Position numbers and translations under genes: made by a program. From contig CBDFGR010000003.1 in NCBI GenBank assembly GCA_965247115.1, positions 544,001 to 608,000 of the forward strand: DNA of 64,000 bases. The letters run 5' to 3'. Source of the DNA: Myxococcota bacterium. GTDB taxonomy: Bacteria; Myxococcota_A; UBA9160; SZUA-336. This document shows, piece by piece, positions 1 to 64,000 of the stretch; within the stretch, counting starts at the first letter, position 1, and each line of letters starts with the position of its first letter. The notes below the pieces were generated by a model. The model ran no database searches and was not told the origin of the DNA. It saw nothing but the letters and a program-made list of their open reading frames with translations.

Positions 1-852
1 CACGCCAGCTCCCACGAGGAGCAGCTTGTAATCCGTGTAGTGACGCGAGAGCCGAGGGATCAGCGCGCCCTGCACCACGACCGCAACCATTCCCATCGAG
101 AAGATCAGGAGGCCTACACTGTAGGGGGTACCTCCCAGACGGTCGGCCACGAGGAACCCGAGCGTGCTGTCGACGCCGAGACGTCCAGTCGTGGTTAGAA
201 AGCTGTAGGCCAGAAAAGGCATCAGCCCGACGGCGATGCGTCGCGTCGTGAGCCCGTCCCTGCGCAGCTCGACCCGCCGCTCCGCCGCTGCGCGCTGGAG
301 CTCTGGGGTGAGACTCTCCGGCAGCACCAGGAGCACGGCAACGGCTGTCGCCAGACCCAGACCCGCGGAGGTGAAGTACGGCAAGCGCAGGTCGACACTT
401 CCGAGCACCCCACCCAGAAGTGGACCAAAGCTGACCCCGAGTGCAATCGCCGCTCCCAGGAGCCCCATGGCCGGGCTGCGCCCCTCCGGCTCGGTCACGT
501 CGGCAACGTAGGCAAACAGTGCGGGCATGGCGGCAGCCGAGAACAGGCCGCCAAGGAGTCGGGCACCCAGCAGCTCGGCAAAGCTGCGTCCCAGCCCGAA
601 CAGGAGAAAGCTCAGGGCAAAGCCCAGCAGCCCGATCAGGATGGCGAGCTTGCGGCCGCGGCGCTCGGAGAAGCGTCCCCACGCCGGGCTCAGCAACACG
701 CCGACCGCGGGATACGCGCTCATCAGCAGACCCGCCTCGACGTCGGAGAGCGCGAGCGAGCGGGTGAAGTACGGGAGCACGGGGAACAGGACGCCGAGGC
801 CCAGCATCAGCAGAAAGGCCGTGGCCGCGATCAGCAGCAGAGGGCGTGGCAT
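1..852 (-). CDS. MFS transporter (TetA/DHA1-like), 3' end outside the window
   Basis: Translated by hand from ATG at 852: MPRPLLLIAATAFLLMLGLGVLFPVLPYF...WGRFSERRGRK (MFS motif A-like), followed by hydrophobic helices. Absent from the ORF track because it runs off the edge. Confidence 0.85.
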   Translation of the reverse strand, partial: MPRPLLLIAATAFLLMLGLGVLFPVLPYFTRSLALSDVEAGLLMSAYPAVGVLLSPAWGRFSERRGRKLAILIGLLGFALSFLLFGLGRSFAELLGARLLGGLFSAAAMPALFAYVADVTEPEGRSPAMGLLGAAIALGVSFGPLLGGVLGSVDLRLPYFTSAGLGLATAVAVLLVLPESLTPELQRAAAERRVELRRDGLTTRRIAVGLMPFLAYSFLTTTGRLGVDSTLGFLVADRLGGTPYSVGLLIFSMGMVAVVVQGALIPRLSRHYTDYKLLLVGAGV

Positions 853-909
853 CAGAGCGCGAGGTGTACCGGAGATCGGTCGGCGGGACCAGTAGGGTAG
901 ACTTCAGCC

Positions 910-2712
910 ATGAGCTTCACCACACGTCCCACACTTCAGGGCTACGGAGGCGCCGTCAGCGCCGGACACTACCTTGCGACCCAGAGCGGCGCGCAGATAC
1001 TCGCAGACGGCGGAAACGCCGCGGACGCCGCCTGCGCCATGGGCCTCGCTCTGCAGGTGCTCGAGCCTCACATGAACGGGCCTGCCGGTGAGGTCCCGAT
1101 CCTGATCTACGAGGCCGCCCAGGACAGGACCTTCGCAATCTCGGGACAGGGAACGGCGCCAGCTGCCGCGACGATCGAGCAGATGAGGAGCCTGGGCCTC
1201 GACCGCATCCCCGGCGATGGCCTGCTGCCCGCAACGGTGCCGGCGGCGCTCGACGCCTGGTGCCAGCTCCTGGAGCGCTTCGGCAGCCTGCGCTTCTGTG
1301 ACGTGGCGGCTCCGGCGCGGAAGCTCGCGGGGGACGGCTTCCCCATGTATCCCTTCCTGCAGGGCGTCCTCGGCATGCTCGAGCCGCGCTTCCGGGAGCA
1401 GTGGCCGACAAGCGCCGAGCTCTACCTGCCGGTAAAGCAGCTCGGCGAGCGTCAGACGAACCCGGCCTTGGCAACGCTGCTGGACGAGCTGATCGCTGCG
1501 GAGGGCACCGCCGGGAGTCGCGAGGCAGGCATCCGGGCCGCGCGCAACGCGTTCTATCGCGGCCGAGCGGCGGCGCAGATCGAGAAGTTCCTGGCCACTC
1601 CGGTTCGAGACGTGAGTGGGAGAGCGCATTCGGGTCTGCTCAGCGCCGACGATCTGGCTCGATACGCGGGTCGGATCGACGAGCCCATCGCGGCGTCGTA
1701 CCGTGGCTGCGAGGTCTGGAAGTGCCCGCCGTGGACCCAGGGGCCGGTCTTCCTGCAGCAGCTCGCCCTGCTCGAGGGCTTCGATCTCGCTGCCATGGGT
1801 CACAACAGCACGGACGCGCTGCACACATTGCTGGAGTCCGCCAAGCTCGCATTCGCGGATCGAGACGCGTGCTACGGCGACCCCCTGTTCGCGGACGTTC
1901 CGCTCGAGGAGCTGCTGTCTCGGGGCTACACGGAGGCGCGACGTGCCCAGATCGATCCGCAGCGCGCGTCGCTAGAGCTGCGGCCAGGACTCGGCAAGCT
2001 TCCCGAGGGCTGGCCGCTCGTGGCAGAGGATCACGCGCCGTCTCGCGCGCCACTGGGGCTGTCTCTCGAGCCACAGGCGATGGCAGTGGAGCAGGAACGC
2101 TCGAAGGTTGCCTCGGGTCGAGCGGACACGACGCACCTCGACGCCGCCGACCGCTGGGGCAATCTGGTGAGCGCGACTCCCAGCGGCGGATGGATCTCCT
2201 CTTCGCCCGTGATCCCCGAGCTCGGATTCCCGGTCGGGACGCGCGGACAGATGTTCAGTCTGGATCCGACCCATCCGAACTCGCTCGCTCCGGGCAAGCG
2301 CCCGCGCGCGACGCTGACACCTTCGCTGGCCCGGCTACGCGACGGTCGCCGCGTCGCCTTCGGAACCCCCGGCGGGGACAGTCAGGATCAGTGGACGCTT
2401 CAGTTCTTCCTCAACACGGTTGACTACGGCATGCGGGACCTGCAGGCCGCCATCGACGCCCCGACCGTGCATACGTGTCACATGATCGATTCGTTCTACC
2501 CTCGGCTCTTCCACCCCGGCCTTTCCCTCGCGGAGGAGCGCATCCCCGGAGAGACGATGCGCGAGCTCGCCGAGCGCGGCCACCGCATGCACCACAGCGG
2601 TCCATGGGACCATGGCCGCGTCCTCGCCGTAGCCCGCCACCCGGACACCGGCCTTTGCGAGGCCGCCGCCTCCCCCCGCAACCGAGTCGCCTACGCCGCC
2701 ACCCTTGCCTGA
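910..2712 (+). CDS. ggt: Gamma-glutamyltransferase family protein, probably cytoplasmic (no signal peptide)
   Basis: GGNAADAA, DTTHLDAAD (Thr nucleophile), PGKRPRATLTP, GTPGGDSQDQ. Confidence 0.92.
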   Translation: MSFTTRPTLQGYGGAVSAGHYLATQSGAQILADGGNAADAACAMGLALQVLEPHMNGPAGEVPILIYEAAQDRTFAISGQGTAPAAATIEQMRSLGLDRIPGDGLLPATVPAALDAWCQLLERFGSLRFCDVAAPARKLAGDGFPMYPFLQGVLGMLEPRFREQWPTSAELYLPVKQLGERQTNPALATLLDELIAAEGTAGSREAGIRAARNAFYRGRAAAQIEKFLATPVRDVSGRAHSGLLSADDLARYAGRIDEPIAASYRGCEVWKCPPWTQGPVFLQQLALLEGFDLAAMGHNSTDALHTLLESAKLAFADRDACYGDPLFADVPLEELLSRGYTEARRAQIDPQRASLELRPGLGKLPEGWPLVAEDHAPSRAPLGLSLEPQAMAVEQERSKVASGRADTTHLDAADRWGNLVSATPSGGWISSSPVIPELGFPVGTRGQMFSLDPTHPNSLAPGKRPRATLTPSLARLRDGRRVAFGTPGGDSQDQWTLQFFLNTVDYGMRDLQAAIDAPTVHTCHMIDSFYPRLFHPGLSLAEERIPGETMRELAERGHRMHHSGPWDHGRVLAVARHPDTGLCEAAASPRNRVAYAATLA

Positions 2713-2813
2713 TCAAGGCGCCGTCGAGCCAGAGGCCATTCACGGGGCGTGAAGTCCCTCAGCCCGAGGATTGTCCAGCTCTCATCGTCAGCATCCTGAG
2801 ACGGAAAGACCGC

Positions 2814-3503
2814 CTATGGCGAGGCACGCGCCCTTCCAGGCACATCCAGCGGATCGAGCAACCCGAGGCGGCGCCAACCCTGCCTGAGAAGCCAGCTGTG
2901 CGCGGCAGCGACCGGAACCTCGTCCCCACTCTCACGCCGCGTTGTTCCTCTTCTCCAGCCGTCAAACCGGCGGCCCGAGGAGGCGGGATCCAGCTCCCTC
3001 AGCCCTTTGCGCCGATGCCGGGCCGCGTTGAGCAGCACGTACCGTATCGCATTCCGGACCTCGCCCGGCGTCTTCAACACCCGCATGTGGTAGCGATCCG
3101 CCAGCAGCCCGCCACGCCACCCAAACGCACGCCGCCTCGCCCAGACCATCCTCCTGCCGAGAGACTTCATCCCCCGACCGAGCGCGTATTGATCCTTCGC
3201 CTCGACGATGAGGTGCGCGTGATCCCGCAAGAGCGCGTAGTGCACCAGCCGAAACTCCCCCCGGTCGCACCCTCGCGCTAGCGTCTCCTCAAACGCCCGC
3301 ACAAAGGCCGGAGCCCGCAACGATGGAGCACCATCGCGCACTCGCAGGGTCACGTGACACGGATGCCGCGACGCGAGACTCCGCCGACTTCGGTGACGAA
3401 CCAGCGGATTCGGCCCCGGCTTGCGCCCCGCCCCCTCGCGCCGCCCGCCATGACGCGCCAGAGGCCGAAGATCGAGCGAGAGCTGTCGGTCTGACTTTCT
3501 CAC
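2814..3503 (-). CDS. IS200/IS605-superfamily HUH tyrosine nuclease, RAYT (REP-associated transposase)-like
   Basis: HVTLR, HYALLRDHAHLIVE (HUH motif), DRYHMRVL, NAIRYVLLN (catalytic Tyr); no tnpB alongside. Confidence 0.8.
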   Translation of the reverse strand: MRKSDRQLSLDLRPLARHGGRREGAGRKPGPNPLVRHRSRRSLASRHPCHVTLRVRDGAPSLRAPAFVRAFEETLARGCDRGEFRLVHYALLRDHAHLIVEAKDQYALGRGMKSLGRRMVWARRRAFGWRGGLLADRYHMRVLKTPGEVRNAIRYVLLNAARHRRKGLRELDPASSGRRFDGWRRGTTRRESGDEVPVAAAHSWLLRQGWRRLGLLDPLDVPGRARASP

Positions 3504-3521
3504 GTATTCACCAATTAGTGT

Positions 3522-3549
3522 AGATTAGGGCTTTCTATAAATATGTCAA
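3522..3549 (-). promoter_or_regulatory. Sigma70-type promoter of the RAYT-like gene
   Basis: Minus strand TTGACA (3549-3544), 16-nt spacer, TAATCT (3527-3522), in an AT-rich patch just upstream of the GTG start. Confidence 0.6.
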
Positions 3550-3805
3550 GAGTACCTGGGTACATAGATAGTTCTCAGCGGGGGAGAGGACGTCATGCCC
3601 CGGAGGGACATCCTCCATGGAAGAGAGTGACCGAGCTCTGCGAGCGCTTTCGAGTCAGCCGATGCCCTGGGCGAAGACGATAGCTGTGACGCCCGATGTT
3701 CGTCGGCTCTGCGCTTGCTCAGAAGGCGGTCGAGATTCACTCCTAGCCAAAGTGTCGACCATGTACCGGGTTAACTTGGTCAGCCCGGTCGCGGCTGTAT
3801 AGGGG

Positions 3806-3830
3806 GAGGAACCGCGTACATAGGTTCCTC
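3806..3830. other. Hairpin GAGGAACC-N9-GGTTCCTC at the 3' end of the DUF2779-type gene
   Basis: Perfect 8-bp inverted repeat; no U-tract; resembles the motif at 3550-3576. Confidence 0.5.
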
Positions 3831-5320
3831 TACGCGGATTCTTTGACCAGCGTTTGCAGGGCTTGGTGGATTACCGCGAGGGCTTCGGTGTCGCGGGCGC
3901 AGTAGCGACGGAGAGCGTGGCGGGTGCGTTCCTCTTCAGGCTCGTCGAGCTCGCCTCGGGCGATCTGTTCGAGGGCCCTGGCCGCGGCCGCGCCGTCGGA
4001 GACGGGGCCGAGGTCGGCGTAGGTGAAGCCTGGGGATAGTGCAGCGACTACACGCTTGAGCGACAGGGAGCCGCGGAAGTCGACGTGGTAGACGCCGGAT
4101 CTGACGATGGCCTGGAGGTCGACGAGGCGAGTGCGGACTCGCTTCAGGGCGGGGGCCAGGTCCGGGAGCGCCGTGGCCAGGTCCGCGAGCACGCGGCTCT
4201 CGAAGGGGGAGTAGACGAGGATCGGCGTGCGGGCATCGGCCAGCGCAGCGATCAGGGACCGCGCGAACTCGTGGCGGGGGTCGCTCTTTCCGGCGGCAAG
4301 GAAGTCCACGTGATCGATCTCGCCGGCCGCGGCCCGGCGATGGAGCGACCAGCTGAAAGGGATGACCTGGAAGGGCCGAGTGTGGGGAAAGATCGGGACC
4401 GCCGGTGCGATGGCCTCGAAGTCCAGGTAGGCGGAAGGTGGACCGAGGTCGCCGAGCTCGCCCGGCAGCTCTGTCGAGCGCGCGAGCTGACCGTCGAGAT
4501 GCGCGCTGCGTGCGCGGGACTGAGCTTCCGAGAGCGGGAAGCTGGCGGGAATCTCGGTGATGCACTCGATCCCGACCTCGCGCAGCGCGTGGAAGTCACT
4601 CCTGCGGAGGCCCGGGAGCAAGTCGATCCAGTCGGCGGGGTGCCGTTTCAGACACGCAGAGCGGAACTCGCACGACCACGGGCGACGGCAGTGCGGCGAG
4701 GGCTCCGCCGCAGGTAGCTCGCTCGCCTCCAGGACGCGAGTGAGGTGCTGGACCTGGTCCGCGACGTCGTCGAGGAGAAACTCCACCTCCTCGGTCACGT
4801 CGCGCCGGGAGAAGAAGCCCTGCCAGTCGATCGACCCGGACTCGCGCACGAACGACTCGTCGACGTGAATGACTTCGACTGCGGCAACCGCGAGACCGTT
4901 CGCTCGCGTAGCGAACAGCGCGAGGGCGGTCTCGTCGAGGTCGTCCTCGCGTACGCTCCCACTCTCCTTCACGGTGCAGAGCTTCCAGCTCCGCGAGATC
5001 GAGCGCTCGAGGATGTCGACACGGACCTGTACGAACTCGTGAGAGAAAGCGGCCTCGAAGATCGCGGGTACGGCGGCGTCCGCCAGGAGCGAGCGGGTAC
5101 GAAGGACTGCTTCCTTGTGAGCGCCGTCCGTCACGGCGCGGCCGCCGGGAAAGAGTCGGCGCGCGAGCCGTGCAGCTTCCCGATTTCTCGCAAGGATCTC
5201 CTCCATGCTCGGAGAGCCTGGCTGTGCGCTCGAGGTTGCGCGCGTCCCGAGCCAGAGCCTGCGCTCGCACTGCAAGCCCGCCAGGTAGCCCGCTCGGCTC
5301 AGGAACAGAGGGGCGGACAT
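3830..5320 (-). CDS. DUF2779-type protein: RecB/Cas4-like N-terminal domain with 4 Cys plus RNase H-like C-terminal domain
   Basis: LQCERRLWL, IFEAAF, VRVDILER, HCRRPWSCEFRSAC, YLDFEA, LVDL, GSLSLKRV, YCARDT. Confidence 0.8.
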   Translation of the reverse strand: MSAPLFLSRAGYLAGLQCERRLWLGTRATSSAQPGSPSMEEILARNREAARLARRLFPGGRAVTDGAHKEAVLRTRSLLADAAVPAIFEAAFSHEFVQVRVDILERSISRSWKLCTVKESGSVREDDLDETALALFATRANGLAVAAVEVIHVDESFVRESGSIDWQGFFSRRDVTEEVEFLLDDVADQVQHLTRVLEASELPAAEPSPHCRRPWSCEFRSACLKRHPADWIDLLPGLRRSDFHALREVGIECITEIPASFPLSEAQSRARSAHLDGQLARSTELPGELGDLGPPSAYLDFEAIAPAVPIFPHTRPFQVIPFSWSLHRRAAAGEIDHVDFLAAGKSDPRHEFARSLIAALADARTPILVYSPFESRVLADLATALPDLAPALKRVRTRLVDLQAIVRSGVYHVDFRGSLSLKRVVAALSPGFTYADLGPVSDGAAAARALEQIARGELDEPEEERTRHALRRYCARDTEALAVIHQALQTLVKESA

Positions 5321-5327
5321 ACTGCGC

Positions 5328-6488
5328 TCAGATGACGGCCTTGCCCTCGCGAAGCGCGCTGATCTTCTCGGCTGAGAAGCCCCAGTCGGCCAGCACCTCG
5401 GCTGTGTGCTGCCCGGGATGCGCGGGCGGCGCGGGCACCGCGCACGGCGTGCGACTGAAGCGCGGGGCCGGCGCGGGCTGCTTGACTCCCCCTACCTCGA
5501 TGAAGGTGTTGCGCAGCTTGTTGTGAGGATGCTCGGGCGCCTCGGCGAGCGACAGGACCGGCGCGAAGCACACGTCCGTGCCCTCCATGATGTCGCACCA
5601 CTCGTCGCGCGTCTTCGAGCGGAAGATGGTCGCGATCCGCTCCTTCATATCGGGCCACTGCGAGCGCGACATCTGACCGGGCAGGTCATCGTCCTCGAGT
5701 CCAGAGTACTGCAGAAGCTCCGCGTAGAACTGCGGCTCGATCGAGCCGACCGAGATGTACTTGTCGTCGGCCGTCAAGTAGACGTCATAGAAGTGGGCGC
5801 CCGTGTCCAGCAGGTTCGTGCCGCGCTCCTCGCTCAGCGCCCCCGATGCGCGCATGCCGAAGAACATCGCCATCAGAGTTGCCGCGCCGTCGACCATGGC
5901 CGCGTCGACGACCTGCCCCTTGCCGGAGCTGGCCCGCTCGACGAGTGCGGCCACGACCCCGAAGGCGAGCAGCATCCCGCCCCCGCCGAAGTCCCCGACC
6001 AGATTCAGCGGTGGGACCGGGGCCCCGCCGCGCCGACCGATGCCCTCGAGCGCGCCCGCCAGGGCGATGTAGTTGATGTCGTGTCCGGCAGCGTGGGCAA
6101 GCGGACCCTCCTGACCCCAGCCCGTCATGCGTCCGTAGACCAGGCCCGGGTTGCGCTCCAGACAGACATCGGGACCCACGCCGAGCCGCTCCATGACACC
6201 CGGTCGGAAGCCCTCCATCAGCACGTCAGCCTTCTCCACGAGAGCGAGCAACGCCTCCACGCCGGCGGGATTCTTGAGGTCGATGGCAACGCTGCGACGG
6301 CCACGCGCCAGTGGATCGATCGGCGGACTCGAGCCTTCTTCCGCGCGTCGCGCGGGTGGCCGATCAATCCGAACCAGCTCCGCTCCCATATCCGCGAGCA
6401 TCATCCCGCAAAACGGACCAGGTCCGATCCCCTGCAGCTCGAGAACTTTCACACCCGCAAGTGGTCCCATGCGCCGCTCCCCTGACAC
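5328..6488 (-). CDS. CaiB/BaiF family CoA-transferase, alpha-methylacyl-CoA racemase-like
   Basis: [45 protein letters not shown]. Confidence 0.93.
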
Positions 6489-6572
6489 GAATAGACCCGA
6501 ATACAGCCGTCAGCATACCATCCGCAACCGCCGCGATACCCCCGCAGCACCCGAGACACGTCACCGGGAGTC

Positions 6573-6784
6573 ACCCAGAAACGTGGCGGCACCCCGCACG
6601 GAGTCCGCAACCATGCAAGCGCCACAGCCCGCAGCGCGCGCGTCGAAGAGCGAAACCCAGAGCGTGGCGCCACCCCGCACGGAGTCCGCAACCGTGCAAG
6701 CGCCACAGCCCGCAGCGCGCGCGTCGGAGAGCGAACCCAGAGCGTGGCGCCACCCCGCACGGAGTCCGCAACCGTGCAAGCGCC
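6573..6784 (+). repeat. About 2.5 tandem copies of an 80-81-nt unit
   Basis: CGTGGCG(C)CACCCCGCACGGAGTCCGCAACC(A/G)TGCAAGCGCC starts at 6582, 6663 and 6743; the intervening sequence is also near-identical. Confidence 0.9.
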
Positions 6785-6890
6785 GCGGAACGCGGCGCGC
6801 GCAGCGAAGGCCTCCGGCCTGAGCGAAGGTGGGTGGCCCGCGACCGCTCGCGGGCCGGGTCCCACAAGAACCGGCCGGGTCCCACAAGAC
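6776..6890 (-). repeat. REP-like ~90-nt multi-hairpin element (full copy 6776-6868) plus duplicated GGGTCCCACAAG end
   Basis: Reverse complement reads CTTGTGGGACCC-GGCCCGCGA-GCGG-TCGCGGGCC-ACCCACCT...CGCTTGC; matches copies at ~10.1, 26.6 and 31.3 kb. Confidence 0.85.
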
Positions 6891-6906
6891 TCGGTACCCT
6901 GCGCCC

Positions 6907-7941
6907 ATGGATGCGGGCATCGTCGGCCACCCCGGTTCCGGAAGAACGACCGTCTTCCAGGCGTTGCTCGCCCACCGCGCTCCTTCCGCAGCGGGCGCGA
7001 AGCAAAAGCCCGCCGCGATCGGAGTGATCCGCGTGCCGGATGCGCGACTCGATCGCCTGTCCGCGCTCTACAAGCCGCTCAAGACCACGCCCATCGAGAT
7101 CGTGACGCACGACCTATGCCCCTCACTCGAGCCGTCCTTCCCGACCTCCGAGCTCGAGGCCATGAAGCGGATGGACCTGCTGCTGCTGGTCGTGCCGGCC
7201 TTTGCAGACCCGTCGCCCGACACGATCGTGGCGGAGCTAGACCGACTCATAGGCGACCTGTGCCTGGAGGATCTCGCCGCCGTCGAGCGTCGACTCGAGC
7301 GAGCGCGCAAGGAGAGAGCCGAGGCAACGGCTGTCGCCGCGCTCGATGCCGCGCGTGCCACGCTCGATGCCGAGCTGCCGCTCGCGGCTGCAGAGCTCGC
7401 CGATACCACGCGACGAGAGCTGCGCGCCTACGCGCTCGTGACAGACCGCCCGATGATCGCGGTCTGCAACGTCAGCGAGAGCGACGCGGACAAGCCGGTT
7501 CCAAAGGCGCTCAGCGCGCGATGCGCCGAGCTCGGGATTCCAGCGCTATCGCTGTGCGCGTCGCTTGAGGCCGAGATGGCGCAGCTCGCCAGCGAGGAGC
7601 GCGTCCAGTTCCTGGCCGAGTACGGCGTTCAGGAACCCGCGAGCGGCGCAGTGACGCGCGCCATCCTGGCGTCTAGGGATATCATCCCTTTCTTCACGGT
7701 AGGAGAGGACGAGTGTCGCGCCTGGCCGATCGCTCGCGGAACCCCCGCCCGCAAGGCGGCAGGTAAGGTCCACTCGGACATCGAGCGTGGGTTCATCCGC
7801 GCGGAGGTGGTGAGCTTCGACGAGCTGGCGCCGCTGCCAGGACTGCTCGTCGAAGCCAAGAAGAAGGGCGTGCTCCGCCTGGAGGGGAAGGACTACATCG
7901 TCCGCGAAGGCGACGTGGTGCACTTTCGATTCAACGTGTGA
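6907..7941 (+). CDS. YchF/EngD-like (Obg family) ATPase, divergent
   Basis: ATG at 6907; GIVGHPGSGRTT, VPDARLDRLS, FFTVGEDECRAW, AAGKVHSDIERGFIRAEV, LEGKDYIVREGDVVHFRFNV. Confidence 0.88.
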   Translation: MDAGIVGHPGSGRTTVFQALLAHRAPSAAGAKQKPAAIGVIRVPDARLDRLSALYKPLKTTPIEIVTHDLCPSLEPSFPTSELEAMKRMDLLLLVVPAFADPSPDTIVAELDRLIGDLCLEDLAAVERRLERARKERAEATAVAALDAARATLDAELPLAAAELADTTRRELRAYALVTDRPMIAVCNVSESDADKPVPKALSARCAELGIPALSLCASLEAEMAQLASEERVQFLAEYGVQEPASGAVTRAILASRDIIPFFTVGEDECRAWPIARGTPARKAAGKVHSDIERGFIRAEVVSFDELAPLPGLLVEAKKKGVLRLEGKDYIVREGDVVHFRFNV

Positions 7942-8009
7942 CAGACTATTCGCCGGGCTCAAGCTCGCTCAAACGGGCTGCGATATAGTGTGAAGGCGGG
8001 AGACGACCC

Positions 8010-9884
8010 TTGATGAAGCTCGTGCGGACAGCCTTCCTCCTACCACTCCTGTTCGTTCTCGTGATCAGCGTCGACAGGGAGTCGAACGCCGCCGAGAAGT
8101 TCCCCGAGTCGGACAGCTTGCGCTCCACGGTTGCGTTCTGGATGCGCATCTATCTCGAGGTGACCGGAGGCCAGGGGCTCCTGCACGACTCGCGTCACCC
8201 CGGGATCGTCTACGAGACCGTCGACTTTGAGGGCACCACGGGCAGGCGTGCGCGCCAGCGCCAGGTAAACGAACGAAGACGCCAATGGCGCGGGGCGCTG
8301 GGACGCCTTGGCAGAGGCCGCGAGCCCCGCGACGACGACGAGCGCTTCATCCTGCGCGCGTTCACGCTGGAGCTGGGGCATGAACCCACCCGCCAGGAGC
8401 TCCGTGCCGCCTCACAGCGAGTGCGCTTCCAGCTGGGTCAGCGCGACAAGTTCCGGCAGGGACTGATCGGATCAGGGGCGTACGAGGACGAGATGCGCGC
8501 CATCTTCCGCGACCTGGGACTCCCTGTGGACCTGGCCTACCTGCCCCACGTTGAGTCCTCGTTCAATCTCCGAGCGTACTCGAAGTACGGCGCGGCCGGC
8601 GTCTGGCAGTTCATGCGCGCCACCGGTCGGCGCTACATGACCATCAACTACACGATCGACGAGCGACTGGACCCGATCCGGGCGACGCGTGCCGCCGCGG
8701 AGCTGCTGCGGGACAACTACAAATCGCTGGGGAGCTGGCCGCTCGCGATCACGGCCTACAACCACGGCGATGCGGGAATGAGACGCGCGAAGCGGAGGCT
8801 CGGAACCGACGACATTGCCGTGATCATCGCCAAATACCACAGCCGGACCTTCGGCTTCGCCTCGCGGAACTTCTACCCGCAGTTCCTGGCCGCGCGAAAG
8901 ATCGCGCGCTCGTATCCGTCCTACTTCGGTCCGCTACAGCGCGACAAGCCAGAGGCCGTCGACACGGTGACCCTGCCCTTCTATACGGATGTCGAGGACC
9001 TCCAGGAGTATCTCGACGTAACGCCGGCGCTGCTCAAGGCCTTCAACCCGTCACTGCGGCCGCCGGTCTTTCGTGGAGTGAAGCGCATCCCGGAGAACTA
9101 CATGCTGCGCCTCCCCGCCGGAACGATGCAGCCGGACCCCGAAACCTGGCTCGCCTTGCTGCCCGACGCACAGCGCCATGCCAAGCAGACGCGCAGCGAC
9201 TACTACCAGGTGCGACGCGGCGACACGCTGAGCAGAATCGCCGAGAACCATCGAACGAACGTCTCGACCCTGGTCGCGATCAACAGCCTGCCGAGTCGGC
9301 ATCGCATCTACCCCGGCCAGGTACTCCAGCTGCCAGATGGTACGCGCAAGCCCTCCCGCTCGGCCGGGCTCGTCAGGACGGCCAACGCGGCGCGCCGCAG
9401 CCCGCCGATCCCCAAAGAGAAGATCCAGCCGGCACCCGATCGACCTATGCCCCTGGAAGACAGCTCGCCCTGGCGCAGGCTCGACGGCGAGTGGATCATC
9501 GTCGACGCCGGCGAGACACTGGGACACTTCGCAGACTGGCTCGAGCTTTCAACGAGCCGGCTGCGCAGGCTGAACGGCATCTCGGGTCGGCGCCCACTGC
9601 GCATGGGGCAGCGGTTGCGGATGGACTTCTCGGTCACCTCGCCACAGGTCTTCCTGCAGCGCCGCGTCGAGTTTCACAAGGGGATCGAAGAGGACTTCTT
9701 CGGGAGCTACACGGTCGCGGGCACAGTGGATCATACCCTGCAGCGCGGCGAGAGCCTCTGGGTCCTGTCGCACGATGTCTACACCGTCCCGATCTGGCTG
9801 ATCCATCGCTACAACCCGAAAGCCAACCTCACCCAGCTCAGCCCAGGCGCCACCCTCAAAATCCCAGTAGTGGAGAGGAACTGA
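8010..9884 (+). CDS. MltD-like lytic transglycosylase with LysM domains
   Basis: Signal peptide; LPHVESSF, GAAGVWQFM, AITAYNHG; LysM repeats YQVRRGDTLSRIA and HTLQRGESLW. Confidence 0.92.
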   Translation: MMKLVRTAFLLPLLFVLVISVDRESNAAEKFPESDSLRSTVAFWMRIYLEVTGGQGLLHDSRHPGIVYETVDFEGTTGRRARQRQVNERRRQWRGALGRLGRGREPRDDDERFILRAFTLELGHEPTRQELRAASQRVRFQLGQRDKFRQGLIGSGAYEDEMRAIFRDLGLPVDLAYLPHVESSFNLRAYSKYGAAGVWQFMRATGRRYMTINYTIDERLDPIRATRAAAELLRDNYKSLGSWPLAITAYNHGDAGMRRAKRRLGTDDIAVIIAKYHSRTFGFASRNFYPQFLAARKIARSYPSYFGPLQRDKPEAVDTVTLPFYTDVEDLQEYLDVTPALLKAFNPSLRPPVFRGVKRIPENYMLRLPAGTMQPDPETWLALLPDAQRHAKQTRSDYYQVRRGDTLSRIAENHRTNVSTLVAINSLPSRHRIYPGQVLQLPDGTRKPSRSAGLVRTANAARRSPPIPKEKIQPAPDRPMPLEDSSPWRRLDGEWIIVDAGETLGHFADWLELSTSRLRRLNGISGRRPLRMGQRLRMDFSVTSPQVFLQRRVEFHKGIEEDFFGSYTVAGTVDHTLQRGESLWVLSHDVYTVPIWLIHRYNPKANLTQLSPGATLKIPVVERN

Positions 9885-9902
9885 GCAAGGCTACAGGGCC
9901 AG

Positions 9903-9972
9903 CCGGCCGCGGGTCCCACTAGGCAAGCGACGCAGAGCGGCGCGCACAGCGAAGGGCCTGGCCCTGAGCGGA
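9903..9972 (-). repeat. Partial, degenerate REP-like element
   Basis: GGGTCCCACTAG followed by GCAAGCGACGCAGAGCGGCGCGCACAGCGAAGGGCCTGGCCCTGAGCGGAG. Confidence 0.7.
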
Positions 9973-10100
9973 GATACTCCCTTGCCGTCAAGCAAATCAA
10001 GCGCAGCTCCGACTTCGGCCAAACAAGTTCGGATTAAGGACCGTCCCCAAGTTCAGATTCCGAGGAGAACCGGCAACCTCCTACGGGGCTTGGCACCCAT

Positions 10101-10188
10101 GCAAGCGCCGCGGGAGCGGCGCGCGCAGCGAAGGGCGTAGCCCTGAGCGAAGGTGGGTGGCCGCGGCCGCCCGCGGCCGGGTCCCACA
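10101..10188 (-). repeat. REP-like ~90-nt multi-hairpin element, full copy
   Basis: GCAAGCGCCGCGG...AGCGAAGGGCGTAGCCCTGAGCGAAGGTGGGTGGCCGCGGCCGCCCGCGGCCGGGTCCCACA, between convergent genes. Confidence 0.85.
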
Positions 10189-10191
10189 TGT

Positions 10192-11334
10192 CTAGCGGTT
10201 CAAGAGGCGTCGAGCGATCACCAGGCGCTGGATCTCGGATGTGCCCGCGCCGATCTCCATCAGCTTCGCGTCCCGTGCGATGCGCTCGACGGGATACTCG
10301 CGGGTGTAGCCGTAGCCGCCGAAGATCTGGATGGCGTTGAGCCCCGCGCGCGTACCGGCTTCAGAGGCGAAGAGCTTGGCCGCGGAAGCCAGGGCGCTGC
10401 AGTCCGCTCCCGTGGACTCGAGGCAGCGCTGTGTGGCCTGGTACACGAGCAGCCGCGAGGCCTCGAGCTCCGTGTACATGTCTGCGAGCATCTTCTGGAC
10501 CATCTGGAAATCCGCGATGGGCCTGCCGAACTGCTCGCGCTCCTGCGCATAACGCAGCGAGTGATCGAGCGCTGCTTGGGCCAGGCCAACCGAGATCGCT
10601 GAAAGGGTGGCGCGCTCCACGTCGAGGCCGCGCATCACCATCGCCACGGCTCGGTTCTCGGTCCCAATCAGGTTCTCGGCCGGGATCTCCACGCTGTCGA
10701 AGCGCAGCTCGGCCGTGGGACTGCCGCGCATGCCCATCTTGTCGAGTGTGCGACTGCATGAGAAGCCGGCACTCTCGGCGTCGACAACGAATGCGGAGAT
10801 GCCCTGTGTCCCCAGGTCCGGCTCGGTCCTGGCGTAGACCACGAGCGTCTGGGCCTCCGAGCCGTTCGTGATGAAGGTTTTGGAGCCGTCCAGGACGTAG
10901 CCATCTCCCTTCCTCACGGCTCGACTCCGCATGCCGAGCGCGTCCGAGCCCGAGCCGGACTCCGTCAGCGCCCAAGATCCGACCGCCTGGCCCGAACACA
11001 GTGGCGGCAGGAAACGCTGCTTCTGCTCACCGCTGCAGTCGCGCAGGATGGCTCCGATGGTAAGCACCGAGTGGGCGCCGTACGAGAGCGCGACAGAGCC
11101 ACTGTGCCGTGCGAGCTCCTCCATCACGAGCGCGGCACCCAGATAGTCACCACCGCTTCCGCCGTACTCTTCGGGAACCAGCACCCCGAGCGCCCCGATC
11201 TCGCCCAGGCGCCGAAAGAAGTCGCGGGGAAACCGGTCCTCGGCGTCGATGGCCGCCGCCAGCGGAGCGAGCTCCGCCTCCGCGAGCCGTCGAACGGTGT
11301 CGCGAACCAGCTCTTGCTCTTCAGAGAGATGCAT
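10192..11334 (-). CDS. Acyl-CoA dehydrogenase, isovaleryl-CoA dehydrogenase-like
   Basis: [55 protein letters not shown]. Confidence 0.92.
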
Positions 11335-11338
11335 GGGT

Positions 11339-12004
11339 TCAGACCTGAAACAGGCTCTCGTCGGGCAGCCGGATGGCAGTCAGGGCGCCGCCGTAGACCG
11401 CGCCGGTGTCTATCCCGATCGAATAGGGCAGGTTCCAGCGCACCTGCATGTCGGGCATAGGTGTGTGGCCATAGACGATCGTCACACCGAGGCTGTGAGG
11501 CAGCTCGACGGTGCTGCGCTGCCAGAGCAGGTCCCGGGGGCTCTCCTTGGAGAGGGCGTACTTGACGTCCGAGAGCTGCAGCGACTCGCGCGAGATTCCT
11601 GCATGGACGAAGGCGTACTCGCCCTCGATGTGCCAGAGCCGCAAGGAGGCATAGAACTTCTCGTGCGCGGGGGGCAGCTCGAACTTCCCACCGGAGTCGA
11701 AGTAGCCGTAGCTCTCGAGGGTGGTCTCTCCACCGTTGTGCAAGAAGGCCTCCGCTCCGAAGTAGGCGGGACCTTCCCAGCCGAGGAAGGAGAGGAACAT
11801 CCCTTCGTGGTTACCCATGAGAAAGGTGCACGCGTAGCGCTTATCGAGCTCGAGCAGGAAGTCCACCACTCCCTTGGAGTCGGGTCCCCGATCGACGTAG
11901 TCGCCCACGAACACGAGCTGATCGTGTTGCTGGAGGGGCAGCGTACTGATGAGCTCCTCGAGCTGATCAAGCTGGCCGTGGATATCGCCTACCGCGTACA
12001 GCAT
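11339..12004 (-). CDS. Metallophosphoesterase, PphA/ApaH-like Ser/Thr phosphatase family
   Basis: Start at [10 protein letters not shown] (12004); [28 protein letters not shown]. Confidence 0.9.
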
Positions 12005-12015
12005 CCCGTTATGCT

Positions 12016-13086
12016 CTATCGGCTGGAATCCGGCGAGCTTGGACTCCTCGCCGCGTCCCCAATGGTACCGAGTTGTCCGCAAGCTGCATAGATGTCGCTT
12101 CCGCGCGGGCGGCGCACGGTCGCTGTCACACCCGCCGCGGCGACGGTCTCGGTGAAGAGCTCGATGCGCTCCGCGTCCGGACAGCGGAGCTCGGTACCGG
12201 GGTGCTCGTTCAGAGGGATCAAGTTCACCTTGGCGCCAGCGCGGCGCGCCAGTGCGGCCAGTCGCCGCGCGTCCGCGGGCGAGTCGTTCACGTCGCGCAT
12301 GAGCGTGTACTCGAAGGAGATCCGATCGCGCCGCGCTACTGGATAGCGCGCACAGGCGTCCACGAGGGTGGCGATCGGAAAGCGTTTGTTCAGCGGAACA
12401 AGGCTGTCGCGCACGTGGTCCGTTGTCGCGTGCAGCGACACCGCCAGACGTACGGGCACCGCAGCGCCCAGCTCCCCCAGCTTGGACGCCACACCCGCCG
12501 TCGACACGGTGATACGACGCGGCGAGATGCCCAGCCCCCCCGGATGGGTCAAGACTCGGATCGCCTGGATGACATTGCGCAGGTTCAGAAGAGGCTCGCC
12601 CATGCCCATGAACACCACGTTCGTGAGCCCCGCCTGCGCCTCCCCCTCCGAAAGCAGCTCTCGGGCGTGCAGGACCTGCTCGACCATCTCGGCCGGCTCC
12701 AGGTTGCGCCCGAAGCCGAGCCGTCCGGTGGCACAGAAAGAGCAATCCAGGCTGCATCCCACCTGGGACGACACGCAGATCGTCTGGCGACGCGCCTCGG
12801 GAATCAGCACGGCCTCGATGCGGGCGCCATCGCCGCTCTCGAGCACCAGCTTCTGGGTCCCGTCGCTCGCCCGATGGGTCGCCACACGCTCGAACGAGCG
12901 AGTCTGCCAGTCGTCCGCCAGCTGGCGGCGAAGACCCTTGCTCAGGTTCGTCATCGCACCGAACTCGGGCACGCCGCGCGCGCACACCCAGCGCAGCACC
13001 TGATCCGCGTGGAAGCTCTCGATCCCCGAAGCGGCGAAGCTGCGGCGGAGCTCCTCTGGCGTGTAGTTCAGAACGGACTTCATCAA
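12016..13086 (-). CDS. rlmN: 23S rRNA m2A2503 methyltransferase RlmN (radical SAM)
   Basis: CVSSQVGCSLDCSFCATG, MGMGEP, SLHA, AACGQL. Confidence 0.95.
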   Translation of the reverse strand: MMKSVLNYTPEELRRSFAASGIESFHADQVLRWVCARGVPEFGAMTNLSKGLRRQLADDWQTRSFERVATHRASDGTQKLVLESGDGARIEAVLIPEARRQTICVSSQVGCSLDCSFCATGRLGFGRNLEPAEMVEQVLHARELLSEGEAQAGLTNVVFMGMGEPLLNLRNVIQAIRVLTHPGGLGISPRRITVSTAGVASKLGELGAAVPVRLAVSLHATTDHVRDSLVPLNKRFPIATLVDACARYPVARRDRISFEYTLMRDVNDSPADARRLAALARRAGAKVNLIPLNEHPGTELRCPDAERIELFTETVAAAGVTATVRRPRGSDIYAACGQLGTIGDAARSPSSPDSSR

Positions 13087-13709
13087 CGCTTACGGTAGTC
13101 GAAGTAGCGCAGAGTTCTCCCCTCTTCGCGCCATTCGGCCTCGTAGGCGGTCTCGCTCCGGTCGGGACGCGCTCCGGACCAGGCCTCTGGGGCGTGGAGG
13201 TTCTCGAGCGCAGGCTCCTCGGCCAGCACCTCTGCGATCCACTCGGCGTAACCCGCGTGATCGGTCGAGACATGAACCAGCCCCGCCGAGGCAAGAACAC
13301 GGGCCAGCGCCCGCACGAAATCCGGCTGGATCAGACGGCGACGAAAGTGCCGCTTCTTAGGCCAGGGATCCGGGCAGTTGATCCAGCACTCCCCGACGCA
13401 GCCCGCTGGCAGGACGCGCTCCGCGACGTACTCGGCGGAGCTGTGCACGATGCGAACGTTCGGCAGCTCTCCCCTCTGGATTCGGCGCGCGGCCTTGGTG
13501 ACACGCTTTCGTGACACTTCGACGCCGAGAAAGCGCTGCTCGGGGTGCTCCCGAGCGAGACCAAGGATGAGCTCCGCCCGCCCGAAGCCGAGCTCGAGCA
13601 CGATCGGGAGACCGCCCAGGCAGCTCCCCACTCCGCGCTCGCGCAGTGTCTCCGCCTCGAGGCAGGGATCAGCGGGAGGCGTCAAGCGAGGTTCGCGCGA
13701 ATCGGACAC
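13083..13709 (-). CDS. trmB: tRNA (guanine-N7)-methyltransferase TrmB
   Basis: ELGFGRAE, GVEVS, PDPWPKKRHFRRR, STDHAGYAE, TAYE; start placed at GTG 13709 (approximate). Confidence 0.88.
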   Translation of the reverse strand: MSDSREPRLTPPADPCLEAETLRERGVGSCLGGLPIVLELGFGRAELILGLAREHPEQRFLGVEVSRKRVTKAARRIQRGELPNVRIVHSSAEYVAERVLPAGCVGECWINCPDPWPKKRHFRRRLIQPDFVRALARVLASAGLVHVSTDHAGYAEWIAEVLAEEPALENLHAPEAWSGARPDRSETAYEAEWREEGRTLRYFDYRKR

Positions 13710-15361
13710 CAGAGTTGCGGACGCCAGGGGGCCCCTTCTGCCAGGTCCGCTCCCAGCAGCCGACCCAGCGTGGCTCGCGGTGCCTGGGCATACACGGGAA
13801 TCCCCTGGCCCGGCCCGAGTCCCGCCAGAGCTTCTGCACGGGAGAACGCCAGGTCGAGTCCCCCCAGGTGGTCGACGAGCTTGTTCTCGAACGCCTGGCG
13901 TCCGCTCCATACCCTGCCCTCCGCGACCGCCTCCAGGTCCTCGGCCGACATCTTCCGGCAGTGGGCCGCGTTCCCGGTGAAGCGATCGTAGATGCCCCGG
14001 ACCTGGCGCTCGAGCAGCGCTCGCTCGTCCTCGCTGCGGGACCCTCCGAGCGCGTAGATCCCGGCGTGCTTGCCGCGCTCCACACTCTCGAGGCCGACGC
14101 CCACTCGAGACAGCAGGCCCTCGAAGCCGAGCCCCGCCAGCACCACGCCGATCGAGCCGGTCAGCGTGGCCTCTTCTGCGACGATCTCGTTTGCGGCCAT
14201 CGCGGCGTAGTAGCCACCTGAGGCGGCCCTGTCGCCAAGGCTCGCCACCACGGGCTTCTGCTCGGCCAGCTTGCTCGCCGCTCGCCAGATCAGGTCCGAG
14301 GCCAGCGGATCTCCGCCGGGGCTGTCCACGCGCAGGATGACCGCGCGAACGCTGTCGGACCGCGAAAGCTGTCGCAGCATGCCGACCACGCCGCGGGGAG
14401 ACCCGGCCCCGGAGCGGATCAGTCCGAGTAGCGGAACCACGACGATCTGCGCGGGCCCGGAGCCGAGCGGGTGCCAGACGAAGCGACGTCGCGCCAGGCG
14501 TCGGTAGATGGTCTCCGAGAGGAAGCGCACCCCGTCGGTCGCCGGGTCGTCGCCCGGCTCCGAGCCCTCAACGCCCGCAAGCCGCTGGGGGATCTCGTCG
14601 CCATAGACGAGCTCATCCACAATACCCTCGGCAGCGGCCTCCGAGGCCAGATACGGCCCGCCATCGATCCAGCCGCGCGCACGCTCGGCATCGCCCGCGC
14701 GGCCCGACGCGAGGCCCTCCACCAGAACGCGGTACAGGTCATCCGCAACAGCCTCCAGCGCCTCGCGCGAGGGCTCGCTCATCGACTCCCTCTCGAGCGC
14801 CTCGCCTGCCGACTTGTAGCGGCCGACGGAGAGTACCTCCGGGCGAATCTCGAGCTTGTCGAGAACGCGGCGCAGAAAGACCGACTCGAAGCGGATGCCC
14901 AGCAGATCGAGCCTACCCGCCGGAGCCATCCAGAACTGGTCGGCCAGTCCGCCCAGCCATGCGCCGGCGTTGCCGGTCGAGTCGGCGTGTACGACGAGAC
15001 GCTTGCCGGAGGCTCGCACGTGCGCGAACCCACGGGCCAGCGCGCTCGTCTTCGCCCACCCGATCGGAGCTCTCCCGAGCTTGACGAACACTCCTCGAAC
15101 CCGCGGATCCTCCGCCGCGAGGCGCAGCGTCTCGAGCACGTGCGGCAGCGGGCGGGGTAGCGGAAGCGCGGAGGCGAGCGACAGCTTCCCGCGTCGGGGC
15201 GCCTCGCTCACGCCGTGCTCGAGACGCAAGGCGATCCATTCGCGCGGCACGCGCAGTGCCACGGGAGCCAGCACGGCGTCGCGCACGAATCCGAACAGGT
15301 TCGCAAGCGCCCTCCCGGCGTGCCGGGCAGGGGCGCCCCGCCGGCTCGGGCTGCCCACCAT
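13682..15361 (-). CDS. sppA: Signal peptide peptidase SppA (protease IV)
   Basis: GRYKSAGE, LRVDSPGG, AASGGYY, TLTGSIGV, EGRVWSG; the ATG overlaps the upstream stop (TGATG). Confidence 0.9.
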   Translation of the reverse strand: MVGSPSRRGAPARHAGRALANLFGFVRDAVLAPVALRVPREWIALRLEHGVSEAPRRGKLSLASALPLPRPLPHVLETLRLAAEDPRVRGVFVKLGRAPIGWAKTSALARGFAHVRASGKRLVVHADSTGNAGAWLGGLADQFWMAPAGRLDLLGIRFESVFLRRVLDKLEIRPEVLSVGRYKSAGEALERESMSEPSREALEAVADDLYRVLVEGLASGRAGDAERARGWIDGGPYLASEAAAEGIVDELVYGDEIPQRLAGVEGSEPGDDPATDGVRFLSETIYRRLARRRFVWHPLGSGPAQIVVVPLLGLIRSGAGSPRGVVGMLRQLSRSDSVRAVILRVDSPGGDPLASDLIWRAASKLAEQKPVVASLGDRAASGGYYAAMAANEIVAEEATLTGSIGVVLAGLGFEGLLSRVGVGLESVERGKHAGIYALGGSRSEDERALLERQVRGIYDRFTGNAAHCRKMSAEDLEAVAEGRVWSGRQAFENKLVDHLGGLDLAFSRAEALAGLGPGQGIPVYAQAPRATLGRLLGADLAEGAPWRPQLWCPIRANLA

Positions 15362-16977
15362 CAACCGATCTTGCGACGCTTGCGAGCCAGGTAGTCGACC
15401 ATGACGTACTCGCCGATCTGGCCCGGCGTCGTGTAGAACGCACGGCCCTTGTTGATTCGTGTCATGGCTTCGACGAAGCGCATCAGCTCGGGAGAGTTGT
15501 CGAGCATGAAGGTATTGATCGTGATGCCCTTGCGGGTCACGCGGCGCACCTCTCGAAGTGTCTCCAGGTTGGCGCGGGGACTGGTGCCACCGACGCCATT
15601 GGGCCACTCGACGCGCAGCTCGTTCCCCACAAAGTACGCGGTCGGCTGACCGTCGCTGATCACAATGATCTGTGCGTTGTCGCTCGGGTGCCGGTCAATC
15701 AGGCGCTGGGCAACGCGCAACCCATCCTGCAGGTTCGTGAACGGGTCCGACATGTTCCACGACAGCTCCGGCAGCTCGTGAATCCGCAGCTCACGCGCAC
15801 GCGTATAGAACCCTACAGTGAAGAAGCGATCGCGCGGGTAGCGCGTACGAATCAGCTGGTCCATCGCTATCGCCACCTTCTTGGCGGCCGGCCAGCGCCC
15901 GGACCACGACATGGACCAGCTCATATCGAGCAGGAGCACGATCGTGGTCTCCGTCGTCTGATCGGTGTCGTAAACCTCGAGGTCGGAGGGCTCGATCTGC
16001 ACCGGGACCGTGGCCGAGCCAGGCGCGCGCCGCAGCGCGTTGCGGATCGTCCCGAGCGCGTCGAGATGCGCAGTCGTTCCGAACTCGTAGGGCTTGCTGC
16101 GCTCGGTGACAATCTCGCCGGTGCCGCGGAACTGGGTCTGATGCGCGCCCGCACCCCCGCGCCGGAGCGCCGCATAGATGTCTTCGAGCGCGAGCTCCCC
16201 CAGCTTTCGGATCGCACGCGGCGTGAGCTCGAGTCCGCCCTCGCCCTCGCGCAGGTAGCCTCCCCGCTCGAGCGCGCCTTCGAGGTCGCGCAGGATCATG
16301 ATGGATTGGAGGCCTTCGTCCCCCAGCATGTCCCTGAGCTGGTCCATGTCGAGCTGCTCGAAGTTCCCTTCGAGCAGGTCCTTCGCCATCTGCGCGAGCT
16401 GCTCGACCTGCCGCATGAGCTCGAGGGCCTCCTCAAAATCGAGGTCCTCCGCACCGCGCAGTGAGTTCTTGTTTCGCGCAAAGAACTGCTGGAGCGACTC
16501 GACGTCGCCCAGAGACTCCATCAGCTCGCGATAGGCCTCTTCCGCCACCGGGTCCGACCACTGGTAGTCCTCGAAGCGCTTGAGCGCATCGGACAGTCGA
16601 CGCGGCAGGTCGTCCTGACGGAGCTTGAAGTCGTTCCAGCTGGCGGACTCGACGCCCGATTTGTCCCGGACGGTCGACTCCTCGCGCTCGAGAGCCTGCT
16701 CCAGGCGGGACCACTTGTCGTCAAAGCTGCGGTCCATGTTGAAGCGCGACATGAGGTCGCGTGCCTGCTCGCGGAGCTGCTCGAGCATCTCCTCCATGCC
16801 CATCACGCGGAACTCCATGCCGGCCAGCTCGAAGCCCTGGTGACGCATCCACTGCAGGGCCTCATCCAGGTCGAGCCCCTCCATCAGGAATTTCGAAAGC
16901 TCGTCGAGCGCGGCGTCCGCCTCGAGGGAGAAGCCCTGCTGGGTACCGTCCCAGCTGCTGTAGCGGATTAGGACCAT
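15361..16977 (-). CDS. VWA-domain protein (Ca-activated chloride channel homologue type), partner of the adjacent AAA+ ATPase
   Basis: YSSWDGTQ N-terminus, MIDAS LLDMSWSM, FTNLQDGL, ISDGQPT. Confidence 0.88.
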   Translation of the reverse strand: MVLIRYSSWDGTQQGFSLEADAALDELSKFLMEGLDLDEALQWMRHQGFELAGMEFRVMGMEEMLEQLREQARDLMSRFNMDRSFDDKWSRLEQALEREESTVRDKSGVESASWNDFKLRQDDLPRRLSDALKRFEDYQWSDPVAEEAYRELMESLGDVESLQQFFARNKNSLRGAEDLDFEEALELMRQVEQLAQMAKDLLEGNFEQLDMDQLRDMLGDEGLQSIMILRDLEGALERGGYLREGEGGLELTPRAIRKLGELALEDIYAALRRGGAGAHQTQFRGTGEIVTERSKPYEFGTTAHLDALGTIRNALRRAPGSATVPVQIEPSDLEVYDTDQTTETTIVLLLDMSWSMSWSGRWPAAKKVAIAMDQLIRTRYPRDRFFTVGFYTRARELRIHELPELSWNMSDPFTNLQDGLRVAQRLIDRHPSDNAQIIVISDGQPTAYFVGNELRVEWPNGVGGTSPRANLETLREVRRVTRKGITINTFMLDNSPELMRFVEAMTRINKGRAFYTTPGQIGEYVMVDYLARKRRKIG

Positions 16978-16979
16978 GG

Positions 16980-18392
16980 CTAGCTGTAGAGGATGCGGCC
17001 TTCCTGGATCTCCTTGTTGAGTCGGTTGGAGAGGTGAAGTCCCTCGAGGACAAACTCGATCGCTGACGCGAGCCGGGCCGGAGTATCCGTCTCACCCAGC
17101 TTGTCGACAGCGGTACGCAGCCCGTCGATGCTGTCGACCCCGTCCGCGTAGTCGCTCGAGGGAAGCATATCTCCGGTCTCCACCTTCCAGCCGTCCTCGA
17201 ATGCGGCGATCACACCCTCCAGGTCCTGTATGTCGAAGAGCTCGTCGAACACGAGCTTGACTGCCCGCTGTGTGAGCTGCTCGACAATTTCCGCCTCGCT
17301 TTTCTCGCTGCCTGCGTACTCGAGCTCGATCTTCCCCCCCATCGCCCAGGCCAGGCCGGGCAAGTCGGTGAGGCGCGGCACGGCTTCGCGCTCGCCGAGG
17401 CGAAGCGCACGCCGCTCCGCAGACGCGAGCAGGGTCTCGTAGTTCGCGATCGACGCCCGCACCGAGACCCCAGAGACCTGGCTGATGTCCGGGCTCTGGC
17501 GCGCCTGGAGTGTCATCTCGGCCACGATCTGACGCATGTACGCCGGGGTGTGCACGGGGACGGGCTCGCTCAGCGGGCGGCTCCGCTCCTGCTGGATGAC
17601 GTCGATCTCGAGCTCCCGGCTCTTCGGGTAGTGGGAGCGGATCTGCGCCTGGTAGCGGTCCTTGAGCGGCGTGATGATGCGACCCCGTCGTGTGTAGTCC
17701 TCAGGGTTCGCGCTGGCAACGACCAGGACGTCGAGCGGAAGGCGCACCTTGAAGCCTTTGACCTGGAAGTCTCGCTCCTCGAGCACGTTGAACAGACCTA
17801 CCTGCACGCGCTCTGGCAGATCGGGCAGCTCGTTGATACAGAAGATCCCCCGATTCGTGCGCGGGATCAGGCCGTAGTGGATCGTCTTCTCATCTGCGAG
17901 ATAGCGACCCTCCGCCACGCGGATCGGATCGATCTCGCCGATCAGGTCGGCGATGCTCACGTCGGGCGTGGCCAGCTTCTCGCCGTAGCGATCCTCCCGC
18001 CCGACCCACTCGATCGGGGTGTCGTCGCCCAGCTCCGCCACGCGCTCTCGTGCCCAAACGCTGACCGGCGCAAAGGGGTCATCGTTGATCTCGCTCTCGG
18101 CGACAATGGGCAGCTCGGGGTCCAGTAGGTCGACGAGCATCCGGATCATCCGGGACTTGCCCTGGCCGCGCTCGCCGAGAAAGATCATGTCGTGACCGGC
18201 GAGGAGCGAGTGCTCGATCGCGGGAACGACCGTCTCGTCGTAGCCGATCATACTCGGAAAGAGCGGCTCCTTGCGGCGGATGCGCTCGATGGTGTTCTCG
18301 CGCAGCTCCGCGCGTATCGGCCTCGATCTGTACCCGGACTCCCGGAGCTCCCCAACGGTCCTCGCTCGACTCACCCAGCTCTCCCCAGCCAA
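16980..18392 (-). CDS. Mg-chelatase subunit I/MoxR-like AAA+ ATPase
   Basis: GERGQGKS Walker A, INELPDL, ASANPEDY, IITPLKDR. Confidence 0.88.
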   Translation of the reverse strand: MAGESWVSRARTVGELRESGYRSRPIRAELRENTIERIRRKEPLFPSMIGYDETVVPAIEHSLLAGHDMIFLGERGQGKSRMIRMLVDLLDPELPIVAESEINDDPFAPVSVWARERVAELGDDTPIEWVGREDRYGEKLATPDVSIADLIGEIDPIRVAEGRYLADEKTIHYGLIPRTNRGIFCINELPDLPERVQVGLFNVLEERDFQVKGFKVRLPLDVLVVASANPEDYTRRGRIITPLKDRYQAQIRSHYPKSRELEIDVIQQERSRPLSEPVPVHTPAYMRQIVAEMTLQARQSPDISQVSGVSVRASIANYETLLASAERRALRLGEREAVPRLTDLPGLAWAMGGKIELEYAGSEKSEAEIVEQLTQRAVKLVFDELFDIQDLEGVIAAFEDGWKVETGDMLPSSDYADGVDSIDGLRTAVDKLGETDTPARLASAIEFVLEGLHLSNRLNKEIQEGRILYS

Positions 18393-18410
18393 TCTCCGGC
18401 TGCGCGCAGC

Positions 18411-19313
18411 TTACTCGTCCTCCTCGAGGATCTCATCCTCATCGAGGACGTCGCCCTCGACCGGGTCGTCCTCGACCTCGTCCTCCACGTCGAAATCGAT
18501 CCCGATGATCAGCTCCAGGCGCCGCTTGATGATCTCGAGCTTGCCCCCGTCGGTCCTCCGGAACTCGCGTCCCGGATTCAAGGTCTTGGCCGCGGCTACC
18601 AGCACACTCGTTCGCTCCGCGCGATCGGAGGCCGAGGGGTGCGTCTGTAGGAACCCAGGCCCCCCGCCGCCGCCCTGCTCCTGTTCCAGGTACTGGAAGA
18701 AGCGGACCATCCCGTCGGGATCGTAGCCGGCCCTCACCAAGGTCTCGATCGCCAGCAGGTCCGCCGTGCTCTCGTCCTCGCGGGAGTTCGTCGCCAGGTA
18801 GGCCTTGCCGACGATGCCTGCTCCAAAGTCGGCTGCGTTCGACAGGTACGGGTTCCCCGTAGCGACCGCGACGGCGACCCCGACGACCTGCGCCGCCACT
18901 CCCGTGTTCCGGCTCTTCTTGTAGCGCTTGGCAAAATGCCGGTCCGTGACGTGCCCGATCTCGTGGGCGAGCACGCTCGCCAGCTCGCTCACATCGCTTG
19001 CGGCCGAGATGATTCCGGTGTGAAGGATGATGGTGCCGGCGGGGTAGGCACCGGCGTTGAGATCCTCGTCCTCGACGACGTAGAAGCGAATATCGAAGGG
19101 CGTGGGACGGGCGGACTCGACCAGCTCGGCGCCGAGCTCACGGATGTAATTGACGGTGACCAGGTCCCGCACGAGCGTGTTCTCGGCCCGCATCTGGCGC
19201 TGCGCCTGGCGTCCGATCTGCTTCTCCTGCTGCACGCTCAGCGTGCCGCAGCCTGCGATCGAGACCCCCAGCGCCAGCAGTAGCAGCCCTCTGAGAGATC
19301 GTTTGAGTGTCAT
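18411..19313 (-). CDS. M48 family Zn metallopeptidase lipoprotein with acidic tail
   Basis: Lipobox IAGC, LAHEIGH, SREDESTAD, FLQTHP. Confidence 0.9.
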   Translation of the reverse strand: MTLKRSLRGLLLLALGVSIAGCGTLSVQQEKQIGRQAQRQMRAENTLVRDLVTVNYIRELGAELVESARPTPFDIRFYVVEDEDLNAGAYPAGTIILHTGIISAASDVSELASVLAHEIGHVTDRHFAKRYKKSRNTGVAAQVVGVAVAVATGNPYLSNAADFGAGIVGKAYLATNSREDESTADLLAIETLVRAGYDPDGMVRFFQYLEQEQGGGGGPGFLQTHPSASDRAERTSVLVAAAKTLNPGREFRRTDGGKLEIIKRRLELIIGIDFDVEDEVEDDPVEGDVLDEDEILEEDE

Positions 19314-19344
19314 GTGGTTCCCTCGGGGGAGACGGTTTGGCGCC

Positions 19345-20493
19345 TCATTGGACAGTCGCCGGAAAGGACTTCTTCAAGGTGGAGAGCACGGAGCGGATGA
19401 CCGAAAGAACAGCGGCGTCGAACTGGACGTTGTCGATGATTGGAAGACCGTAGTGGTCGGCCTCGGCAAGGATATAGTCCTGGATGGTCAGGATCTCCCG
19501 GAGATGCTGTAGGTAGCGGTCCGCGGTGCGCTCCCGCACCTGCGACGCCCGCGAGACGAAGCGCGCGCGGTACTCGTCGGTGTCCAGAGCCGCGGCAATC
19601 AGAAAGATGACGTGTGCCCGATCGCGGTAGCGCTCCAGATCCAGGATGCCGGGCAGCAGGTTCACCCCCTCGATGAGCATGCTCGTATTCTCCTCGAGCG
19701 CGCGATCGAGAAGCGCATGAACCCCCACCGCGATCTTCTGGGCCTGCTCCCGGAAGCCGGTCAGGACGGGATCCCGAAGCCCGGTGTTCTCGGTAGGCAG
19801 GATCTCGTGGGCGTCGTACGTGGAGCAGTGGATCTCCGGCATGAGGTCACCAGAGAACATGAGCCGCATGATTTGGCGAATGGAGTCGGTCCCGATCACG
19901 CTCGCGATTTCGAGGCGACGCGCAACCTCCACCGCGATCGAGGTTTTGCCGACTCCCGTCGAGCCACCGACCAGCAGGAAGATCGGCCGCTCCTCTTGCT
20001 GCGCGTTGCGCCAGACCGTGTAGCGACTCGCCGCCCGCTCCCCGTGCGTTCGATCTATCGTCTCGCGCACCAGATCCCGCAGCTCCACGCGATCGATCGT
20101 CTCGCTGTGCTCGCGCAGCAGCCGGGCCTCCAGCTCACGCGCAACGTCGAAGGCATCGCTCGGGTCCAGACCGGCGCCCTGCAGCGAGGCGGCAAGGATG
20201 CCCTTTGAGAAGCGCTGGCCACGACCCTTGTGAACGGTGACGACCGGCGGCTCGCGCAGCGGCCGATCGACGACCTCGAGCTCGTAGCGGTCAGAGAGCA
20301 GCTCCTCGATCAGCTTGAACAGGTCCCCCGGCTCCACGCTGCCGCGGTCCGCAATCCGGTCTCGGATCTCCGTTGCGGTCGACAGGGCCACATCAAAGGG
20401 GACACCGCGAGACACCAGCGACTGTACGAGGATGCCTCGCATGAAGGGTCTGGGCCCGTCGGGACCGACCACGACCAGAGCTGAAGAGGCCAC
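19345..20493 (-). CDS. 2-phosphoglycerate kinase-like P-loop kinase with ATP-cone-like N-terminal domains
   Basis: PFMRGILVQSL and FSKGILAASL repeats, GGSTGVGKTS, GTDSIRQIMR, STYDA, IEGVNLLPG. Confidence 0.8.
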   Translation of the reverse strand: MASSALVVVGPDGPRPFMRGILVQSLVSRGVPFDVALSTATEIRDRIADRGSVEPGDLFKLIEELLSDRYELEVVDRPLREPPVVTVHKGRGQRFSKGILAASLQGAGLDPSDAFDVARELEARLLREHSETIDRVELRDLVRETIDRTHGERAASRYTVWRNAQQEERPIFLLVGGSTGVGKTSIAVEVARRLEIASVIGTDSIRQIMRLMFSGDLMPEIHCSTYDAHEILPTENTGLRDPVLTGFREQAQKIAVGVHALLDRALEENTSMLIEGVNLLPGILDLERYRDRAHVIFLIAAALDTDEYRARFVSRASQVRERTADRYLQHLREILTIQDYILAEADHYGLPIIDNVQFDAAVLSVIRSVLSTLKKSFPATVQ

Positions 20494-20508
20494 GAATTCG
20501 CGAGCTTA

Positions 20509-21441
20509 TCAAACCACCGGGACGGCATCGAGAAGTCTCAGCGCAACACCATGGCGCACGCCAAGCCCACTCACGCGAAACTCCGCGACTCCAACTCGCT
20601 GCAGGACCTCGGCCAGGATCACCAGGCCGGCGACGATCACATCCGCACGTCCCGGCTCGAGGCCTGGAAGGCGCCGGCGTTCGGGCACGCTCAGTGCCGC
20701 CAGACGGGCGATCCAGCGCTCGAGCGAGGACGTGCCCGTCCGGTAGCCCTCGACCCGCTCGGGCAGATAGGGATCGAGGGCCAGCTCCAGTGCGGCGAGC
20801 GTGGTCGCGGTACCCGCGACCGCCGTCAGCTCGGTACCCGCGGCGAGCGCAGGGTAGACCTCAGCCTGCTCTCGAACGCGCTCCCGAAGGGCACGGAGGT
20901 CTTCGCCAGGGATCGGATGCTCGGGGAGAAACGCTTCGGTGTAGCGGACAGAGCCGAGCGGTCCGGAGAGACCCAGGACGCCCCCTTCGGCGCTGGTCCA
21001 CGCGAGCTCTGTACTCCCTCCCCCCACATCGATCACGGCCATCAGCTCTGCTTCACTCCGCCTCCGATTCGTCTCCACGCTGAGCTCCGCCTCCTCCTGG
21101 CCCGTCAGAAGCAGGGCACGGTCGAGAGCACCCTCTTCGCACAGGCCCATCAGGAACTCCCGTCCATCGTCTGCCGTTCGCAACGCTTCGGTCCCTACGC
21201 CGACAACCGTCTGGGCCCCTGCCGCGCGGGCGCGGGTCGCGAAAGCCCGCACCGCGTCGCGCGTGCGCCTGATCGCGGCCGCATCGAGCGTGCCGGTCTC
21301 GAAGGTCCCCTGTCCCAGACGTGTGATTCTGGCCTCTTCCAGGACCGGGCCCGACCGGTCGCGAACCAGTAACAGCACTGTGTTGGATCCGATGTCGATG
21401 ACTGCGACGCGCCGGGCGTCCGCTGCGGCGTTGCTGGCCAA
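20509..21441 (-). CDS. ppx: Ppx/GppA family exopolyphosphatase, short form without HD domain
   Basis: IDIGSNTV, TEALR, GQEEA, DVGGGSTE, AGTATT, RADVIVAG. Confidence 0.9.
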   Translation of the reverse strand: MASNAAADARRVAVIDIGSNTVLLLVRDRSGPVLEEARITRLGQGTFETGTLDAAAIRRTRDAVRAFATRARAAGAQTVVGVGTEALRTADDGREFLMGLCEEGALDRALLLTGQEEAELSVETNRRRSEAELMAVIDVGGGSTELAWTSAEGGVLGLSGPLGSVRYTEAFLPEHPIPGEDLRALRERVREQAEVYPALAAGTELTAVAGTATTLAALELALDPYLPERVEGYRTGTSSLERWIARLAALSVPERRRLPGLEPGRADVIVAGLVILAEVLQRVGVAEFRVSGLGVRHGVALRLLDAVPVV

Positions 21442-21463
21442 TCCTGTCGTGTCCTGCTACGCT
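21435..21463 (+). promoter_or_regulatory. Putative extended -10 promoter
   Basis: TGGCCA-N17-TACGCT with TG upstream (TGnTAnnnT); predicted +1 near 21470, just before the structured region. Confidence 0.4.
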
Positions 21464-21475
21464 GAAACTGTAAAG

Positions 21476-21713
21476 GTGGCGGGGTTTGTGAGAGGCAACC
21501 GTGGGACCTCTCGCCGTAGGCGTGAGCCCAATTCGGTCTTCCAACCGGATTCGAGTGTCCTGACGTCTCGCGACGGCCTTTCCGGGCGCCTCATCTCTCG
21601 GTCCGTTCGCCTCACTCTAGCCAAGAGATCCGTGGCGGCGAGCGTTGGTCGCCCCCGGGGTGCTGACGTTCCGTCCACCCCTCGGCAGGCCGGCTCAGGG
21701 ATCTACTCGCCAC
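21476..21713 (+). ncRNA. Candidate structured RNA / long leader (~240 nt), family not recognised
   Basis: Closing stem GTGGCGGG/CTCGCCAC, long-range TGAGCC/GGCTCA and at least six internal hairpins; strand not certain. Confidence 0.55.
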
Positions 21714-21744
21714 GGCGTCATCCCCTCCGGGGGAGGGAGAGACC

Positions 21745-22836
21745 ATGCGCACCATAGCGGTCATGAACCAGAAGGGCGGCTGCGGCAAGACGACCACCGT
21801 CGTGAGCCTCGCCGGCTGTCTAGCTGCCGAGGGTCATCGCGTACTGGTCATCGACGTAGATCCGCAGGCCCATGCCACACTGGGGCTCGGAATCGACCCC
21901 GACGAGGTCGATGAGAGTCTCTACGAGGTCCTCGCGGATGAGGAGGACGCAGCGGCCCCCTTGGAGGATATCGTCGTCTCCGCGAGCGAGAACCTGGACG
22001 TCGCGCCGAGCGGAGTGATCCTCTCGGCCCTCGAGCAAAAGCTGGCCGCCGAGGGCGCGCGCGGACGCACGGAGCGACTCACGAACGCGCTCGAGAAGCT
22101 CGAGACGGGCTACGACTTTGCGCTCATCGATTGCCCCCCCAACGTGGGGATCCTGACCTTCAACGCCCTGCGCGCCGCACAGGAGGTGATCGTCCCGCTC
22201 GAGACCAGCTACTACGCAATGCACGGGGTGGGCAAGCTGCTGGAGACGATCGGGCTGCTCGAGGACCGGATTGGCCACTCGGTGACGGTGCGGATCCTCC
22301 CTACCCTGTTCGACGGCCGCACGCGCTTCGCGAAGCGAGCCCTGGCGGAGATTCGCGAGACCTACAAAGACCTCGTGTTCGACACGGTGATCCGCCAGAA
22401 CGTGCGCCTGCGAGAGGCTGCACAGCGAGGCAAACCCATCGCGGAGCTCGACCGACGCTCCTACGGCTTCGTGGACTACATGTCCCTGGCGCTCGAGATC
22501 CTGTTCGATCGCGAAGAGGAGATCGAGATGTCGGTCCCGATCGAGCCAGAGGAGCCGGAGACGCTCGGCGGACGGGAGAAGGGCGTGGTGTTCACGTTCA
22601 AGGACCCGGGCGCGGGCGAGGTTCAGCTCGCTGGGGACTTCAACAACTGGGTCCCCGACAAAGGCGTCGATACCCGCCAGACGCCGGACGGTACCTGGGA
22701 GAAGGTCGTACGCCTGGGTCCGGGGGTCTACCAGTACCGCTACTTCGTGGACGGGGAGTGGCACCCCGATCCGAGCAACCCTCGACGCGTCGAGGGGCCC
22801 GCCGGCGGTGTAAACTCGGTGCTGATCATCAGCTGA
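21745..22836 (+). CDS. ParA/Soj-family ATPase fused to a C-terminal CBM48/AMPK-beta-type glycogen-binding domain
   Basis: [32 protein letters not shown]-terminus [11 protein letters not shown]...[18 protein letters not shown]...GGVNSVL. Confidence 0.9.
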
Positions 22837-22874
22837 CCGGGACGCCGCATTTCGGCGCCGAGCGGGAGGCGGCG

Positions 22875-23633
22875 TTGGCGCAGCGCAGGAGCCTCGGAGA
22901 CGTTCTCCACCACTTCATCTCTGAGGAGGAGCAGCAGGTCGCGCGTGAGTCGGCGGCTCGCGCCGCGAAGACACCGCCTCAGCCCGGACCGCGCTGCTGG
23001 ATTCTCGCTGCCCAGCCCGGTCGGCCGCTCAGCTGTTCGCTAGCCCTCGACCTGGCGTCTGCTCGGTCGCGGAGCGGTGCCGACACACACGTGCTGGCGC
23101 CCCTCGACGCGAGCAAACCAGCCGGCGCGGCCGCAGCCTGGACGAGCTTCCGCTGCGGCGAGGCAGGCGGTGTCGCGGAAGCATTCGAGCGTCTGCCCGA
23201 GGGGTCTGACGCGCTGATCCTCGCCTGCCCGGACGAGCTGCCCTCGCTCCTCGCGGACCTGGATCCGGAGCTCCTGGACGGGCTTTTGTTCAGCATCGAT
23301 GCAGCGCCCTGGGGGCTGACCCGGGCACTCCGCTGGCTACGGGGCAGTGCGAGCGCATTCAATACGGCTCGGATTGGTGCCGTCGTCGTTGGTGCCGAGA
23401 GCCGGGAGGTGGCCGCGGATCTGTTCCGCAAGCTTTCGCGCGCAGCGAAGCGCCAGCTCGGCGTCGAGCTCGAGAACTTCGGCGAGATCGAGCGCGACGC
23501 GGCGAGCTATCGCGCACTCCTCGCCGGCGTTCCCGTACTCGAACTCGACCCCGGCGCCGGGTCGTCGCGCAGCCTGACGAACGTGTCCCAGCTGCTCTCG
23601 AATTCGGACCGGACGTTGCGAGGGCCGGAGTGA
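22875..23633 (+). CDS. Hypothetical protein, degenerate MinD/FlhG-like fold with no Walker A
   Basis: TTG start with GGGAGG RBS; C-terminus LFRKLSRAAKRQLGVELENFGEIERDAASYRALLAGVPVL resembles the FlhG C-terminus. Confidence 0.6.
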   Translation: MAQRRSLGDVLHHFISEEEQQVARESAARAAKTPPQPGPRCWILAAQPGRPLSCSLALDLASARSRSGADTHVLAPLDASKPAGAAAAWTSFRCGEAGGVAEAFERLPEGSDALILACPDELPSLLADLDPELLDGLLFSIDAAPWGLTRALRWLRGSASAFNTARIGAVVVGAESREVAADLFRKLSRAAKRQLGVELENFGEIERDAASYRALLAGVPVLELDPGAGSSRSLTNVSQLLSNSDRTLRGPE

Positions 23634-24202
23634 AACACGAGGACGAGCCGCTCGGAGCAAGCCTCACCTCCCGCGGTGAGGGGGCGTTGTTCACCCTGCT
23701 GTCTCGCGGAGACCGGGTGCGAGGGCGACTGGCGGAGCCCACCGCGCCTGGCCCTCACCCGCTGATCCTGATCGCGGGAGGCGATGGCTGCGCCAGGAGC
23801 GCAAGCGTGGATGCGGCGCTCGCTGCCTGGTCCGAGTGGGCCGCGGTCGCCGCAATCGATCTCCCGCTGTGCGGCGGGCGGCGCAGCGACAAGCTGTCCC
23901 TGGCGGGACTGGACGAGCAGAGCTCCCCCGTCCGAGGCCTCCGCGCGGATCTCGAGACACAAGTAGAGTCGGACCTGCAACGCACGTTCGCGTTCCTCAA
24001 CCACGAGCGCGCCGGATTCTTCGGCTCGGGACTCGGAGCCATGCTCGCCCTCCCCTTTTGCCGGGGGGCAAACGGGCTGCGAGCCATGGCTCTCGCGCTG
24101 GGCCCACAGTCCGAAGCACCAGCCGGAGCCCACGTCCGGATTTTCTCTCCCGAGCCGAGGCTCGGCGAGGTCGAGAAGTTCCTCAGGGCCCGGCTGCTAT
24201 AG
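23630..24202 (+). CDS. Short alpha/beta-hydrolase-like protein, degenerate
   Basis: GTGA coupling; VAAIDLPLCGGR; GFFGSGLGAM (nucleophile elbow without the central Ser). Confidence 0.6.
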   Translation: MKHEDEPLGASLTSRGEGALFTLLSRGDRVRGRLAEPTAPGPHPLILIAGGDGCARSASVDAALAAWSEWAAVAAIDLPLCGGRRSDKLSLAGLDEQSSPVRGLRADLETQVESDLQRTFAFLNHERAGFFGSGLGAMLALPFCRGANGLRAMALALGPQSEAPAGAHVRIFSPEPRLGEVEKFLRARLL

Positions 24203-24986
24203 CCCGCTCGGGTGGACCTGCCTCCAGCGCCAGCAGCGTGCCCGCCGTGACGAGCCACGGCAGGCAGAGGAAGTTCAGACCGGGGATCAGAAAGGTGCCA
24301 AGGGCCGTGGTGCCAAAGCCGAACATGGCGCGGCGATGCTGCCAGATCCAGCTGCGGCGCTGGCGGAAGCGGATGCCGCGGCGATCCAGGACGTAGCCCG
24401 TGTAGTCCAGCGAGACGAAGAGCGCTGCGAAGACCAGATTCGCCACCACAACCAGCGGCTGCAGACCGGGCAGCAGGGCCAGCGCCAGAAACAGGAGCTG
24501 CACCCCGAGGAAAAAGCCCATGCGCTTGGCTTCCTCCCGCAGGGCCCGCCCGGCCGACCGGAGAACCGCCTGGAAGCCGCCGGGGCCCGCTTCGCCACTG
24601 CCGGTCACAAGCCCCTCTATGCGCTCGGAGAGGACGTCCAGAAACGGCGACGCCAGCAAGCCCCCCACGAGGGTGAACAGGACGTAGACCGCGAGCCCAA
24701 AGACGATGAGCATGATCCACTTGACCAGCCAGCCGAGCAGCCGCAAGGGCCCCACCCAGAGCCATTCGTACCAGCGAGCGGGATCCGCAAGCGCGATGGC
24801 CTCGCGCACGAACCCGCTCAACACGTCGAGGTAGGCGAGGAACATCCACGCGGCGAGGACGAAGGCGAGGACGTTCAGCGCCAGGGGCAGCCAGCACCAG
24901 CGCCACAGCTCGGAGTGCGAACGCAGCACCGACAGTGCGCGCCCGAGGGTCTTCGCTCCCGCAATGAACCCGAGTGACCTCGGCAC
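24183..24986 (-). CDS. EI24/CysZ-like membrane protein
   Basis: LLASPFLDVLSERIE, LDYTGY, FLIPGLNFL; start approximate. Confidence 0.82.
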   Translation of the reverse strand: MPRSLGFIAGAKTLGRALSVLRSHSELWRWCWLPLALNVLAFVLAAWMFLAYLDVLSGFVREAIALADPARWYEWLWVGPLRLLGWLVKWIMLIVFGLAVYVLFTLVGGLLASPFLDVLSERIEGLVTGSGEAGPGGFQAVLRSAGRALREEAKRMGFFLGVQLLFLALALLPGLQPLVVVANLVFAALFVSLDYTGYVLDRRGIRFRQRRSWIWQHRRAMFGFGTTALGTFLIPGLNFLCLPWLVTAGTLLALEAGPPERAIAAGP

Positions 24987-24988
24987 GC

Positions 24989-26350
24989 TCAGCCCGTTGC
25001 GTCGATCAGGCGGAGGACCTGCTCGCGTCGCGCCACCATCTCGGGCCTGGTCGGGGCTTCCAGATTCAGGCGCAGCAACGGCTCTGTGTTCGATGGCCGC
25101 AGATTGAACCACCAGTCAGCGAATGTCAGCGTCAGGCCATCGAGCTCGTCGACCTCGGCGTCGGGATAGGCGTCTCGTACACGAGACAGTGTCGTCTTGA
25201 CATCGGCGACCGTCCGGTTGATCTCGCCGCTCTGTACGTAGCTGCGATACGGCTGCCACAGGCGTGAGAGGGGAAGCCCGCGCAATTCGATGGCCTGGAG
25301 CAGCAACAGGAGCGCGGCGGTCGCGTCGTCCGCGACGTAGCCGGCGGGAAAGCGGAAATAATAGTGCCCCGACAGCTCGCCTCCGAAGCATGCTCCGGAA
25401 TCGCGCATGGACTGCTTCATGAACGCGTGCCCCACGCGGCTTCTCACGGGCTCTGCTCCGCGCGCGCGAATGGTCTCGGCAACGACACGGCTCGAGCGCA
25501 GGTCGTGGACGAGCGTGGCTCCGGCTGCAGATCCGAGCAGACCACGCTCGAGCACCACGTCTGCCAGGAACGCGGTCATCAGATCCGCCGCAATGGGCTC
25601 GCCCAGCTCGTCGACGAACACGGCGCGGTCGCCATCGCCGTCGAAGGCAAGGCCGAGGTCCGCCCCCCCGTCGAGAACTGCACGCTGCAGGTCGCGGAGA
25701 TTCTCCGGCTTGAGCGGGTCCGCCTCATGGTTGGGAAAAGTCCCGTCCGGCTCGAAGTAGAGCCGGGTCGTGCGCAGTGGAAGACGCTCTAGCAGGCCGG
25801 AGACGGCCTCTCCTGCGATGCCGTTCCCCGCGTCGACAACCAGGTGGACGGGTGGGCAGGCGGGGAAGAGCGCCAGGAGGCTGTCGAAGTAGGGCTGCGA
25901 GACGTCTCGCTTCGACTCGTCCGCCCGAGGAGGTCCCGGCTCCTCGCTCTCGAGCGCGAAGGCCAGGTCGCGGATCTCGTTCAGACCGGACTCGAGGCCA
26001 ACGGGGCAGGCACTAGCGGCGCAGACCTTGAGCCCGTTGTAGTCAGCTGGATTGTGCGACGCGGTGACCATGACGCCGCCGGCCGCTGCCGTCAGCGTCG
26101 TGGCGAAGTAGAGCATGGGGGTCGCCACGCGACCGATGTCGATCACAGCCATCCCTTCGGAGCGCAGTCCCGCGACGAGGGCTGCGCGCAGCGCCACGCC
26201 GCTCTCGCGCATGTCGCGACCGACGATGACAGAGCCCTGGGAACCGAGGTAGCGCGCGATCGCGCGGCCGATCGCCTCCGCGCCGCCAGCGTCGAGCTCC
26301 TCGGGAACCAGACCGCGGACGTCGTACGCCTTGAAGATCTCCGGCCGCAT
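24989..26350 (-). CDS. Phosphomannomutase/phosphoglucomutase
   Basis: FKAYDVRG, TASHNP, FDGDGDR, GELSGH, RPSNTEP. Confidence 0.95.
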   Translation of the reverse strand: MRPEIFKAYDVRGLVPEELDAGGAEAIGRAIARYLGSQGSVIVGRDMRESGVALRAALVAGLRSEGMAVIDIGRVATPMLYFATTLTAAAGGVMVTASHNPADYNGLKVCAASACPVGLESGLNEIRDLAFALESEEPGPPRADESKRDVSQPYFDSLLALFPACPPVHLVVDAGNGIAGEAVSGLLERLPLRTTRLYFEPDGTFPNHEADPLKPENLRDLQRAVLDGGADLGLAFDGDGDRAVFVDELGEPIAADLMTAFLADVVLERGLLGSAAGATLVHDLRSSRVVAETIRARGAEPVRSRVGHAFMKQSMRDSGACFGGELSGHYYFRFPAGYVADDATAALLLLLQAIELRGLPLSRLWQPYRSYVQSGEINRTVADVKTTLSRVRDAYPDAEVDELDGLTLTFADWWFNLRPSNTEPLLRLNLEAPTRPEMVARREQVLRLIDATG

Positions 26351-26412
26351 CGCGACACACTGTCCCCGCTGCGCGCGTTGACTTCAACCCGGTCGTGGCC
26401 GATTCTGGCTGC

Positions 26413-26613
26413 ATGTTCGGACTCGGCATGGGAGAGCTCTTCATCATTCTCGTGATCGTCCTGGTAATCTTCGGGGCGACACGCCTTCCGATGATCGGCA
26501 AGGGCCTCGGCGAGGGCATCCGCAACTTCCGCGTCGCCACCAAGACGCCTCCCGAAATCGACGTCACCCCGTCGAAGGAAGAAGAGCCCTCCGAGGACCG
26601 CCGCGAGGAGTAA
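26413..26613 (+). CDS. tatA: Twin-arginine translocase TatA/TatE subunit
   Basis: MFGLGMGELFIILVIVLVIFGATRLPMIGKGLGEGIRNF. Confidence 0.93.
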   Translation: MFGLGMGELFIILVIVLVIFGATRLPMIGKGLGEGIRNFRVATKTPPEIDVTPSKEEEPSEDRREE

Positions 26614-26616
26614 GTC

Positions 26617-26846
26617 TTGTCTTGTGGGACCCAGGGCGCGGGCGGCCGCGCCCTTCCTTGTGCGGCCCGGGGCGCGGGCGGCCGCGCCCTGCCCACCTCC
26701 GCTCAGGCCAGGGGCCTTCGCTGCGCGCGCCGCGGCGGCGCTTGCTGGGTGCCTGTCCGGTTCGGCCCAGGGGCGCGGGCGGCCGCGCCCTGCCCACCTC
26801 CGCTTAGGCCAGGGGTCTTCGCTGCGCGCGCGGCGCTTGCTGGGTG
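26617..26846 (+). repeat. Cluster of tandem REP-like elements (one partial, two near-full)
   Basis: AGGGCGCGG-GCGG-CCGCGCCCT-type stem three times; CCCACCTCCGCT(C/T)AGGCCAGGGG(C/T)CTTCGCTGCGCGCGC...GGCGCTTGCTGGGTGC twice. Confidence 0.85.
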
Positions 26847-26851
26847 CGGGG

Positions 26852-28093
26852 TTAGTAGTGGGTTGGGGGGCGGGGGAGGAGTTCTAGGCGGAATCTGCGG
26901 GCGTCTTCTGGGGGGGTGGCGACCAGGACGGTGAAGCCGTGGACCGATGAGGGGGGGCGGGCGCGGGTCCACTCGGCATAGTCGACAAGCTGATCGCTGA
27001 GAGAGTCTGGTGTGAGCTCGCTGTCCTTCAGCCTGACGAGGACTGCGGAGGTTGGATCGCTCAGTCCCCTGCCGGAACGATCAAGGAGCGTGGCCTGCAC
27101 GTCCGGCGCAGGCTCGCGCCCGCTCTTGTACAGTTTTCCGCGGATCACGATGACGGGCTGACCTGTCGCGTCGTGCAGACGGTGAACCTGGAGCTCGGTG
27201 GCCTGCCACCCGTTCGCGTCGACCGCTGCGGGGCCCCCGACCTCGCCCATACCGTGAAGAGCCACCGCTCGCACACCTCCGGCGGACAGCGCAATCGCGA
27301 CGACGATCGCCAGCACGCGCAGCGTGAAGCTCTCGAGATCCGGGCCGCGCGGCGTGACCTCGCCGTGTGCCGGGGTACCGCGCGAGCGCTTGGGAATGAT
27401 GCTCGAGATGTCCGTTGTGGCGCTTACCGGTGCGTCGGCGCTTCCGACCGGAGACAATCCCGACACCTTCCCCGAAGCCAGCGTGTCCCAGCTCTCGAGC
27501 CCGTCTCCATCATCGTCCAGCTCCGGAAGTGACGGGCCAGCGCCGCCGAGATCATCGCTCGGCCCTTCGCCGAACTCGTCATCGCCCTCGCCGATCCCGG
27601 CAAAAGACTGCTCATCGGGGCCAGCGTTATCCGCGACCGCCTCACTGGGCGAGGGCGCGATCGCCGCAACGGGCGATGGCTCGTCAGGCGCGGGCTCGTT
27701 AGGCGCGGGCTCGTCAGGCGCGGGGCTCTCCTCCGGCTCGTCGGGGTGATCCTGCCAGCCTGTCTGCCCGTAGTCCTGTCCGGGCATCGGAGTCTCGCTG
27801 CCCTCAATCTCCATCGCGGCGGCGTCGTCAGCGTCACCACCCTCGGATGACTCCTCCTCCCGATCGAAGAGGAACTGAGGGTTGTCGAGGTCCGTCTCGG
27901 TGCTCGCTCCCCGCTCATCCATCTCGGGCGGGACGCTATCCTGCTCTTCTGGCTCGGCCGAGGTCTCGTCGACGGAGGGCGTGACAAGGAAGCGGTGATG
28001 GCAGCGAGAGCAGCGAACCCAAGCGCCTTTCTCGGGAATCCGCCCGTCCGCCACTTGAAAACGGGTCTCGCAGCTAGCACACGTGATTACCAT
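26852..28093 (-). CDS. Zinc-ribbon (MJ0042-type) protein with acidic linker, TM helix and DUF3426-like C-terminus
   Basis: CASCETRF...VRCSRCHHRF; D/E/P-rich linker; hydrophobic VLAIVVAIAL. Confidence 0.8.
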   Translation of the reverse strand: MVITCASCETRFQVADGRIPEKGAWVRCSRCHHRFLVTPSVDETSAEPEEQDSVPPEMDERGASTETDLDNPQFLFDREEESSEGGDADDAAAMEIEGSETPMPGQDYGQTGWQDHPDEPEESPAPDEPAPNEPAPDEPSPVAAIAPSPSEAVADNAGPDEQSFAGIGEGDDEFGEGPSDDLGGAGPSLPELDDDGDGLESWDTLASGKVSGLSPVGSADAPVSATTDISSIIPKRSRGTPAHGEVTPRGPDLESFTLRVLAIVVAIALSAGGVRAVALHGMGEVGGPAAVDANGWQATELQVHRLHDATGQPVIVIRGKLYKSGREPAPDVQATLLDRSGRGLSDPTSAVLVRLKDSELTPDSLSDQLVDYAEWTRARPPSSVHGFTVLVATPPEDARRFRLELLPRPPTHY

Positions 28094-28182
28094 CGCCGGG
28101 ATCTTCCTCGTCGAGTCGAGACGGAACCACTCGTCTCCACCATTCGCCTCGGCGCCGAGAGTCCGCCGCTTGAGAGCGCAGG

Positions 28183-29169
28183 ATGAACCCAGCCCTCCAC
28201 AGACTCACCCGGCGCCGGCTCCTGATGGTCATGGGCAAAGGCGGCACCGGGAAGACCAGCCTCGCAGCCGCCCTGGGTGTTCTCGCCGCGCGGCACAGCG
28301 TCGAGACAGTGGTGATCGAGGTCGCCTCTCTGGCTGCGCTCCCGGCCCTGCTCTCCGGAGACGTCCCGACTCCGCGCGAGTCCCGCAGTCCCTTCGAGGT
28401 GGCCCCGCACCTGTCCACCCTGCGCGTGATCCCGAAGCTGGCGCTGGAGGAGTACCTCGAGCGGCAGCTTCCAGTCGGGCGGCTGGCGGGCGCAATCGTC
28501 CGCAACGCGGGCTTCCAACGCTTTCTGGATGCGGCACCAGGTTGGCGCGAGCTGATCACGCTGGGAAAGATCTGGCACCTCGAGCGCCAGCTGCAGGGCG
28601 GCCAGCCCCGGTACGACCTGATCGTGGTCGATGCGCCCGCAACCGGCCACGGCCTGTCCCTTCTGTCTGTCCCAGGGGTCGTGCTGGACAGCGTGCGACT
28701 CGGGCCCCTGCACAGACATACGGACGCGGTCTGGAGCCTGCTGCGTGATCCGGAGAAGACCATGGTCCTGCCGGTCAGCCTGCCCGAGGAGCTCCCCGTA
28801 AGGGAGACCCTCGAGCTATGCGCGAGGGTTCGGCAACTCGGGCTGCGTGCAGGAACGCCGATCGTCAACTGCGTCGAGACGCCCCCCGCGCTCGCGGATC
28901 CCGATTCCCTACTGGACGCGATCGCCGAGCTCGAGCGGAATAGCGCGCCCTCGCCGCTGGCCCAGCCCGCCGCGCTCGGCGCGTCGCTTCGCCAGCAGGT
29001 CGGGCGTGCGCGCATGCAGCGCGAGTACATCGGCAAGCTCCAGGCAGGCTGCGACGCAACGCCGCTGGAGCTCCCCTACCTGGTAGAGGGCGTTCAGGGT
29101 CCGGACGCGGTGGAGCTCCTGGCCGATGCGCTAGAAGCCGCGCTCGCGCAATCTGGAGACCCCGAGTGA
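28183..29169 (+). CDS. ArsA/Get3-family ATPase, single domain, first of a pair
   Basis: MGKGGTGKTS, APGWRELITLGKI, VDAPATGH, PEELPVRET. Confidence 0.88.
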   Translation: MNPALHRLTRRRLLMVMGKGGTGKTSLAAALGVLAARHSVETVVIEVASLAALPALLSGDVPTPRESRSPFEVAPHLSTLRVIPKLALEEYLERQLPVGRLAGAIVRNAGFQRFLDAAPGWRELITLGKIWHLERQLQGGQPRYDLIVVDAPATGHGLSLLSVPGVVLDSVRLGPLHRHTDAVWSLLRDPEKTMVLPVSLPEELPVRETLELCARVRQLGLRAGTPIVNCVETPPALADPDSLLDAIAELERNSAPSPLAQPAALGASLRQQVGRARMQREYIGKLQAGCDATPLELPYLVEGVQGPDAVELLADALEAALAQSGDPE

Positions 29170-30344
29170 GGCCCGACGCGTGGCTCGACCTCCGGGTCCT
29201 GGTGACCGTCGGCACGGGCGGGGTGGGGAAGACAACGGTCAGCGCCGCCATCGGGCTCGAGGCTGCACGCCGCGGCAAAAGAACTCTGGTCATGACGATC
29301 GATCCCGCCCGCCGCCTGGCAGATGCTCTGGGTGTGGATGGGCTCGGCCACGAGCCCCGGCGGCTACCTCACTTGCAGCCTGGTGAGCGCGAAGGCGCTG
29401 GGGCCGGGTCGCTGGACGCGATGATGCTCGACACGAAGCGGACCTTCGACGAGCTGGTCACACGCCTCTCCCCGGATAAGGAGTCTCGCGAGCGGATCTT
29501 CGCCAACCCGATCTACCGCAACCTGACGGACGCTCTCGCGGGCAGTCGTGAGTACTCGGCGATGGCGAAGCTACACCAGCTTCACCGCGACGCCGCCTAC
29601 GATCTGATCATCGTCGATACGCCGCCGGCGAGTCACGCGCTCGACTTCCTCGACACCCCACGCAGGCTCAGCAGCTTTCTCGACAGTGGTTTTCTGAAAG
29701 TCCTTCTTCACCCCGCCGCCGCAGTCGGGCGAACCGGCTTCCGCTTGTTTCGCGTCGGCTCTGAGCTCGTGCTCCGAGCCCTCGAGCGCATCAGCGGGAT
29801 CGAATTCCTTTCCACGATGTCGGAATTCCTCGTGGCGTTCGAGGCGATGCTCGAGGGCTTCATGAAGCAGGGCCAGGAGGTCGAACGTCTGCTGCGAGAT
29901 CCCGCGTGTGGCTTCGTTCTGGTAGTTGGACCGGACGCGGAGCAGGCCCGGCGAGCTCACTCGTTCTGGCAGCGGCTCGAAGCCGAGCGGCTGCGGATGG
30001 CAGGAGTGGTCTTGAACCGCGTACACGTCTGGTCGGAGGGCGCAGCGCCACCGCCCCAGGAGAAAGCAGAGCGACTGCAAGCGGTCGAGTGGGTACGCAA
30101 GGAGCTCGCGGAGCGAGGGTACGAGCCCGGTTGCGGCGATGTCGCGGAAGCCCTGATCGCGACTTCGGAGCGACAGGCAGCGCTGGCTCGACGGGACGCC
30201 GCGGTGCTCCGGGTACTCGAAGAGGCGCTCCCGCTGGAGCGCGCAGAGGTGCGCTTGATCCCGCTCTTCGCCGAGGACGTCCACACCCTCGATACCCTGG
30301 AATGGATGGGAGAGAGAATTTTCAGCGAGGCTGGCGATGCCTGA
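29166..30344 (+). CDS. ArsA/Get3-family ATPase, single domain, second of a pair
   Basis: GTGGVGKTT, TIDPARRLADALG, GSREYSAM, VDTPPASHALDFL. Confidence 0.88.
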   Translation: MRPDAWLDLRVLVTVGTGGVGKTTVSAAIGLEAARRGKRTLVMTIDPARRLADALGVDGLGHEPRRLPHLQPGEREGAGAGSLDAMMLDTKRTFDELVTRLSPDKESRERIFANPIYRNLTDALAGSREYSAMAKLHQLHRDAAYDLIIVDTPPASHALDFLDTPRRLSSFLDSGFLKVLLHPAAAVGRTGFRLFRVGSELVLRALERISGIEFLSTMSEFLVAFEAMLEGFMKQGQEVERLLRDPACGFVLVVGPDAEQARRAHSFWQRLEAERLRMAGVVLNRVHVWSEGAAPPPQEKAERLQAVEWVRKELAERGYEPGCGDVAEALIATSERQAALARRDAAVLRVLEEALPLERAEVRLIPLFAEDVHTLDTLEWMGERIFSEAGDA

Positions 30345-30684
30345 ACACCCCCCGCTGCTGCTCGAGCTGGCACGCGCAGTCGACGAGCTGCTCCAGGCCG
30401 CTGCGCGCGCCAGCTCGGACCTGCGCGGCCGGGCGAAGACCGGCGCAGGGCCCTACGGCTCGACCCGACTGGCCGAGCTTCTCGCCCGTACGCTCGACCA
30501 GGTGGAGGGGCCGGCCCTCGCCTCGCTGCGCCGCGGACTGCGCCAGGAGCAGCAGCGCTGGGCCGCACGCGCCGCCCGCGATCCGAGCGCAGCACGCGTT
30601 CGCGATGTGATCGCAGCTGTGCTTACGGTGCTGGAGCCCGACCCGAGTGGACCGTGCGAAGCCCGTGGACGCAGGACGCCTTGA
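30337..30684 (+). CDS. Hypothetical protein
   Basis: Overlaps the upstream stop; helical Ala/Leu/Arg-rich ORF filling the gap before phaR. Confidence 0.55.
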   Translation: MPEHPPLLLELARAVDELLQAAARASSDLRGRAKTGAGPYGSTRLAELLARTLDQVEGPALASLRRGLRQEQQRWAARAARDPSAARVRDVIAAVLTVLEPDPSGPCEARGRRTP

Positions 30685-30726
30685 ACGTTTGACGGGCTGC
30701 GTCCGCGGGTGGATACTCGCAAGCCG

Positions 30727-31248
30727 ATGGCGGTACTGATCAAACGCTACGCGAATCGCAAGCTCTACAACACTGAGTCCAGCCGTTACATCACTCTCAA
30801 AGGCGTCTCTGAGCTCGTGCGTGAGGGCAAGGACATTCACGTCATCGACAACGAGTCGGGCGAAGAGATCACCCCAATCATCCTGTCGCAGATTCTCGTC
30901 GACGATCAGAAGCAGAACCGAGACAACACCGCGCTACCGGGTACGGTGCTCACGGAGCTGATCCAGCGCAGCGGCGACGCGCTCTACACCCTGTTCCGTC
31001 GTTCGATGACCGACGTGCAGGACAACATCACCGACGCGCGCCAGAACGTTCGGCGCTGGATGAACACGGACGAAGGCGAGTCCGCGATAGACGTATCCGA
31101 GATCTCTACGGCAGTTCACGAAGCCGTCGAGCGCGTTCTGCGCGTCATCGACCTCCCAACACGCGCGGACCTGGAGGCGTTGAACAAGAACCTCGAGCGC
31201 CTTACGGCCGCACTCGAGTCCTTCGATGCCCGCCTCGACTCTGACTAG
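30727..31248 (+). CDS. phaR: PHA synthesis regulator PhaR-like DNA-binding protein with a phasin-like C-terminus
   Basis: IKRYANRKLYNTESSRYITL, IDNESGEEIT...LSQIL; LPTRADLEAL. Confidence 0.88.
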   Translation: MAVLIKRYANRKLYNTESSRYITLKGVSELVREGKDIHVIDNESGEEITPIILSQILVDDQKQNRDNTALPGTVLTELIQRSGDALYTLFRRSMTDVQDNITDARQNVRRWMNTDEGESAIDVSEISTAVHEAVERVLRVIDLPTRADLEALNKNLERLTAALESFDARLDSD

Positions 31249-31260
31249 GTCTCGCTGAGT

Positions 31261-31436
31261 CTTGTGGGACCCGGCCGCGGGCGGCCGCGGCCACCCACCT
31301 ACGCTCGCCTACGGCTCGCTGCGCGCACCGCGTTCCGCGGCGCTTGCCTTGTGGGACCCGGCGCGCGAGCGGTCGCGCGCCACCCACCTACGCTCGCCTA
31401 CGGCTCGCTGCGCGCGCCGCGTTCCGCGGCGCTTGC
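31261..31436 (+). repeat. Two head-to-tail REP-like elements (31261-31347, 31348-31436)
   Basis: CTTGTGGGACCC-stem-GCGG-stem-ACCCACCTACGCTCGCCTACGGCTCGCTGCGCGC...CCGCGTTCCGCGGCGCTTGC twice. Confidence 0.9.
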
Positions 31437-31476
31437 GGGGTGCCCTGACGCGGGATGGGGTGCCCTGACGCGGGAT
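31437..31476 (+). repeat. 20-nt perfect direct repeat x2
   Basis: GGGGTGCCCTGACGCGGGAT twice, directly after the REP-like pair. Confidence 0.85.
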
Positions 31477-31519
31477 CGGGTGACGGTCGCTTCTGACGGT
31501 CGCTCTCTAGCAGGGGGTG

Positions 31520-32524
31520 CTAGCGGTCGGTTGCTAGTAGGGATTGGATGGTGGTGCGGACTTGTTCGCGGACTCGGTTTATGTAGAGGGGGTCGTCTGA
31601 GCGCTCGGGGGCGATGTTGTCGAAGGGGATGGGGGTGCCGAAGCGGATGCGCCACTGGCTGGGGAGGGGGACGAGGCCGAGTGGGCCCAGCATTGGGAAG
31701 GTTGGCGTCAGCGGGAGGGGGAAGCCGAGCAGCTGACGCGTGAGCGATGGAACCGCGAGTACGGGGTGGACCTCCTCCGCGCCCGTCACGCCCACCGGGA
31801 CCAACGCGGCTCGCCTACGTACCGCGAGCGAGACGAACTCGCCCCGACCGAAGCGCTGCAGCTTGTAGCGCTCGTGGTAAGGCTTGAGGGCGCCCCGTTG
31901 CCCCTCCGGAAAGGCCACGACCGAGTGGCCGCTCGCAAGCAGGCGGTCCGCGTTCTCTCGACAAGCGCGCACTCCACCGAGGCGGGCCAGGAGCGGCTGG
32001 GCAAACGGCAGCGTGGACAGCCAGTCGGCGACGAGAAAGCGCGGCCGGCGGCGCGTAGGGTGCTCGCGCGCCACGGCGTGCGCAATCATGAGACCGTCGT
32101 ACGGGAGCACGCCCGAGCGGTTCGCCACAAAAAGCACGGGCCCGCGGTCCGGAATTTCCCCGGCTCCCACGGCCCGGACGCGCCACCAGGTGTCGTACAG
32201 GAAGTCCAGAAGCACCCGAGCGCTCTCCACGTATTCGGGCTCGAGCCCGAACTCGTCGATGCTCTGGGAGGTGCATGCTCGTTCCCCTGCGAAGACCCTC
32301 CCGCGCAGCGCATCGTAGAGCTCGACCAGGCTCAGCTCTTCGAGCCGACGGCCGAGCCACGCGAAGACTCCGCCGGGAGGGTCCGACGCCTCGGCGGCGG
32401 GGTCGCCCACGGATCCGAAGCCGCGCTCGAGCTGCACGCGCAGCTCCGCGACGGAGGCGCGCAGCTCGTCCAGCTCCAGGCTCGACGAGCCGCGAGCCGG
32501 CCCGGGTTGCGGCTGGACGCTCAT
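31520..32524 (-). CDS. Lysophospholipid acyltransferase (LPLAT/MGAT-like)
   Basis: IDEFGL, FVANRSGVLPYDG, AFPEG, LVPVGVTGAEE; ATGA coupling to the epimerase gene. The usual NH-x4-D His reads NR here. Confidence 0.85.
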   Translation of the reverse strand: MSVQPQPGPARGSSSLELDELRASVAELRVQLERGFGSVGDPAAEASDPPGGVFAWLGRRLEELSLVELYDALRGRVFAGERACTSQSIDEFGLEPEYVESARVLLDFLYDTWWRVRAVGAGEIPDRGPVLFVANRSGVLPYDGLMIAHAVAREHPTRRRPRFLVADWLSTLPFAQPLLARLGGVRACRENADRLLASGHSVVAFPEGQRGALKPYHERYKLQRFGRGEFVSLAVRRRAALVPVGVTGAEEVHPVLAVPSLTRQLLGFPLPLTPTFPMLGPLGLVPLPSQWRIRFGTPIPFDNIAPERSDDPLYINRVREQVRTTIQSLLATDR

Positions 32525-33525
32525 CGGTACTTCCTGAGCTTGCGACTCACGACGAAGCTCATCCACGCCTCCTTGGTCGTGTACTCCGGCTCGAAGCCCA
32601 GCACGCTCCGCGCCCGCTCCGTATCGACGACCCAGAGGAAGCGAAGGTAGTCGTAGAATGCCGCAGGGGCGTCGCCCGTTCTCATCAGCGAGGTCAGGAA
32701 GTCGAGACGGTAGAGGAGTGGATGAGGCCAGGGGAGCGAGCTCTTGCCGGCAAGTCGCAGGAGCGTGGAGAGCGGCAGCACGCCAGCCCCAGCCAGGTTG
32801 AAGGGACCTGACGCATCCCGCGTCAGCGCGAGCTCGACCGCCCGCAGCAGATCCTCTTCGTGCAGGAGCTGCATCAGCGGGTCGTAGCCCAGCAGCGTCG
32901 TCACCCTGGCCCCGGAGAAGTGCCGAGCCACCGGCCCTTCGACTATCGGCCCCGCGACCCAGCACGGACGCAGCGACGTGACCACGAGCTGCGGGTGGCG
33001 CCTGGCGAAGATCCACAGCAGACCCTCCATCTCGGCCCGGTCCCGGACGGAGTGCGATGCGGGATGGGGGCGCAGACGCCGCTCCTCGCTGAGAAAGTTC
33101 GGGTTGTCCGGGTGGGCTCCGTAGACCTCCGCGCTGCTCACGACCACGAGCTTGTGCACGTCCGCTGCACCGCACGCGTTCATCACGTGTAGTGACCCGA
33201 TCAACTCGAGCTCGTGCGATCTCTCCACGTGGTGGGAGGGGTGCGTCAGGAAGGCGGCGTGCAACACCACCTCACAGCGCTCTTTCTCGAGGATCTCGGC
33301 GACGACCGCGTCCGCGGTCGGCTCCGCCAGGTCCACGCGGTGGAAGCGCACGCGCCCCTCGAGTCGGGCTGGCAGGCGCTGGTCGAGCGCGACCACCTCC
33401 ATGGCCGGTTCGAGCTCGCTCAGGCGTTCCGCCAGGCGGCCGCCGACAAAGGTCGCCAGTCCCGTGATCGCCACGCGCCTCGGTTGCTGGCCGGAGCTCA
33501 CGCAAGCGACATATGCGGAAGGCAC
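32521..33525 (-). CDS. NAD-dependent epimerase/dehydratase (extended SDR)
   Basis: ITGLATFVG, SSAEVYGAHPDNP, LGYDPLMQLLHEED. Confidence 0.85.
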   Translation of the reverse strand: MPSAYVACVSSGQQPRRVAITGLATFVGGRLAERLSELEPAMEVVALDQRLPARLEGRVRFHRVDLAEPTADAVVAEILEKERCEVVLHAAFLTHPSHHVERSHELELIGSLHVMNACGAADVHKLVVVSSAEVYGAHPDNPNFLSEERRLRPHPASHSVRDRAEMEGLLWIFARRHPQLVVTSLRPCWVAGPIVEGPVARHFSGARVTTLLGYDPLMQLLHEEDLLRAVELALTRDASGPFNLAGAGVLPLSTLLRLAGKSSLPWPHPLLYRLDFLTSLMRTGDAPAAFYDYLRFLWVVDTERARSVLGFEPEYTTKEAWMSFVVSRKLRKYR

Positions 33526-33579
33526 CGGGTGGTGTCAATCGCTAGAGTGAGGAATACGTATCCTGCCAGGCAAGCCCCC

Positions 33580-34632
33580 ATGTCAGACGGTCGCCCGCTA
33601 CTCGTTCGGCACCCGCGGTTTCGCGAGCATGCGCCCCGGGGATCCCACCCCGAGTGTCCCGAACGGCTCGATGCGATCGACCGCGCCCTGGAGCCACTGC
33701 AGGACGAGCTACGTGCGATCGAGCCTCGTCCCGCGACGGACGAGGAGGTCCTGCGCAGCCACAGCCGCTCGCACCTCGATGCGCTCAGCGCGCTCGAGGG
33801 GCGGGACGCCCGTATCGACCCCGACACCTACAGCTCGCCCCGTTCGCTGGAGGTCGCCAGGCTGGCAGCCGGCAGTCTGGCGGACGCGGCGCTCGCCGTC
33901 GCTCGGGGCGAGGCACCGAGCGCGTTCGCAGCCCTGCGACCGCCGGGTCATCACGCGGGGCAGACCCGCGCCATGGGCTTCTGCCTGCTCAACCACGTTG
34001 CGATCGCCGCCGAGGCCCTGCGACAGGAGGCCCGCCTGGAGCGGATCGCGATCGTCGACTGGGACGTGCACCACGGCAATGGCACACAGCAGCTGTTCGA
34101 GACCGAGAGGGACGTCCTCTACATCTCGACCCACCAGTATCCCTTCTATCCCGGAACAGGAGCGCTCGAGGAGCGGGGACTGGGGAAGGCCCTGGGTGCC
34201 ACCGTGAACCTGCCGCTTCCCGCCGGATCGGGCGATGCGGAGTACGGGCAAGTGTTCGACGAGCTGATCGTGCCAGTCCTGCTCGAGTTCCACCCCGAGC
34301 TGATCCTGGTCTCCGCAGGCTTCGACGCCCACAGCCGCGATCCCCTCGGATCCATGAACGTGACCACCGGTGCGTTCGGGCTGTTCACCGCACGCCTGCG
34401 CGCCGTCGCGGAGCAGGCGTGTGGAGGACGCCTGGTGATCGCGCTCGAGGGGGGCTACGACCTCAATGCCCTCGGCGCAAGCGTCGCCGAGGTGGCCGGA
34501 GTCCTGCTCGCTCCCGAGGTCCCTAGAGCCAGCTTTCCCTCGCCCTCCCCCGCTGGCCGTCGACTGGTGCAGACGTTTGCCCAGGCTCACGGCGCGCAGT
34601 GGCAGGATTTGGGCGGAGCAGGCCAACAGTGA
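33580..34632 (+). CDS. Histone-deacetylase/AcuC-family Zn deacetylase
   Basis: HPECPERL, RPPGHHA, GFCLLN, DWDVHHGNGTQ, SAGFDAH, LEGGY. Confidence 0.93.
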   Translation: MSDGRPLLVRHPRFREHAPRGSHPECPERLDAIDRALEPLQDELRAIEPRPATDEEVLRSHSRSHLDALSALEGRDARIDPDTYSSPRSLEVARLAAGSLADAALAVARGEAPSAFAALRPPGHHAGQTRAMGFCLLNHVAIAAEALRQEARLERIAIVDWDVHHGNGTQQLFETERDVLYISTHQYPFYPGTGALEERGLGKALGATVNLPLPAGSGDAEYGQVFDELIVPVLLEFHPELILVSAGFDAHSRDPLGSMNVTTGAFGLFTARLRAVAEQACGGRLVIALEGGYDLNALGASVAEVAGVLLAPEVPRASFPSPSPAGRRLVQTFAQAHGAQWQDLGGAGQQ

Positions 34633-34757
34633 GCGCCGTTGGTCGCGGACGCGCCCCATATGTTGGGGCTAGAGCTGTGGAGAACCCCTATATCCGGTAG
34701 CGCCCCAAAGGGCTCCCTGGGCTACACAGAAAGTGCTGAAAACATTGGATTTTCTGG

Positions 34758-34800
34758 TTGACGGTGGGCGGGAAAAGGGAGATAGTGGTGCCGAGTGGGA
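34758..34800 (+). promoter_or_regulatory. Pmra promoter with MraZ-box-like GTGG(G) repeats
   Basis: TTGACG-N17-GATAGT; GTGGG at 34764, AAGGG at 34775, GTGGT at 34785, GTGGG at 34795 (about 10-nt phasing). Confidence 0.65.
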
Positions 34801-34890
34801 ATGGGTCCCACCGGGCTCATGCGCTGACTGGGGGGGAGCGCTGGCCTTGTGGGGCCCCCTTCCCACCGGTTTGCGTGGGGGCGGGGCTGC

Positions 34891-35295
34891 GTGTTCTTCG
34901 GGAGTCACGAGCACGTACTTGACGACAAAGGTCGTACAAGCCTTCCAAAGGAGTTCAGGGACATCCTGAAGAGCCAGAAGGCCGACCCCTGGCTCACCGC
35001 TGGCGCCCACTGCCTGGCGATCTTTCCCAACGACCAGTTCGAGGAGATCAAGGCCAGGCTCACGGAAGACGCACTGCCCGCCGCGGAGATCGTGCGTCGG
35101 CAGCGCCTCGTGCTCGGGAATGCCGCCCGCTGCAGACTCGACGGGCAGGGCCGCATTCTCGTGCCGCAGACGCTTCGCAATCACGCGAGGCTGCAGCGAG
35201 ACATCGTGTTCGCGGGGCGCGGCACCCTCATCGAGGTCTGGGATCGCGCACTTTGGAGAACCGAGATGGATCTGGCGCGCTCGGAGACCGTGTGA
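34891..35295 (+). CDS. mraZ: Transcriptional regulator MraZ
   Basis: FFGSHEHVLDDKGRTSLP, LDGQGRILVP, IEVWD. Confidence 0.93.
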   Translation: MFFGSHEHVLDDKGRTSLPKEFRDILKSQKADPWLTAGAHCLAIFPNDQFEEIKARLTEDALPAAEIVRRQRLVLGNAARCRLDGQGRILVPQTLRNHARLQRDIVFAGRGTLIEVWDRALWRTEMDLARSETV

Positions 35296-35297
35296 GG

Positions 35298-36212
35298 ATG
35301 CTCCACATCCCCGTGATGCTGGAGCAAATCATCCGCCTCCTCCGTCCACGCCCGGGACAGGTCATCGTTGACGCCACGCTGGGCGCCGGCGGGCACGCAG
35401 GGCAGATTCTCGAGGAGCTGGGGCCCGACGGCCAGCTGATCGGGCTCGATCGCGACGCCGAAGTGCTGGAGCACGCCGGCATCCGTCTCAAACCCCACAG
35501 CGACTCCGCGACGCTCGTGCACGCACGTCTGTCCTTCCTCGCGGAGGTCGTTCGGGGTAGCGGCCGCGAGCAGGTCGACGGCGTGCTCATGGACCTGGGC
35601 GTCTCGTCCTTCCAGCTCGACGAGCTCGAGCGTGGCTTCAGCTTCCGAACAGGGGACGCTCCCGCTCCCCTCGACATGCGGATGGACCGGCGTTCCGGCG
35701 CGACTGCCGCCCAGCTCCTGGAACGCTGGGACGAGCCCGAGCTCGTAGACGTTCTGCGCGCGGGGGGAGTTCCCGCGCCGACCCGGATCGCCCGCGCGCT
35801 CCGCTCCGCGCAGCCACTCACGACCACGAGTGACCTGCTCGGCGCACTCGAAGGCGTCCGCCTGCCCAGGCGCCGACACCATCCTGCGACGCTCGTCTTC
35901 CAGGCGTTGCGCATGGCGGTCAACGAAGAGCTCGCGGAGCTCGAAGCGGGCCTCGAGGCGGCGCTAGACCTCCTCGCCCCAGGGGGGCGGCTCGCGGTTC
36001 TGAGCTACCACTCGGGAGAGGATCGACTCGTCAAGGGCTTCTTCGCTCGCGAGGCCAAGGGCTGCATCTGCCCACCCGATCTCCCGGTGTGCGGCTGTGG
36101 TCGCTCGTCGCGAGTGAAGATCGTGGCCCGAGGTGAGCAGGCGAGCGAAACCGAAGTGAGCGCCAACCCGCGGGCTCGCAGTGCCCGGATGCGCGGCGGA
36201 GAGCGAACCTGA
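35298..36212 (+). CDS. rsmH: 16S rRNA m4C1402 methyltransferase RsmH
   Basis: HIPVML, DATLGAGGHA, DLGVSSFQLD, SYHSGEDRLVK, NPRARSA. Confidence 0.95.
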   Translation: MLHIPVMLEQIIRLLRPRPGQVIVDATLGAGGHAGQILEELGPDGQLIGLDRDAEVLEHAGIRLKPHSDSATLVHARLSFLAEVVRGSGREQVDGVLMDLGVSSFQLDELERGFSFRTGDAPAPLDMRMDRRSGATAAQLLERWDEPELVDVLRAGGVPAPTRIARALRSAQPLTTTSDLLGALEGVRLPRRRHHPATLVFQALRMAVNEELAELEAGLEAALDLLAPGGRLAVLSYHSGEDRLVKGFFAREAKGCICPPDLPVCGCGRSSRVKIVARGEQASETEVSANPRARSARMRGGERT

Positions 36213-36568
36213 ACGCCAGGCTGCGCCGAAGCGGGTACGGCCTACGGGCGCTGCTGGCTGGCGTGCTTGGTGTCATCGTGGCTGCCGCCTGCCTCGTCGG
36301 CGCGCGCACGCAGATCACGTCGCTGCGCTACGAGCTGCAGAAATCGCGCAGCGCAGAGACCCAGCTTCGACGCGAAGTGGAGAGGCTCCGCATAGAGGCG
36401 GCCGTGCTGACCGCTCCGAAGCGACTCGAGGCACGCGCACTCGAGCTGGGCATGACCTACCCGCGCTCTGGGCAGGTCGTCTCGCTTGCGCCTTGCGGGA
36501 CCCGGCGCGCAAGCGTTCGCGGCGATTGCACGGGACCCGCCGGGCTCGGTAGTGGAGGCCCCCGGTGA
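36209..36568 (+). CDS. ftsL: Cell division protein FtsL; start uncertain (CTG 36209 or GTG 36263)
   Basis: Position between rsmH and ftsI; TM helix, coiled coil, APKRLEARALELGM. Confidence 0.78.
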   Translation: MNARLRRSGYGLRALLAGVLGVIVAAACLVGARTQITSLRYELQKSRSAETQLRREVERLRIEAAVLTAPKRLEARALELGMTYPRSGQVVSLAPCGTRRASVRGDCTGPAGLGSGGPR

Positions 36569-38241
36569 GTCGGCGGCGCAGGTCCACGACGCTGCTGGCA
36601 CAGCGCCGGCTGCTGGTTCTCGGCGCCGTGATAGTCGCCGGCCTGATCTGCCTGACGCTTCGGGCCACGCACCTGCAGGCGTTGGACGGGGCCCGTCTGG
36701 CGGAGATCGCGCGCCGGCAGGCCGAGGCCACGCTAAAGCTCGGCTCGCTTCGGGCGGAGATTCGAGACCGGAACGGGACGTTGCTGGCAGTCTCGGCCAG
36801 CGTCCACTCCATTGCTGCGTCCCCGAACGCGGTGACGGACCGCGAGCGGACGGCAGCAGCTCTGGGACGGGTGCTGCAGCGGCCCGTCGCCGACGTGCGA
36901 GCACGTCTGACTCACTCTCGGGGCTTCGTCTGGATCAAGCGCTGGGCCACGCCCAGGGAGGCGGATCGGCTCCGCGAGCTCGATCTGGCAGGCATCCACC
37001 TCCACCCCGAACGCCGCCGCTTCTATCCCAACGGCCAGCTTGCCGCCGCGTATCTCGGCTTCGCGGATCGCGATGGCCGTGGCCTCTCGGGTCTGGAGCT
37101 CGTGTTGGACGCGGAGCTGCGGGGCAGTGTGGCCGCCCTGCCTGCCCGGCGCGACGCCAGCGGCAAGATGCTGCTTGCACCGCATTCCTGGGCCGAGGGG
37201 CGTATCGGTCATCCGGTCACGCTCAGTCTCGACGCGCGACTCCAGCACTTTGCCGAACGTGCCCTCGAGCGCGCACTGGAGCGATCCGGTGCGCGGCGAG
37301 GCACGCTCGTCGCGCTCGATCCACGCAACGGCGACCTGCTCGTCGTCGCCGAGGTGCCAGGGTTCGACCCGAACCGCTTCTGGCTCGAAGACCCGGCGCG
37401 CTTCCGCGCTCGCGCCTTCGTCGACGCCTTCGAGCCCGGGAGCACCCTCAAGCCCTTCACGATCGCACTCGCGATCGAAGCGGGCCTGGTCGAGCCGGGG
37501 GAGGAGTTCGATTGCGAAGACGGGAGCTGGCAGGTGCTCGACCGCCGGATTCGCGACTTCAAACCTCACGGGATCCTGGCGGTGCGTGACATCCTGCGGC
37601 TCTCGAGCAACATTGGCGCCGCGAAGATTGCCAACCGGCTCGGCTCGGAGAGACTCGTCGAGGGGCTGCGGCGCTTCGGGTTCGGGGAGCGCACGGGCAG
37701 CGGATTCCCCGGCGAAGCTCCAGGCGTAGTACGCAACCTTGGCGAGGCACAGGCCGTCGAACGTGCGAACCTGGCTTTCGGGCAGGGCTTGAGCGTCACG
37801 GCGCTGCAGCTGGCGAGTGCTGCCGCCGTGCTTGCAAACGGGGGACGTCGCATCACGCCGCGTCTCGTCCAGAACGAGGGCGATGCGATCGACGGCCCCG
37901 GCGAGCGCATCGTCTCCGAGCGCACAGCGGCCACGGTGATGGAGATGCTCCGCGCGGCCGTCGCCAGCGGCACCGGCAGGGCCGCTTCGCTCCCAGACTA
38001 CGAGGTCGCCGGGAAGACCGGGACCGCGCAGAAGGTCGTCAACGGTCGCTACTCGCGCGATCGACACGTCGCATCCTTCCTGGGAATGGTCCCGGCGCTG
38101 AATCCAAGGCTCGTCGTGGCGGTCGTACTAGACGAGCCCCAGCAGGGCTACACGGGTGGCCTGGTGGCCGCCCCGGTCTTCCGCGAGGTTGCCAGCTTCG
38201 CGGTCGAACAGCTCGCGGTACCGGTGGAGGGCGCCGAGTGA
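36565..38241 (+). CDS. ftsI: Peptidoglycan transpeptidase FtsI (PBP3)
   Basis: FEPGSTLK (SxxK), SSN, GKTGTAQK. Confidence 0.95.
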   Translation: MSRRRRSTTLLAQRRLLVLGAVIVAGLICLTLRATHLQALDGARLAEIARRQAEATLKLGSLRAEIRDRNGTLLAVSASVHSIAASPNAVTDRERTAAALGRVLQRPVADVRARLTHSRGFVWIKRWATPREADRLRELDLAGIHLHPERRRFYPNGQLAAAYLGFADRDGRGLSGLELVLDAELRGSVAALPARRDASGKMLLAPHSWAEGRIGHPVTLSLDARLQHFAERALERALERSGARRGTLVALDPRNGDLLVVAEVPGFDPNRFWLEDPARFRARAFVDAFEPGSTLKPFTIALAIEAGLVEPGEEFDCEDGSWQVLDRRIRDFKPHGILAVRDILRLSSNIGAAKIANRLGSERLVEGLRRFGFGERTGSGFPGEAPGVVRNLGEAQAVERANLAFGQGLSVTALQLASAAAVLANGGRRITPRLVQNEGDAIDGPGERIVSERTAATVMEMLRAAVASGTGRAASLPDYEVAGKTGTAQKVVNGRYSRDRHVASFLGMVPALNPRLVVAVVLDEPQQGYTGGLVAAPVFREVASFAVEQLAVPVEGAE

Positions 38242-39710
38242 AGTCGCTCGAGGAGCTTGTTCGGGGCCTGGGGACGCGCTTCGACGGCGCCGCCGACACG
38301 CCGATTGCCGAGATCTGCACCGACTCGCGCAAGGTGACGCCCGGTGCCCTCTTTGTAGCGCTGCGGGGGGCCACGACCGACGGGCACCGCTACGCCGCAA
38401 GGGCGCTCCGGCAGGGGGCTGCGGCACTCCTTGCGGAGCAGGTCGTCCCTGGACTCCCGGCCGACGTGCCCACGGCCTACGTCCACGACACCCGCGCGGC
38501 GCTACCGGAGGTGGCCGCGCGCTTCTTCGGCAGACCCGCAGCGGCCATGACCCTGGTAGGCGTCACGGGAACGAACGGCAAGACGAGCACAGTACACATG
38601 ATCGAGTCGATCTTGCAGAGCGCCGGCCAACGTGTCGGAAGCATCGGAACCATCTGCGTCCGGGGCCCGGGGTTCCAGGAGGCCGCGTCCCTCACCACAC
38701 CCGAGTCCGTAGATCTGCAGCGCACACTGGCGCGTATGCGCGAAGCCGGCGTCGATGTCGTCGCGCTCGAGGTCTCCTCGCACAGCATCGCGCTGGGCAG
38801 GATCCGTACGCTGCGTTTCGCCGCCTCCGTCTATACGCACCTGAGCCAGGACCACCTGGACTTCCACCGCGACATGGACGAGTACGCCGCGACCAAGGCC
38901 GAGCTCTTCGGGCCCGAGTACCTCGAGGGGACAGGCGTGCTGAACGCGCGCGATTCGCACACCCGACGACTGATCGAGCGAGCGCGGTCTGCAGGACGCC
39001 CGGTCAAGACCTACGCGCGCGGCCAGGACACTCCGGCGGACCTGTTCACGACTACCGAGCAGATCGCGCTCGAGGGCTCGCAGCTTCGAGTCGCGGACTC
39101 GGAGGGAGAACGCTCGCTGCAGCTCGCACTCGCCGGTGAGTTCCAGATCGAGAACGCGCTCGCCGCAGCAGCCACGGCGCGCGTCCTCGGCGTCGACTGG
39201 GCCTCGATCGAGGCCGGACTGGCGGGCTGTCCCCCAATCCCGGGTCGCCTGGAGCGCGTGCGCGACGGGAAGCCGATCGTGCTCGTGGACTACGCGCACA
39301 CGCCGGGCGCGCTCGATCGCGTGCTCGAGTCCGTCAGACCCCTCGTCTCCGGCAGCCTCATCAGCGTATTCGGCTGCGGTGGGGATCGAGATCGCAGCAA
39401 GCGCGTCCCGATGGCGCGGGCGGCCTGCTCGCACAGCGACCTGTGCATCGCGACGAGCGACAACCCGCGCACGGAGGATCCAGAGAAGATCCTGCGCGAC
39501 GTCGCCGAGGGGCTCTCGGGCGCATTCGAGATCGAGGTCGACCGACGAGCTGCCATCCGCGGCGCCATCCGCCGCGCGAAGCCCGATGACGTGATCGTGA
39601 TCGCGGGCAAGGGCCACGAGAACTACCAGATCCTGGGGCATGAGAAGGTCGAGTTCGACGATCGCGTCGAGGCACGCCGCGCGCTGGCGGAGCGCGAGGA
39701 AGCTACGTGA
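38238..39710 (+). CDS. murE: MurE ligase, meso-DAP type
   Basis: GTNGKTS, LTTPE, EVSSH, DYAHTP, SDNPRTE, AGKGHE. Confidence 0.96.
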   Translation: MKSLEELVRGLGTRFDGAADTPIAEICTDSRKVTPGALFVALRGATTDGHRYAARALRQGAAALLAEQVVPGLPADVPTAYVHDTRAALPEVAARFFGRPAAAMTLVGVTGTNGKTSTVHMIESILQSAGQRVGSIGTICVRGPGFQEAASLTTPESVDLQRTLARMREAGVDVVALEVSSHSIALGRIRTLRFAASVYTHLSQDHLDFHRDMDEYAATKAELFGPEYLEGTGVLNARDSHTRRLIERARSAGRPVKTYARGQDTPADLFTTTEQIALEGSQLRVADSEGERSLQLALAGEFQIENALAAAATARVLGVDWASIEAGLAGCPPIPGRLERVRDGKPIVLVDYAHTPGALDRVLESVRPLVSGSLISVFGCGGDRDRSKRVPMARAACSHSDLCIATSDNPRTEDPEKILRDVAEGLSGAFEIEVDRRAAIRGAIRRAKPDDVIVIAGKGHENYQILGHEKVEFDDRVEARRALAEREEAT

Positions 39711-41080
39711 GCTGGACGCTTGGCGAGCTGGCAGGCTTCTGCGACGGCGCGCTGGACGGCGAGGCCGGAGCGATCGTGAGCGGCGTATCCACCGACTCAC
39801 GCAGCATCGGGGACAGTGAGCTCTTCGTCGCGGTTCGCGGCGACACCTTCGACGGACATGACTACGCGGTAGAGGCGCTCGAGCGGGGCGCTGCCGCCGT
39901 GCTGCTGTCTCGCGCCCTGGACCTCCCCGGTGCGACGATCCGTGTGGACAACACCGTCGTCGCGCTGGGAGCGCTGGGATCTGCGCACCGCGAGCGCTTC
40001 GCCGGCCCGGTCGTGGCCATCACGGGCTCGAACGGCAAGACGACGACCAAGGAGATGTGCGCTGGAATTCTGGCAGCGAGTGGGCTGCGTGTTCGCCACA
40101 GTCCCGGGAATCTGAACAACCACATCGGGCTGCCCCTCTCGCTTCTCGGGCTCGAGCTCGAAGACGACGTGCTCGTGGTCGAGCTCGGCATGAACCACGA
40201 GGGCGAGATCGCACAGCTCGCCCGCATCGCCTCTCCCACCGTGGGTGCGATCACGAATGTTGCCCCCGCCCACCTGGGACCGCTCGGCTCGCTGGCGGCG
40301 ATCGCACGCGCAAAAGGTGAGCTCTTCGACGAGATCCGCCCCAACGGCACGGCCGTCGTCAACGCCGACGACCCGCACTGCGTCGAGCAGTCCGAGCGCT
40401 TTGCCGGGCGCAGGCTGAGCTTTGCTCGGAAGGTCGACGCTGACTTCCGCGCCCGAGAAACCGCGTCGACCCGCAAGGGCGAGAGCTTCGAGCTGGAGAC
40501 CGAGGCCGGGCAGTGCCGTGTGGAGCTCCGCGCTCCCGGCACACACCTGATCGAAGACGCCCTGTGCGCCGCCACCGCGGCCATGGCCACGGGCCTGCTT
40601 GCCAGCGAGCCGCTGCAGAGCATGCGCCGCGGTCTGGAGCAGTTCGAGCCCATCGACGGACGCCTGAGGCCGAGGACCACGCCCGGCGGCCTGACGCTGT
40701 TCGACGACACCTACAACGCAAACCCCGAGTCGGTAGCGGCGGCGCTGTCCACGCTCGCGGCCCACAGCTGCGGCGGTCGCTCCGTCGCCGTGCTCGGCGA
40801 CATGCTCGAGCTCGGTCCAAGCTCGGCGGTCCTGCACGCGAACGTCGGCAGGGAGGCCGCCGCGCGCGGCATCCAGCTGCTCGTAGCGGTGGGACCGCTC
40901 TCTGCGCACACCGCCCACGCGGCGGCCGCTTCGGGCGTGAGCGAGACGATCGAGCTGGACGCAGACAGCGCGCCCGCACGCGTGCGCGAGCTCGTCCGTC
41001 CCGGCGATATCGTGCTCGTCAAGGGCTCGCGCGGCATGCGCATGGAGCGCGTGGTGGACGCGCTCATGGATCCGGACTGA
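39707..41080 (+). CDS. murF: MurF ligase
   Basis: TGSNGKTTTKE, NLNNHIG, ELGMNHEGEI, DTYNANP, KGSRGM. Confidence 0.96.
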   Translation: MSWTLGELAGFCDGALDGEAGAIVSGVSTDSRSIGDSELFVAVRGDTFDGHDYAVEALERGAAAVLLSRALDLPGATIRVDNTVVALGALGSAHRERFAGPVVAITGSNGKTTTKEMCAGILAASGLRVRHSPGNLNNHIGLPLSLLGLELEDDVLVVELGMNHEGEIAQLARIASPTVGAITNVAPAHLGPLGSLAAIARAKGELFDEIRPNGTAVVNADDPHCVEQSERFAGRRLSFARKVDADFRARETASTRKGESFELETEAGQCRVELRAPGTHLIEDALCAATAAMATGLLASEPLQSMRRGLEQFEPIDGRLRPRTTPGGLTLFDDTYNANPESVAAALSTLAAHSCGGRSVAVLGDMLELGPSSAVLHANVGREAAARGIQLLVAVGPLSAHTAHAAAASGVSETIELDADSAPARVRELVRPGDIVLVKGSRGMRMERVVDALMDPD

Positions 41081-42159
41081 TGCTGTACCACCTCCTCTTC
41101 GAGCAGCTGGCCGGCCAGTTCTCGGCACTGAACGTCTTTCGCTATCTCACGTTTCGCTCGGTCGGCTCCGCGCTCACGGCCCTGCTCATCGCGTTCATCG
41201 TCGGCCCGACCCTGATCAAGTGGCTCGAGAGCCGACAGGTCGGGCAGACGATCCGGGACGATCCTCCCGAACGTCACCAGGAGAAGGCCGGAACGCCCAC
41301 CATGGGGGGCGTACTGATCCTGCTCGCCGTCCTGACGAGCACGCTGCTCTGGGCCGAATGGACGAACCCGTACGTGTGGATCGTGGTGGGCGTGACCGTG
41401 GGCTGCGGTCTGCTCGGGTTCGCGGACGATTACACGAAAGCGGTGCGCAAGCAGCCCGCCGGGATTCGCGCCCGCACCAAGCTGCTCTGGCAGATCGCCA
41501 TCGCCTGCGTGGCCACGATCGTGCTGTTCCGGCTGCCCGGCTTCGACGCACAGATTTCGCTCCCGCTCGTAAAGGATTTCCACCCCTCCATCGGCTGGCT
41601 GTACGTGCCCTTCGCCGTCGTGTTCATCGTGGGGTTCTCCAACGCCGTCAACCTGACAGATGGCCTGGACGGCCTCGCCATCGGACCGACCATGATCACG
41701 GCGGGGGTGATCGGGCTCTTCGCCTACGTCGTGGGCAACAGCGTGATCGCCAGCTACCTCGAGCTCAAATACGTGCCGGGCGTCGGCAGCCTCGCGATCA
41801 TCTGCACGGCGCTGATCGGAGCCGGGCTCGGCTTCTTGTGGTTCAACACCTACCCCGCCTCCCTGATCATGGGAGACACGGGCGCTCTCGCCCTGGGCGG
41901 AGCCCTCAGCACCGTGGCCGTGATCATCCGCCAGGAGGTCGTGCTCGCCGTTGCCGGCGGCATCTTCCTGGTCGAGATGTTCTCCGTCATCGTGCAAGTG
42001 GCCTCGTACAAGCTGCGTCGGCGGCGCGTCTTCCGCATGGCGCCCATCCACCATCACTACGAGCTCCGAGGCTGGCCGGAGCCGCAGATCATCGTCCGCT
42101 TCTGGATCGTGTCGGTGATCCTGGGGCTCGTTGCAGTCTCGACGTTGAAGCTGCGATGA
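41080..42159 (+). CDS. mraY: Phospho-MurNAc-pentapeptide transferase MraY
   Basis: GTPTMGG, ADDY, NAVNLTDGLDG, MGDTG, MAPIHHHYE. Confidence 0.97.
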   Translation: MLYHLLFEQLAGQFSALNVFRYLTFRSVGSALTALLIAFIVGPTLIKWLESRQVGQTIRDDPPERHQEKAGTPTMGGVLILLAVLTSTLLWAEWTNPYVWIVVGVTVGCGLLGFADDYTKAVRKQPAGIRARTKLLWQIAIACVATIVLFRLPGFDAQISLPLVKDFHPSIGWLYVPFAVVFIVGFSNAVNLTDGLDGLAIGPTMITAGVIGLFAYVVGNSVIASYLELKYVPGVGSLAIICTALIGAGLGFLWFNTYPASLIMGDTGALALGGALSTVAVIIRQEVVLAVAGGIFLVEMFSVIVQVASYKLRRRRVFRMAPIHHHYELRGWPEPQIIVRFWIVSVILGLVAVSTLKLR

Positions 42160-43481
42160 GCTACGAGAACCGACACGTTCTGGTGCTGGGGATGGGCCGC
42201 TCGGGCGCAGCAGCACTCGAGCTGTTGTTGCGCAACGGCGCGCGCGTCAGCGCGTACGATCGCGATCCCGCAGCACTCGCCGATCTTCCAGCAGCGGCGT
42301 CGAGGATCGACCAGGCCGAGCTCCCCGAGTTCTCCGACTACGACGCGGTGATCGCAAGCCCGGGGTTCGCGCTCTCTTCCGCCCAGGAGCTGATGCCCGA
42401 GGTGGATCTCGCGGCGGAGTTCCTGGACCTCCCGATCGTCGGCGTGACGGGCACGAACGGCAAGAGCACCGTCACCGTGATGATTGGCGAGATGCTGCGG
42501 GCGAGCGGCCTCGAGACGGGCGTTGGAGGCAACCTCGGGACCCCGCTCTGTACGTTCGTCGACCAGCCCGAGCTCGAGTGTCTCGTGGCGGAGCTCTCGA
42601 GCTTTCAGCTCGAGCACGCGTGCAAGCTTCGGGTTCGGGTCGCCGTGCTGACAAATCTGGCACCAGACCATCTCGACCGTCACGAGAGCTACGAAGCCTA
42701 CGGAGCCGCGAAAGCCCGCCTCGCCGAGCTCCAGGGCCCCGACGACACCTTGGTCGCGAACCTGGACGACTCCTGGGCGGAACAGGTGGCGCGCTCGGCG
42801 CCCGCTCGGTCGTTCGGTTTCTCGGAACGGCGTGCGCTCGATCAGGGCGCGTTCGTCGACGACTCGGCACTCGTCGTCGTACGCGATGGCGCGGTGCGGC
42901 TTCGCGTAGCGCTCGCAGCGCTCTCGAGTGCGGCGCGCGCTCCACTCGCGAACGCGCTCGCGGCCTGCGCCGCAGCCGTCGCGATGGAGGCGGAGCCGGA
43001 AGCCATCGCCGGAGTCCTGGCGAGCTTCCGGGGCTTGCCACACCGGGTCTCGGAGGTCTGCATCCGCAACGGCGTTCGCTACGTCGACGACTCCAAGGCC
43101 ACGAACCCCGCCGCAGCAGTAGCCAGCCTGAGCGCGCAGGAAGCACCCGTCGTGTGGATCGCGGGAGGTCGCAACAAGGGCCTCGAGTTCTCGCCTCTGG
43201 TCCCCGCCGCCAGCCGCGCGCGGGCAGTGGTCGTCTACGGCGAGTCCGCAACTGAGCTGGCCCGCACCTTCGCGGGCACGACCAACGTCGTCACGAGCTG
43301 CAAGCTCGAGAGCGCCGTGCGCGAGGCCGCTGCCCGCGCGCAGCCTGGCGACGTCGTGCTACTCGCACCCGCCTGTGCAAGCCACGACCAGTTTCGCTCG
43401 TACGAAGAGCGCGGCGACCGCTTCGCCGAGCTGGTACGTGCGCTCCCCGAGAGCGGTGCCGCAGGGGGCGAGACGTGCTGA
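42156..43481 (+). CDS. murD: MurD ligase
   Basis: GMGRSG, TGTNGKST, ELSSFQLE, DDSKATN, PACASHDQF. Confidence 0.96.
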   Translation: MSYENRHVLVLGMGRSGAAALELLLRNGARVSAYDRDPAALADLPAAASRIDQAELPEFSDYDAVIASPGFALSSAQELMPEVDLAAEFLDLPIVGVTGTNGKSTVTVMIGEMLRASGLETGVGGNLGTPLCTFVDQPELECLVAELSSFQLEHACKLRVRVAVLTNLAPDHLDRHESYEAYGAAKARLAELQGPDDTLVANLDDSWAEQVARSAPARSFGFSERRALDQGAFVDDSALVVVRDGAVRLRVALAALSSAARAPLANALAACAAAVAMEAEPEAIAGVLASFRGLPHRVSEVCIRNGVRYVDDSKATNPAAAVASLSAQEAPVVWIAGGRNKGLEFSPLVPAASRARAVVVYGESATELARTFAGTTNVVTSCKLESAVREAAARAQPGDVVLLAPACASHDQFRSYEERGDRFAELVRALPESGAAGGETC

Positions 43482-44584
43482 GCCGGCTCGGAACGCAGCA
43501 GCTGATCGTCGCAGCCACCCTCCTGCTGGGCGGCGGCATCGTCATGATCTACAGCGCCAGCGCCGTCCGCTCCGAGCTCATCTTCGGCAGCTCCTGGGTG
43601 TACGTCGGGCGCCAGCTCGCGGGACTGGGGCTCGGCGTGGTGGGCGCCCTGGTGCTGGCCACGATCCCGCTCGAGTGGTTGCGGCGCCTGGGCTACGTCG
43701 CATACGCCGGCGCGCTCATCGCGTTGATCGCGACGCTGGGCCCGTGGGGCGCGACCGAGAACGGCGCCAGGCGCTGGCTCTCGCTCGGTGTCGTCACCTT
43801 CCAGCCGCTCGAGCTCGCCAAGCTCGGTCTGGTTCTCGGACTGGCGCAGTGGCTGTCGGCTCGCAGTGAGCGGATGCACGACTTTCGCGTCAGCATCCTC
43901 GTGCCCGGGCTGTTCGCGCTGGTGCCCGCCATCGTTCTCCTGCAGCAGCCCGACTTCGGGGGCGCCTCGCTCGTTCTGCTGTTCACCGCCGCCATGATCT
44001 ATGCAGCGGGCGCGCGCCTCGACCATCTTGCCGTCACCGGACTGGTCACGGTTCCCGCCATCTTCGCTGTCGCGCTCCTCGCCGACTACCGCCTGCATCG
44101 TTTCAAGGGCTTCGTCGACCCGTGGGCAGACCCGCTGGGTGGCGGCTACCAGCTCATTCAGTCCCAGCTCGGCTTCGGGGCGGGCGGACTCTTCGGCGCG
44201 GGCTTCGGTGCCGGTCAGCAAAAACTGGGCTACCTGCCCGAGGCCCACACCGACTTCATCCTGTCTGTGATCGGCGAAGAGACCGGCTTGCTCGGCGTGG
44301 TCTGCGTTCTCGTCTGTCTCGCCATCATCGGGCTGGCATCCCTCGGCATCGCCGCGCGCGCCAAGACGCCGTTCGCCCGGCTTGTTGCCGTAGGCGCGAG
44401 CCTGTTGTTCTGGCTTCAGGGAATGCTCAACGCGGGCGTCGCCATGGGTCTGCTCCCTACCAAAGGAACGACGCTCCCACTCGTCTCCTACGGCGGCACA
44501 TCCCTGGCCGTCAGCCTGGCCGCGTTCGGGCTGCTGCTGAACGTCGCGCGCCCCAGCCGGCGCGGGAGGAAGGGATGGCGCTGA
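43475..44584 (+). CDS. ftsW: SEDS glycosyltransferase FtsW
   Basis: NGARRW, FQPLELAK, QPDFG, LPEAHTDFI, LPLVSYGGTS. Confidence 0.96.
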   Translation: MLSRLGTQQLIVAATLLLGGGIVMIYSASAVRSELIFGSSWVYVGRQLAGLGLGVVGALVLATIPLEWLRRLGYVAYAGALIALIATLGPWGATENGARRWLSLGVVTFQPLELAKLGLVLGLAQWLSARSERMHDFRVSILVPGLFALVPAIVLLQQPDFGGASLVLLFTAAMIYAAGARLDHLAVTGLVTVPAIFAVALLADYRLHRFKGFVDPWADPLGGGYQLIQSQLGFGAGGLFGAGFGAGQQKLGYLPEAHTDFILSVIGEETGLLGVVCVLVCLAIIGLASLGIAARAKTPFARLVAVGASLLFWLQGMLNAGVAMGLLPTKGTTLPLVSYGGTSLAVSLAAFGLLLNVARPSRRGRKGWR

Positions 44585-45654
44585 CGGTGGTGTTCGCGGG
44601 TGGGGGCACGGGCGGCCACATCTCCCCGGCGCTGGCGCTGGCCCAGACGATTCGTCGACGCGAGCCCGACGCGAGCCTGCGCTTCATCGGATCGGAGCGG
44701 GGACTCGAGCGCACGCAGGTGCAAGGTGCCGGCTTTCCCATCGACCTGGTTCCGAGCAGACAGGTCCTGGGGCGTGGCGCGTTGGGGACGGTTGCCGCCG
44801 TCCTTGCCGCAGCGCGCGGGATCGTTCGCGCGCTCTCGCTCCTGCGCAAAGCGAGCCCCGCGCTGGTGATCGGCGTGGGTGGGTACGCGTCGGTTCCCAC
44901 TGTGGTCGCCGCCCGCCTCCGCGGGATCCCGATCGTCCTGCTCGAGCCCGACGCCCTGCCCGGACGCGCGAACCGTCTCCTGGCTCGCATTGCCCGACGC
45001 ATCTTCGTGCAGTTCGACGCGGCACTGGAGCACCTGCCGCAGGGGCGTGGTCTGCTCACGGGCCTGCCCGTACGCGAGCTCCCCCCAAGGACGGACGCTG
45101 GGACAACCGCGGAGTGCCACGTCGTGATCACCGGCGGGAGTCAGGGTGCGCGCTCCCTCAACCGTGCCATGAGCGCTGCGCTTCCCCGGCTGGTTTCCCT
45201 GGCCAAGCTCCGGATCACCCACCAGACCGGCGAAGCAGACGTGGACCAGGTCAGAGACGCCTACAGGGCAGCTGGCGTGGAGGCCGAGGTCGCGGCGTTC
45301 TTCGACGATCTGCACGCGCTCATCGCCGCTGCGGACCTGGTCGTCGCACGCGCGGGCGCAAACACCTGCGCCGAGCTCTGCATCGCCCACACGGCATCCA
45401 TCCTGGTGCCCTACCCCTTCGCGGCGAACGACCATCAGACCGCGAACGCCCGCGACCTGGAGCGTTCGGGGGCGTGCGTGGTAATCCCGGACTCGGAGCT
45501 AGACACACGGCTCGCAGACGAGGTCCTCGCACTCGTCTGCAACCCGGAGCGGCGCAGCGAGCTGGCAGACTCCGCGGCCGCGCGCGCTCGCCCCGATGCT
45601 GCGGAGCGGATCTGGGCGGAGTGCAGCGCGCTCATCGAGGAGTCGAGACGATGA
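44575..45654 (+). CDS. murG: MurG glycosyltransferase
   Basis: AGGGTGGHISP, GGYAS, GGSQGA, RAGA, HQTANA. Confidence 0.96.
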   Translation: MALTVVFAGGGTGGHISPALALAQTIRRREPDASLRFIGSERGLERTQVQGAGFPIDLVPSRQVLGRGALGTVAAVLAAARGIVRALSLLRKASPALVIGVGGYASVPTVVAARLRGIPIVLLEPDALPGRANRLLARIARRIFVQFDAALEHLPQGRGLLTGLPVRELPPRTDAGTTAECHVVITGGSQGARSLNRAMSAALPRLVSLAKLRITHQTGEADVDQVRDAYRAAGVEAEVAAFFDDLHALIAAADLVVARAGANTCAELCIAHTASILVPYPFAANDHQTANARDLERSGACVVIPDSELDTRLADEVLALVCNPERRSELADSAAARARPDAAERIWAECSALIEESRR

Positions 45655-47030
45655 GACACCGCGTGCAGCACGTGCACTTCGTCGGCATCGGCGGCGTCGG
45701 GATGTGCGGTCTCGCGGAGATCCTGCATGTGAGCGGCTACTCGGTGTCGGGCTCCGATATGCGCGAGAACGCAATGACGCTCCGGCTCCAGGAGCTTGGG
45801 GTGCGCGTCTCGATCGGCCACCAGGCCGCAGCGATCAGAGAGGCCGACGTCGTGGTCTACTCCTCCGCGATCCGCGGCACGAACCCGGAGCTCGTCGCAG
45901 CGGACGAGCAGGGGATCCCGGTGATTCCGCGCGCCGAGATGCTGGCCGAGCTCATGCGGATGAAGTACGGCATCGCCATCGCGGGCTCGCACGGCAAGAC
46001 AACGACGACCTCGCTCGTCGGGGCCGTGCTCGCAGCCGGCGAGCTCGACCCGACGACGATCGTGGGCGGGATGGTCAAGAGTCTTGGTGCGAACTCGCAG
46101 CTCGGCGCAGGGGACATCCTGGTAGCAGAGGCGGACGAGAGCGACGGGTCGTTTCTGCGCCTGGTGCCGACAGTGGTTGTCATCACCAACGTGGATCGCG
46201 AGCATCTCGAGCACTACGGCAGCTACGAGAGGCTGGAGCGCTCGTTTCTCGACTTTGCGAACCGCGTGCCGTTTTACGGCGTGAGCGTGCTGTGCCTGGA
46301 CGACCCCGGAGTGCAGCGTCTGCTGCCCGAGATCTCCCGGCGCACGATCACCTACGGACTGTCGGCGCAGGCGGACGTCGGTGCTGAGCGGATCGTGCCG
46401 CAGGGTCTGGCGACCCGCTTTCGACCACGCGCTCGGGGAGAATCCTTGGGCGAGCTGCGGCTCGCGATGCCGGGGGAGCACAACGTGACAAACGCGCTCG
46501 CAGCACTCGCCGTCGGCCTGGAGTTCGGCGTTCCCTACGAGCGCATCAAGGCCGCGCTCGAGGAGTTCCGGGGAGTCGGGCGCCGCTTCGAGATCCTCGG
46601 CGAGCGCGCTGGCGTACTCGTGATTGACGACTATGCGCACCACCCAGCGGAGATCCGGGCCACGCTCGCCGCAGCCCGGCAGGGCCTCGGGCGGCGCCTG
46701 ATCGCAGTCTTTCAGCCGCACCGCTACACGCGGACGCGCGACCTGTTCGACGACCTCGCCCGCGCGTTTCACGACGCGGACCGGCTCTTGCTGATCGATA
46801 TCTATGCGGCTGGCGAGGAGAAGCTCGCCGGCGTGTCCGCGAGCGCGCTCGCCGAGGCAGCCCGGGAGTTCGGCCACCAGGGGGTGCACTTCGTGGCGGA
46901 GAGGGAGGAGCTCCTCGCCTCGCTGCGGGAGGTCATAGAGCCCGGCGACGCCGTGATCTTCATGGGTGCCGGAGACATCGGCCGGCTCGCACACGCATTC
47001 GCAAGCGGCGGGGAGGGCTCAACCGATTGA
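45651..47030 (+). CDS. murC: MurC ligase
   Basis: GIGGVGM, GSHGKTTT, EADESDGSF, DDYAHHP, FQPHRYTRT. Confidence 0.97.
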   Translation: MRHRVQHVHFVGIGGVGMCGLAEILHVSGYSVSGSDMRENAMTLRLQELGVRVSIGHQAAAIREADVVVYSSAIRGTNPELVAADEQGIPVIPRAEMLAELMRMKYGIAIAGSHGKTTTTSLVGAVLAAGELDPTTIVGGMVKSLGANSQLGAGDILVAEADESDGSFLRLVPTVVVITNVDREHLEHYGSYERLERSFLDFANRVPFYGVSVLCLDDPGVQRLLPEISRRTITYGLSAQADVGAERIVPQGLATRFRPRARGESLGELRLAMPGEHNVTNALAALAVGLEFGVPYERIKAALEEFRGVGRRFEILGERAGVLVIDDYAHHPAEIRATLAAARQGLGRRLIAVFQPHRYTRTRDLFDDLARAFHDADRLLLIDIYAAGEEKLAGVSASALAEAAREFGHQGVHFVAEREELLASLREVIEPGDAVIFMGAGDIGRLAHAFASGGEGSTD

Positions 47031-47937
47031 TGCCGATCTACAGAGCGAGCTTCGCACGCGGTTCGGCAGGCGCGTTCTCTTCGACGAGCCTCTGGCGAAC
47101 TACACGTCTCTGCGTGTGGGAGGCCCCGCCGACGCCCTGGTCCGCGTCGACGACCGGGACGAGCTACACGAGCTGTCGGATCTATGTCGATCTCACGCCG
47201 TACCGATCAGCGTCATCGGCGGAGGCTTCAACACACTCGTCCGGGACGGCGGCCTGCGCGGCGTGGTCGTACGCCTGCAAGGGTTCCGCAAGATCGAGAA
47301 CGTGGCGGGCGGGGGCCTCTTTGCCGAGGCGGGCGTCACGCACTCGACTGTCTCACGCTTCTGTGCCGACCACGGCCTGGGGGGGCTCGAGTTCGCAGTC
47401 GGCATTCCCGGCAGCGTTGGCGGTTGGCTCGTCATGAACGCGGGAATTCCCGACCGCGAGATGAAAGACGTGGTGCGGAGCGTCGACGTGCTCGATCCCG
47501 CCAGCGCTCACATCGAGACACGAGAGCGCGGCTGCCTGCGCTTCTCTTATCGCATGCTCGAGCTCGCGCCTGGGAGCGTGCTGCTGGCCGCTCACTTTGA
47601 AACCTCTAGCGGCGACCCCAAAGAGATCCAGGCAACCATGCGCCGCTACATGTCGGCGCGTCGCGACACACAGCCCGTCGACCAGCGGTCCTGCGGATCC
47701 GTCTTCAAGAACCCGGAGAACGATTACGCCGGGCGGCTCATCGAGGCGGCCGATCTCAAAGGTGCCCGGGAGGGGCGAGCCGAGATCTCGACCCTGCACG
47801 CGAACTTCATCGTGAACCGCGGCGGGGCGAGCGCGAGCGACGTGCTCCGCTTGATCGACCGCGCGCGGGACGCGGTCCGTGCAAAGTTCCAGATCTCACT
47901 CGAGACCGAGGTCCGCGTGACGGGAGCAGAGGCATGA
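47026..47937 (+). CDS. murB: MurB reductase; start uncertain (GTG 46966 or ATT 47026)
   Basis: TSLRVGGPAD, GIPGSVGG, MNAG, FSYR, GSVFKNP, HANFIVN. Confidence 0.93.
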   Translation: MDADLQSELRTRFGRRVLFDEPLANYTSLRVGGPADALVRVDDRDELHELSDLCRSHAVPISVIGGGFNTLVRDGGLRGVVVRLQGFRKIENVAGGGLFAEAGVTHSTVSRFCADHGLGGLEFAVGIPGSVGGWLVMNAGIPDREMKDVVRSVDVLDPASAHIETRERGCLRFSYRMLELAPGSVLLAAHFETSSGDPKEIQATMRRYMSARRDTQPVDQRSCGSVFKNPENDYAGRLIEAADLKGAREGRAEISTLHANFIVNRGGASASDVLRLIDRARDAVRAKFQISLETEVRVTGAEA

Positions 47938-48674
47938 CGCCGCAAGCTCGCAGGAGCTGGCCATGGCTGCTGGCCGCGGTGGGCTTCGTTGTCACGACCG
48001 TTGCTACCGGCCTTACCTACGCTGCGAGCGCCGCGAACGTGGAGTTGCCCGATCTCCGGGTGAGGCTGCGAGCCTTGGAGCTCGGCACCGTCGAGTTCGT
48101 GGGACTCGAGCGCCTCGACGCGGAGGCGCTCTGGAGCCGCGCGAAGCTCGCGAAGGGCACAGCTCTGATCGACGTCGATGGGAAGCAGGTTGCAGCTCGC
48201 ATCGCGGGGCATCCGCGCGTCGAGCGCTGTACCGTATTGCGGCTCCCGCCCGATCGGCTGCTGATCGGCGTGCGCGAGCGCGTTCCCGCCGCCGTGGACG
48301 CAGAGACGGGCGAAGGCGTCGACGAGCGGGGAGCGTCGTTTCCACTCGTCGACGGCGAGGCGGAACTGCTGCCGCGGGTCGAGGGCAGCGTTCAGGCGGC
48401 CCTTCCACTGCTGCGGGCCGCACACGAGCTGCGCGTACGGATCCGGTCTGTCCGTGCACGCGACCCGAGGGACCTGCGCTTTCGGTCCTGGGAAGACGGG
48501 GTCGACGTACGGGTCGGACGAGACGCGCGCGACTCGCTCATGAGCTGGATCCGTCTGCGCGACAGCGGGCTGATCGAGGTGTACGGAGCGCACCAGGTGG
48601 ATCTCCGATTTGCCGGGAGCGCGGTGCTGCGAGACCTGCGAGAGAAACAGGGGGGTGAGGATGGGACGTCATGA
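47934..48674 (+). CDS. ftsQ: Cell division protein FtsQ (TM plus POTRA)
   Basis: TM helix, HPRVERCTVLRLPPDRLLIGVRER, VDLRF; lies before ftsA. Confidence 0.85.
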   Translation: MTPQARRSWPWLLAAVGFVVTTVATGLTYAASAANVELPDLRVRLRALELGTVEFVGLERLDAEALWSRAKLAKGTALIDVDGKQVAARIAGHPRVERCTVLRLPPDRLLIGVRERVPAAVDAETGEGVDERGASFPLVDGEAELLPRVEGSVQAALPLLRAAHELRVRIRSVRARDPRDLRFRSWEDGVDVRVGRDARDSLMSWIRLRDSGLIEVYGAHQVDLRFAGSAVLRDLREKQGGEDGTS

Positions 48675-49890
48675 CGAGCTGATCGTCGGGCTGGATATCG
48701 GGACCACGAAGATCTGTGCGGTCGTCGCGGAGTCGACTGCGGAGAACGTGGACATCATCGGCATCGGTAGCCACCCGTCGAGGGGTCTGCGGAAGGGTGT
48801 GGTGGTCGATATCGACGCGACCGTCGACTCGATCCGCAAGGCCGTCGACGAGGCGGAGCTCATGGCGGGCTGCGAAATCAACGCCGTCTACGCGGGGATC
48901 GCGGGCGGCCACATCGACGCCCGCAACGAGATCGGCATGGTCGCCATCAAGGACCGCGAGGTGAAGCAGAGCGACGTGAAGCGCGTGATCGACCAGGCGC
49001 AAGCGATCGCCATTCCCGCCGACCGCGAGGTGATCCATGTGATCCCGCAGGAGTACAAGATTGATGGGCAGGACGGCATCAAGCACCCGGTCGGGATGTC
49101 GGGCGTGCGGCTCATCTCGCGCGTGCACATCGTGACCGCGGCCGTGACCTCCGCGCAGAACGTGATCAAGTGCTGCAACAAGGCCGGGCTCAACGTCATC
49201 GATATCGTGCTGGAGCCACTCGCCTCCAGCAAAGCCGTGCTCGCACCCGACGAGACCGAGCTCGGTGTTGCGCTTATCGACCTGGGCGGCGGTACGACCG
49301 ACCTCGCGGTCTTCCAGTCGGGCTCGATCAAGCACTCGGCCGTCCTATCGCTCGGCGGCTATCACCTCACGAACGATGCTGCCGTCGGGCTGCGCACTCC
49401 GTTCGACCAGGCTGAGCGGCTCAAGCGCCGCTTTGGCTGCGCCGCGGCGCGCTACATGCCGAGAGAGGAGCTGCTGGTCGTACCCGGCGTCGGAGGTCGG
49501 CCTCCCCGGGAAGTCAGCCGCAAGACCCTCGCGGAATTCCTCGAGCCGCGCGTCGAGGAGATCCTCACGCTCGTCCACGAGCAGCTCGGCCGCACCGGGT
49601 ACCTCGGGCGCATTCCCTCGGGAATCGTATGCACGGGCGGATCGAGCGCACTCGAGGGTCTGCCCGAGCTGGCAGAGGAGATATTCGAGCTACCGGTGCG
49701 ACGCGGCATCCCGCGCGGCATCGGTGGGCTCGCGGATCGAGTTCAAGGACCGGAGTTCGCGACCGGCGTTGGACTCGCCATGTGGGGTTCTAAACGAAGA
49801 GCGCGTCCCCGCTTTCGGATCTACGACGGCTCCTCGTTTCGAAAGGTTCGTGCACGCATGCGCGACTGGCTTTACGGAGAACTGAGCTAA
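48661..49890 (+). CDS. ftsA: Cell division protein FtsA
   Basis: GLDIGTTKI, LEPLASS, DLGGGTT, FATGVGL. Confidence 0.97.
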   Translation: MGRHDELIVGLDIGTTKICAVVAESTAENVDIIGIGSHPSRGLRKGVVVDIDATVDSIRKAVDEAELMAGCEINAVYAGIAGGHIDARNEIGMVAIKDREVKQSDVKRVIDQAQAIAIPADREVIHVIPQEYKIDGQDGIKHPVGMSGVRLISRVHIVTAAVTSAQNVIKCCNKAGLNVIDIVLEPLASSKAVLAPDETELGVALIDLGGGTTDLAVFQSGSIKHSAVLSLGGYHLTNDAAVGLRTPFDQAERLKRRFGCAAARYMPREELLVVPGVGGRPPREVSRKTLAEFLEPRVEEILTLVHEQLGRTGYLGRIPSGIVCTGGSSALEGLPELAEEIFELPVRRGIPRGIGGLADRVQGPEFATGVGLAMWGSKRRARPRFRIYDGSSFRKVRARMRDWLYGELS

Positions 49891-49913
49891 CTTAGCGACA
49901 GGGGGGTAGAGAG

Positions 49914-51086
49914 ATGATTGCTTTCGAGCAGGACAACAACTTGCAGGCGCGAATCAAGGTCGTGGGGGTCGGCGGTGCCGGCGGCAACGCGGTCAACACG
50001 ATGATCGGTGCCGGCCTGAACGGCGTCGACTTCGTGGCGACGAACACGGATGCGCAGGCACTGGGGGAGAACCTGGCAGGGACGAAGCTCCAGCTCGGCG
50101 AGCGGGGCCTCGGTGCTGGTGCCGATCCAGAGCTGGGGAGGAAGTGCGCCGAGGAGTCGCGCGAGCGCTTGCGAGAGCAGCTCGAGTCCGCCGACATGGT
50201 CTTCGTCACCGCGGGACTGGGCGGGGGCACAGGGACCGGCGGGGCGCCGGTAGTGGCGGACGTCGCCAAGGAGATCGGCGCTCTCACCGTCGCAGTGGTG
50301 ACCAAGCCCTTCCTCTTCGAGGGCTCGGTCCGCGCGCGTCAAGCAGAGAGCGGGATCGACGCGCTCCACGACGTGGTGGACACGCTCATCACCATTCCGA
50401 ACACCCGCCTGCTCGAGATGGCGGGTGCGGATACGGTGATCACGGACGCATTCCGGCTCGCAGACGAGGTGCTGCTGAACGCGGTTCAGGGGATCTCGGA
50501 CCTGATCACCGTGAACGGCATGATCAATCTCGACTTCGCCGACGTGCGGACCACCATGAACGAGATGGGCATGGCGCTCATGGGGACCGGCCGCGCCAAG
50601 GGCGACAACCGGGCGGTCACCGCCGCGCAGCAGGCGATCTCGAATCCGCTGCTTGAAGACCTCTCCATCAAGGGGGCGAAGGGCGTGCTGCTGAACGTGA
50701 CTGGCGGCCCGAACATGACACTCCACGAGGTCAACCAGGCTGCCATGCTCATCCAGGAGCAGGCGCACGACGAGGCGAACATCATCTTCGGCTCTGTCAT
50801 CAACGATGAGATGGACGAGGAGATCCGCGTCACCGTGATCGCCACGGGCCTCTCGGACCGGACACGGGTGCGCCGGCGCGAGCTGCACGAGGAGTCGCTG
50901 GACAACGTCACGCCCCTACACCCGCCGGCCCGCGAGGACGGAGACGCAGCAGCAGAGCTCGGCCCCGAAAGTCTTGCGGAGTCCACTCTGGAGACCGGTG
51001 AAGCCGCCGAGGCCGAGTTCATCTCGCCCTTCGACGAGGAGTTCGACGTTCCGGCCTTCATCCGCAAGACGCGTGATTCGGGGTAG
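49914..51086 (+). CDS. ftsZ: Cell division protein FtsZ
   Basis: [26 protein letters not shown]-terminal FDVPAFIRK. Confidence 0.98.
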
Positions 51087-51099
51087 ACGAAGCCAGCAT

Positions 51100-52152
51100 G
51101 TAAGCACCATTCCGCGACCCCGGTCGCTAGCCGGCTGCCGGCAGGCGAGCAGAGGCGCGCGCGATCTCCTCGCCGCCCTGCTCGCCTGCCTGGCCTGCAC
51201 CGTGACCCCCCAGGCACCCGACACTGCAGAGCGCGGGTCGCAGGCCCTACCGACGGGTGCGCAGCTCCTTCGCCCGCACGAGCCCCTCGATCCCGCGAGC
51301 GTGAAGCTCGTGCCGGAGGAGCGCACTGTCGAGTCGAACCTGGTCCTCGACCTCTACACTTGGTTTCATTCCAAGAGCTACACCTCGTCGCGTATCGTCT
51401 TCCCGAGCACGGAGCGGAGCGAGGCGGTTGCGCACCTGCTGCTTCCCGACGGCCCGGGTCCCTACCCCGTCGTCATGGTGTTCCCCATCCTCGGCGGCTC
51501 GCACGTGACGAGCGAGGGCCTCGCGAAGGCCCTGATCTCTGGCGGCTACGCCGTCGCCCGCCTCGAGCGTCCGGAGATCGACCTGGCGGACCCCGCTGTG
51601 GGCCCGCACGAGTTCTCAAAAGCGATCAGCGGCGCCGTCATCGACGGCCGTCGCCTGATCGACTTCCTCGCCACCCATCCGCGTATCGACGCGCATCGCC
51701 TGGCCTCCGCGGGGGTGAGCCTCGGCGGCATCCAGGCGCTGCTCCTGGCACAGACCGACGCGCGCGTGCGAGGCGGCTTCTTCGTGATGGTGGGCGGAGG
51801 TCTCGCCGAGATCCTTTGGGACTCCGCTGAGAAGCCGATCCGAGCCTTTCGCGAGCGCATCCGGGCGGAGCGGGGCCTGGAGACACGCGAGGCGTTTGTC
51901 GAGAGTCTGCGCGACACAACCCGCGAGATAGATCCACTCACATACGCGCCACTGCTCGAGCCCGGTGTCGTACTACTCGCCTCGGGCCGCTTCGATCGCG
52001 TAATGCCGCCCGCACGAACCGAGGCGTTGTGGCAGGCGTTGGGCAGACCGCGCTGGATCCACCTGCCGGTAGGTCACTACCAGCTCGCACCGTTGTTCTG
52101 GTGGACCGCAGCGCGCGGAGCCGAACACCTGAACGTGCTGCTCGCTGATTGA
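51100..52152 (+). CDS. Alpha/beta hydrolase, probable lipoprotein; start unresolved
   Basis: LLAALLACLAC lipobox-like segment; GVSLGG, GRFDRVMP, VGHY triad. Confidence 0.75.
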   Translation, partial: VSTIPRPRSLAGCRQASRGARDLLAALLACLACTVTPQAPDTAERGSQALPTGAQLLRPHEPLDPASVKLVPEERTVESNLVLDLYTWFHSKSYTSSRIVFPSTERSEAVAHLLLPDGPGPYPVVMVFPILGGSHVTSEGLAKALISGGYAVARLERPEIDLADPAVGPHEFSKAISGAVIDGRRLIDFLATHPRIDAHRLASAGVSLGGIQALLLAQTDARVRGGFFVMVGGGLAEILWDSAEKPIRAFRERIRAERGLETREAFVESLRDTTREIDPLTYAPLLEPGVVLLASGRFDRVMPPARTEALWQALGRPRWIHLPVGHYQLAPLFWWTAARGAEHLNVLLAD

Positions 52153-52320
52153 ATGATCCCGGGACCTACGCACGCGCTTCTGGGTAGCCTCTAGGGGGGA
52201 TCCTCCTACAGGTGCCGAAGCCCAAAGGCGGTTTTCTGACAGATTGACCCAGCCATCATCGCTGGACGGCTCACAGCTGAATCAGGGAAGATAGGGCTAG
52301 AGAGTGGAGGGTCATCTCGC

Positions 52321-52587
52321 TTGCCTCTGTGGATCGCGTGGCCGCTGGTCGTCTCTCTTCAGGTCTATCTGGCCGTGGGACTGGTCGTGGCGGTCGCGCT
52401 CGAGCTCCGCGGTCTCGCGCGGCTCGATCCGGCTGTGACCGGGAGCTCATGGGGCTTCCGGTTCGTGATCTTCCCCGGACTTGTCGCGCTCTGGCCACTG
52501 TTTCTGCGACGCTGGGTTCTGGGCTCGAGCGAGCCCCCGGAAGAGCGAAACGCCCACCGCAACGCAACGCGCGGAGCGCGACCTTGA
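52321..52587 (+). CDS. Small two-TM membrane protein
   Basis: GGAGG RBS; YLAVGLVVAV...RLDP...WGFRFVIFPGLVALWP; coupled to the next gene (TTGA). Confidence 0.72.
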   Translation: MPLWIAWPLVVSLQVYLAVGLVVAVALELRGLARLDPAVTGSSWGFRFVIFPGLVALWPLFLRRWVLGSSEPPEERNAHRNATRGARP

Positions 52588-53075
52588 TTGCCGGTCTTCG
52601 CCGCCGGCACCGCACTTGGATCGGCCTTCTCGCGCTCGTCGTGCCCGCGGGCTTCCTTCTCGGGGTGCTCGGTCGAGAGGAGCCACGAGTCCTAGACGCT
52701 CTGCCAGCGACCCTCCTGGGTCTCGACGGAGGCACTACGCGCACTGTCTGGGAACATGAGGATCTGTTCGGCACGGTGCCGGTCACCGTGCGCCTGCTCT
52801 CGACGCCCAGCACGACCGAACGCCTGCTGGAGCTCTCGCCGAGAAGCGACCCTCGTCGACCCGACGTATTGGTGTACTGGGCTCCGGCGTCGGCACCGGC
52901 AGATCAGCTGGCGGAAGGAGCCTACCTGCTGGGTCGACTTGCCGGGACTCGCGCGCAGCACTTCGCGCTCCCGCCAGAGGCCAGCGCGGAATCGGGACGT
53001 CTGTATCTCTACAGCCTGGGTCATCAAGAGTTACTCGACTCGGCGCTTCTCCAGGGTGGAGGCCCGGTGCGGTGA
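52584..53075 (+). CDS. Hypothetical membrane-anchored protein
   Basis: TTG start; LRRRHRTW plus TM; PDVLVYW, YLLGRL, LYLYSLGHQE; GTGA coupling to the next gene. Confidence 0.72.
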   Translation: MIAGLRRRHRTWIGLLALVVPAGFLLGVLGREEPRVLDALPATLLGLDGGTTRTVWEHEDLFGTVPVTVRLLSTPSTTERLLELSPRSDPRRPDVLVYWAPASAPADQLAEGAYLLGRLAGTRAQHFALPPEASAESGRLYLYSLGHQELLDSALLQGGGPVR

Positions 53076-54124
53076 GTGTCCAGTACAAGGCCGTGCAGTG
53101 GAACCCGCAGAAGAAACGCTACGACCGGGTCCTGGCCGCCGGAGTCGCGCTGTACGTGGGAGCGTTTGTCGGAATGGGCGCGGTGCTACAGCCGAACGCA
53201 ACGGCAGAGACCCTGCTGATTCGCGCGTTCGGGACCGGCGCCCTCCTCCTGCTTCACATCACGCTCTGCATCGGGCCGCTGTGCCGGCTGGATCCACGCT
53301 TCCTGCCGCTGCTCTACAACCGGCGCCACCTGGGTGTGACGACCTTTCTGCTGGGACTCTCGCATGGCGGCTTCGCGATCGCCCAGTTTCACGCGCTTGG
53401 AGACCTGCATCCGCTAGTGAGTGTGCTCGCTAGCAATCCGAGATTCGACAGTGTGAGCCAGTTCCCGTTCCAGCCGTTCGGCCTGGCGGCCCTGACCTTC
53501 CTGTTCCTGATGGCTGCGACGAGCCACGACTTCTGGCTCGCAAATCTGACAGCTCCCGTCTGGAAGGCACTCCACATGGGCGTCTACCTGGCCTATGGAT
53601 CGCTCGTGATCCATGTGTCGTTCGGAGCCCTTCATTCCGAAACCCACCCTGCGCTGCCCGCAATCCTCGCTGTCGGTTTCATGAGTGTGCTCGGCCTGCA
53701 CCTCGCGGCTGGCTGGCGCGAGCGAGCGGGAGATGCCGAGCGGCTGCCACAGGGTGAGGACGGCTACGTCGACGTCTGCGCCGTCGATGCGATCCCCGAG
53801 GCGCGCGCGCACGTGGTCGCGCTTGCTGGCGAGCGCATCGCCGTCTTCCGCTACGACGGCTGCGTGTCGGCAATCTCGAATGTCTGCCAGCACCAGAACG
53901 GACCGCTCGGCGAGGGGAAGGTGGTCGACGGTTGCGTCGTGTGTCCCTGGCACGGCTACCAGTATCTGCCCGACAGCGGGCGCTCTCCCGAGCCTTTCAC
54001 GGAGAAGATCCCGACCTTCCACGTCCGCGTCCGCGACGGTCGCGTGTGGGTCGACCCGAACCCCAACCCCCCCGGCACGCGGGTCGAGCCCGCGCGGGTC
54101 GAGGCGGAGTCCCATGGCAGCTGA
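53072..54124 (+). CDS. Ferric-reductase-like (MsrQ-type) heme-b membrane domain fused to a C-terminal Rieske [2Fe-2S] domain
   Basis: NRRHLG...H, MAATSHD, WKALHMGVYLAY...H; CQHQNGPL...CPWHG. Confidence 0.88.
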   Translation: MSVQYKAVQWNPQKKRYDRVLAAGVALYVGAFVGMGAVLQPNATAETLLIRAFGTGALLLLHITLCIGPLCRLDPRFLPLLYNRRHLGVTTFLLGLSHGGFAIAQFHALGDLHPLVSVLASNPRFDSVSQFPFQPFGLAALTFLFLMAATSHDFWLANLTAPVWKALHMGVYLAYGSLVIHVSFGALHSETHPALPAILAVGFMSVLGLHLAAGWRERAGDAERLPQGEDGYVDVCAVDAIPEARAHVVALAGERIAVFRYDGCVSAISNVCQHQNGPLGEGKVVDGCVVCPWHGYQYLPDSGRSPEPFTEKIPTFHVRVRDGRVWVDPNPNPPGTRVEPARVEAESHGS

Positions 54125-54890
54125 GCCGCGCGACGAGTTCTACATAGGCTGGGAGCCGCACGCTCCGGCCGGCATCCGCTCGCGGTTGCGGCTGGCGGTC
54201 GCCGCCCTCGCCGCCTTTGCGCTACTGCTCGCGGTGGCACTGAGCTCGCTGCAGAATCCGCTTCCGGTGAGCTCGTTCGAGTTCGGCACGACCCGTGAGT
54301 TCGTCGGCTGGGTTGCCGAGACCCCCTACCCGGCCCTGCTCGTTGCGGCGCAGGGCCCAGCAACGCATCCCGTCCGCTTCTCGCGCTACACGCTCGCCGA
54401 GTCCGGGACCAAGTTTGGAGCACAGCAGCTCGCGTCGGGCTTCGACGGACAGCTCGTTCGCCTACAAGGCACATTGATCTACCGCGACGACCAGACGATG
54501 ATCGACGTAGTTCCGGGCTCGCTCACGCCCGTGAGCGAGCCGGCAGAGACCCAGTCGGACGGACGCGGCGAGGAGCTTGGCAGATTCACGCTGCGAGGCG
54601 AGATTGTCGACACGAAGTGCTACTTCGGCGTCATGAACCCGGCGACCGGAAAGGTCCATCGCGCTTGCGCGGCTCGCTGCATCAGTAGCGGCATTCCTCC
54701 GGCCCTGCTGTTGCGCGACCGAGGAGCGGGGTCCGCCACGCTGCTCCTGGTCGATTCCGGAGGAGCGAACGTGAATGAGCGCGTTCTCCACATGGTCGCG
54801 GAGTCGGTGGAGATCACGGGCCGAGTCAAGCGCCTCGAGAACATTCTGGTCCTGTACGCAGATCCGGAACACTACCGGCGCCTGAACTGA
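54114..54890 (+). CDS. Hypothetical membrane-anchored protein with a Cys/His motif
   Basis: DEFYIGW, TM helix, GEIVDTKCYFGVMNP...HRACAARCISSGIPP. Confidence 0.78.
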   Translation: MAAEPRDEFYIGWEPHAPAGIRSRLRLAVAALAAFALLLAVALSSLQNPLPVSSFEFGTTREFVGWVAETPYPALLVAAQGPATHPVRFSRYTLAESGTKFGAQQLASGFDGQLVRLQGTLIYRDDQTMIDVVPGSLTPVSEPAETQSDGRGEELGRFTLRGEIVDTKCYFGVMNPATGKVHRACAARCISSGIPPALLLRDRGAGSATLLLVDSGGANVNERVLHMVAESVEITGRVKRLENILVLYADPEHYRRLN

Positions 54891-55082
54891 CGGGCTCGCT
54901 TCTCTGGCGCCAGCGGTGAGGATTGCACGGCTGCGCACGCTCGCCTTCCTGGCGAGCGGCGTGTCCGGCTGCCCGCCCTCGACGGTGCAGAGCTGACCGG
55001 GGACGCGATTGGGCTCGCCTTTCGCGAGCTCGGCCGGGCAGGCGCCCCCGCGCTCGTTCTCCTTCACGGAAGTCCTGGCAGC

Positions 55083-57395
55083 GTGCAGGACTTCGACTCC
55101 CTGGCCGCGAAGCTGGCGGGGGACCGGCACGTGCTGGTGCCAGACTTACCGGGCTTCGGCCACTCGACGCGGGAGCTTCCCGACTACTCCTCGCGGACGC
55201 ACGCGCGCTACCTCCTGGCCCTACTCGACCAGCTCGGCGTCGCGCGCGCCCATCTGGTCGGCTTCAGCATGGGCGGAGCCGTGGCTCTGAGCGCAGCCGA
55301 CCTCGCACCCGCGCGCGTGGCCTCGATCACGTTGGTCGCCTCGATCGGCGTCCAGGAGTTCGAGCTCTTGGGTAGCTATCATTTGAACCGTCTGGTTCAC
55401 GCGCTCCAGCTCGGTGCCGTCTGGACACTCGAGAAGGCGGTGCCGCACATGGGTCTGCTCGAGCACAGCCCGCTCGGCATCCCGTACGCTCGGAACTTCT
55501 TCGATTCGGACCAGCGCCCGTTGCGCGCCATATTGGAGCGCTACCGGGCTCCCATGCTGATCATCCACGGCCGCAGCGACCTGCTCGTTCCCGTGGCGGC
55601 GGCGCTGGAACACCAACGACTGGTCCCGCAGAGCGAGCTCGAGCTGTTGCAAGGCGGTCACCTGCTCCTGTTTCGGGACTCCGACCGGGTCAAGGAGCGC
55701 CTACTCCGATTCGTGCGGGACGTCGAGAGCGGCCGAGCGCGCACGCGCGCTCGCGCCGCTCCGGAGCGCGTGGCGCGGGCCCAGCTCCCCTTCGACCGCT
55801 CTCAGGCCGGACCGCAGGGACTGCTCGGCTTCCTTGCATTCTTCCTGCTGGTCTTTGCAGCCTCGATGATCAGCGAGGACCTGACGTGCATTGGTGCGGG
55901 GATGCTGGTCGGCGCCGGACAGATCGGCTTCCCGACAGCGACGCTCGCATGTGTGGTCGCGCTCTTTGCAGGGGACCTTCTGCTCTACGTTGTCGGACGC
56001 GTGTTCGGTCGGGCGGCGCTCTCCGTTCCGGGTCTCTCCCGAGTCGCTGCATCGGGCCTGGACCGAACCGCGGCGCGCCTGCGCACGTCCGGTGCGGCCG
56101 TGATCCTGGCCAGCCGCTTCTTGCCCGGCACCCGCCTCGTGACCTATCTCGCCGCAGGTGTGACGCGCTACCCCGTGACTACCTTCGCCTGCTATCTCCT
56201 GATCGCGGCCCTGCTCTGGACGCCGGTCCTGGTCGGATTCAGCGCGCTCGTGGGCACACTCGCCTTTGAATATTTTGCCGTCTTCGAGCGCTACGCCCTA
56301 CCGGCCGTGCTCGGCCTCGCGATCGCGGTCCTGCTGACGGCTCGTTGCCTCGTACCGCTCTGGAGCTTCCGTGGCCGCCGGCTGCTGCTCGGAAGCTGGC
56401 GTCGGCTCACGCGCTTCGAATTCTGGCCGATGTGGGTGTTCTACCCGCCAGTCGCGCTGTGGATCGCAGCGCTCGCACTACGGCATCGCAGCCTGCGCGT
56501 AGTCACCTCGGTCAATCCGGCGATCGAGGGCGGCGGCCTTGTCGGAGAGTCGAAGTGGCGCATCCTCCAGGGGTTGTCCGAGTCGGCGGAATTCGTGGCG
56601 CGCGGCGCACTCCTTGCGCGGGGGAGCGATCGACTGGCCCAGGTGTTCGAGTTTCTCGCCGAGAACGGCGCCCGCTTCCCGGTCGTACTCAAGCCCGACG
56701 TCGGCGAGCGCGGGAAGGACGTCGAGATCGTACGCAACCGCGCCCAGCTCGAGGCCTACCTCGGCGCGCACCCGCCGGACTCGATCGTTCAGGAGTACGT
56801 ACCCGGCGCCGAGTTCGGGATCTTCTACTACCGCCACCCCGACTCCGAACGCGGCGAGATCCTGTCGATCACGGAGAAGCGCATGCTCGAGGTCGTAGGG
56901 GACGGCCGGCGCACGCTCGAGGAGCTCATCCTGCTGGATCCGCGAGCGGTCTGCATGGCGCCGCGCCATCTGACCGTTCATCAGAGTCGTCTCGACTGCG
57001 TGCTCCCTCCGGGCGAAGTCCGGCGCCTGACGGAGGTCGGGACCCATTCCCTGGGAGCGCTGTTCCTGGACGGCGGGTGGGCGTGGAGTACGGAGCTCGC
57101 GGATCGCTTTGATCGCATAAGCCGCGCGTACACCGGCTTCTTCTTCGGACGCTACGACGTGCGCGCCCCCGACCTGGCTGCTTTTCGGCTGGGCCACGCT
57201 TTCCGGATCGTCGAGCTCAATGGCCTCACCTCGGAGGCTACGCACATCTATGATCCGAAGAACAGCCTCTTCGAGGCTTATCGCGTGTTGTTCCACCAGT
57301 GGCAAATCGCCTTCGAGATCGGCGCGGCAAATCGCGCTCGCGGTCACGAGCCGCTAGGTTTCCGTGAGGGCCTCCGACTCGTGCTCCGTCGGTAA
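55083..57395 (+). CDS. Alpha/beta hydrolase - DedA/VTT - ATP-grasp fusion; true start probably upstream
   Basis: PDLPGFG, GFSMGG, HGRSD, GGH; SEDLTCI...SRFLPGTR (DedA); FPVVLKPDVGERG, QEYV, GRYDVR, ELNGLTSE (ATP-grasp). Confidence 0.88.
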   Translation: MQDFDSLAAKLAGDRHVLVPDLPGFGHSTRELPDYSSRTHARYLLALLDQLGVARAHLVGFSMGGAVALSAADLAPARVASITLVASIGVQEFELLGSYHLNRLVHALQLGAVWTLEKAVPHMGLLEHSPLGIPYARNFFDSDQRPLRAILERYRAPMLIIHGRSDLLVPVAAALEHQRLVPQSELELLQGGHLLLFRDSDRVKERLLRFVRDVESGRARTRARAAPERVARAQLPFDRSQAGPQGLLGFLAFFLLVFAASMISEDLTCIGAGMLVGAGQIGFPTATLACVVALFAGDLLLYVVGRVFGRAALSVPGLSRVAASGLDRTAARLRTSGAAVILASRFLPGTRLVTYLAAGVTRYPVTTFACYLLIAALLWTPVLVGFSALVGTLAFEYFAVFERYALPAVLGLAIAVLLTARCLVPLWSFRGRRLLLGSWRRLTRFEFWPMWVFYPPVALWIAALALRHRSLRVVTSVNPAIEGGGLVGESKWRILQGLSESAEFVARGALLARGSDRLAQVFEFLAENGARFPVVLKPDVGERGKDVEIVRNRAQLEAYLGAHPPDSIVQEYVPGAEFGIFYYRHPDSERGEILSITEKRMLEVVGDGRRTLEELILLDPRAVCMAPRHLTVHQSRLDCVLPPGEVRRLTEVGTHSLGALFLDGGWAWSTELADRFDRISRAYTGFFFGRYDVRAPDLAAFRLGHAFRIVELNGLTSEATHIYDPKNSLFEAYRVLFHQWQIAFEIGAANRARGHEPLGFREGLRLVLRR

Positions 57396-57450
57396 CTCCG
57401 CGCCCCGCCGCAACGTAGTGGGAACGGACGAACCGCTAGGAGGAAGATTC

Positions 57451-57915
57451 ATGACAAGCAAGCTCATCTATCGAATCACCGCAGGAACCGCGTTCGCACT
57501 ATTGCTCTGCTACGCACCGCAGGCAGCGGCGGTAGATCCGATCTACACCGGGCTCTTCAGCTCGAAGGCCGTGAGTGGCTACGACGCGGTCGCTTACTTC
57601 GAGGTTGGTCAGCCCGTCAAGGGCTCCGACGAGCACGCCTACGAATGGATGAGCGCGACTTGGCGGTTTTCGAACGCCGAGAATCTGGCGCTCTTCAAGG
57701 GCGATCCCGAACGCTACGCTCCGAGGTACGGCGGCTACTGCGCCTATGCGGTCAGTCGGGGCAGCACGGCCTCGGCCGATCCGGCAGCCTGGTCGATTGT
57801 CGACGGAAGGCTCTACCTCAACTACTCGCTCGACATCCGGGAGCAGTGGCAGGAGGACACCGCGGAGAACATACGCAAGGCCGACGAGCAGTGGCCTGCC
57901 CTCCTGGCCGACTGA
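57451..57915 (+). CDS. Secreted YHS-domain protein, Cys form
   Basis: Signal peptide; GYDAVAYF, WRFSNAEN, PRYGGYCAYAV, IVDGRLYLN. Confidence 0.9.
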   Translation: MTSKLIYRITAGTAFALLLCYAPQAAAVDPIYTGLFSSKAVSGYDAVAYFEVGQPVKGSDEHAYEWMSATWRFSNAENLALFKGDPERYAPRYGGYCAYAVSRGSTASADPAAWSIVDGRLYLNYSLDIREQWQEDTAENIRKADEQWPALLAD

Positions 57916-57955
57916 ACGAGTCAGAGATCCGGATCACTCCGGCGGCCGTCCGCTT

Positions 57956-59293
57956 TCAGCTGCTTGCCCAGAGGGAGCTCGTGGATGGGCTCGTCAGCGC
58001 ACTGCGTTGCCATGTGGCCTGCGTCGAGAGAGACACACCAAAGTATCTGGGGACCTCGACTCCCTGCAAGCGCAGGATGAGAGCCACGATGGCAAAGTGG
58101 TGGACCGCGTGACTGCCAAGAAAGGCCAGCTCGCGGGACAAGTTGGAGGCAAGCCAGGCTTCGTCTCGTCCCGCTGCCGGGGCCTCCAGTCGGACCTGGA
58201 GCTCGAGGCTCGGCAGAAACACGAGCTCGCTCCGCACGCTCTCGAGGATGCGCGAGAGACGAACGCGTGCCTCTGCGGAGTGGCGGGCGAGCTGCTGCGC
58301 ACGCGGGCGGCGATCATAGTCAATGCGTCGGGCGCGCACACCTCGGATCAGGCAGTCGAAGGTTTCCAGCACGTGACGCACCTGGTCGCCTACGGTCCCG
58401 TGCTCGAAACCCGGCACTCCACAGCGGAAGCGCTCAGGCTCGAGCTCAGAGAGGAGCCCGTCCAGCTGCTCGAGCAGCTCGACACACTGCGCCGTCTCGC
58501 GCTGAACCTCGCTGATCATCGGCGTGGGCATGCGCGGGTGCCGCGCGACGTGGGTGGCAATCGTTCGCTGGGCGTCTCGCGCGAGGACCTTGCGATCGAA
58601 TCCCGAGAGGAGCTTTGAAGAGAAGGAGATGCGCGCGTCGAAGCCCGGCAGGCGCAGGAGCTGCCACGCGTGAGTGCCGAAGGTCATGTCGGCCCACCAA
58701 CACACCGCGAGTGCGGCCGGATTCTCGCCCCCTTCCGTTGCGTAGGCGAGACTCGCGCAGGCGACCGGAGCCTCGGCGCGCAGCGCCGCCTCGAACAGCG
58801 CGGAGCGAAACCGAAGCACACTCTCGCCCGGAGTGCTGGTTCCTTCCGGGAACAGGATCACGCGCTCCCCAGCGCGGAGCGTTCGCACCATGTCGTCGAT
58901 CGCCGGCAGGACGCCGCGGAGCCGCCTCCGGTCCACGAAGACCGTACCCACGAAGTGGCACAGCGCCCCGATGCCCGGCCAGCTTGCGATCTCGGTCTTC
59001 GCCACGAAGGTCCCGGGGGCGCTTGCAAGCAGCGCCACGACGTCGACGTAGCTCAGGTGATTTGCGACCAGCAGCGAGGCGCGCGGGGGAGGTTCGCCCT
59101 CGACGCGGATCTGCATGCCGATCAGGCGCACACTCACGCGGGCCCAGACCCTCATGAGGTGACACCGAGCGCGGGCACATGGCGCGGAGCGACCGACCAG
59201 CGCTATCGAGACCGCGAGCTGACAGCAGACTAGCGCGAGCGTCCACAGTACGAGTCCGGTTGCTCGCGCGAGCGCGCGAGCGTCAGCCGGCAT
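57956..59293 (-). CDS. PlsC/OlsA-like acyltransferase fused in frame to a DinB-like domain
   Basis: ANHLSYVD, FVAKTEI, FPEGTST; then GDQVRHVLE, IDYDRRPR, RELAFLGSHAVHH, FGV. Confidence 0.82.
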   Translation of the reverse strand: MPADARALARATGLVLWTLALVCCQLAVSIALVGRSAPCARARCHLMRVWARVSVRLIGMQIRVEGEPPPRASLLVANHLSYVDVVALLASAPGTFVAKTEIASWPGIGALCHFVGTVFVDRRRLRGVLPAIDDMVRTLRAGERVILFPEGTSTPGESVLRFRSALFEAALRAEAPVACASLAYATEGGENPAALAVCWWADMTFGTHAWQLLRLPGFDARISFSSKLLSGFDRKVLARDAQRTIATHVARHPRMPTPMISEVQRETAQCVELLEQLDGLLSELEPERFRCGVPGFEHGTVGDQVRHVLETFDCLIRGVRARRIDYDRRPRAQQLARHSAEARVRLSRILESVRSELVFLPSLELQVRLEAPAAGRDEAWLASNLSRELAFLGSHAVHHFAIVALILRLQGVEVPRYFGVSLSTQATWQRSALTSPSTSSLWASS

Positions 59294-60134
59294 AGTGGTT
59301 GCGCTTCGCGACATCCATCCGCTCGAGGTCGAAGAGGAGGAAGAAGTCGGCGGTTCCGAACTCGCTGTCGAGCGCTGGTTCGCTGCAGACCCGGGCGCCC
59401 ATCGCGAAGTACGCGCGAAACAGCGCGGGGATTGGGGCGGAGGTCGCAGGGCTCGAGGGAGCCCCTGGCACTGCGAATCGCGGCATCGGGCGTAGGCAAA
59501 GCGTGGGGTGCCCGCGACCCTGCGCGGCCAGCTCCGCGGCAGTGGCCCACGCGCAGGCGGGATCCCTTGTCGCGATCGAGCTGCAGCCAAACAGGTAGCG
59601 CTTGCGGTTGTGGAGCATATAGGCACCGATCCCGCGCCAGAGCAGCTCGAGCAGGCGCCGTCTGCGATGGGACTTCTCGATGCAGACGCGGCCCAGCTCC
59701 ACTCCTCTGCCCTCGATCTCAGCGGGCAACGGGCGCAGGTCGAACTCGCGAGCGGAGTAGAAGCCGCCACCCAGCCTGGCGAGCTCGGCAGTCTGGAGCC
59801 GACAGGTGGCAACCGGGTCACCGGTCGCGCGCTCGAGCGCTACCAGATGGTGGCAGGTCGCATCGAACTCGTCGGAGTCGAGCTCGAGCTCGAAGGAGCG
59901 CGAAGAGATGGCGCCGAGCTCTAGATTGAATACGCGGAAGCGCAGTCGCTGGATCGACAGAAGCTCCGCCTGGTCTCGGGCGAAGCGAACGACGTACCGA
60001 CCGGTCTGTACCTCCCAGTCCGGAATCGCCATGTCCAGAGGCGGATGCCCGATCTGTCCGTCCCCGACGGGGTCAAGCAAGGCCACCGGCTCCAGCTCCG
60101 GTTTAGGATTCTCCGCTTCTAGACACGGCTTCAA
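59283..60134 (-). CDS. GNAT N-acyltransferase, OlsB-like
   Basis: QRLRFRVFNLELG, DEFDATCHHL, GFYSAREF, ELGRVC, YLFGCSS, PALDSEFGTADF. Confidence 0.88.
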   Translation of the reverse strand: MKPCLEAENPKPELEPVALLDPVGDGQIGHPPLDMAIPDWEVQTGRYVVRFARDQAELLSIQRLRFRVFNLELGAISSRSFELELDSDEFDATCHHLVALERATGDPVATCRLQTAELARLGGGFYSAREFDLRPLPAEIEGRGVELGRVCIEKSHRRRRLLELLWRGIGAYMLHNRKRYLFGCSSIATRDPACAWATAAELAAQGRGHPTLCLRPMPRFAVPGAPSSPATSAPIPALFRAYFAMGARVCSEPALDSEFGTADFFLLFDLERMDVAKRNHYAG

Positions 60135-60380
60135 TACTCCGGCTCCTCTGAAGGCTGTTCTATCGTGATGATGGAGGCACGCCGCCGGTTACTGTAATTG
60201 ATGTGACCACACGCGCGAGCCCGGAGCGCATGCTCGCGGTGTACGTGGAGCCCCGGCTCCCGGAGGGGCTGCGAACCTGATCTCCTGGCCTGGCAGGACG
60301 AGATCTGGCGCAACTTTGAAACTCCCGCGGGCCCCGTGCATCGAGCAAACGAAGAAGGCGCTGTCGCGCGGAGGGATCGA

Positions 60381-62000
60381 ATGACAGCAATCAAGGTCGC
60401 GACCTGGAGCGAGCTCAAGCCATCCAGTCCGACGTACGCTCTGGTCGCGAACGTCGATCTGGTGGTGATCCGCTGGCCCGACCAGGATGAGGTCTCGGTG
60501 CTCTACGGGCGCTGTCTGCACCGTGGCGCCCTGCTCTCCGACGGGGAGGTGCGCGGCAAGGATCTGATCTGCGGCGTGCACCAGTGGGACTATCGCTACG
60601 AGACCGGGGTCAGCGCCTACAACCCAGCCGAGAAGCTCAAGCGCTTCCGCGGCTGGATCGACGACGATGGGGTCTGGGTGGACGAGGACGAGGTCGTGGC
60701 CTGGGAGCGGGAGCATCCGCAGGCCTACGACCGCGACGCTTACCAGGGACTCTACGCCGACCCGCATGGAACACCCGACGAGCCCTTCAACTTCTGGGTC
60801 CAGGAGCTCGCCGAGGTCGGTCTGCAGCGTCGAGGACACCACGGCCGCGTCGATGCGATGGGAGTGCCGCGCCATCTGCTCCCGGAGTGGGACGAGCTCC
60901 AGCTCCTTACCGCCCAGCTGCACCGAGTGCCGCTGCTCGACGCTGAGCCCGTCGCCACGGAGCTGGTGATCGGGCCCGAAGCGCGAAAGCCCCTGCGGCT
61001 CGACATCCCGCTGTTCGTGTCCGACATGAGCTTCGGCGCGCTCTCGGAAGAGGCAAAGATCTCCCTGGCCCGGGGTGCGGAGCTGGCTGGAACGGGGATC
61101 TGCTCGGGCGAGGGCGGCATGCTCCCCGAGGAGCAGAAGAGCAACAGCCGATACTTCTATGAGCTCGCCTCCGCACGCTTTGGCTTCAACATGGAGAAGC
61201 TCCGCGACGTACAGGCCTTCCACTTCAAAGGGGGCCAGGGCGCCAAGACCGGGACCGGTGGTCACCTGCCGGGGTCGAAGGTGGTCGGAAAGATCGCGGA
61301 AGTCCGTGGCCTCGAGCCCGGTCAGGACGCCATCTCTCCCTCTCGCTTCCCGGACTGGGACACGGTCGAGCACTTTCGCCGCTTCGCGGCCGAGGTCCGG
61401 GAGTGCACGGGAGGCATCCCCGTCGGTTTCAAGCTCTCGGCCCAGCACATCGAGCGCGACATCGAGGCCGCCCTGGAAGTCGGCGTGGACTACATCATCC
61501 TGGACGGCCGTGGCGGGGGCACAGGCGCCGCGCCCTTGATCTTCCGAAACAACATCTCGGTTCCCACCATTCCCGCGCTTGCTCGGGCGCGCCGTTGCCT
61601 AGACCGAGCAAAGCACCCCAACGTGACGTTGATCATCACAGGTGGCCTTCGCGTTCCCTCCGAGTTTGCCAAGGCCATGGCCCTTGGCGCAGACGGGGTG
61701 GCGCTCGCGAACTCGGCCATCCAGGCGATCGGCTGCCTGGGCATGCGCGCCTGCAACACGAACAACTGCCCGGTCGGCATCGCGACCCAGAAGCCGGAGC
61801 TGCGCGCGCGCATCGACATCCAGATCGCCGCGAAGCGACTCGAACGCTTCTTCCGGTCCTCGGTCGAGCTCATGCAGGTATTGGCCCGGGCCTGCGGGCG
61901 CCGTCACCTCAACGAGTTCGAGCTTGCGGACCTGACGACCTGGAATCGCGACATGGCGGCTCTCTCCGGGGTCTCCTACGCCGGGGTCACCCAGCCGTGA
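60381..62000 (+). CDS. Rieske domain fused to an FMN-binding glutamate-synthase-like domain
   Basis: CLHRG...CGVH; SDMSFGALS, SGEGG, QGAKTGTGGHLPG, DGRGGGTGA, CLGMRACNTNNCPVG. Confidence 0.9.
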   Translation: MTAIKVATWSELKPSSPTYALVANVDLVVIRWPDQDEVSVLYGRCLHRGALLSDGEVRGKDLICGVHQWDYRYETGVSAYNPAEKLKRFRGWIDDDGVWVDEDEVVAWEREHPQAYDRDAYQGLYADPHGTPDEPFNFWVQELAEVGLQRRGHHGRVDAMGVPRHLLPEWDELQLLTAQLHRVPLLDAEPVATELVIGPEARKPLRLDIPLFVSDMSFGALSEEAKISLARGAELAGTGICSGEGGMLPEEQKSNSRYFYELASARFGFNMEKLRDVQAFHFKGGQGAKTGTGGHLPGSKVVGKIAEVRGLEPGQDAISPSRFPDWDTVEHFRRFAAEVRECTGGIPVGFKLSAQHIERDIEAALEVGVDYIILDGRGGGTGAAPLIFRNNISVPTIPALARARRCLDRAKHPNVTLIITGGLRVPSEFAKAMALGADGVALANSAIQAIGCLGMRACNTNNCPVGIATQKPELRARIDIQIAAKRLERFFRSSVELMQVLARACGRRHLNEFELADLTTWNRDMAALSGVSYAGVTQP

Positions 62001-62028
62001 AGACGCCGACTTGCGGAGGAGCTGCGCG

Positions 62029-63990
62029 ATGACGAGGCAGGTCTGGTACAAAGCGCTCGAGCCCGACGAGCTCAAAGAAGGCCGCGTCAAGCCGATCACA
62101 TGCGGGCTCCGGACGCTGTGCCTCGCCCACTACCAGGGACAGTACTCCGCACTCGACAACAAGTGTCCGCACCAGGGCGGACCGCTCGGTGAGGGGTCGA
62201 TCGAGAAGGGTCTGCTGCGCTGTCCCTGGCACGGCTGGGACTTCGATCCCCTGAGCGGCGCGCCTCCCGGTGGCTACGATGACGGCGTCCCCACGTTCCC
62301 CGTCGACGTGCGAGCGGACGGCATCTACGTCCAGTTGGAGGAGGATCAGCCGAAGGTCGAGACGGTCAGCGACGTGATGGCCCAGACCATGACCAACTGG
62401 GGAGTGCGCTGGGTCTTCGGGATGGTGGGCCACTCGAACCTGGGCCTGGCCGACGCGCTGCGCGTTCAGGAGGAGCGGGGCGCCCTGGGCTACATCGGGA
62501 TTCGCCACGAAGGGGCCGCGTCCTTCGCCGCGTCGGCCTACGGCAAGCTCACCGGCCGCCCCGCGGCCTGCCTGGGCATCGCAGGCCCCGGCTCGACAAA
62601 TCTGTTGACCGGGCTCTGGGATGCGAACGTGGACCGTTCGCCGGTGCTGGCGCTCTCGGGGCAGGTCGACACGCAGGTGCTGGGGCCGGGCGCTTTCCAG
62701 GAAGTCGACCTTCAGGCCGTCTTCGGCAAGGTCGCGCAGTGGAGTCAGCCGGTCCTGCACACGAGTCGCTTCGCCGAGCTGATGAACCTGGCATGCAAGA
62801 GCGCCATCTTGCATCGCGGCGTCTCGCACCTGGTGTTCCCGGACGAGGTTCAGACGCTCCCGGCACCGGCCGGTAGCGAGCCGGGCAGTCCCGAGGGGCG
62901 GCTCACCTCGCGCGCGATCACGCCGCCAGAGGAGTCCGTAGAGGCCGCCCTCGCGCTGCTCGGGCGCTCGACCAGACCACTGATCATCGTGGGCCACGGC
63001 GCGCGCTTCCACATGCCAGAGATCACCGAGCTCGCCGAGGCGCTGCCGGCCCCGGTCATCACTACGTTCAAGGGCAAGGGGTTGATCTCCGACCGCCATC
63101 CCCTCGCGGGGGGTGTGCTGGGTCGCAGCGGCACTCCGATCGCCAGCTGGCTGATGAACGAGGCCGACGCGCTGCTCGTGCTCGGCGCGAGCTTCAGCAA
63201 TCACACGGGCATCACCGACAAGAAGCCGACCATCCAGGTCGACTTCGAGGCGCCTGCGCTCGGCAAGTTCCACGCTGTCGACGTTCCCGTCTGGGGGGAG
63301 ATCGGCGCCACCGTGAAGATTCTGCGCGACCGGCTCGTGCCTGCCGCGGGGGTCAACGATGCACCCGCAGAGGTCGCCGAGCGCTGGGCGATCTGGCGGG
63401 CAGAGAAGGAGCGGCGCCTGGCCGACCAGCGCGGCAAGGGCGTCAACTCGGCCTCGGTCTTCGCGGCCCTCACGCGCCAGGTCGCAGAGGACGCCATCAT
63501 CGCGGTCGACGTCGGCAACAACACCTACTCGTTCGGCCGCTACTTCGAGTGCGCCCGGCAGTCAGTCCTGATGAGCGGCTATTTGGGCTCGATTGGCTTT
63601 GGCCTGCCGGCGGCCATGGGCGCATGGGCCGCCACCCAGGAGGACGATCCGCGCTTCCGCGGCCGCCAGGTCGTGTCGATTTCAGGGGATGGTGGCTTCG
63701 GCCAGTACATGGCCGAGCTGCTCACCGCCGTGAAGTACGGCATGAACATCACGCACGTCCTGCTCAACAACGACCAGCTCGGCAAGATCTCGAAAGAACA
63801 GAAGGCAGGCAACTGGAACGTCTGGCAGACGTCGCTGCACAACCCAAACTTCGCGGAGTACGCAGAACTCTGCGGGGCTCGCGGCGTGCGGGTCACCGAA
63901 GCCGCGGAGCTCGACGATGCGCTCGCGGGGGCGCTCGCCCACGACGGGCCGAGCCTGGTCGAGGTCGTTGCAGACCCCGACCTGATCTGA
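62029..63990 (+). CDS. Rieske domain fused to a ThDP-dependent enzyme (pyruvate oxidase/acetolactate synthase family)
   Basis: CPHQGG...CPWHG; RHEGAASFA, GPGSTN, GDGGFG...NN. Confidence 0.92.
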   Translation: MTRQVWYKALEPDELKEGRVKPITCGLRTLCLAHYQGQYSALDNKCPHQGGPLGEGSIEKGLLRCPWHGWDFDPLSGAPPGGYDDGVPTFPVDVRADGIYVQLEEDQPKVETVSDVMAQTMTNWGVRWVFGMVGHSNLGLADALRVQEERGALGYIGIRHEGAASFAASAYGKLTGRPAACLGIAGPGSTNLLTGLWDANVDRSPVLALSGQVDTQVLGPGAFQEVDLQAVFGKVAQWSQPVLHTSRFAELMNLACKSAILHRGVSHLVFPDEVQTLPAPAGSEPGSPEGRLTSRAITPPEESVEAALALLGRSTRPLIIVGHGARFHMPEITELAEALPAPVITTFKGKGLISDRHPLAGGVLGRSGTPIASWLMNEADALLVLGASFSNHTGITDKKPTIQVDFEAPALGKFHAVDVPVWGEIGATVKILRDRLVPAAGVNDAPAEVAERWAIWRAEKERRLADQRGKGVNSASVFAALTRQVAEDAIIAVDVGNNTYSFGRYFECARQSVLMSGYLGSIGFGLPAAMGAWAATQEDDPRFRGRQVVSISGDGGFGQYMAELLTAVKYGMNITHVLLNNDQLGKISKEQKAGNWNVWQTSLHNPNFAEYAELCGARGVRVTEAAELDDALAGALAHDGPSLVEVVADPDLI

Positions 63991-64000
63991 GGCCGCAATG

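Follow-up and report, generated by a model that had tools for sequence, protein, structure and literature searches.

A probable structured 5' leader of parA-CBM48 with a sequence-neutral upstream open reading frame proposed to be coupled to parA

In mycobacteria, coupled small open reading frames (ORFs) have been described in which the linkage to the next gene is kept and the peptide is not, and ribosome delivery was proposed as their function (Shell et al. 2015, PMC4633059). The ORF-11/17/18 of the class 1 integron attI1 site has its own ribosome-binding site and raises translation of the next gene, while residue changes in it matter little (PMC8876359). Both routes of coupling, unfolding and reinitiation, are covered in PMC12548453, in which ribosome delivery by short ORFs is a proposed function and coupling is best at -4 to +3 nt. 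Rho attenuators such as tnaC, mgtL, corL, speFL and cruR sense a ligand via specific codons or the nascent peptide (PMC12360218), and shielding from Rho by leader translation has precedents in the same article and in bioRxiv 10.1101/2022.06.01.494293. A ParA-AMPK1_CBM system, clade ConB5, has been proposed to be a carbohydrate-sensing immune system (bioRxiv 10.64898/2026.10.19.760177).

We analysed a spacer of 303 nt between ppx and a parA-CBM48 gene, which holds a candidate RNA, in the genome under study (G000). The parA gene downstream of the leader encodes the same ParA and AMPK1_CBM fusion as the ConB5 ParA-CBM system, and the main text of that preprint does not contain the words "leader", "MerR" or "non-coding" (bioRxiv 10.64898/2026.10.19.760177). 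A literature search, with most subscription journals outside its coverage, found no publication on the parA-CBM48 leader. Like the mycobacterial small ORFs, the upstream ORF at this locus keeps its placement and linkage and leaves the peptide free; the mycobacterial ORFs are leaderless, 5-50 codons long and have an exact RTGA overlap, whereas the ORF of the G000 family has a Shine-Dalgarno box, is 38-112 codons long and ends between -23 and +19 of the parA start (PMC4633059). With integron ORF-11 it shares an own ribosome-binding site, but ORF-11 has 11 codons, is fixed in a recombination site and serves mostly genes without a site of their own, whereas the strong site of parA is predicted to be hidden in a fold (PMC8876359). 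Synthetic bicistronic designs have the same order of box, leader ORF, inner second box and stop near the next start, but these are engineered and short, and the parA leader is long, structured and variable (bioRxiv 10.1101/2023.02.09.527918). As with the Rho attenuators, there is a leader frame (the translation of which is predicted here), a genome with Rho and more C than G in the leader; unlike them, the parA leader is without a conserved codon run or peptide motif (PMC12360218). By its sequence the parA leader likely joins a known kind, the sequence-neutral coupled upstream ORFs.

The ppx/parA-CBM48 spacer and its promoter

All positions are coordinates of the window, the whole stretch of 64,000 nt that was analysed. 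G000 was compared with G002, a sister genome of the same genus, with 28 parA loci of the family in 15 genera, and with outside-family loci of the class. Of 61 related genomes, 54 have a ParA orthologue, as do 28 of the 32 family genomes (G000 counted in), and the named relatives closest to the G000 ParA were mostly from Myxococcota, Myxococcales or Deltaproteobacteria assemblies. The parA-CBM48 gene is the first long gene of its operon and ppx is divergent from it. Such a divergent ppx lies 5' of parA in 26/28 family loci (22 directly; four from cut lengths), and the spacer length was 183-450 nt in the 22 family spacers seen. Four family genomes gave no match to parA; of these, G030 alone has ppx, at a contig end, so that they yield no further leader. 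The features of the G000 locus were the following.

20509-21441, minus strand: ppx (Ppx/GppA phosphatase family) ORF; PF02541, E 9e-42
21434-21439, plus strand: predicted -35, CTGGCC; 18/28 family loci have TTGGCC or TTGACC, likewise with a spacing of 18 nt
21455-21463, plus strand: predicted extended -10, TG-C-TACGCT; TAnnnT in 25/28 family loci as printed, the final T not being demanded by the locating pattern
21472-21479, plus strand: Shine-Dalgarno box AAAGGTGG of the upstream ORF, complement-like to the genome's own 16S 3' end GGATCACCTCCTTT (contig C2)
21488-21514, plus strand: GAGAGG/CCTCTC hairpin that spans the start codon of the upstream ORF and can be lengthened to 8 bp; shared with G002
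21488-21757, plus strand: upstream ORF of 89 codons from a GTG start to a TAG stop, sharing its last 13 nt with parA
21612-21632, strand not assigned: conserved block with AGCCAAGAGATCC, identical in G002
21642-21692, plus strand: dispensable stretch of 51 nt (17 codons), which G002 has lost without a frameshift
21721-21738, plus strand: hairpin covering the parA Shine-Dalgarno (GGAGG, 21732-36), within the final codons of the upstream frame
21745-22836, plus strand: gene for a fusion of a ParA ATPase with an AMPK1_CBM/CBM48 domain; PF13614, E 4e-53, and PF16561, E 8e-11

Directly 3' of parA an open frame at 22839-23633 (plus strand) gave no Pfam match to E 1. Elsewhere in the window, at 26560-26800, a short unit is repeated several times in the ORF translations (GRGRPRP and ARAAAP, in different frames), possibly an intergenic repeat cluster, and we take the short ORF at 26395-26613 upstream of these repeats to be TatA-like. 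At L058, L062 and L063, where ppx is absent, a minus-strand TAGCTT/TAGCCT hexamer was seen by eye ~6-7 nt before the ATG of an ATP-cone kinase gene, which suggests that this gene may be translated leaderless there.

The 28 family spacers are largely unalignable, yet they have kept the plus-strand sigma-70 promoter and the Shine-Dalgarno box. The extended -10 that had been claimed in an earlier note on this DNA is indeed present, TTGACT-N18-TAnnnT was found at outside-family loci, and transcription would start near 21470 as judged from the promoter. The site in G000 did not come up in a scan with a strict consensus. The first codons of ppx overlap the plus-strand -35. The earlier note had called the strand ambiguous. 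The plus strand is favoured because the polarity of the promoter is conserved and because changes tolerated on one strand only were found at six positions for the plus and two for the minus strand; the GCGA loop, which had been an argument for the minus strand, is lost in G002. Codon-like conservation of a minus-strand ORF at 21457-21678 was not found either, as its start lies in a segment that G002 lacks and the rest is frameshifted.

Contigs from RNA libraries (four runs from two studies) cover the leader at 21435-21701 (X1), 21484-21742 (X2), 21484-21700 (X3) and 21582-21749 (X4). The contigs are unstranded and may include DNA, and the runs were picked because they contain the region, so that they give no ranking of expression. 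Compared with the window, X2 and X3 had no listed difference over 21484-21628 (145 nt); ten differences were found in X2 at 21629-21705, and X3 has the nine that it covers.

The upstream open reading frame

A G-rich box is found just 3' of the promoter in 28/28 family loci, being part of the pattern by which they were located, and in G000 it sits in the 5' arm of the closing stem. A start codon follows 4-9 nt past the box in 25/28 loci, compared with 12.5 expected, and with one locus per genus a start codon was at Shine-Dalgarno distance in 12/15 genera (6.5 expected, P 0.003). In 22 of the 25 loci with a start (22/28 overall), the frame spaced from the box came to its stop between -25 and +20 nt relative to the start of parA, where 6.2 were expected. 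When one locus per genus was taken and start-less loci were counted as misses, this end-point rule held in 10/15 (3.4 expected, P 1e-4), and a looser statistic, in which the frame merely reaches -25, gave 10 genera against 5.7 expected (P 0.017). The box-defined frame was free of stops in 22/25 loci, in comparison to 21/50 other plus-strand frames and 27/75 minus-strand frames; per genus this was 10/12 against 17/60 other frames (Fisher P 6e-4). As a control within the genome, 8/201 other genes with 170-450 nt free upstream showed such a frame (9/202 with the parA locus), a figure that rests on rough gene calls. The rule for start and stop was written after the loci had been seen and the genera are related by descent, so the P values for the upstream ORF are optimistic. 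This plus-strand ORF is the main conserved feature of the spacer and had been overlooked earlier.

Six of the 28 loci fall outside the rule: L025, L028 and L034 fail it, and L029, L033 and L037 are without a candidate start. L028, L037 and L029 each show an open frame that runs from the box as far as -23, -14 and +13, respectively, without a start that fits the rule (a post hoc observation that was not counted). At L037 an ACG, not ATG, GTG or TTG, stands at start-codon distance in the frame open to -14, and this ACG may possibly be a near-cognate start. Genus g10, with its short leaders, frequently has further frames open as well, and 2/11 are out of frame. Within the range of end points across the family, from -23 to +19, an ATGA overlap was found in genus g7 only. 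G002 retains the upstream frame despite the in-frame 51-nt deletion and a shifted start.

We regard it as probable, at roughly 0.6, that the region is the plus-strand structured 5' leader of the parA-CBM48 mRNA, with a sequence-neutral upstream ORF that couples its translation to parA. From the arrangement of the sequence elements, ribosomes would load at 21472-21490 and translate through the leader, would thereby open the hairpin that covers the ribosome-binding site of parA, and could possibly reinitiate on parA after the upstream-ORF stop. More weakly, we infer that translation of the leader would shield the C-rich leader from Rho, and that helices over the upstream box and start codon would set the frequency of leader translation; since the closing stem and the first hairpin cover the box and the start codon in the predicted structure, these helices could gate upstream initiation. 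Rho is present in the G000 genome and C exceeds G in the leader in 15/15 genera, but a concentrated C-rich patch did not stand out from shuffles (8/15 genera, P 0.55). Against coupling, parA has its own strong Shine-Dalgarno, and the 13-nt overlap lies outside the most efficient range of -4 to +3 given in PMC12548453.

Folding of the leader and the MerR slot

The complementary pairs of the earlier note that were checked are present in the G000 sequence at the positions given there, with the CGTC/GACG stem at 21564-67/21572-75. The predicted stability of the region was at the level of its shuffles, with an MFE z of -0.43 on the plus strand (67/200 shuffles fold as well) and -0.08 on the minus strand (92/200), and Watson-Crick helices of at least 5 bp numbered 44, against 37.2 +/- 6.2 in shuffles. 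In the modelled plus-strand ensemble the predicted helices mostly compete with each other. Probabilities were high for the closing stem (0.72), GGGGTG (0.95) and GACG (0.93), in the middle for AATTCGGT (0.55) and GCC (0.49), and low for GAGAGG (0.01), TGAGCC (0.00), GAGTG (0.00), ATCTCT (0.01) and GGCGA (0.00), pseudoknots being outside the model of the program. The start-codon hairpin, at 0.01 in this full-length ensemble, showed a weak family trend (11/15 genera, P 0.09). The hairpin proposed over the parA ribosome-binding site does form in the local fold, in which the parA Shine-Dalgarno was paired with P 0.99 in G000 and 0.54 in G002. Occlusion of the parA site was only weakly above shuffles, in 10/15 genera (P 0.04), with z +1.40 in G002.

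G002 was the only alignable relative, with 80-81% identity over two pieces; four further matches were 20-60 nt long (E 0.004-0.01). It is without the 12 nt that make up the 5' arm of the closing stem, and the deleted 51-nt segment holds the 3' arm of GGCGA/TCGCC and the GGGGTG/CACCCC hairpin. The closing stem and both 3' hairpins, which had been put forward as part of the structure, are thus not shared by the two genomes. Of the core pairs, 35/37 are kept in G002, including both crossing (pseudoknot) helices, and 6/8 changed pairs still pair; among arbitrary candidate helices 13/39 survived fully. Two-sided pair changes between these two genomes numbered 0, and changed positions were 8/74 among paired and 18/85 among unpaired nucleotides (P 0.09). 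Over 21530-21610 the identity with G002 is 60/81, a divergence near the synonymous rate (parA dS 0.33). The strain contigs X2 and X3 carry a compensatory change from G-C to A-T at 21659/21679, and strain contigs break two other pairs.

A covariance model built from G000 and G002 gave two strong matches in 151 class genomes, these two themselves, and four weak ones (E 0.008-0.04) at chance level, on other contigs or in other families; the model did not score in the 26 other family leaders or in the leader of L040. Each lineage has its own, somewhat structured fold. Among the family leaders the plus-strand z was negative in 24/28 and -2 or lower in 8. In genus g10, whose 11 sequences are unalignable to G000, the consensus fold consists of a start-codon hairpin, a long helix over the box and a hairpin at the parA site, with two-sided changes in 8/38 pairs; the number of cells changed was above all 500 shuffles, but counts of this kind lean in favour of the structure, since the same alignment had yielded it.

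These data bear on a reading in which an untranslated structured leader, riboswitch-like, thermometer-like or bound by a protein, controls parA in cis and the open frame is a by-product. The preserved core pairs, their lower share of changed positions, the compensatory pair of the strain contigs, the g10 helix over the box and the negative z values across the family are all consistent with it. We nevertheless consider it unlikely, as folding is at shuffle level in G000 and G002, no two-sided change separates them, the model reaches none of the other leaders (0/26, nor L040), and the statistics on start codon and open frame are left unaccounted for. The earlier note left the choice between an undescribed ncRNA and a cis-regulatory leader; the family promoter, the RNA contigs and the 35/37 core pairs support the leader, and the undescribed ncRNA found no support.

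Outside the family the same slot is occupied differently. A MerR-family gene lies 5' of parA in 17/25 outside-family loci (L041-L065). The promoter-box pattern was found in 13/26 outside-family loci, where the start past the box belonged to the MerR gene in 5, to parA in 1 and to a MerR-remnant frame in 1, and in six the frame was short or a start was missing. Because the same slot opens a MerR gene or parA there, the box is read as a ribosome-binding site. At L040 (in G048) a frame of 52 codons past promoter and box, ~350-190 nt before parA, carries a short MerR remnant and looks like a first gene in the course of decay. At L064 (in G037) the promoter-proximal box and a TTG in frame with parA stand ~45 nt before the position that aligns with the parA start; the usual ATG of parA is CTG there, so that the leader slot appears to have become the parA start. 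A profile of the 17 MerR genes found no similarity below E 2 in the 28 family leaders, so a MerR remnant recognizable by sequence was rejected for them; the profile scored L040 only (E 0.00085). A more distant MerR-like gene is located at G000:C2:977079-977492, with 31-37% identity to the class genes upstream of parA. As no MerR similarity is left in the family leaders, we infer from position alone that their upstream frame occupies the slot of the MerR gene.

A bolder version of this history would make the leader a "ghost gene" switch. The operon would have lost its leading MerR gene but retained the ribosome-binding site and frame of that gene as a long, peptide-neutral placeholder. Folds of each lineage (here a pseudoknotted core around the conserved 21612-21632) would gate initiation on it upon a signal, and the outcome would be either Rho termination with a stable leader RNA or expression of a putative carbohydrate-sensing or anti-phage ParA system. 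We regard this as speculative and rather unlikely.

RNA coverage, the conserved block and the peptide

The RNA contigs are of interest for a further reading, in which the spacer encodes a genus-specific, pseudoknotted ncRNA of ~230-270 nt, free-standing or derived from the leader, that acts in trans. The leader is found in contigs of four runs, X1 stops at 21701 and X3, from the other study, at 21700, and both crossing helices are kept in G002. Across 19.9 kb, and among the pieces listed, X1 and X4 match in full length on the leader only, while X2 and X3 match also within other genes; no RNA run gave a full-length contig over the ppx or parA coding sequence. X2 and X4 extend up to and into the parA start, however, no terminator-like site was found at the leader, and the closing stem and two hairpins are missing in G002. 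Together with the two strong matches in 151 class genomes and a shuffle-level fold without two-sided change, this speaks against the ~240-nt multi-stem ncRNA with pseudoknot of the earlier note, and we consider a trans-acting RNA quite unlikely.

Rfam returned no family at gathering score in the 64,000-nt window, nothing relevant to E 10 at 21300-21900 and nothing to E 0.5 on 12 related loci, in agreement with the earlier statement that hallmarks of RNase P, tmRNA, SRP, 6S or a riboswitch are missing. No tmRNA, RNase P or SRP was found here; tmRNA is on C2, the RNase P 5' motif at C3:643058 and SRP at C3:1454344. Short stretches of the minus strand of the leader presumably resemble conserved regions of 6S, but RF00013 has no match at the locus, the long hairpin with central bubble typical of 6S is missing there and a 6S-like gene is found on C2, which led us to reject a minus-strand 6S RNA. 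Since tmRNA, the RNase P motif, SRP and the 6S-like gene all lie elsewhere, no housekeeping RNA is missing in G000. The 6S-like match, at G000:C2:209614-209784 (minus strand; L008:1501-1671), is full-length with 36.7 bits (Rfam cut-off 46.4), and similar matches occur in 6/31 other family genomes, one of them above the cut-off; it is probably a divergent 6S RNA of the family. In G016, G020 and G013 the 6S matches are on other contigs than parA.

The block at 21612-21632 and the stretch 21484-21628 that is invariant in X2 and X3 are left unexplained by the coupled-ORF model. The 14-mer core of the block was found within 3 mismatches in 9/28 loci, and in several genera it falls in different reading frames. 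Read on the minus strand it gives TTGGC-TAGAGT in G000 and TTGGC-TAnnnT in 5/28 loci, and 21619-21614 is a candidate minus-strand -10 for ppx. A sigma-54 reading of the block was dropped, as the GG-N10-GC spacing was seen in G000 only among seven loci checked by eye. A metagenome scan for the block gave 9 matches, none by ppx or parA, which were taken as chance. Because the plus-strand promoter overlaps the ppx start, the ppx promoter must sit in or beyond the spacer. Face-to-face promoters would then produce overlapping 5' UTRs of parA and ppx, with antisense effects or transcriptional interference and no role for leader translation; the conserved blocks and the RNA coverage would stem from this overlap, and the start of X1 at 21435, before the predicted plus-strand start, would be in line with this. 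L023, L031, L036 and L039 keep the block without TAnnnT, though, a fitting -35 was not seen, and the open frame is left without explanation. As the explanation of the region we find this arrangement very unlikely; it can coexist with a coupled upstream ORF.

The peptide of the upstream ORF evolves neutrally, without purifying selection. Its dN/dS was 0.86 in comparison to G002 and 0.52-1.83 over 10 pairs, whereas parA gave 0.025-0.12. Substitutions at the three codon positions numbered 12/13/13 in the upstream ORF and 13/7/52 in parA, and GC3 was 0.66 compared with 0.86 in parA. The eleven strain substitutions inside the frame comprised 7 residue-changing and 4 silent ones and added no stop. 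Neither a Pfam match nor a homologue in a set of proteins 48-156 residues long was found for the peptide, and no conserved motif or sensing codon run was seen in the peptides across genera. The frame is kept in 22/28 loci and three of the ten pairs had a dN/dS of 0.5-0.6, as might be expected if the ORF encoded a functional, fast-evolving, small disordered protein. Substitutions spread evenly over the codon positions, a non-coding GC3, lengths of 38-112 codons, a conserved block in frames that differ by genus and the lack of homologues make such a protein highly improbable. That the region is an ordinary GC-rich spacer with helices and an open frame by chance, as the near-zero folding z, the helix count at shuffle level and the near-synonymous divergence of 21530-21610 might suggest, is hardly credible, since conservation of promoter, box, start and frame end point from genus to genus clearly exceeds the controls.

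The proposed coupled upstream ORF corrects a tempting ncRNA call, in that a helix-rich GC spacer is likely a translated leader. Comparable cases have so far been mostly single examples, from mycobacteria and integrons; the 28 loci in 15 genera provide a clean natural series with constant start, frame and end point, whereas peptide sequence and length vary freely. An intact MerR gene, a remnant and a direct parA fusion at one slot make the idea of a translated placeholder of a lost first gene testable. If true, the coupled leader would be a first handle on the regulation of the ParA-CBM48 operon.

Follow-up and report, generated by a model that had tools for sequence, protein, structure and literature searches.

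Polar G/T-rich tracts beside short repeats in a Myxococcota genome: a possible scar of low-fidelity DNA synthesis

Within a 64,000-nucleotide stretch of a Myxococcota genome (contig CBDFGR010000003.1, positions 544,001 to 608,000; hereinafter the window), two genes next to a short repeat end in codons whose third positions are largely C or A, raising the question of whether the repeat shapes the composition of the DNA beside it. The window holds four loci of this 89-nt repeat, which we term family A, and the sister species G002 (~87% DNA identity) lacks all four copies. At the first locus, a duplicated head and two tandem units directly follow the tatA stop codon (26617..26847, plus strand; matches 26661-26744 and 26772-26837), and the strand leaving the repeat is G/T-rich over 26848..26980 (plus strand), i.e., about the last 40 codons of a minus-strand zinc-ribbon gene (called at 26852-27922; a longer ORF in the preliminary description reaches 28093), where silent-site keto excess runs 0.48, 0.32 and then ~0. 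At the second, two tandem full units after a phaR-like gene (31261..31436, plus strand) are followed by a G/T-rich spacer in which short stretches are locally duplicated in tandem (20 nt x2; 31437..31519, plus strand) and a G/T-rich leaving-strand tract (31520..31700, plus strand) covering the last 60 codons of a minus-strand acyltransferase (31520-32524). The third, a reversed unit with a duplicated head (6776..6892, minus strand), has its tract at 6330..6775 (minus strand), comprising a G/T-rich spacer with three ~80-nt local copies and the first ~45 CoA-transferase codons on their sense strand. The fourth is a composite (9911..10188, minus strand) of a full A unit (10101-10188), partial A units and a motif of a second family, B (~10038-10053), with a tract at the 3′ end of an mltD-like gene (9810..9884, minus strand) that is weaker, as first described, and also short. 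Third-position counts made by hand in the preliminary description were reproduced exactly for the acyltransferase (31523-31690: 42 C, 10 A, 4 G, 0 T) and the zinc-ribbon gene (26855-26968: 29 C, 7 A, 2 G, 0 T). The scarcity of C-ending codons among the first 43 of the CoA-transferase also stands, with six rather than the five reported, as do the C/A-richness of the plus strand at 6490-6575 (36 C, 24 A, 18 G, 8 T) and the ordinary composition of two named repeat-free convergent junctions (20-24 C of 50); the ends of tatA, phaR and the acyl-CoA dehydrogenase, previously taken as ordinary, are mildly C-rich (26-29 of 50).

Across the genome (G000), family A has 185 matches in 141 loci. Its copies are intergenic and adjoin stop codons, and they also form tandem arrays and 21 inverted pairs, every one tail to tail; the unit comprises three hairpins, starts after CTTG and terminates in CTTG(C), with a fixed 5′ end and a variable 3′ extension. 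The 3′ flank is G-rich in 107 of the 120 loci with a single direction, fading by ~400 bp. Flank skew accompanies three unrelated repeat families, including family B, which is unrelated to A in sequence, carries TIRYT terminal repeats and forms dimers across the genome, and family C, whose pattern matches both strands and so does not fix an orientation. The rule is that the strand leaving a repeat is G/T-rich and the strand approaching it C/A-rich, strongly at the A 3′ end, weakly at the A 5′ end and mirror-symmetrically at family B. The link to the repeat and its orientation proposed in the preliminary description thus extends genome-wide, whereas its strict one-sidedness does not hold, since pure family A loci reach +0.14 to +0.16 in the 3′ flank and −0.04 to −0.06 within 100 bp on the 5′ side (z −3), and family B flanks form a full mirror (−0.22/+0.24). 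Leaving-strand C falls to x0.66 within 200 bp of the A 3′ end and to x0.39-0.56 beside B, returning to 1.0 by 300-500 bp, both in genes pointing toward the repeat and in genes pointing away. Gene calls came from our own hexamer model and not from a standard gene finder, and short genes with heavy skew may have been overlooked; on these calls, z>3 is reached by 68 of 179 gene ends lying no more than 150 bp from a repeat, vs 71 of 3875 distant ones. Starting from the strongest tracts (n=173), A or B lies at the 5′ end of the G/T strand in 69 and at its 3′ end in 3 (random windows: 31/1500). A second genome, G001, gave eight family A matches in 12 stretches, with keto 0.52 downstream vs 0.49 upstream in this small sample; a metagenome scan for family A gave 12 matches with one true element and was left out of the results.

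Several trivial sources were rejected. Ordinary hairpins of 12-16 bp show no effect (0/52 ends with z>3), ruling out hairpins in general as the cause, and IS ends (n=51) show little flank skew. An assembly artefact was rejected because contigs from other samples, among listed matches that also include other organisms, span the tracts with few differences, and G002 aligns through them. The tracts occupy 120-300 bp of single-copy DNA and have a mutational character, as had been suggested: the shift affects spacers outside genes, silent sites and also codon positions 1 and 2. At two-fold sites the changes are C>T and A>G, both amino bases being lost on the leaving strand, so the C-depletion originally described is real and A is depleted as well. 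On the approaching strand, U is depleted and A enriched, within translated codons whose amino acids change: where the G/T strand is the coding one, Gly/Val are gained, and where it is the C/A strand, Pro/His/Thr. The gene ends have diversified only modestly, with an amino-acid difference of 0.130 vs 0.113. G>C and T>A skews are correlated in flank windows (r 0.39 vs −0.09 in the background) and strongest at third positions. No dinucleotide context was detected in the tracts, unlike what a context-specific deaminase would leave, and that source was rejected. Local duplications occur in 11/104 3′ flanks vs 4/104 5′ flanks and 33/1824 controls.

Comparison with G002 gave both lineage and spectrum. 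Where the element is present only in G000, amino-to-keto changes number 282 vs 152 (38 genes up and 12 down, of 59), as in the zinc-ribbon gene (30 vs 17) and the acyltransferase (28 vs 8), whose G002 orthologues have no element; the skew has therefore been gained or kept in the element-bearing lineage, as the preliminary description anticipated. Net flux over 148 genes and 3713 sites is C>G 291 vs 124, C>T 155 vs 76, A>G 124 vs 82 and T>G 121 vs 85, with balanced controls, and divergence is 0.310 vs 0.272 (~14% more). C>T and C>G had been predicted: C>G is the largest change, C>T is smaller and T>G appears too. At read level, family B flanks gave broken, 3-4% divergent contigs at 150-400 bp in two runs and 2.4% further out in one of these two, and 31 differences set against G002 had no clear direction. 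This spectrum with so small an extra divergence agrees better with repair synthesis of low fidelity than with plain deamination of cytosine; deamination is nevertheless compatible with it, since GC-favouring fixation would mask C>T and make changes to G look more frequent than they are.

Building on what was observed directly, namely the position, polarity and length of the tracts, their independence of gene direction, replication strand and Rho, their gain or upkeep in a lineage and the net spectrum, we tentatively propose that they are the accumulated scar of short, low-fidelity patches of DNA synthesis starting at the repeat, an account to which we give somewhat less than an even chance. 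The starting 3′ end would arise at the repeat, either from nicking by an HUH enzyme (for family B, a cognate TIRYT gene is present) or when one repeat copy invades another. From there, 200-300 bases would be synthesized outward in the 5′ to 3′ direction, and the new strand would acquire extra G and T. The polymerase would be a host enzyme, with ImuB-DnaE2 as candidate: imuB-dnaE2 is present, and in Caulobacter imuB/imuC are needed for G:C>C:G and A:T>C:G changes, according to a review (PMC3901139). An imuC-type second dnaE and mutS were found in all five genomes tested, including those with absent or reversed skew, and do not discriminate between hosts.

The duplicated tuf genes connect the tracts to the GRINS, as they carry an equal four-fold bias with no hairpin (C 0.11/G 0.73, resembling the 0.15/0.69 of B flanks). 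They are the most G/T-ending genes of the genome (z 9), the bias stops at the ORF, their neighbours are normal, and 9 of 11 genomes with full tuf have it; most near-identical duplicates are not skewed. The same host process might recode this gene-converting pair, the repeats then representing the GRINS process fired at a fixed point. A bolder and more doubtful possibility is that short mobile repeats are start points of an undescribed strand-directed mutator that also explains GRINS: each nick or strand invasion would launch a 200-300-base patch by a G/T-favouring polymerase, the abrupt C/A-to-G/T switches of GRINS would mark start points, G-recoded tuf pairs would be covered, and dated scars would map lost elements. 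Several observations count against repair synthesis: the extra divergence is small, IS ends and most near-identical duplicates lack a marked skew, tuf two-fold sites lack the flank-type T gain (0.17 vs 0.28), 82 of the 173 strongest tracts have no known repeat at the 5′ end, and sites with an element only in G002 show no lineage gain there (159 vs 182). That G002 gains nothing at its own elements also counts in favour, as the TIRYT gene was not found in it with the one query used.

The alternative that survives best, a version of the one in the preliminary description and unlikely as we consider it, is that nicking by an HUH enzyme (RAYT/TIRYT) and strand displacement bare the leaving strand, that its C and A deaminate and that GC-favouring fixation yields the G-richness. 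It accounts for the loss of both amino bases and the C>T and A>G changes at two-fold sites; TnpA-REP cleaves 5′ or 3′ of REP, and HUH cleavage leaves a 3′-OH able to prime synthesis (PMC8266576). Also in its favour, the TIRYT gene, a Y1 HUH gene (C3:2177.0-2178.0 kb in G000) flanked by family B, has strong mirror flanks; the GGGGWSAS-like motif of family B forms its terminal inverted repeats (score 31). The product scores 76.2 bits against NF047646 (cut-off 80) and has a C-terminal helix-turn-helix-like part; the gene, not found in G002, is frameshifted in this strain, and runs X4 and X6 do not have the extra base. Deamination is at odds with C>G as the biggest net change and with T>G; we know of no dCMP-inserting bypass enzyme in bacteria. 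Nor does it reach family A, for which none of the six Y1 genes (0/6 flanked by A) or the Y2 fragment could be linked as a cognate enzyme, the hairpin-free tuf pair, or TIRYT loci of the same transposase family, which show no skew in most low-GC hosts and reversed skew in G161. The preliminary description had placed the nick at a GTRG-footed hairpin, which fails for family A: its GTGG pairs inside the first predicted stem, not at a hairpin foot, a GTAG foot is absent, and the nearest strong hairpin begins 9 nt beyond GTGG (fold z −0.07). The observation in the preliminary description is partly confirmed and its interpretation partly supported; an equal bias also appears at unrelated repeats and in the tuf pair, which has no hairpin. 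A multi-copy Y1 gene in the window (2814..3503, minus strand; NF047646 36.8 bits, cut-off 80), not flanked by A or B repeats, has G-rich codons of its own.

Another improbable reading, in our estimate, is that forks or transcription complexes (R-loops) stall at a host protein sitting on the repeats, with restart or repair giving a mirror skew independently of transposase and repeat recombination. Skew at three unrelated families, the host dependence of TIRYT loci and the modulation by transcription direction agree with this. Against it, leading-like (94/105) and lagging-like (99/114) flanks are alike positive, with no sign of a replication-strand effect (by a rough proxy, as the 100-kb skew switches sign several times), ordinary hairpins are inert, and no read-through from the other side is needed.

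A quite improbable alternative makes the repeats non-causal, inserting or surviving at sites already skewed for some other reason. At sites with an element only in G002, G000 is equally skewed (0.598 vs 0.583), at G000-only sites G002 lies slightly above control (0.565 vs 0.535), and 111 of the 177 genes adjacent to an element have one close by in either species, G000 and G002 alike, all of which it would explain. It sits poorly with the net G000 gain at G000-only elements, with a polarity that follows A orientation, and with 18 more distant acyltransferase orthologues whose ends are ordinary (17-30 C of 56, vs 42 here). Further, several repeat-free G000 tracts coincide with a B element that G002 has retained, which is how scars of lost copies should be placed.

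Transcription direction modulates the skew. Each of the four transcription layouts gives a positive value, and so do divergent junctions, one of these layouts, where no gene is transcribed toward the repeat (26/34 flanks; 0.078 vs −0.001 in controls). Genes pointing toward the repeat are hit harder than those pointing away at matched distance (0.170 vs 0.124; 0.095 vs 0.062), and in G142 'away' flanks are positive in 11/19, not significant; transcription or element age therefore matters in a manner that the repair-synthesis model does not explain. In the relative G142, a single contig at 97% completeness, neither of two Rho domains found a match, and its flanks have G 0.755/C 0.19 within 100 bp vs 0.51/0.42 far, the distal parts of the same loci serving as control (45/54 above baseline). 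Selection on RNA, for C-rich, G-poor ends suited to Rho termination (rut) or for a transcript kept unstructured beside the hairpin, is very improbable and in its Rho version largely refuted, for although toward-repeat genes are hit harder, G000 has rho and repeat-free convergent ends show a small effect of equal sign (0.026), the skew persists in G142, the sense-strand sign is opposite in G000 away genes and divergent junctions, and the U-depleted, A-enriched tracts change amino acids in translated codons. The skew does not track rut sites or gene ends, the explanation against which the preliminary description had set its own: it occurs whatever the gene orientation or replication strand, is absent from ordinary hairpins and is present in a genome with no detectable Rho.

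GRINS skews have lacked a mechanism since 2021 because their start points were unknown; here, in single-copy DNA, it is defined where a GRINS-type skew is anchored, which way it points and how far it reaches, with more than 140 replicates per genome. The system also offers a sister species whose insertion sites differ, an HUH gene that looks intact in some strains and not in others, a relative in which no Rho was detected, and hosts with absent (G030) or reversed (G161) skew. This also means that genes beside the repeats have their codon usage and protein ends reshaped, biasing inferences of codon usage, selection and horizontal transfer at gene ends.

Among known systems, REP/BIME/REPIN elements with RAYTs resemble family A as abundant intergenic hairpin repeats by stop codons, in arrays and inverted pairs (PMC8266576). 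Family A shares the many copies and inverted doublets; unlike them, it is an 89-nt, three-hairpin unit with no GTAG/GTRG hairpin foot and no repeat-flanked cognate RAYT found. CTTG is the IS91 target tetranucleotide, and the fixed 5′ and variable 3′ ends are also IS91-like (PMC13181058); with a single partial Y2 transposase match and no A repeat beside it, this is a resemblance and not an identity. TIRtrons/TIRYT (Di Nocera 2013, PMC3733652; TnpA-Y1 subclass 2.1.2, bioRxiv 10.1101/279083) match the motif and Y1 gene of family B; the passages on them in these sources mention no flank skew, and family A, which bears the finding, is unrelated to B. The leading strand of replication is G/T-rich, and this replication-linked keto skew has, like the tracts, the sign of the strand synthesized away from the origin; the tracts differ in spanning 300 bp instead of megabases, in being 3-8x the genome's own 0.03-0.05 and in their independence of replication strand. 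GRINS are described as duplicated regions of >500 bp with both signs on one strand, overlapping transposases and endonucleases, the cause of the skew being given as unknown (PMC8256042). They share with the tracts correlated GC and TA skews strongest at third positions and the Gly/Val vs Pro/His/Thr gains. Paired values reach the GRINS level at 31437-31800 (0.40/0.24) and 6330-6775 (0.24/0.43) and fall below it at 26845-27145 (0.24/0.07) and 9600-9910; the tuf pair gives 0.26/0.13. The tracts differ in being 200-300 bp (120-300 bp overall) of single-copy DNA outside a short repeat, with fixed start, direction and decay: coding tracts match only themselves and only the 89-nt repeat is multi-copy, where GRINS have >80% identity elsewhere, as the tuf pair does (99.4% over 1190 bp). 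Tracts and GRINS skews may share a cause.

Searches of the 5.17 Mb genome (G000; 65.6% GC) with the 89-nt oriented repeat, family A, recovered 185 matches at 141 loci, and wherever both orientations occur at one locus they stand tail to tail (21/21). GC skew is positive 20–220 bp 3′ of A at 107 of 120 one-direction loci, as against 33 of 120 on the 5′ side, and the excess of G and T is gone by 400–500 bp. At 96 pure A loci the 3′ skew lies between +0.14 and +0.16 over the first 150 bp and is down to +0.07 at 200–300 bp, and that on the 5′ side is −0.04 to −0.06 within 100 bp; the dependence on orientation claimed in the preliminary description thus holds, but its strict one-sidedness does not. 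By our own gene calls, a synonymous-site skew score (z) above 3 is seen in 68/179 gene ends lying no more than 150 bp from a repeat vs 71/3875 distant ends, and gene starts near the repeat show the opposite sign (17/95 below −2.5 vs 70/3951 distant starts). Within the window, recounting third positions reproduced the figures first reported for the last 56 codons of the acyltransferase gene (42 C, 10 A, 4 G, 0 T) and for the zinc-ribbon gene (29 C, 7 A, 2 G, 0 T); six, not five, of the first 43 CoA-transferase codons end in C, and the two repeat-free junctions cited there are of ordinary composition. The acyltransferase 3′ junction in two other genomes (L010 and L014) carries a different repeat, a tandem array without skew, in G010 and a hairpin with a sense strand G/T-rich on both sides in G013. 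An adjacent ArsA/Get3-like ATPase pair upstream of the phaR-like gene (window 28183–30344) has BagA and BagB as its best matches, under the cut-off.

Family B, a terminal repeat unrelated to A in sequence (102 motif matches), has flanks that form a full mirror and are skewed more strongly than those of A (−0.22/+0.24 at 17 single-orientation loci; −0.32/+0.28 at 10 pairs). Other features found at the 5′ end of tracts are a third, long-hairpin family (C) and the promoters of multi-copy Y1 nuclease genes, and a palindrome at the ends of remnants of presumably HNH-like genes has a strong G/T tract beyond it (three loci, +0.28; C3:1425537–1425600, C3:2443013–2443070 and C2:280700). An unbiased scan yielded 173 tracts. 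A or B marks the 5′ end of their G/T strand in 69 and the 3′ end in 3 (random windows with A/B: 31/1500); another repeat lies at the 5′ end in 22, and none is recognised in 82. Strong tracts without a recognised repeat include C1:122070–122300, C2:1566100–1566500 and C3:434028–434979, the last covering a whole epimerase-like gene (z 8.3). Families A and C and the terminal repeat of the related genome G142 all end in CTTGC directly before the tract; B does not.

We compared G000 with its sister species G002 across 1550 orthologues (2.35 of 5.8 Mb, sampled toward element-rich regions); at 4/4 window loci the element is missing in G002. Amino-to-keto (C/A to G/T) differences are more frequent than the reverse where the element is only in G000 (282 vs 152) and where both species have it (476 vs 234), as against 159 vs 182, without support for gain, where it is only in G002, and 3389 vs 3211 in control genes; on these counts, the process is stronger in the G000 lineage. 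Several repeat-free G000 tracts coincide with junctions that hold a B element in G002 and read as putative scars of lost copies; favoured sites would fit too. For the 3713 sites in 148 genes that lie within 200 bp (gene bootstrap), net flux per 1000 sites, which in this two-species comparison without an outgroup is gain in G000 and/or erosion in G002, is largest for C>G (45 [34,57]), followed by C>T (21 [12,32]), A>G (11 [3,20]) and T>G (10 [3,16]), with controls within about 2. Divergence is 0.310 near repeats vs 0.272 in controls and amino-acid difference 0.130 vs 0.113, with genes pointing toward the repeat gaining His, Pro, Leu and Thr and those pointing away Val and Gly.

Our tentative preference is that the tracts are patches of low-fidelity synthesis, putatively primed at the repeat: synthesis would start there, and a low-fidelity polymerase would enrich the strand running 5′ to 3′ away from it (the leaving strand) in G and T. 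We favour this because every excess change is of G or T into that strand, because the range of the tracts suits a repair patch, and because local duplications are concentrated on the 3′ side of the element. Wobble and G:G misinsertion would add G or T to a new strand. Besides its imuB-dnaE2 pair, G000 has two more matches to the Y family; according to excerpts of the published accounts, imuB/imuC-dependent changes in UV-treated Caulobacter are G:C>C:G and A:T>C:G (PMC3901139), and the role in spontaneous mutation is minor only (PMC7198004). Deamination of a strand displaced after an HUH nick is a somewhat less likely explanation, not far behind, as its C>T changes would be masked by GC-favouring fixation. 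Of the six Y1 genes of G000, none has an A repeat beside it and one is flanked by B.

A further alternative, that the skew reflects rut sites of Rho, is answered by G142. G000 has rho, and G024, of the same family as G142, matches the Rho N-terminal domain; searches with the Rho RNA-binding domain matched nothing in G142, G027, G108 or G161 (4/4 tested in that family). The G142 assembly consists of one contig, in which that genome's own terminal repeat is matched 163 times (~80 pairs). At the 38 loci used (the first 18 distinct listed and 20 pairs, at least two chance matches being retained), the leaving strand of genes pointing toward the repeat has G 0.755/C 0.19 within 100 bp vs 0.51/0.42 beyond 500 bp; 45/54 such flanks exceed the baseline, and genes pointing away are weakly affected (11/19). 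Since the skew is kept in G142 without a Rho match, rut sites are not required. Nor does gene direction account for it, as the skew tracks the strand leaving the repeat: within 200 bp of the A 3′ end, four-fold C on that strand falls to ×0.66 in genes pointing toward the repeat and ×0.76 in those pointing away, the former being more affected when matched for distance, and the skew fades with distance, as the preliminary description had anticipated for copies genome-wide. Four-fold A is also depleted, no dinucleotide context stands out at these sites, codon positions 1 and 2 move in the same direction, and non-coding spacers are skewed (C 0.27–0.30, G 0.37–0.38 vs 0.32–0.33 each). All four transcription layouts (divergent, 26/34) and both replication-strand classes are positive in G000. 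Convergent ends exceed z of 3 in 22/1066 repeat-free cases vs 51/130 with a repeat, ordinary hairpins (47 junctions, 12–16 bp stems) in 0/52 ends, and skew at IS ends (n=51) reaches at most +0.057.

The B-flanked Y1 gene (C3:2177 kb; L001:1000–1980), of which B is the terminal inverted repeat, lies between mutY and a gene that we take to be aroC-like. It is frameshifted past the catalytic domain, as in run X1; runs X4 and X6, from two other samples, have one base fewer at the frameshift site, so that conspecific strains likely hold an intact gene, judging by base count rather than translation. Searches for the gene in G001 and G002 were negative, and the corresponding G002 site has only a B remnant. 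The multi-copy Y1 genes (window 2814–3503 and four further copies; L002–L006) share an upstream motif; their third positions are G-rich, and some upstream neighbours have C-rich ends. Among TIRYT-like loci, 64/88 with a detectable inverted repeat and possibly several per genome, downstream-minus-upstream keto (G/T) content is +0.045 (positive in 39/61) vs −0.014 further out. Where host GC is 58% or higher, 20/30 loci are positive, and under 58% the effect is weak; it is absent in G030 and reversed in 3/3 G161 loci (L211, L217, L220). The host decides the flank skew.

The most G/T-ending genes of G000 are its two tuf genes (C1:49743–50933 and C1:65464–66654; L168, L172), recoded to G-ending codons with z of 9.1 and 9.0 and sharply bounded by the ORF; fusA, rpoB and ribosomal-protein genes are of normal composition. 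Across the class, tuf keto content is 0.71–0.86 vs 0.41–0.57 in neighbours at 13/16 loci in 9/11 genomes (16 of 19 loci, three partial ones being left out). Among G000 duplicates, large paralogue families are mildly affected and most others unaffected. Two families (12–17 copies, 85–88% identical; C2:2004000–2058000 and dispersed copies) are mildly G/T-ending and GRINS-like.

With regard to known systems, family A begins after CTTG, the target motif of IS91, and the B-flanked gene matches the TIRYT class as far as excerpts of its descriptions go (PMC3733652; bioRxiv 10.1101/279083). The recoding of tuf is the pattern of GRINS, skewed duplicated regions whose cause is given as unknown in the sections seen of both reports (PMC8256042; PMC10394414). 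Searches of the mostly open literature, GRINS supplements aside, turned up no description of halos of skew flanking REP, TIR or MITE repeats. Being single-copy and short, the tracts fall outside the GRINS definition, yet they look like products of the same process. What is new is the comparison with a relative in which Rho is not detected, the spectrum of changes against G002 and, within one genome, the connection with tuf.
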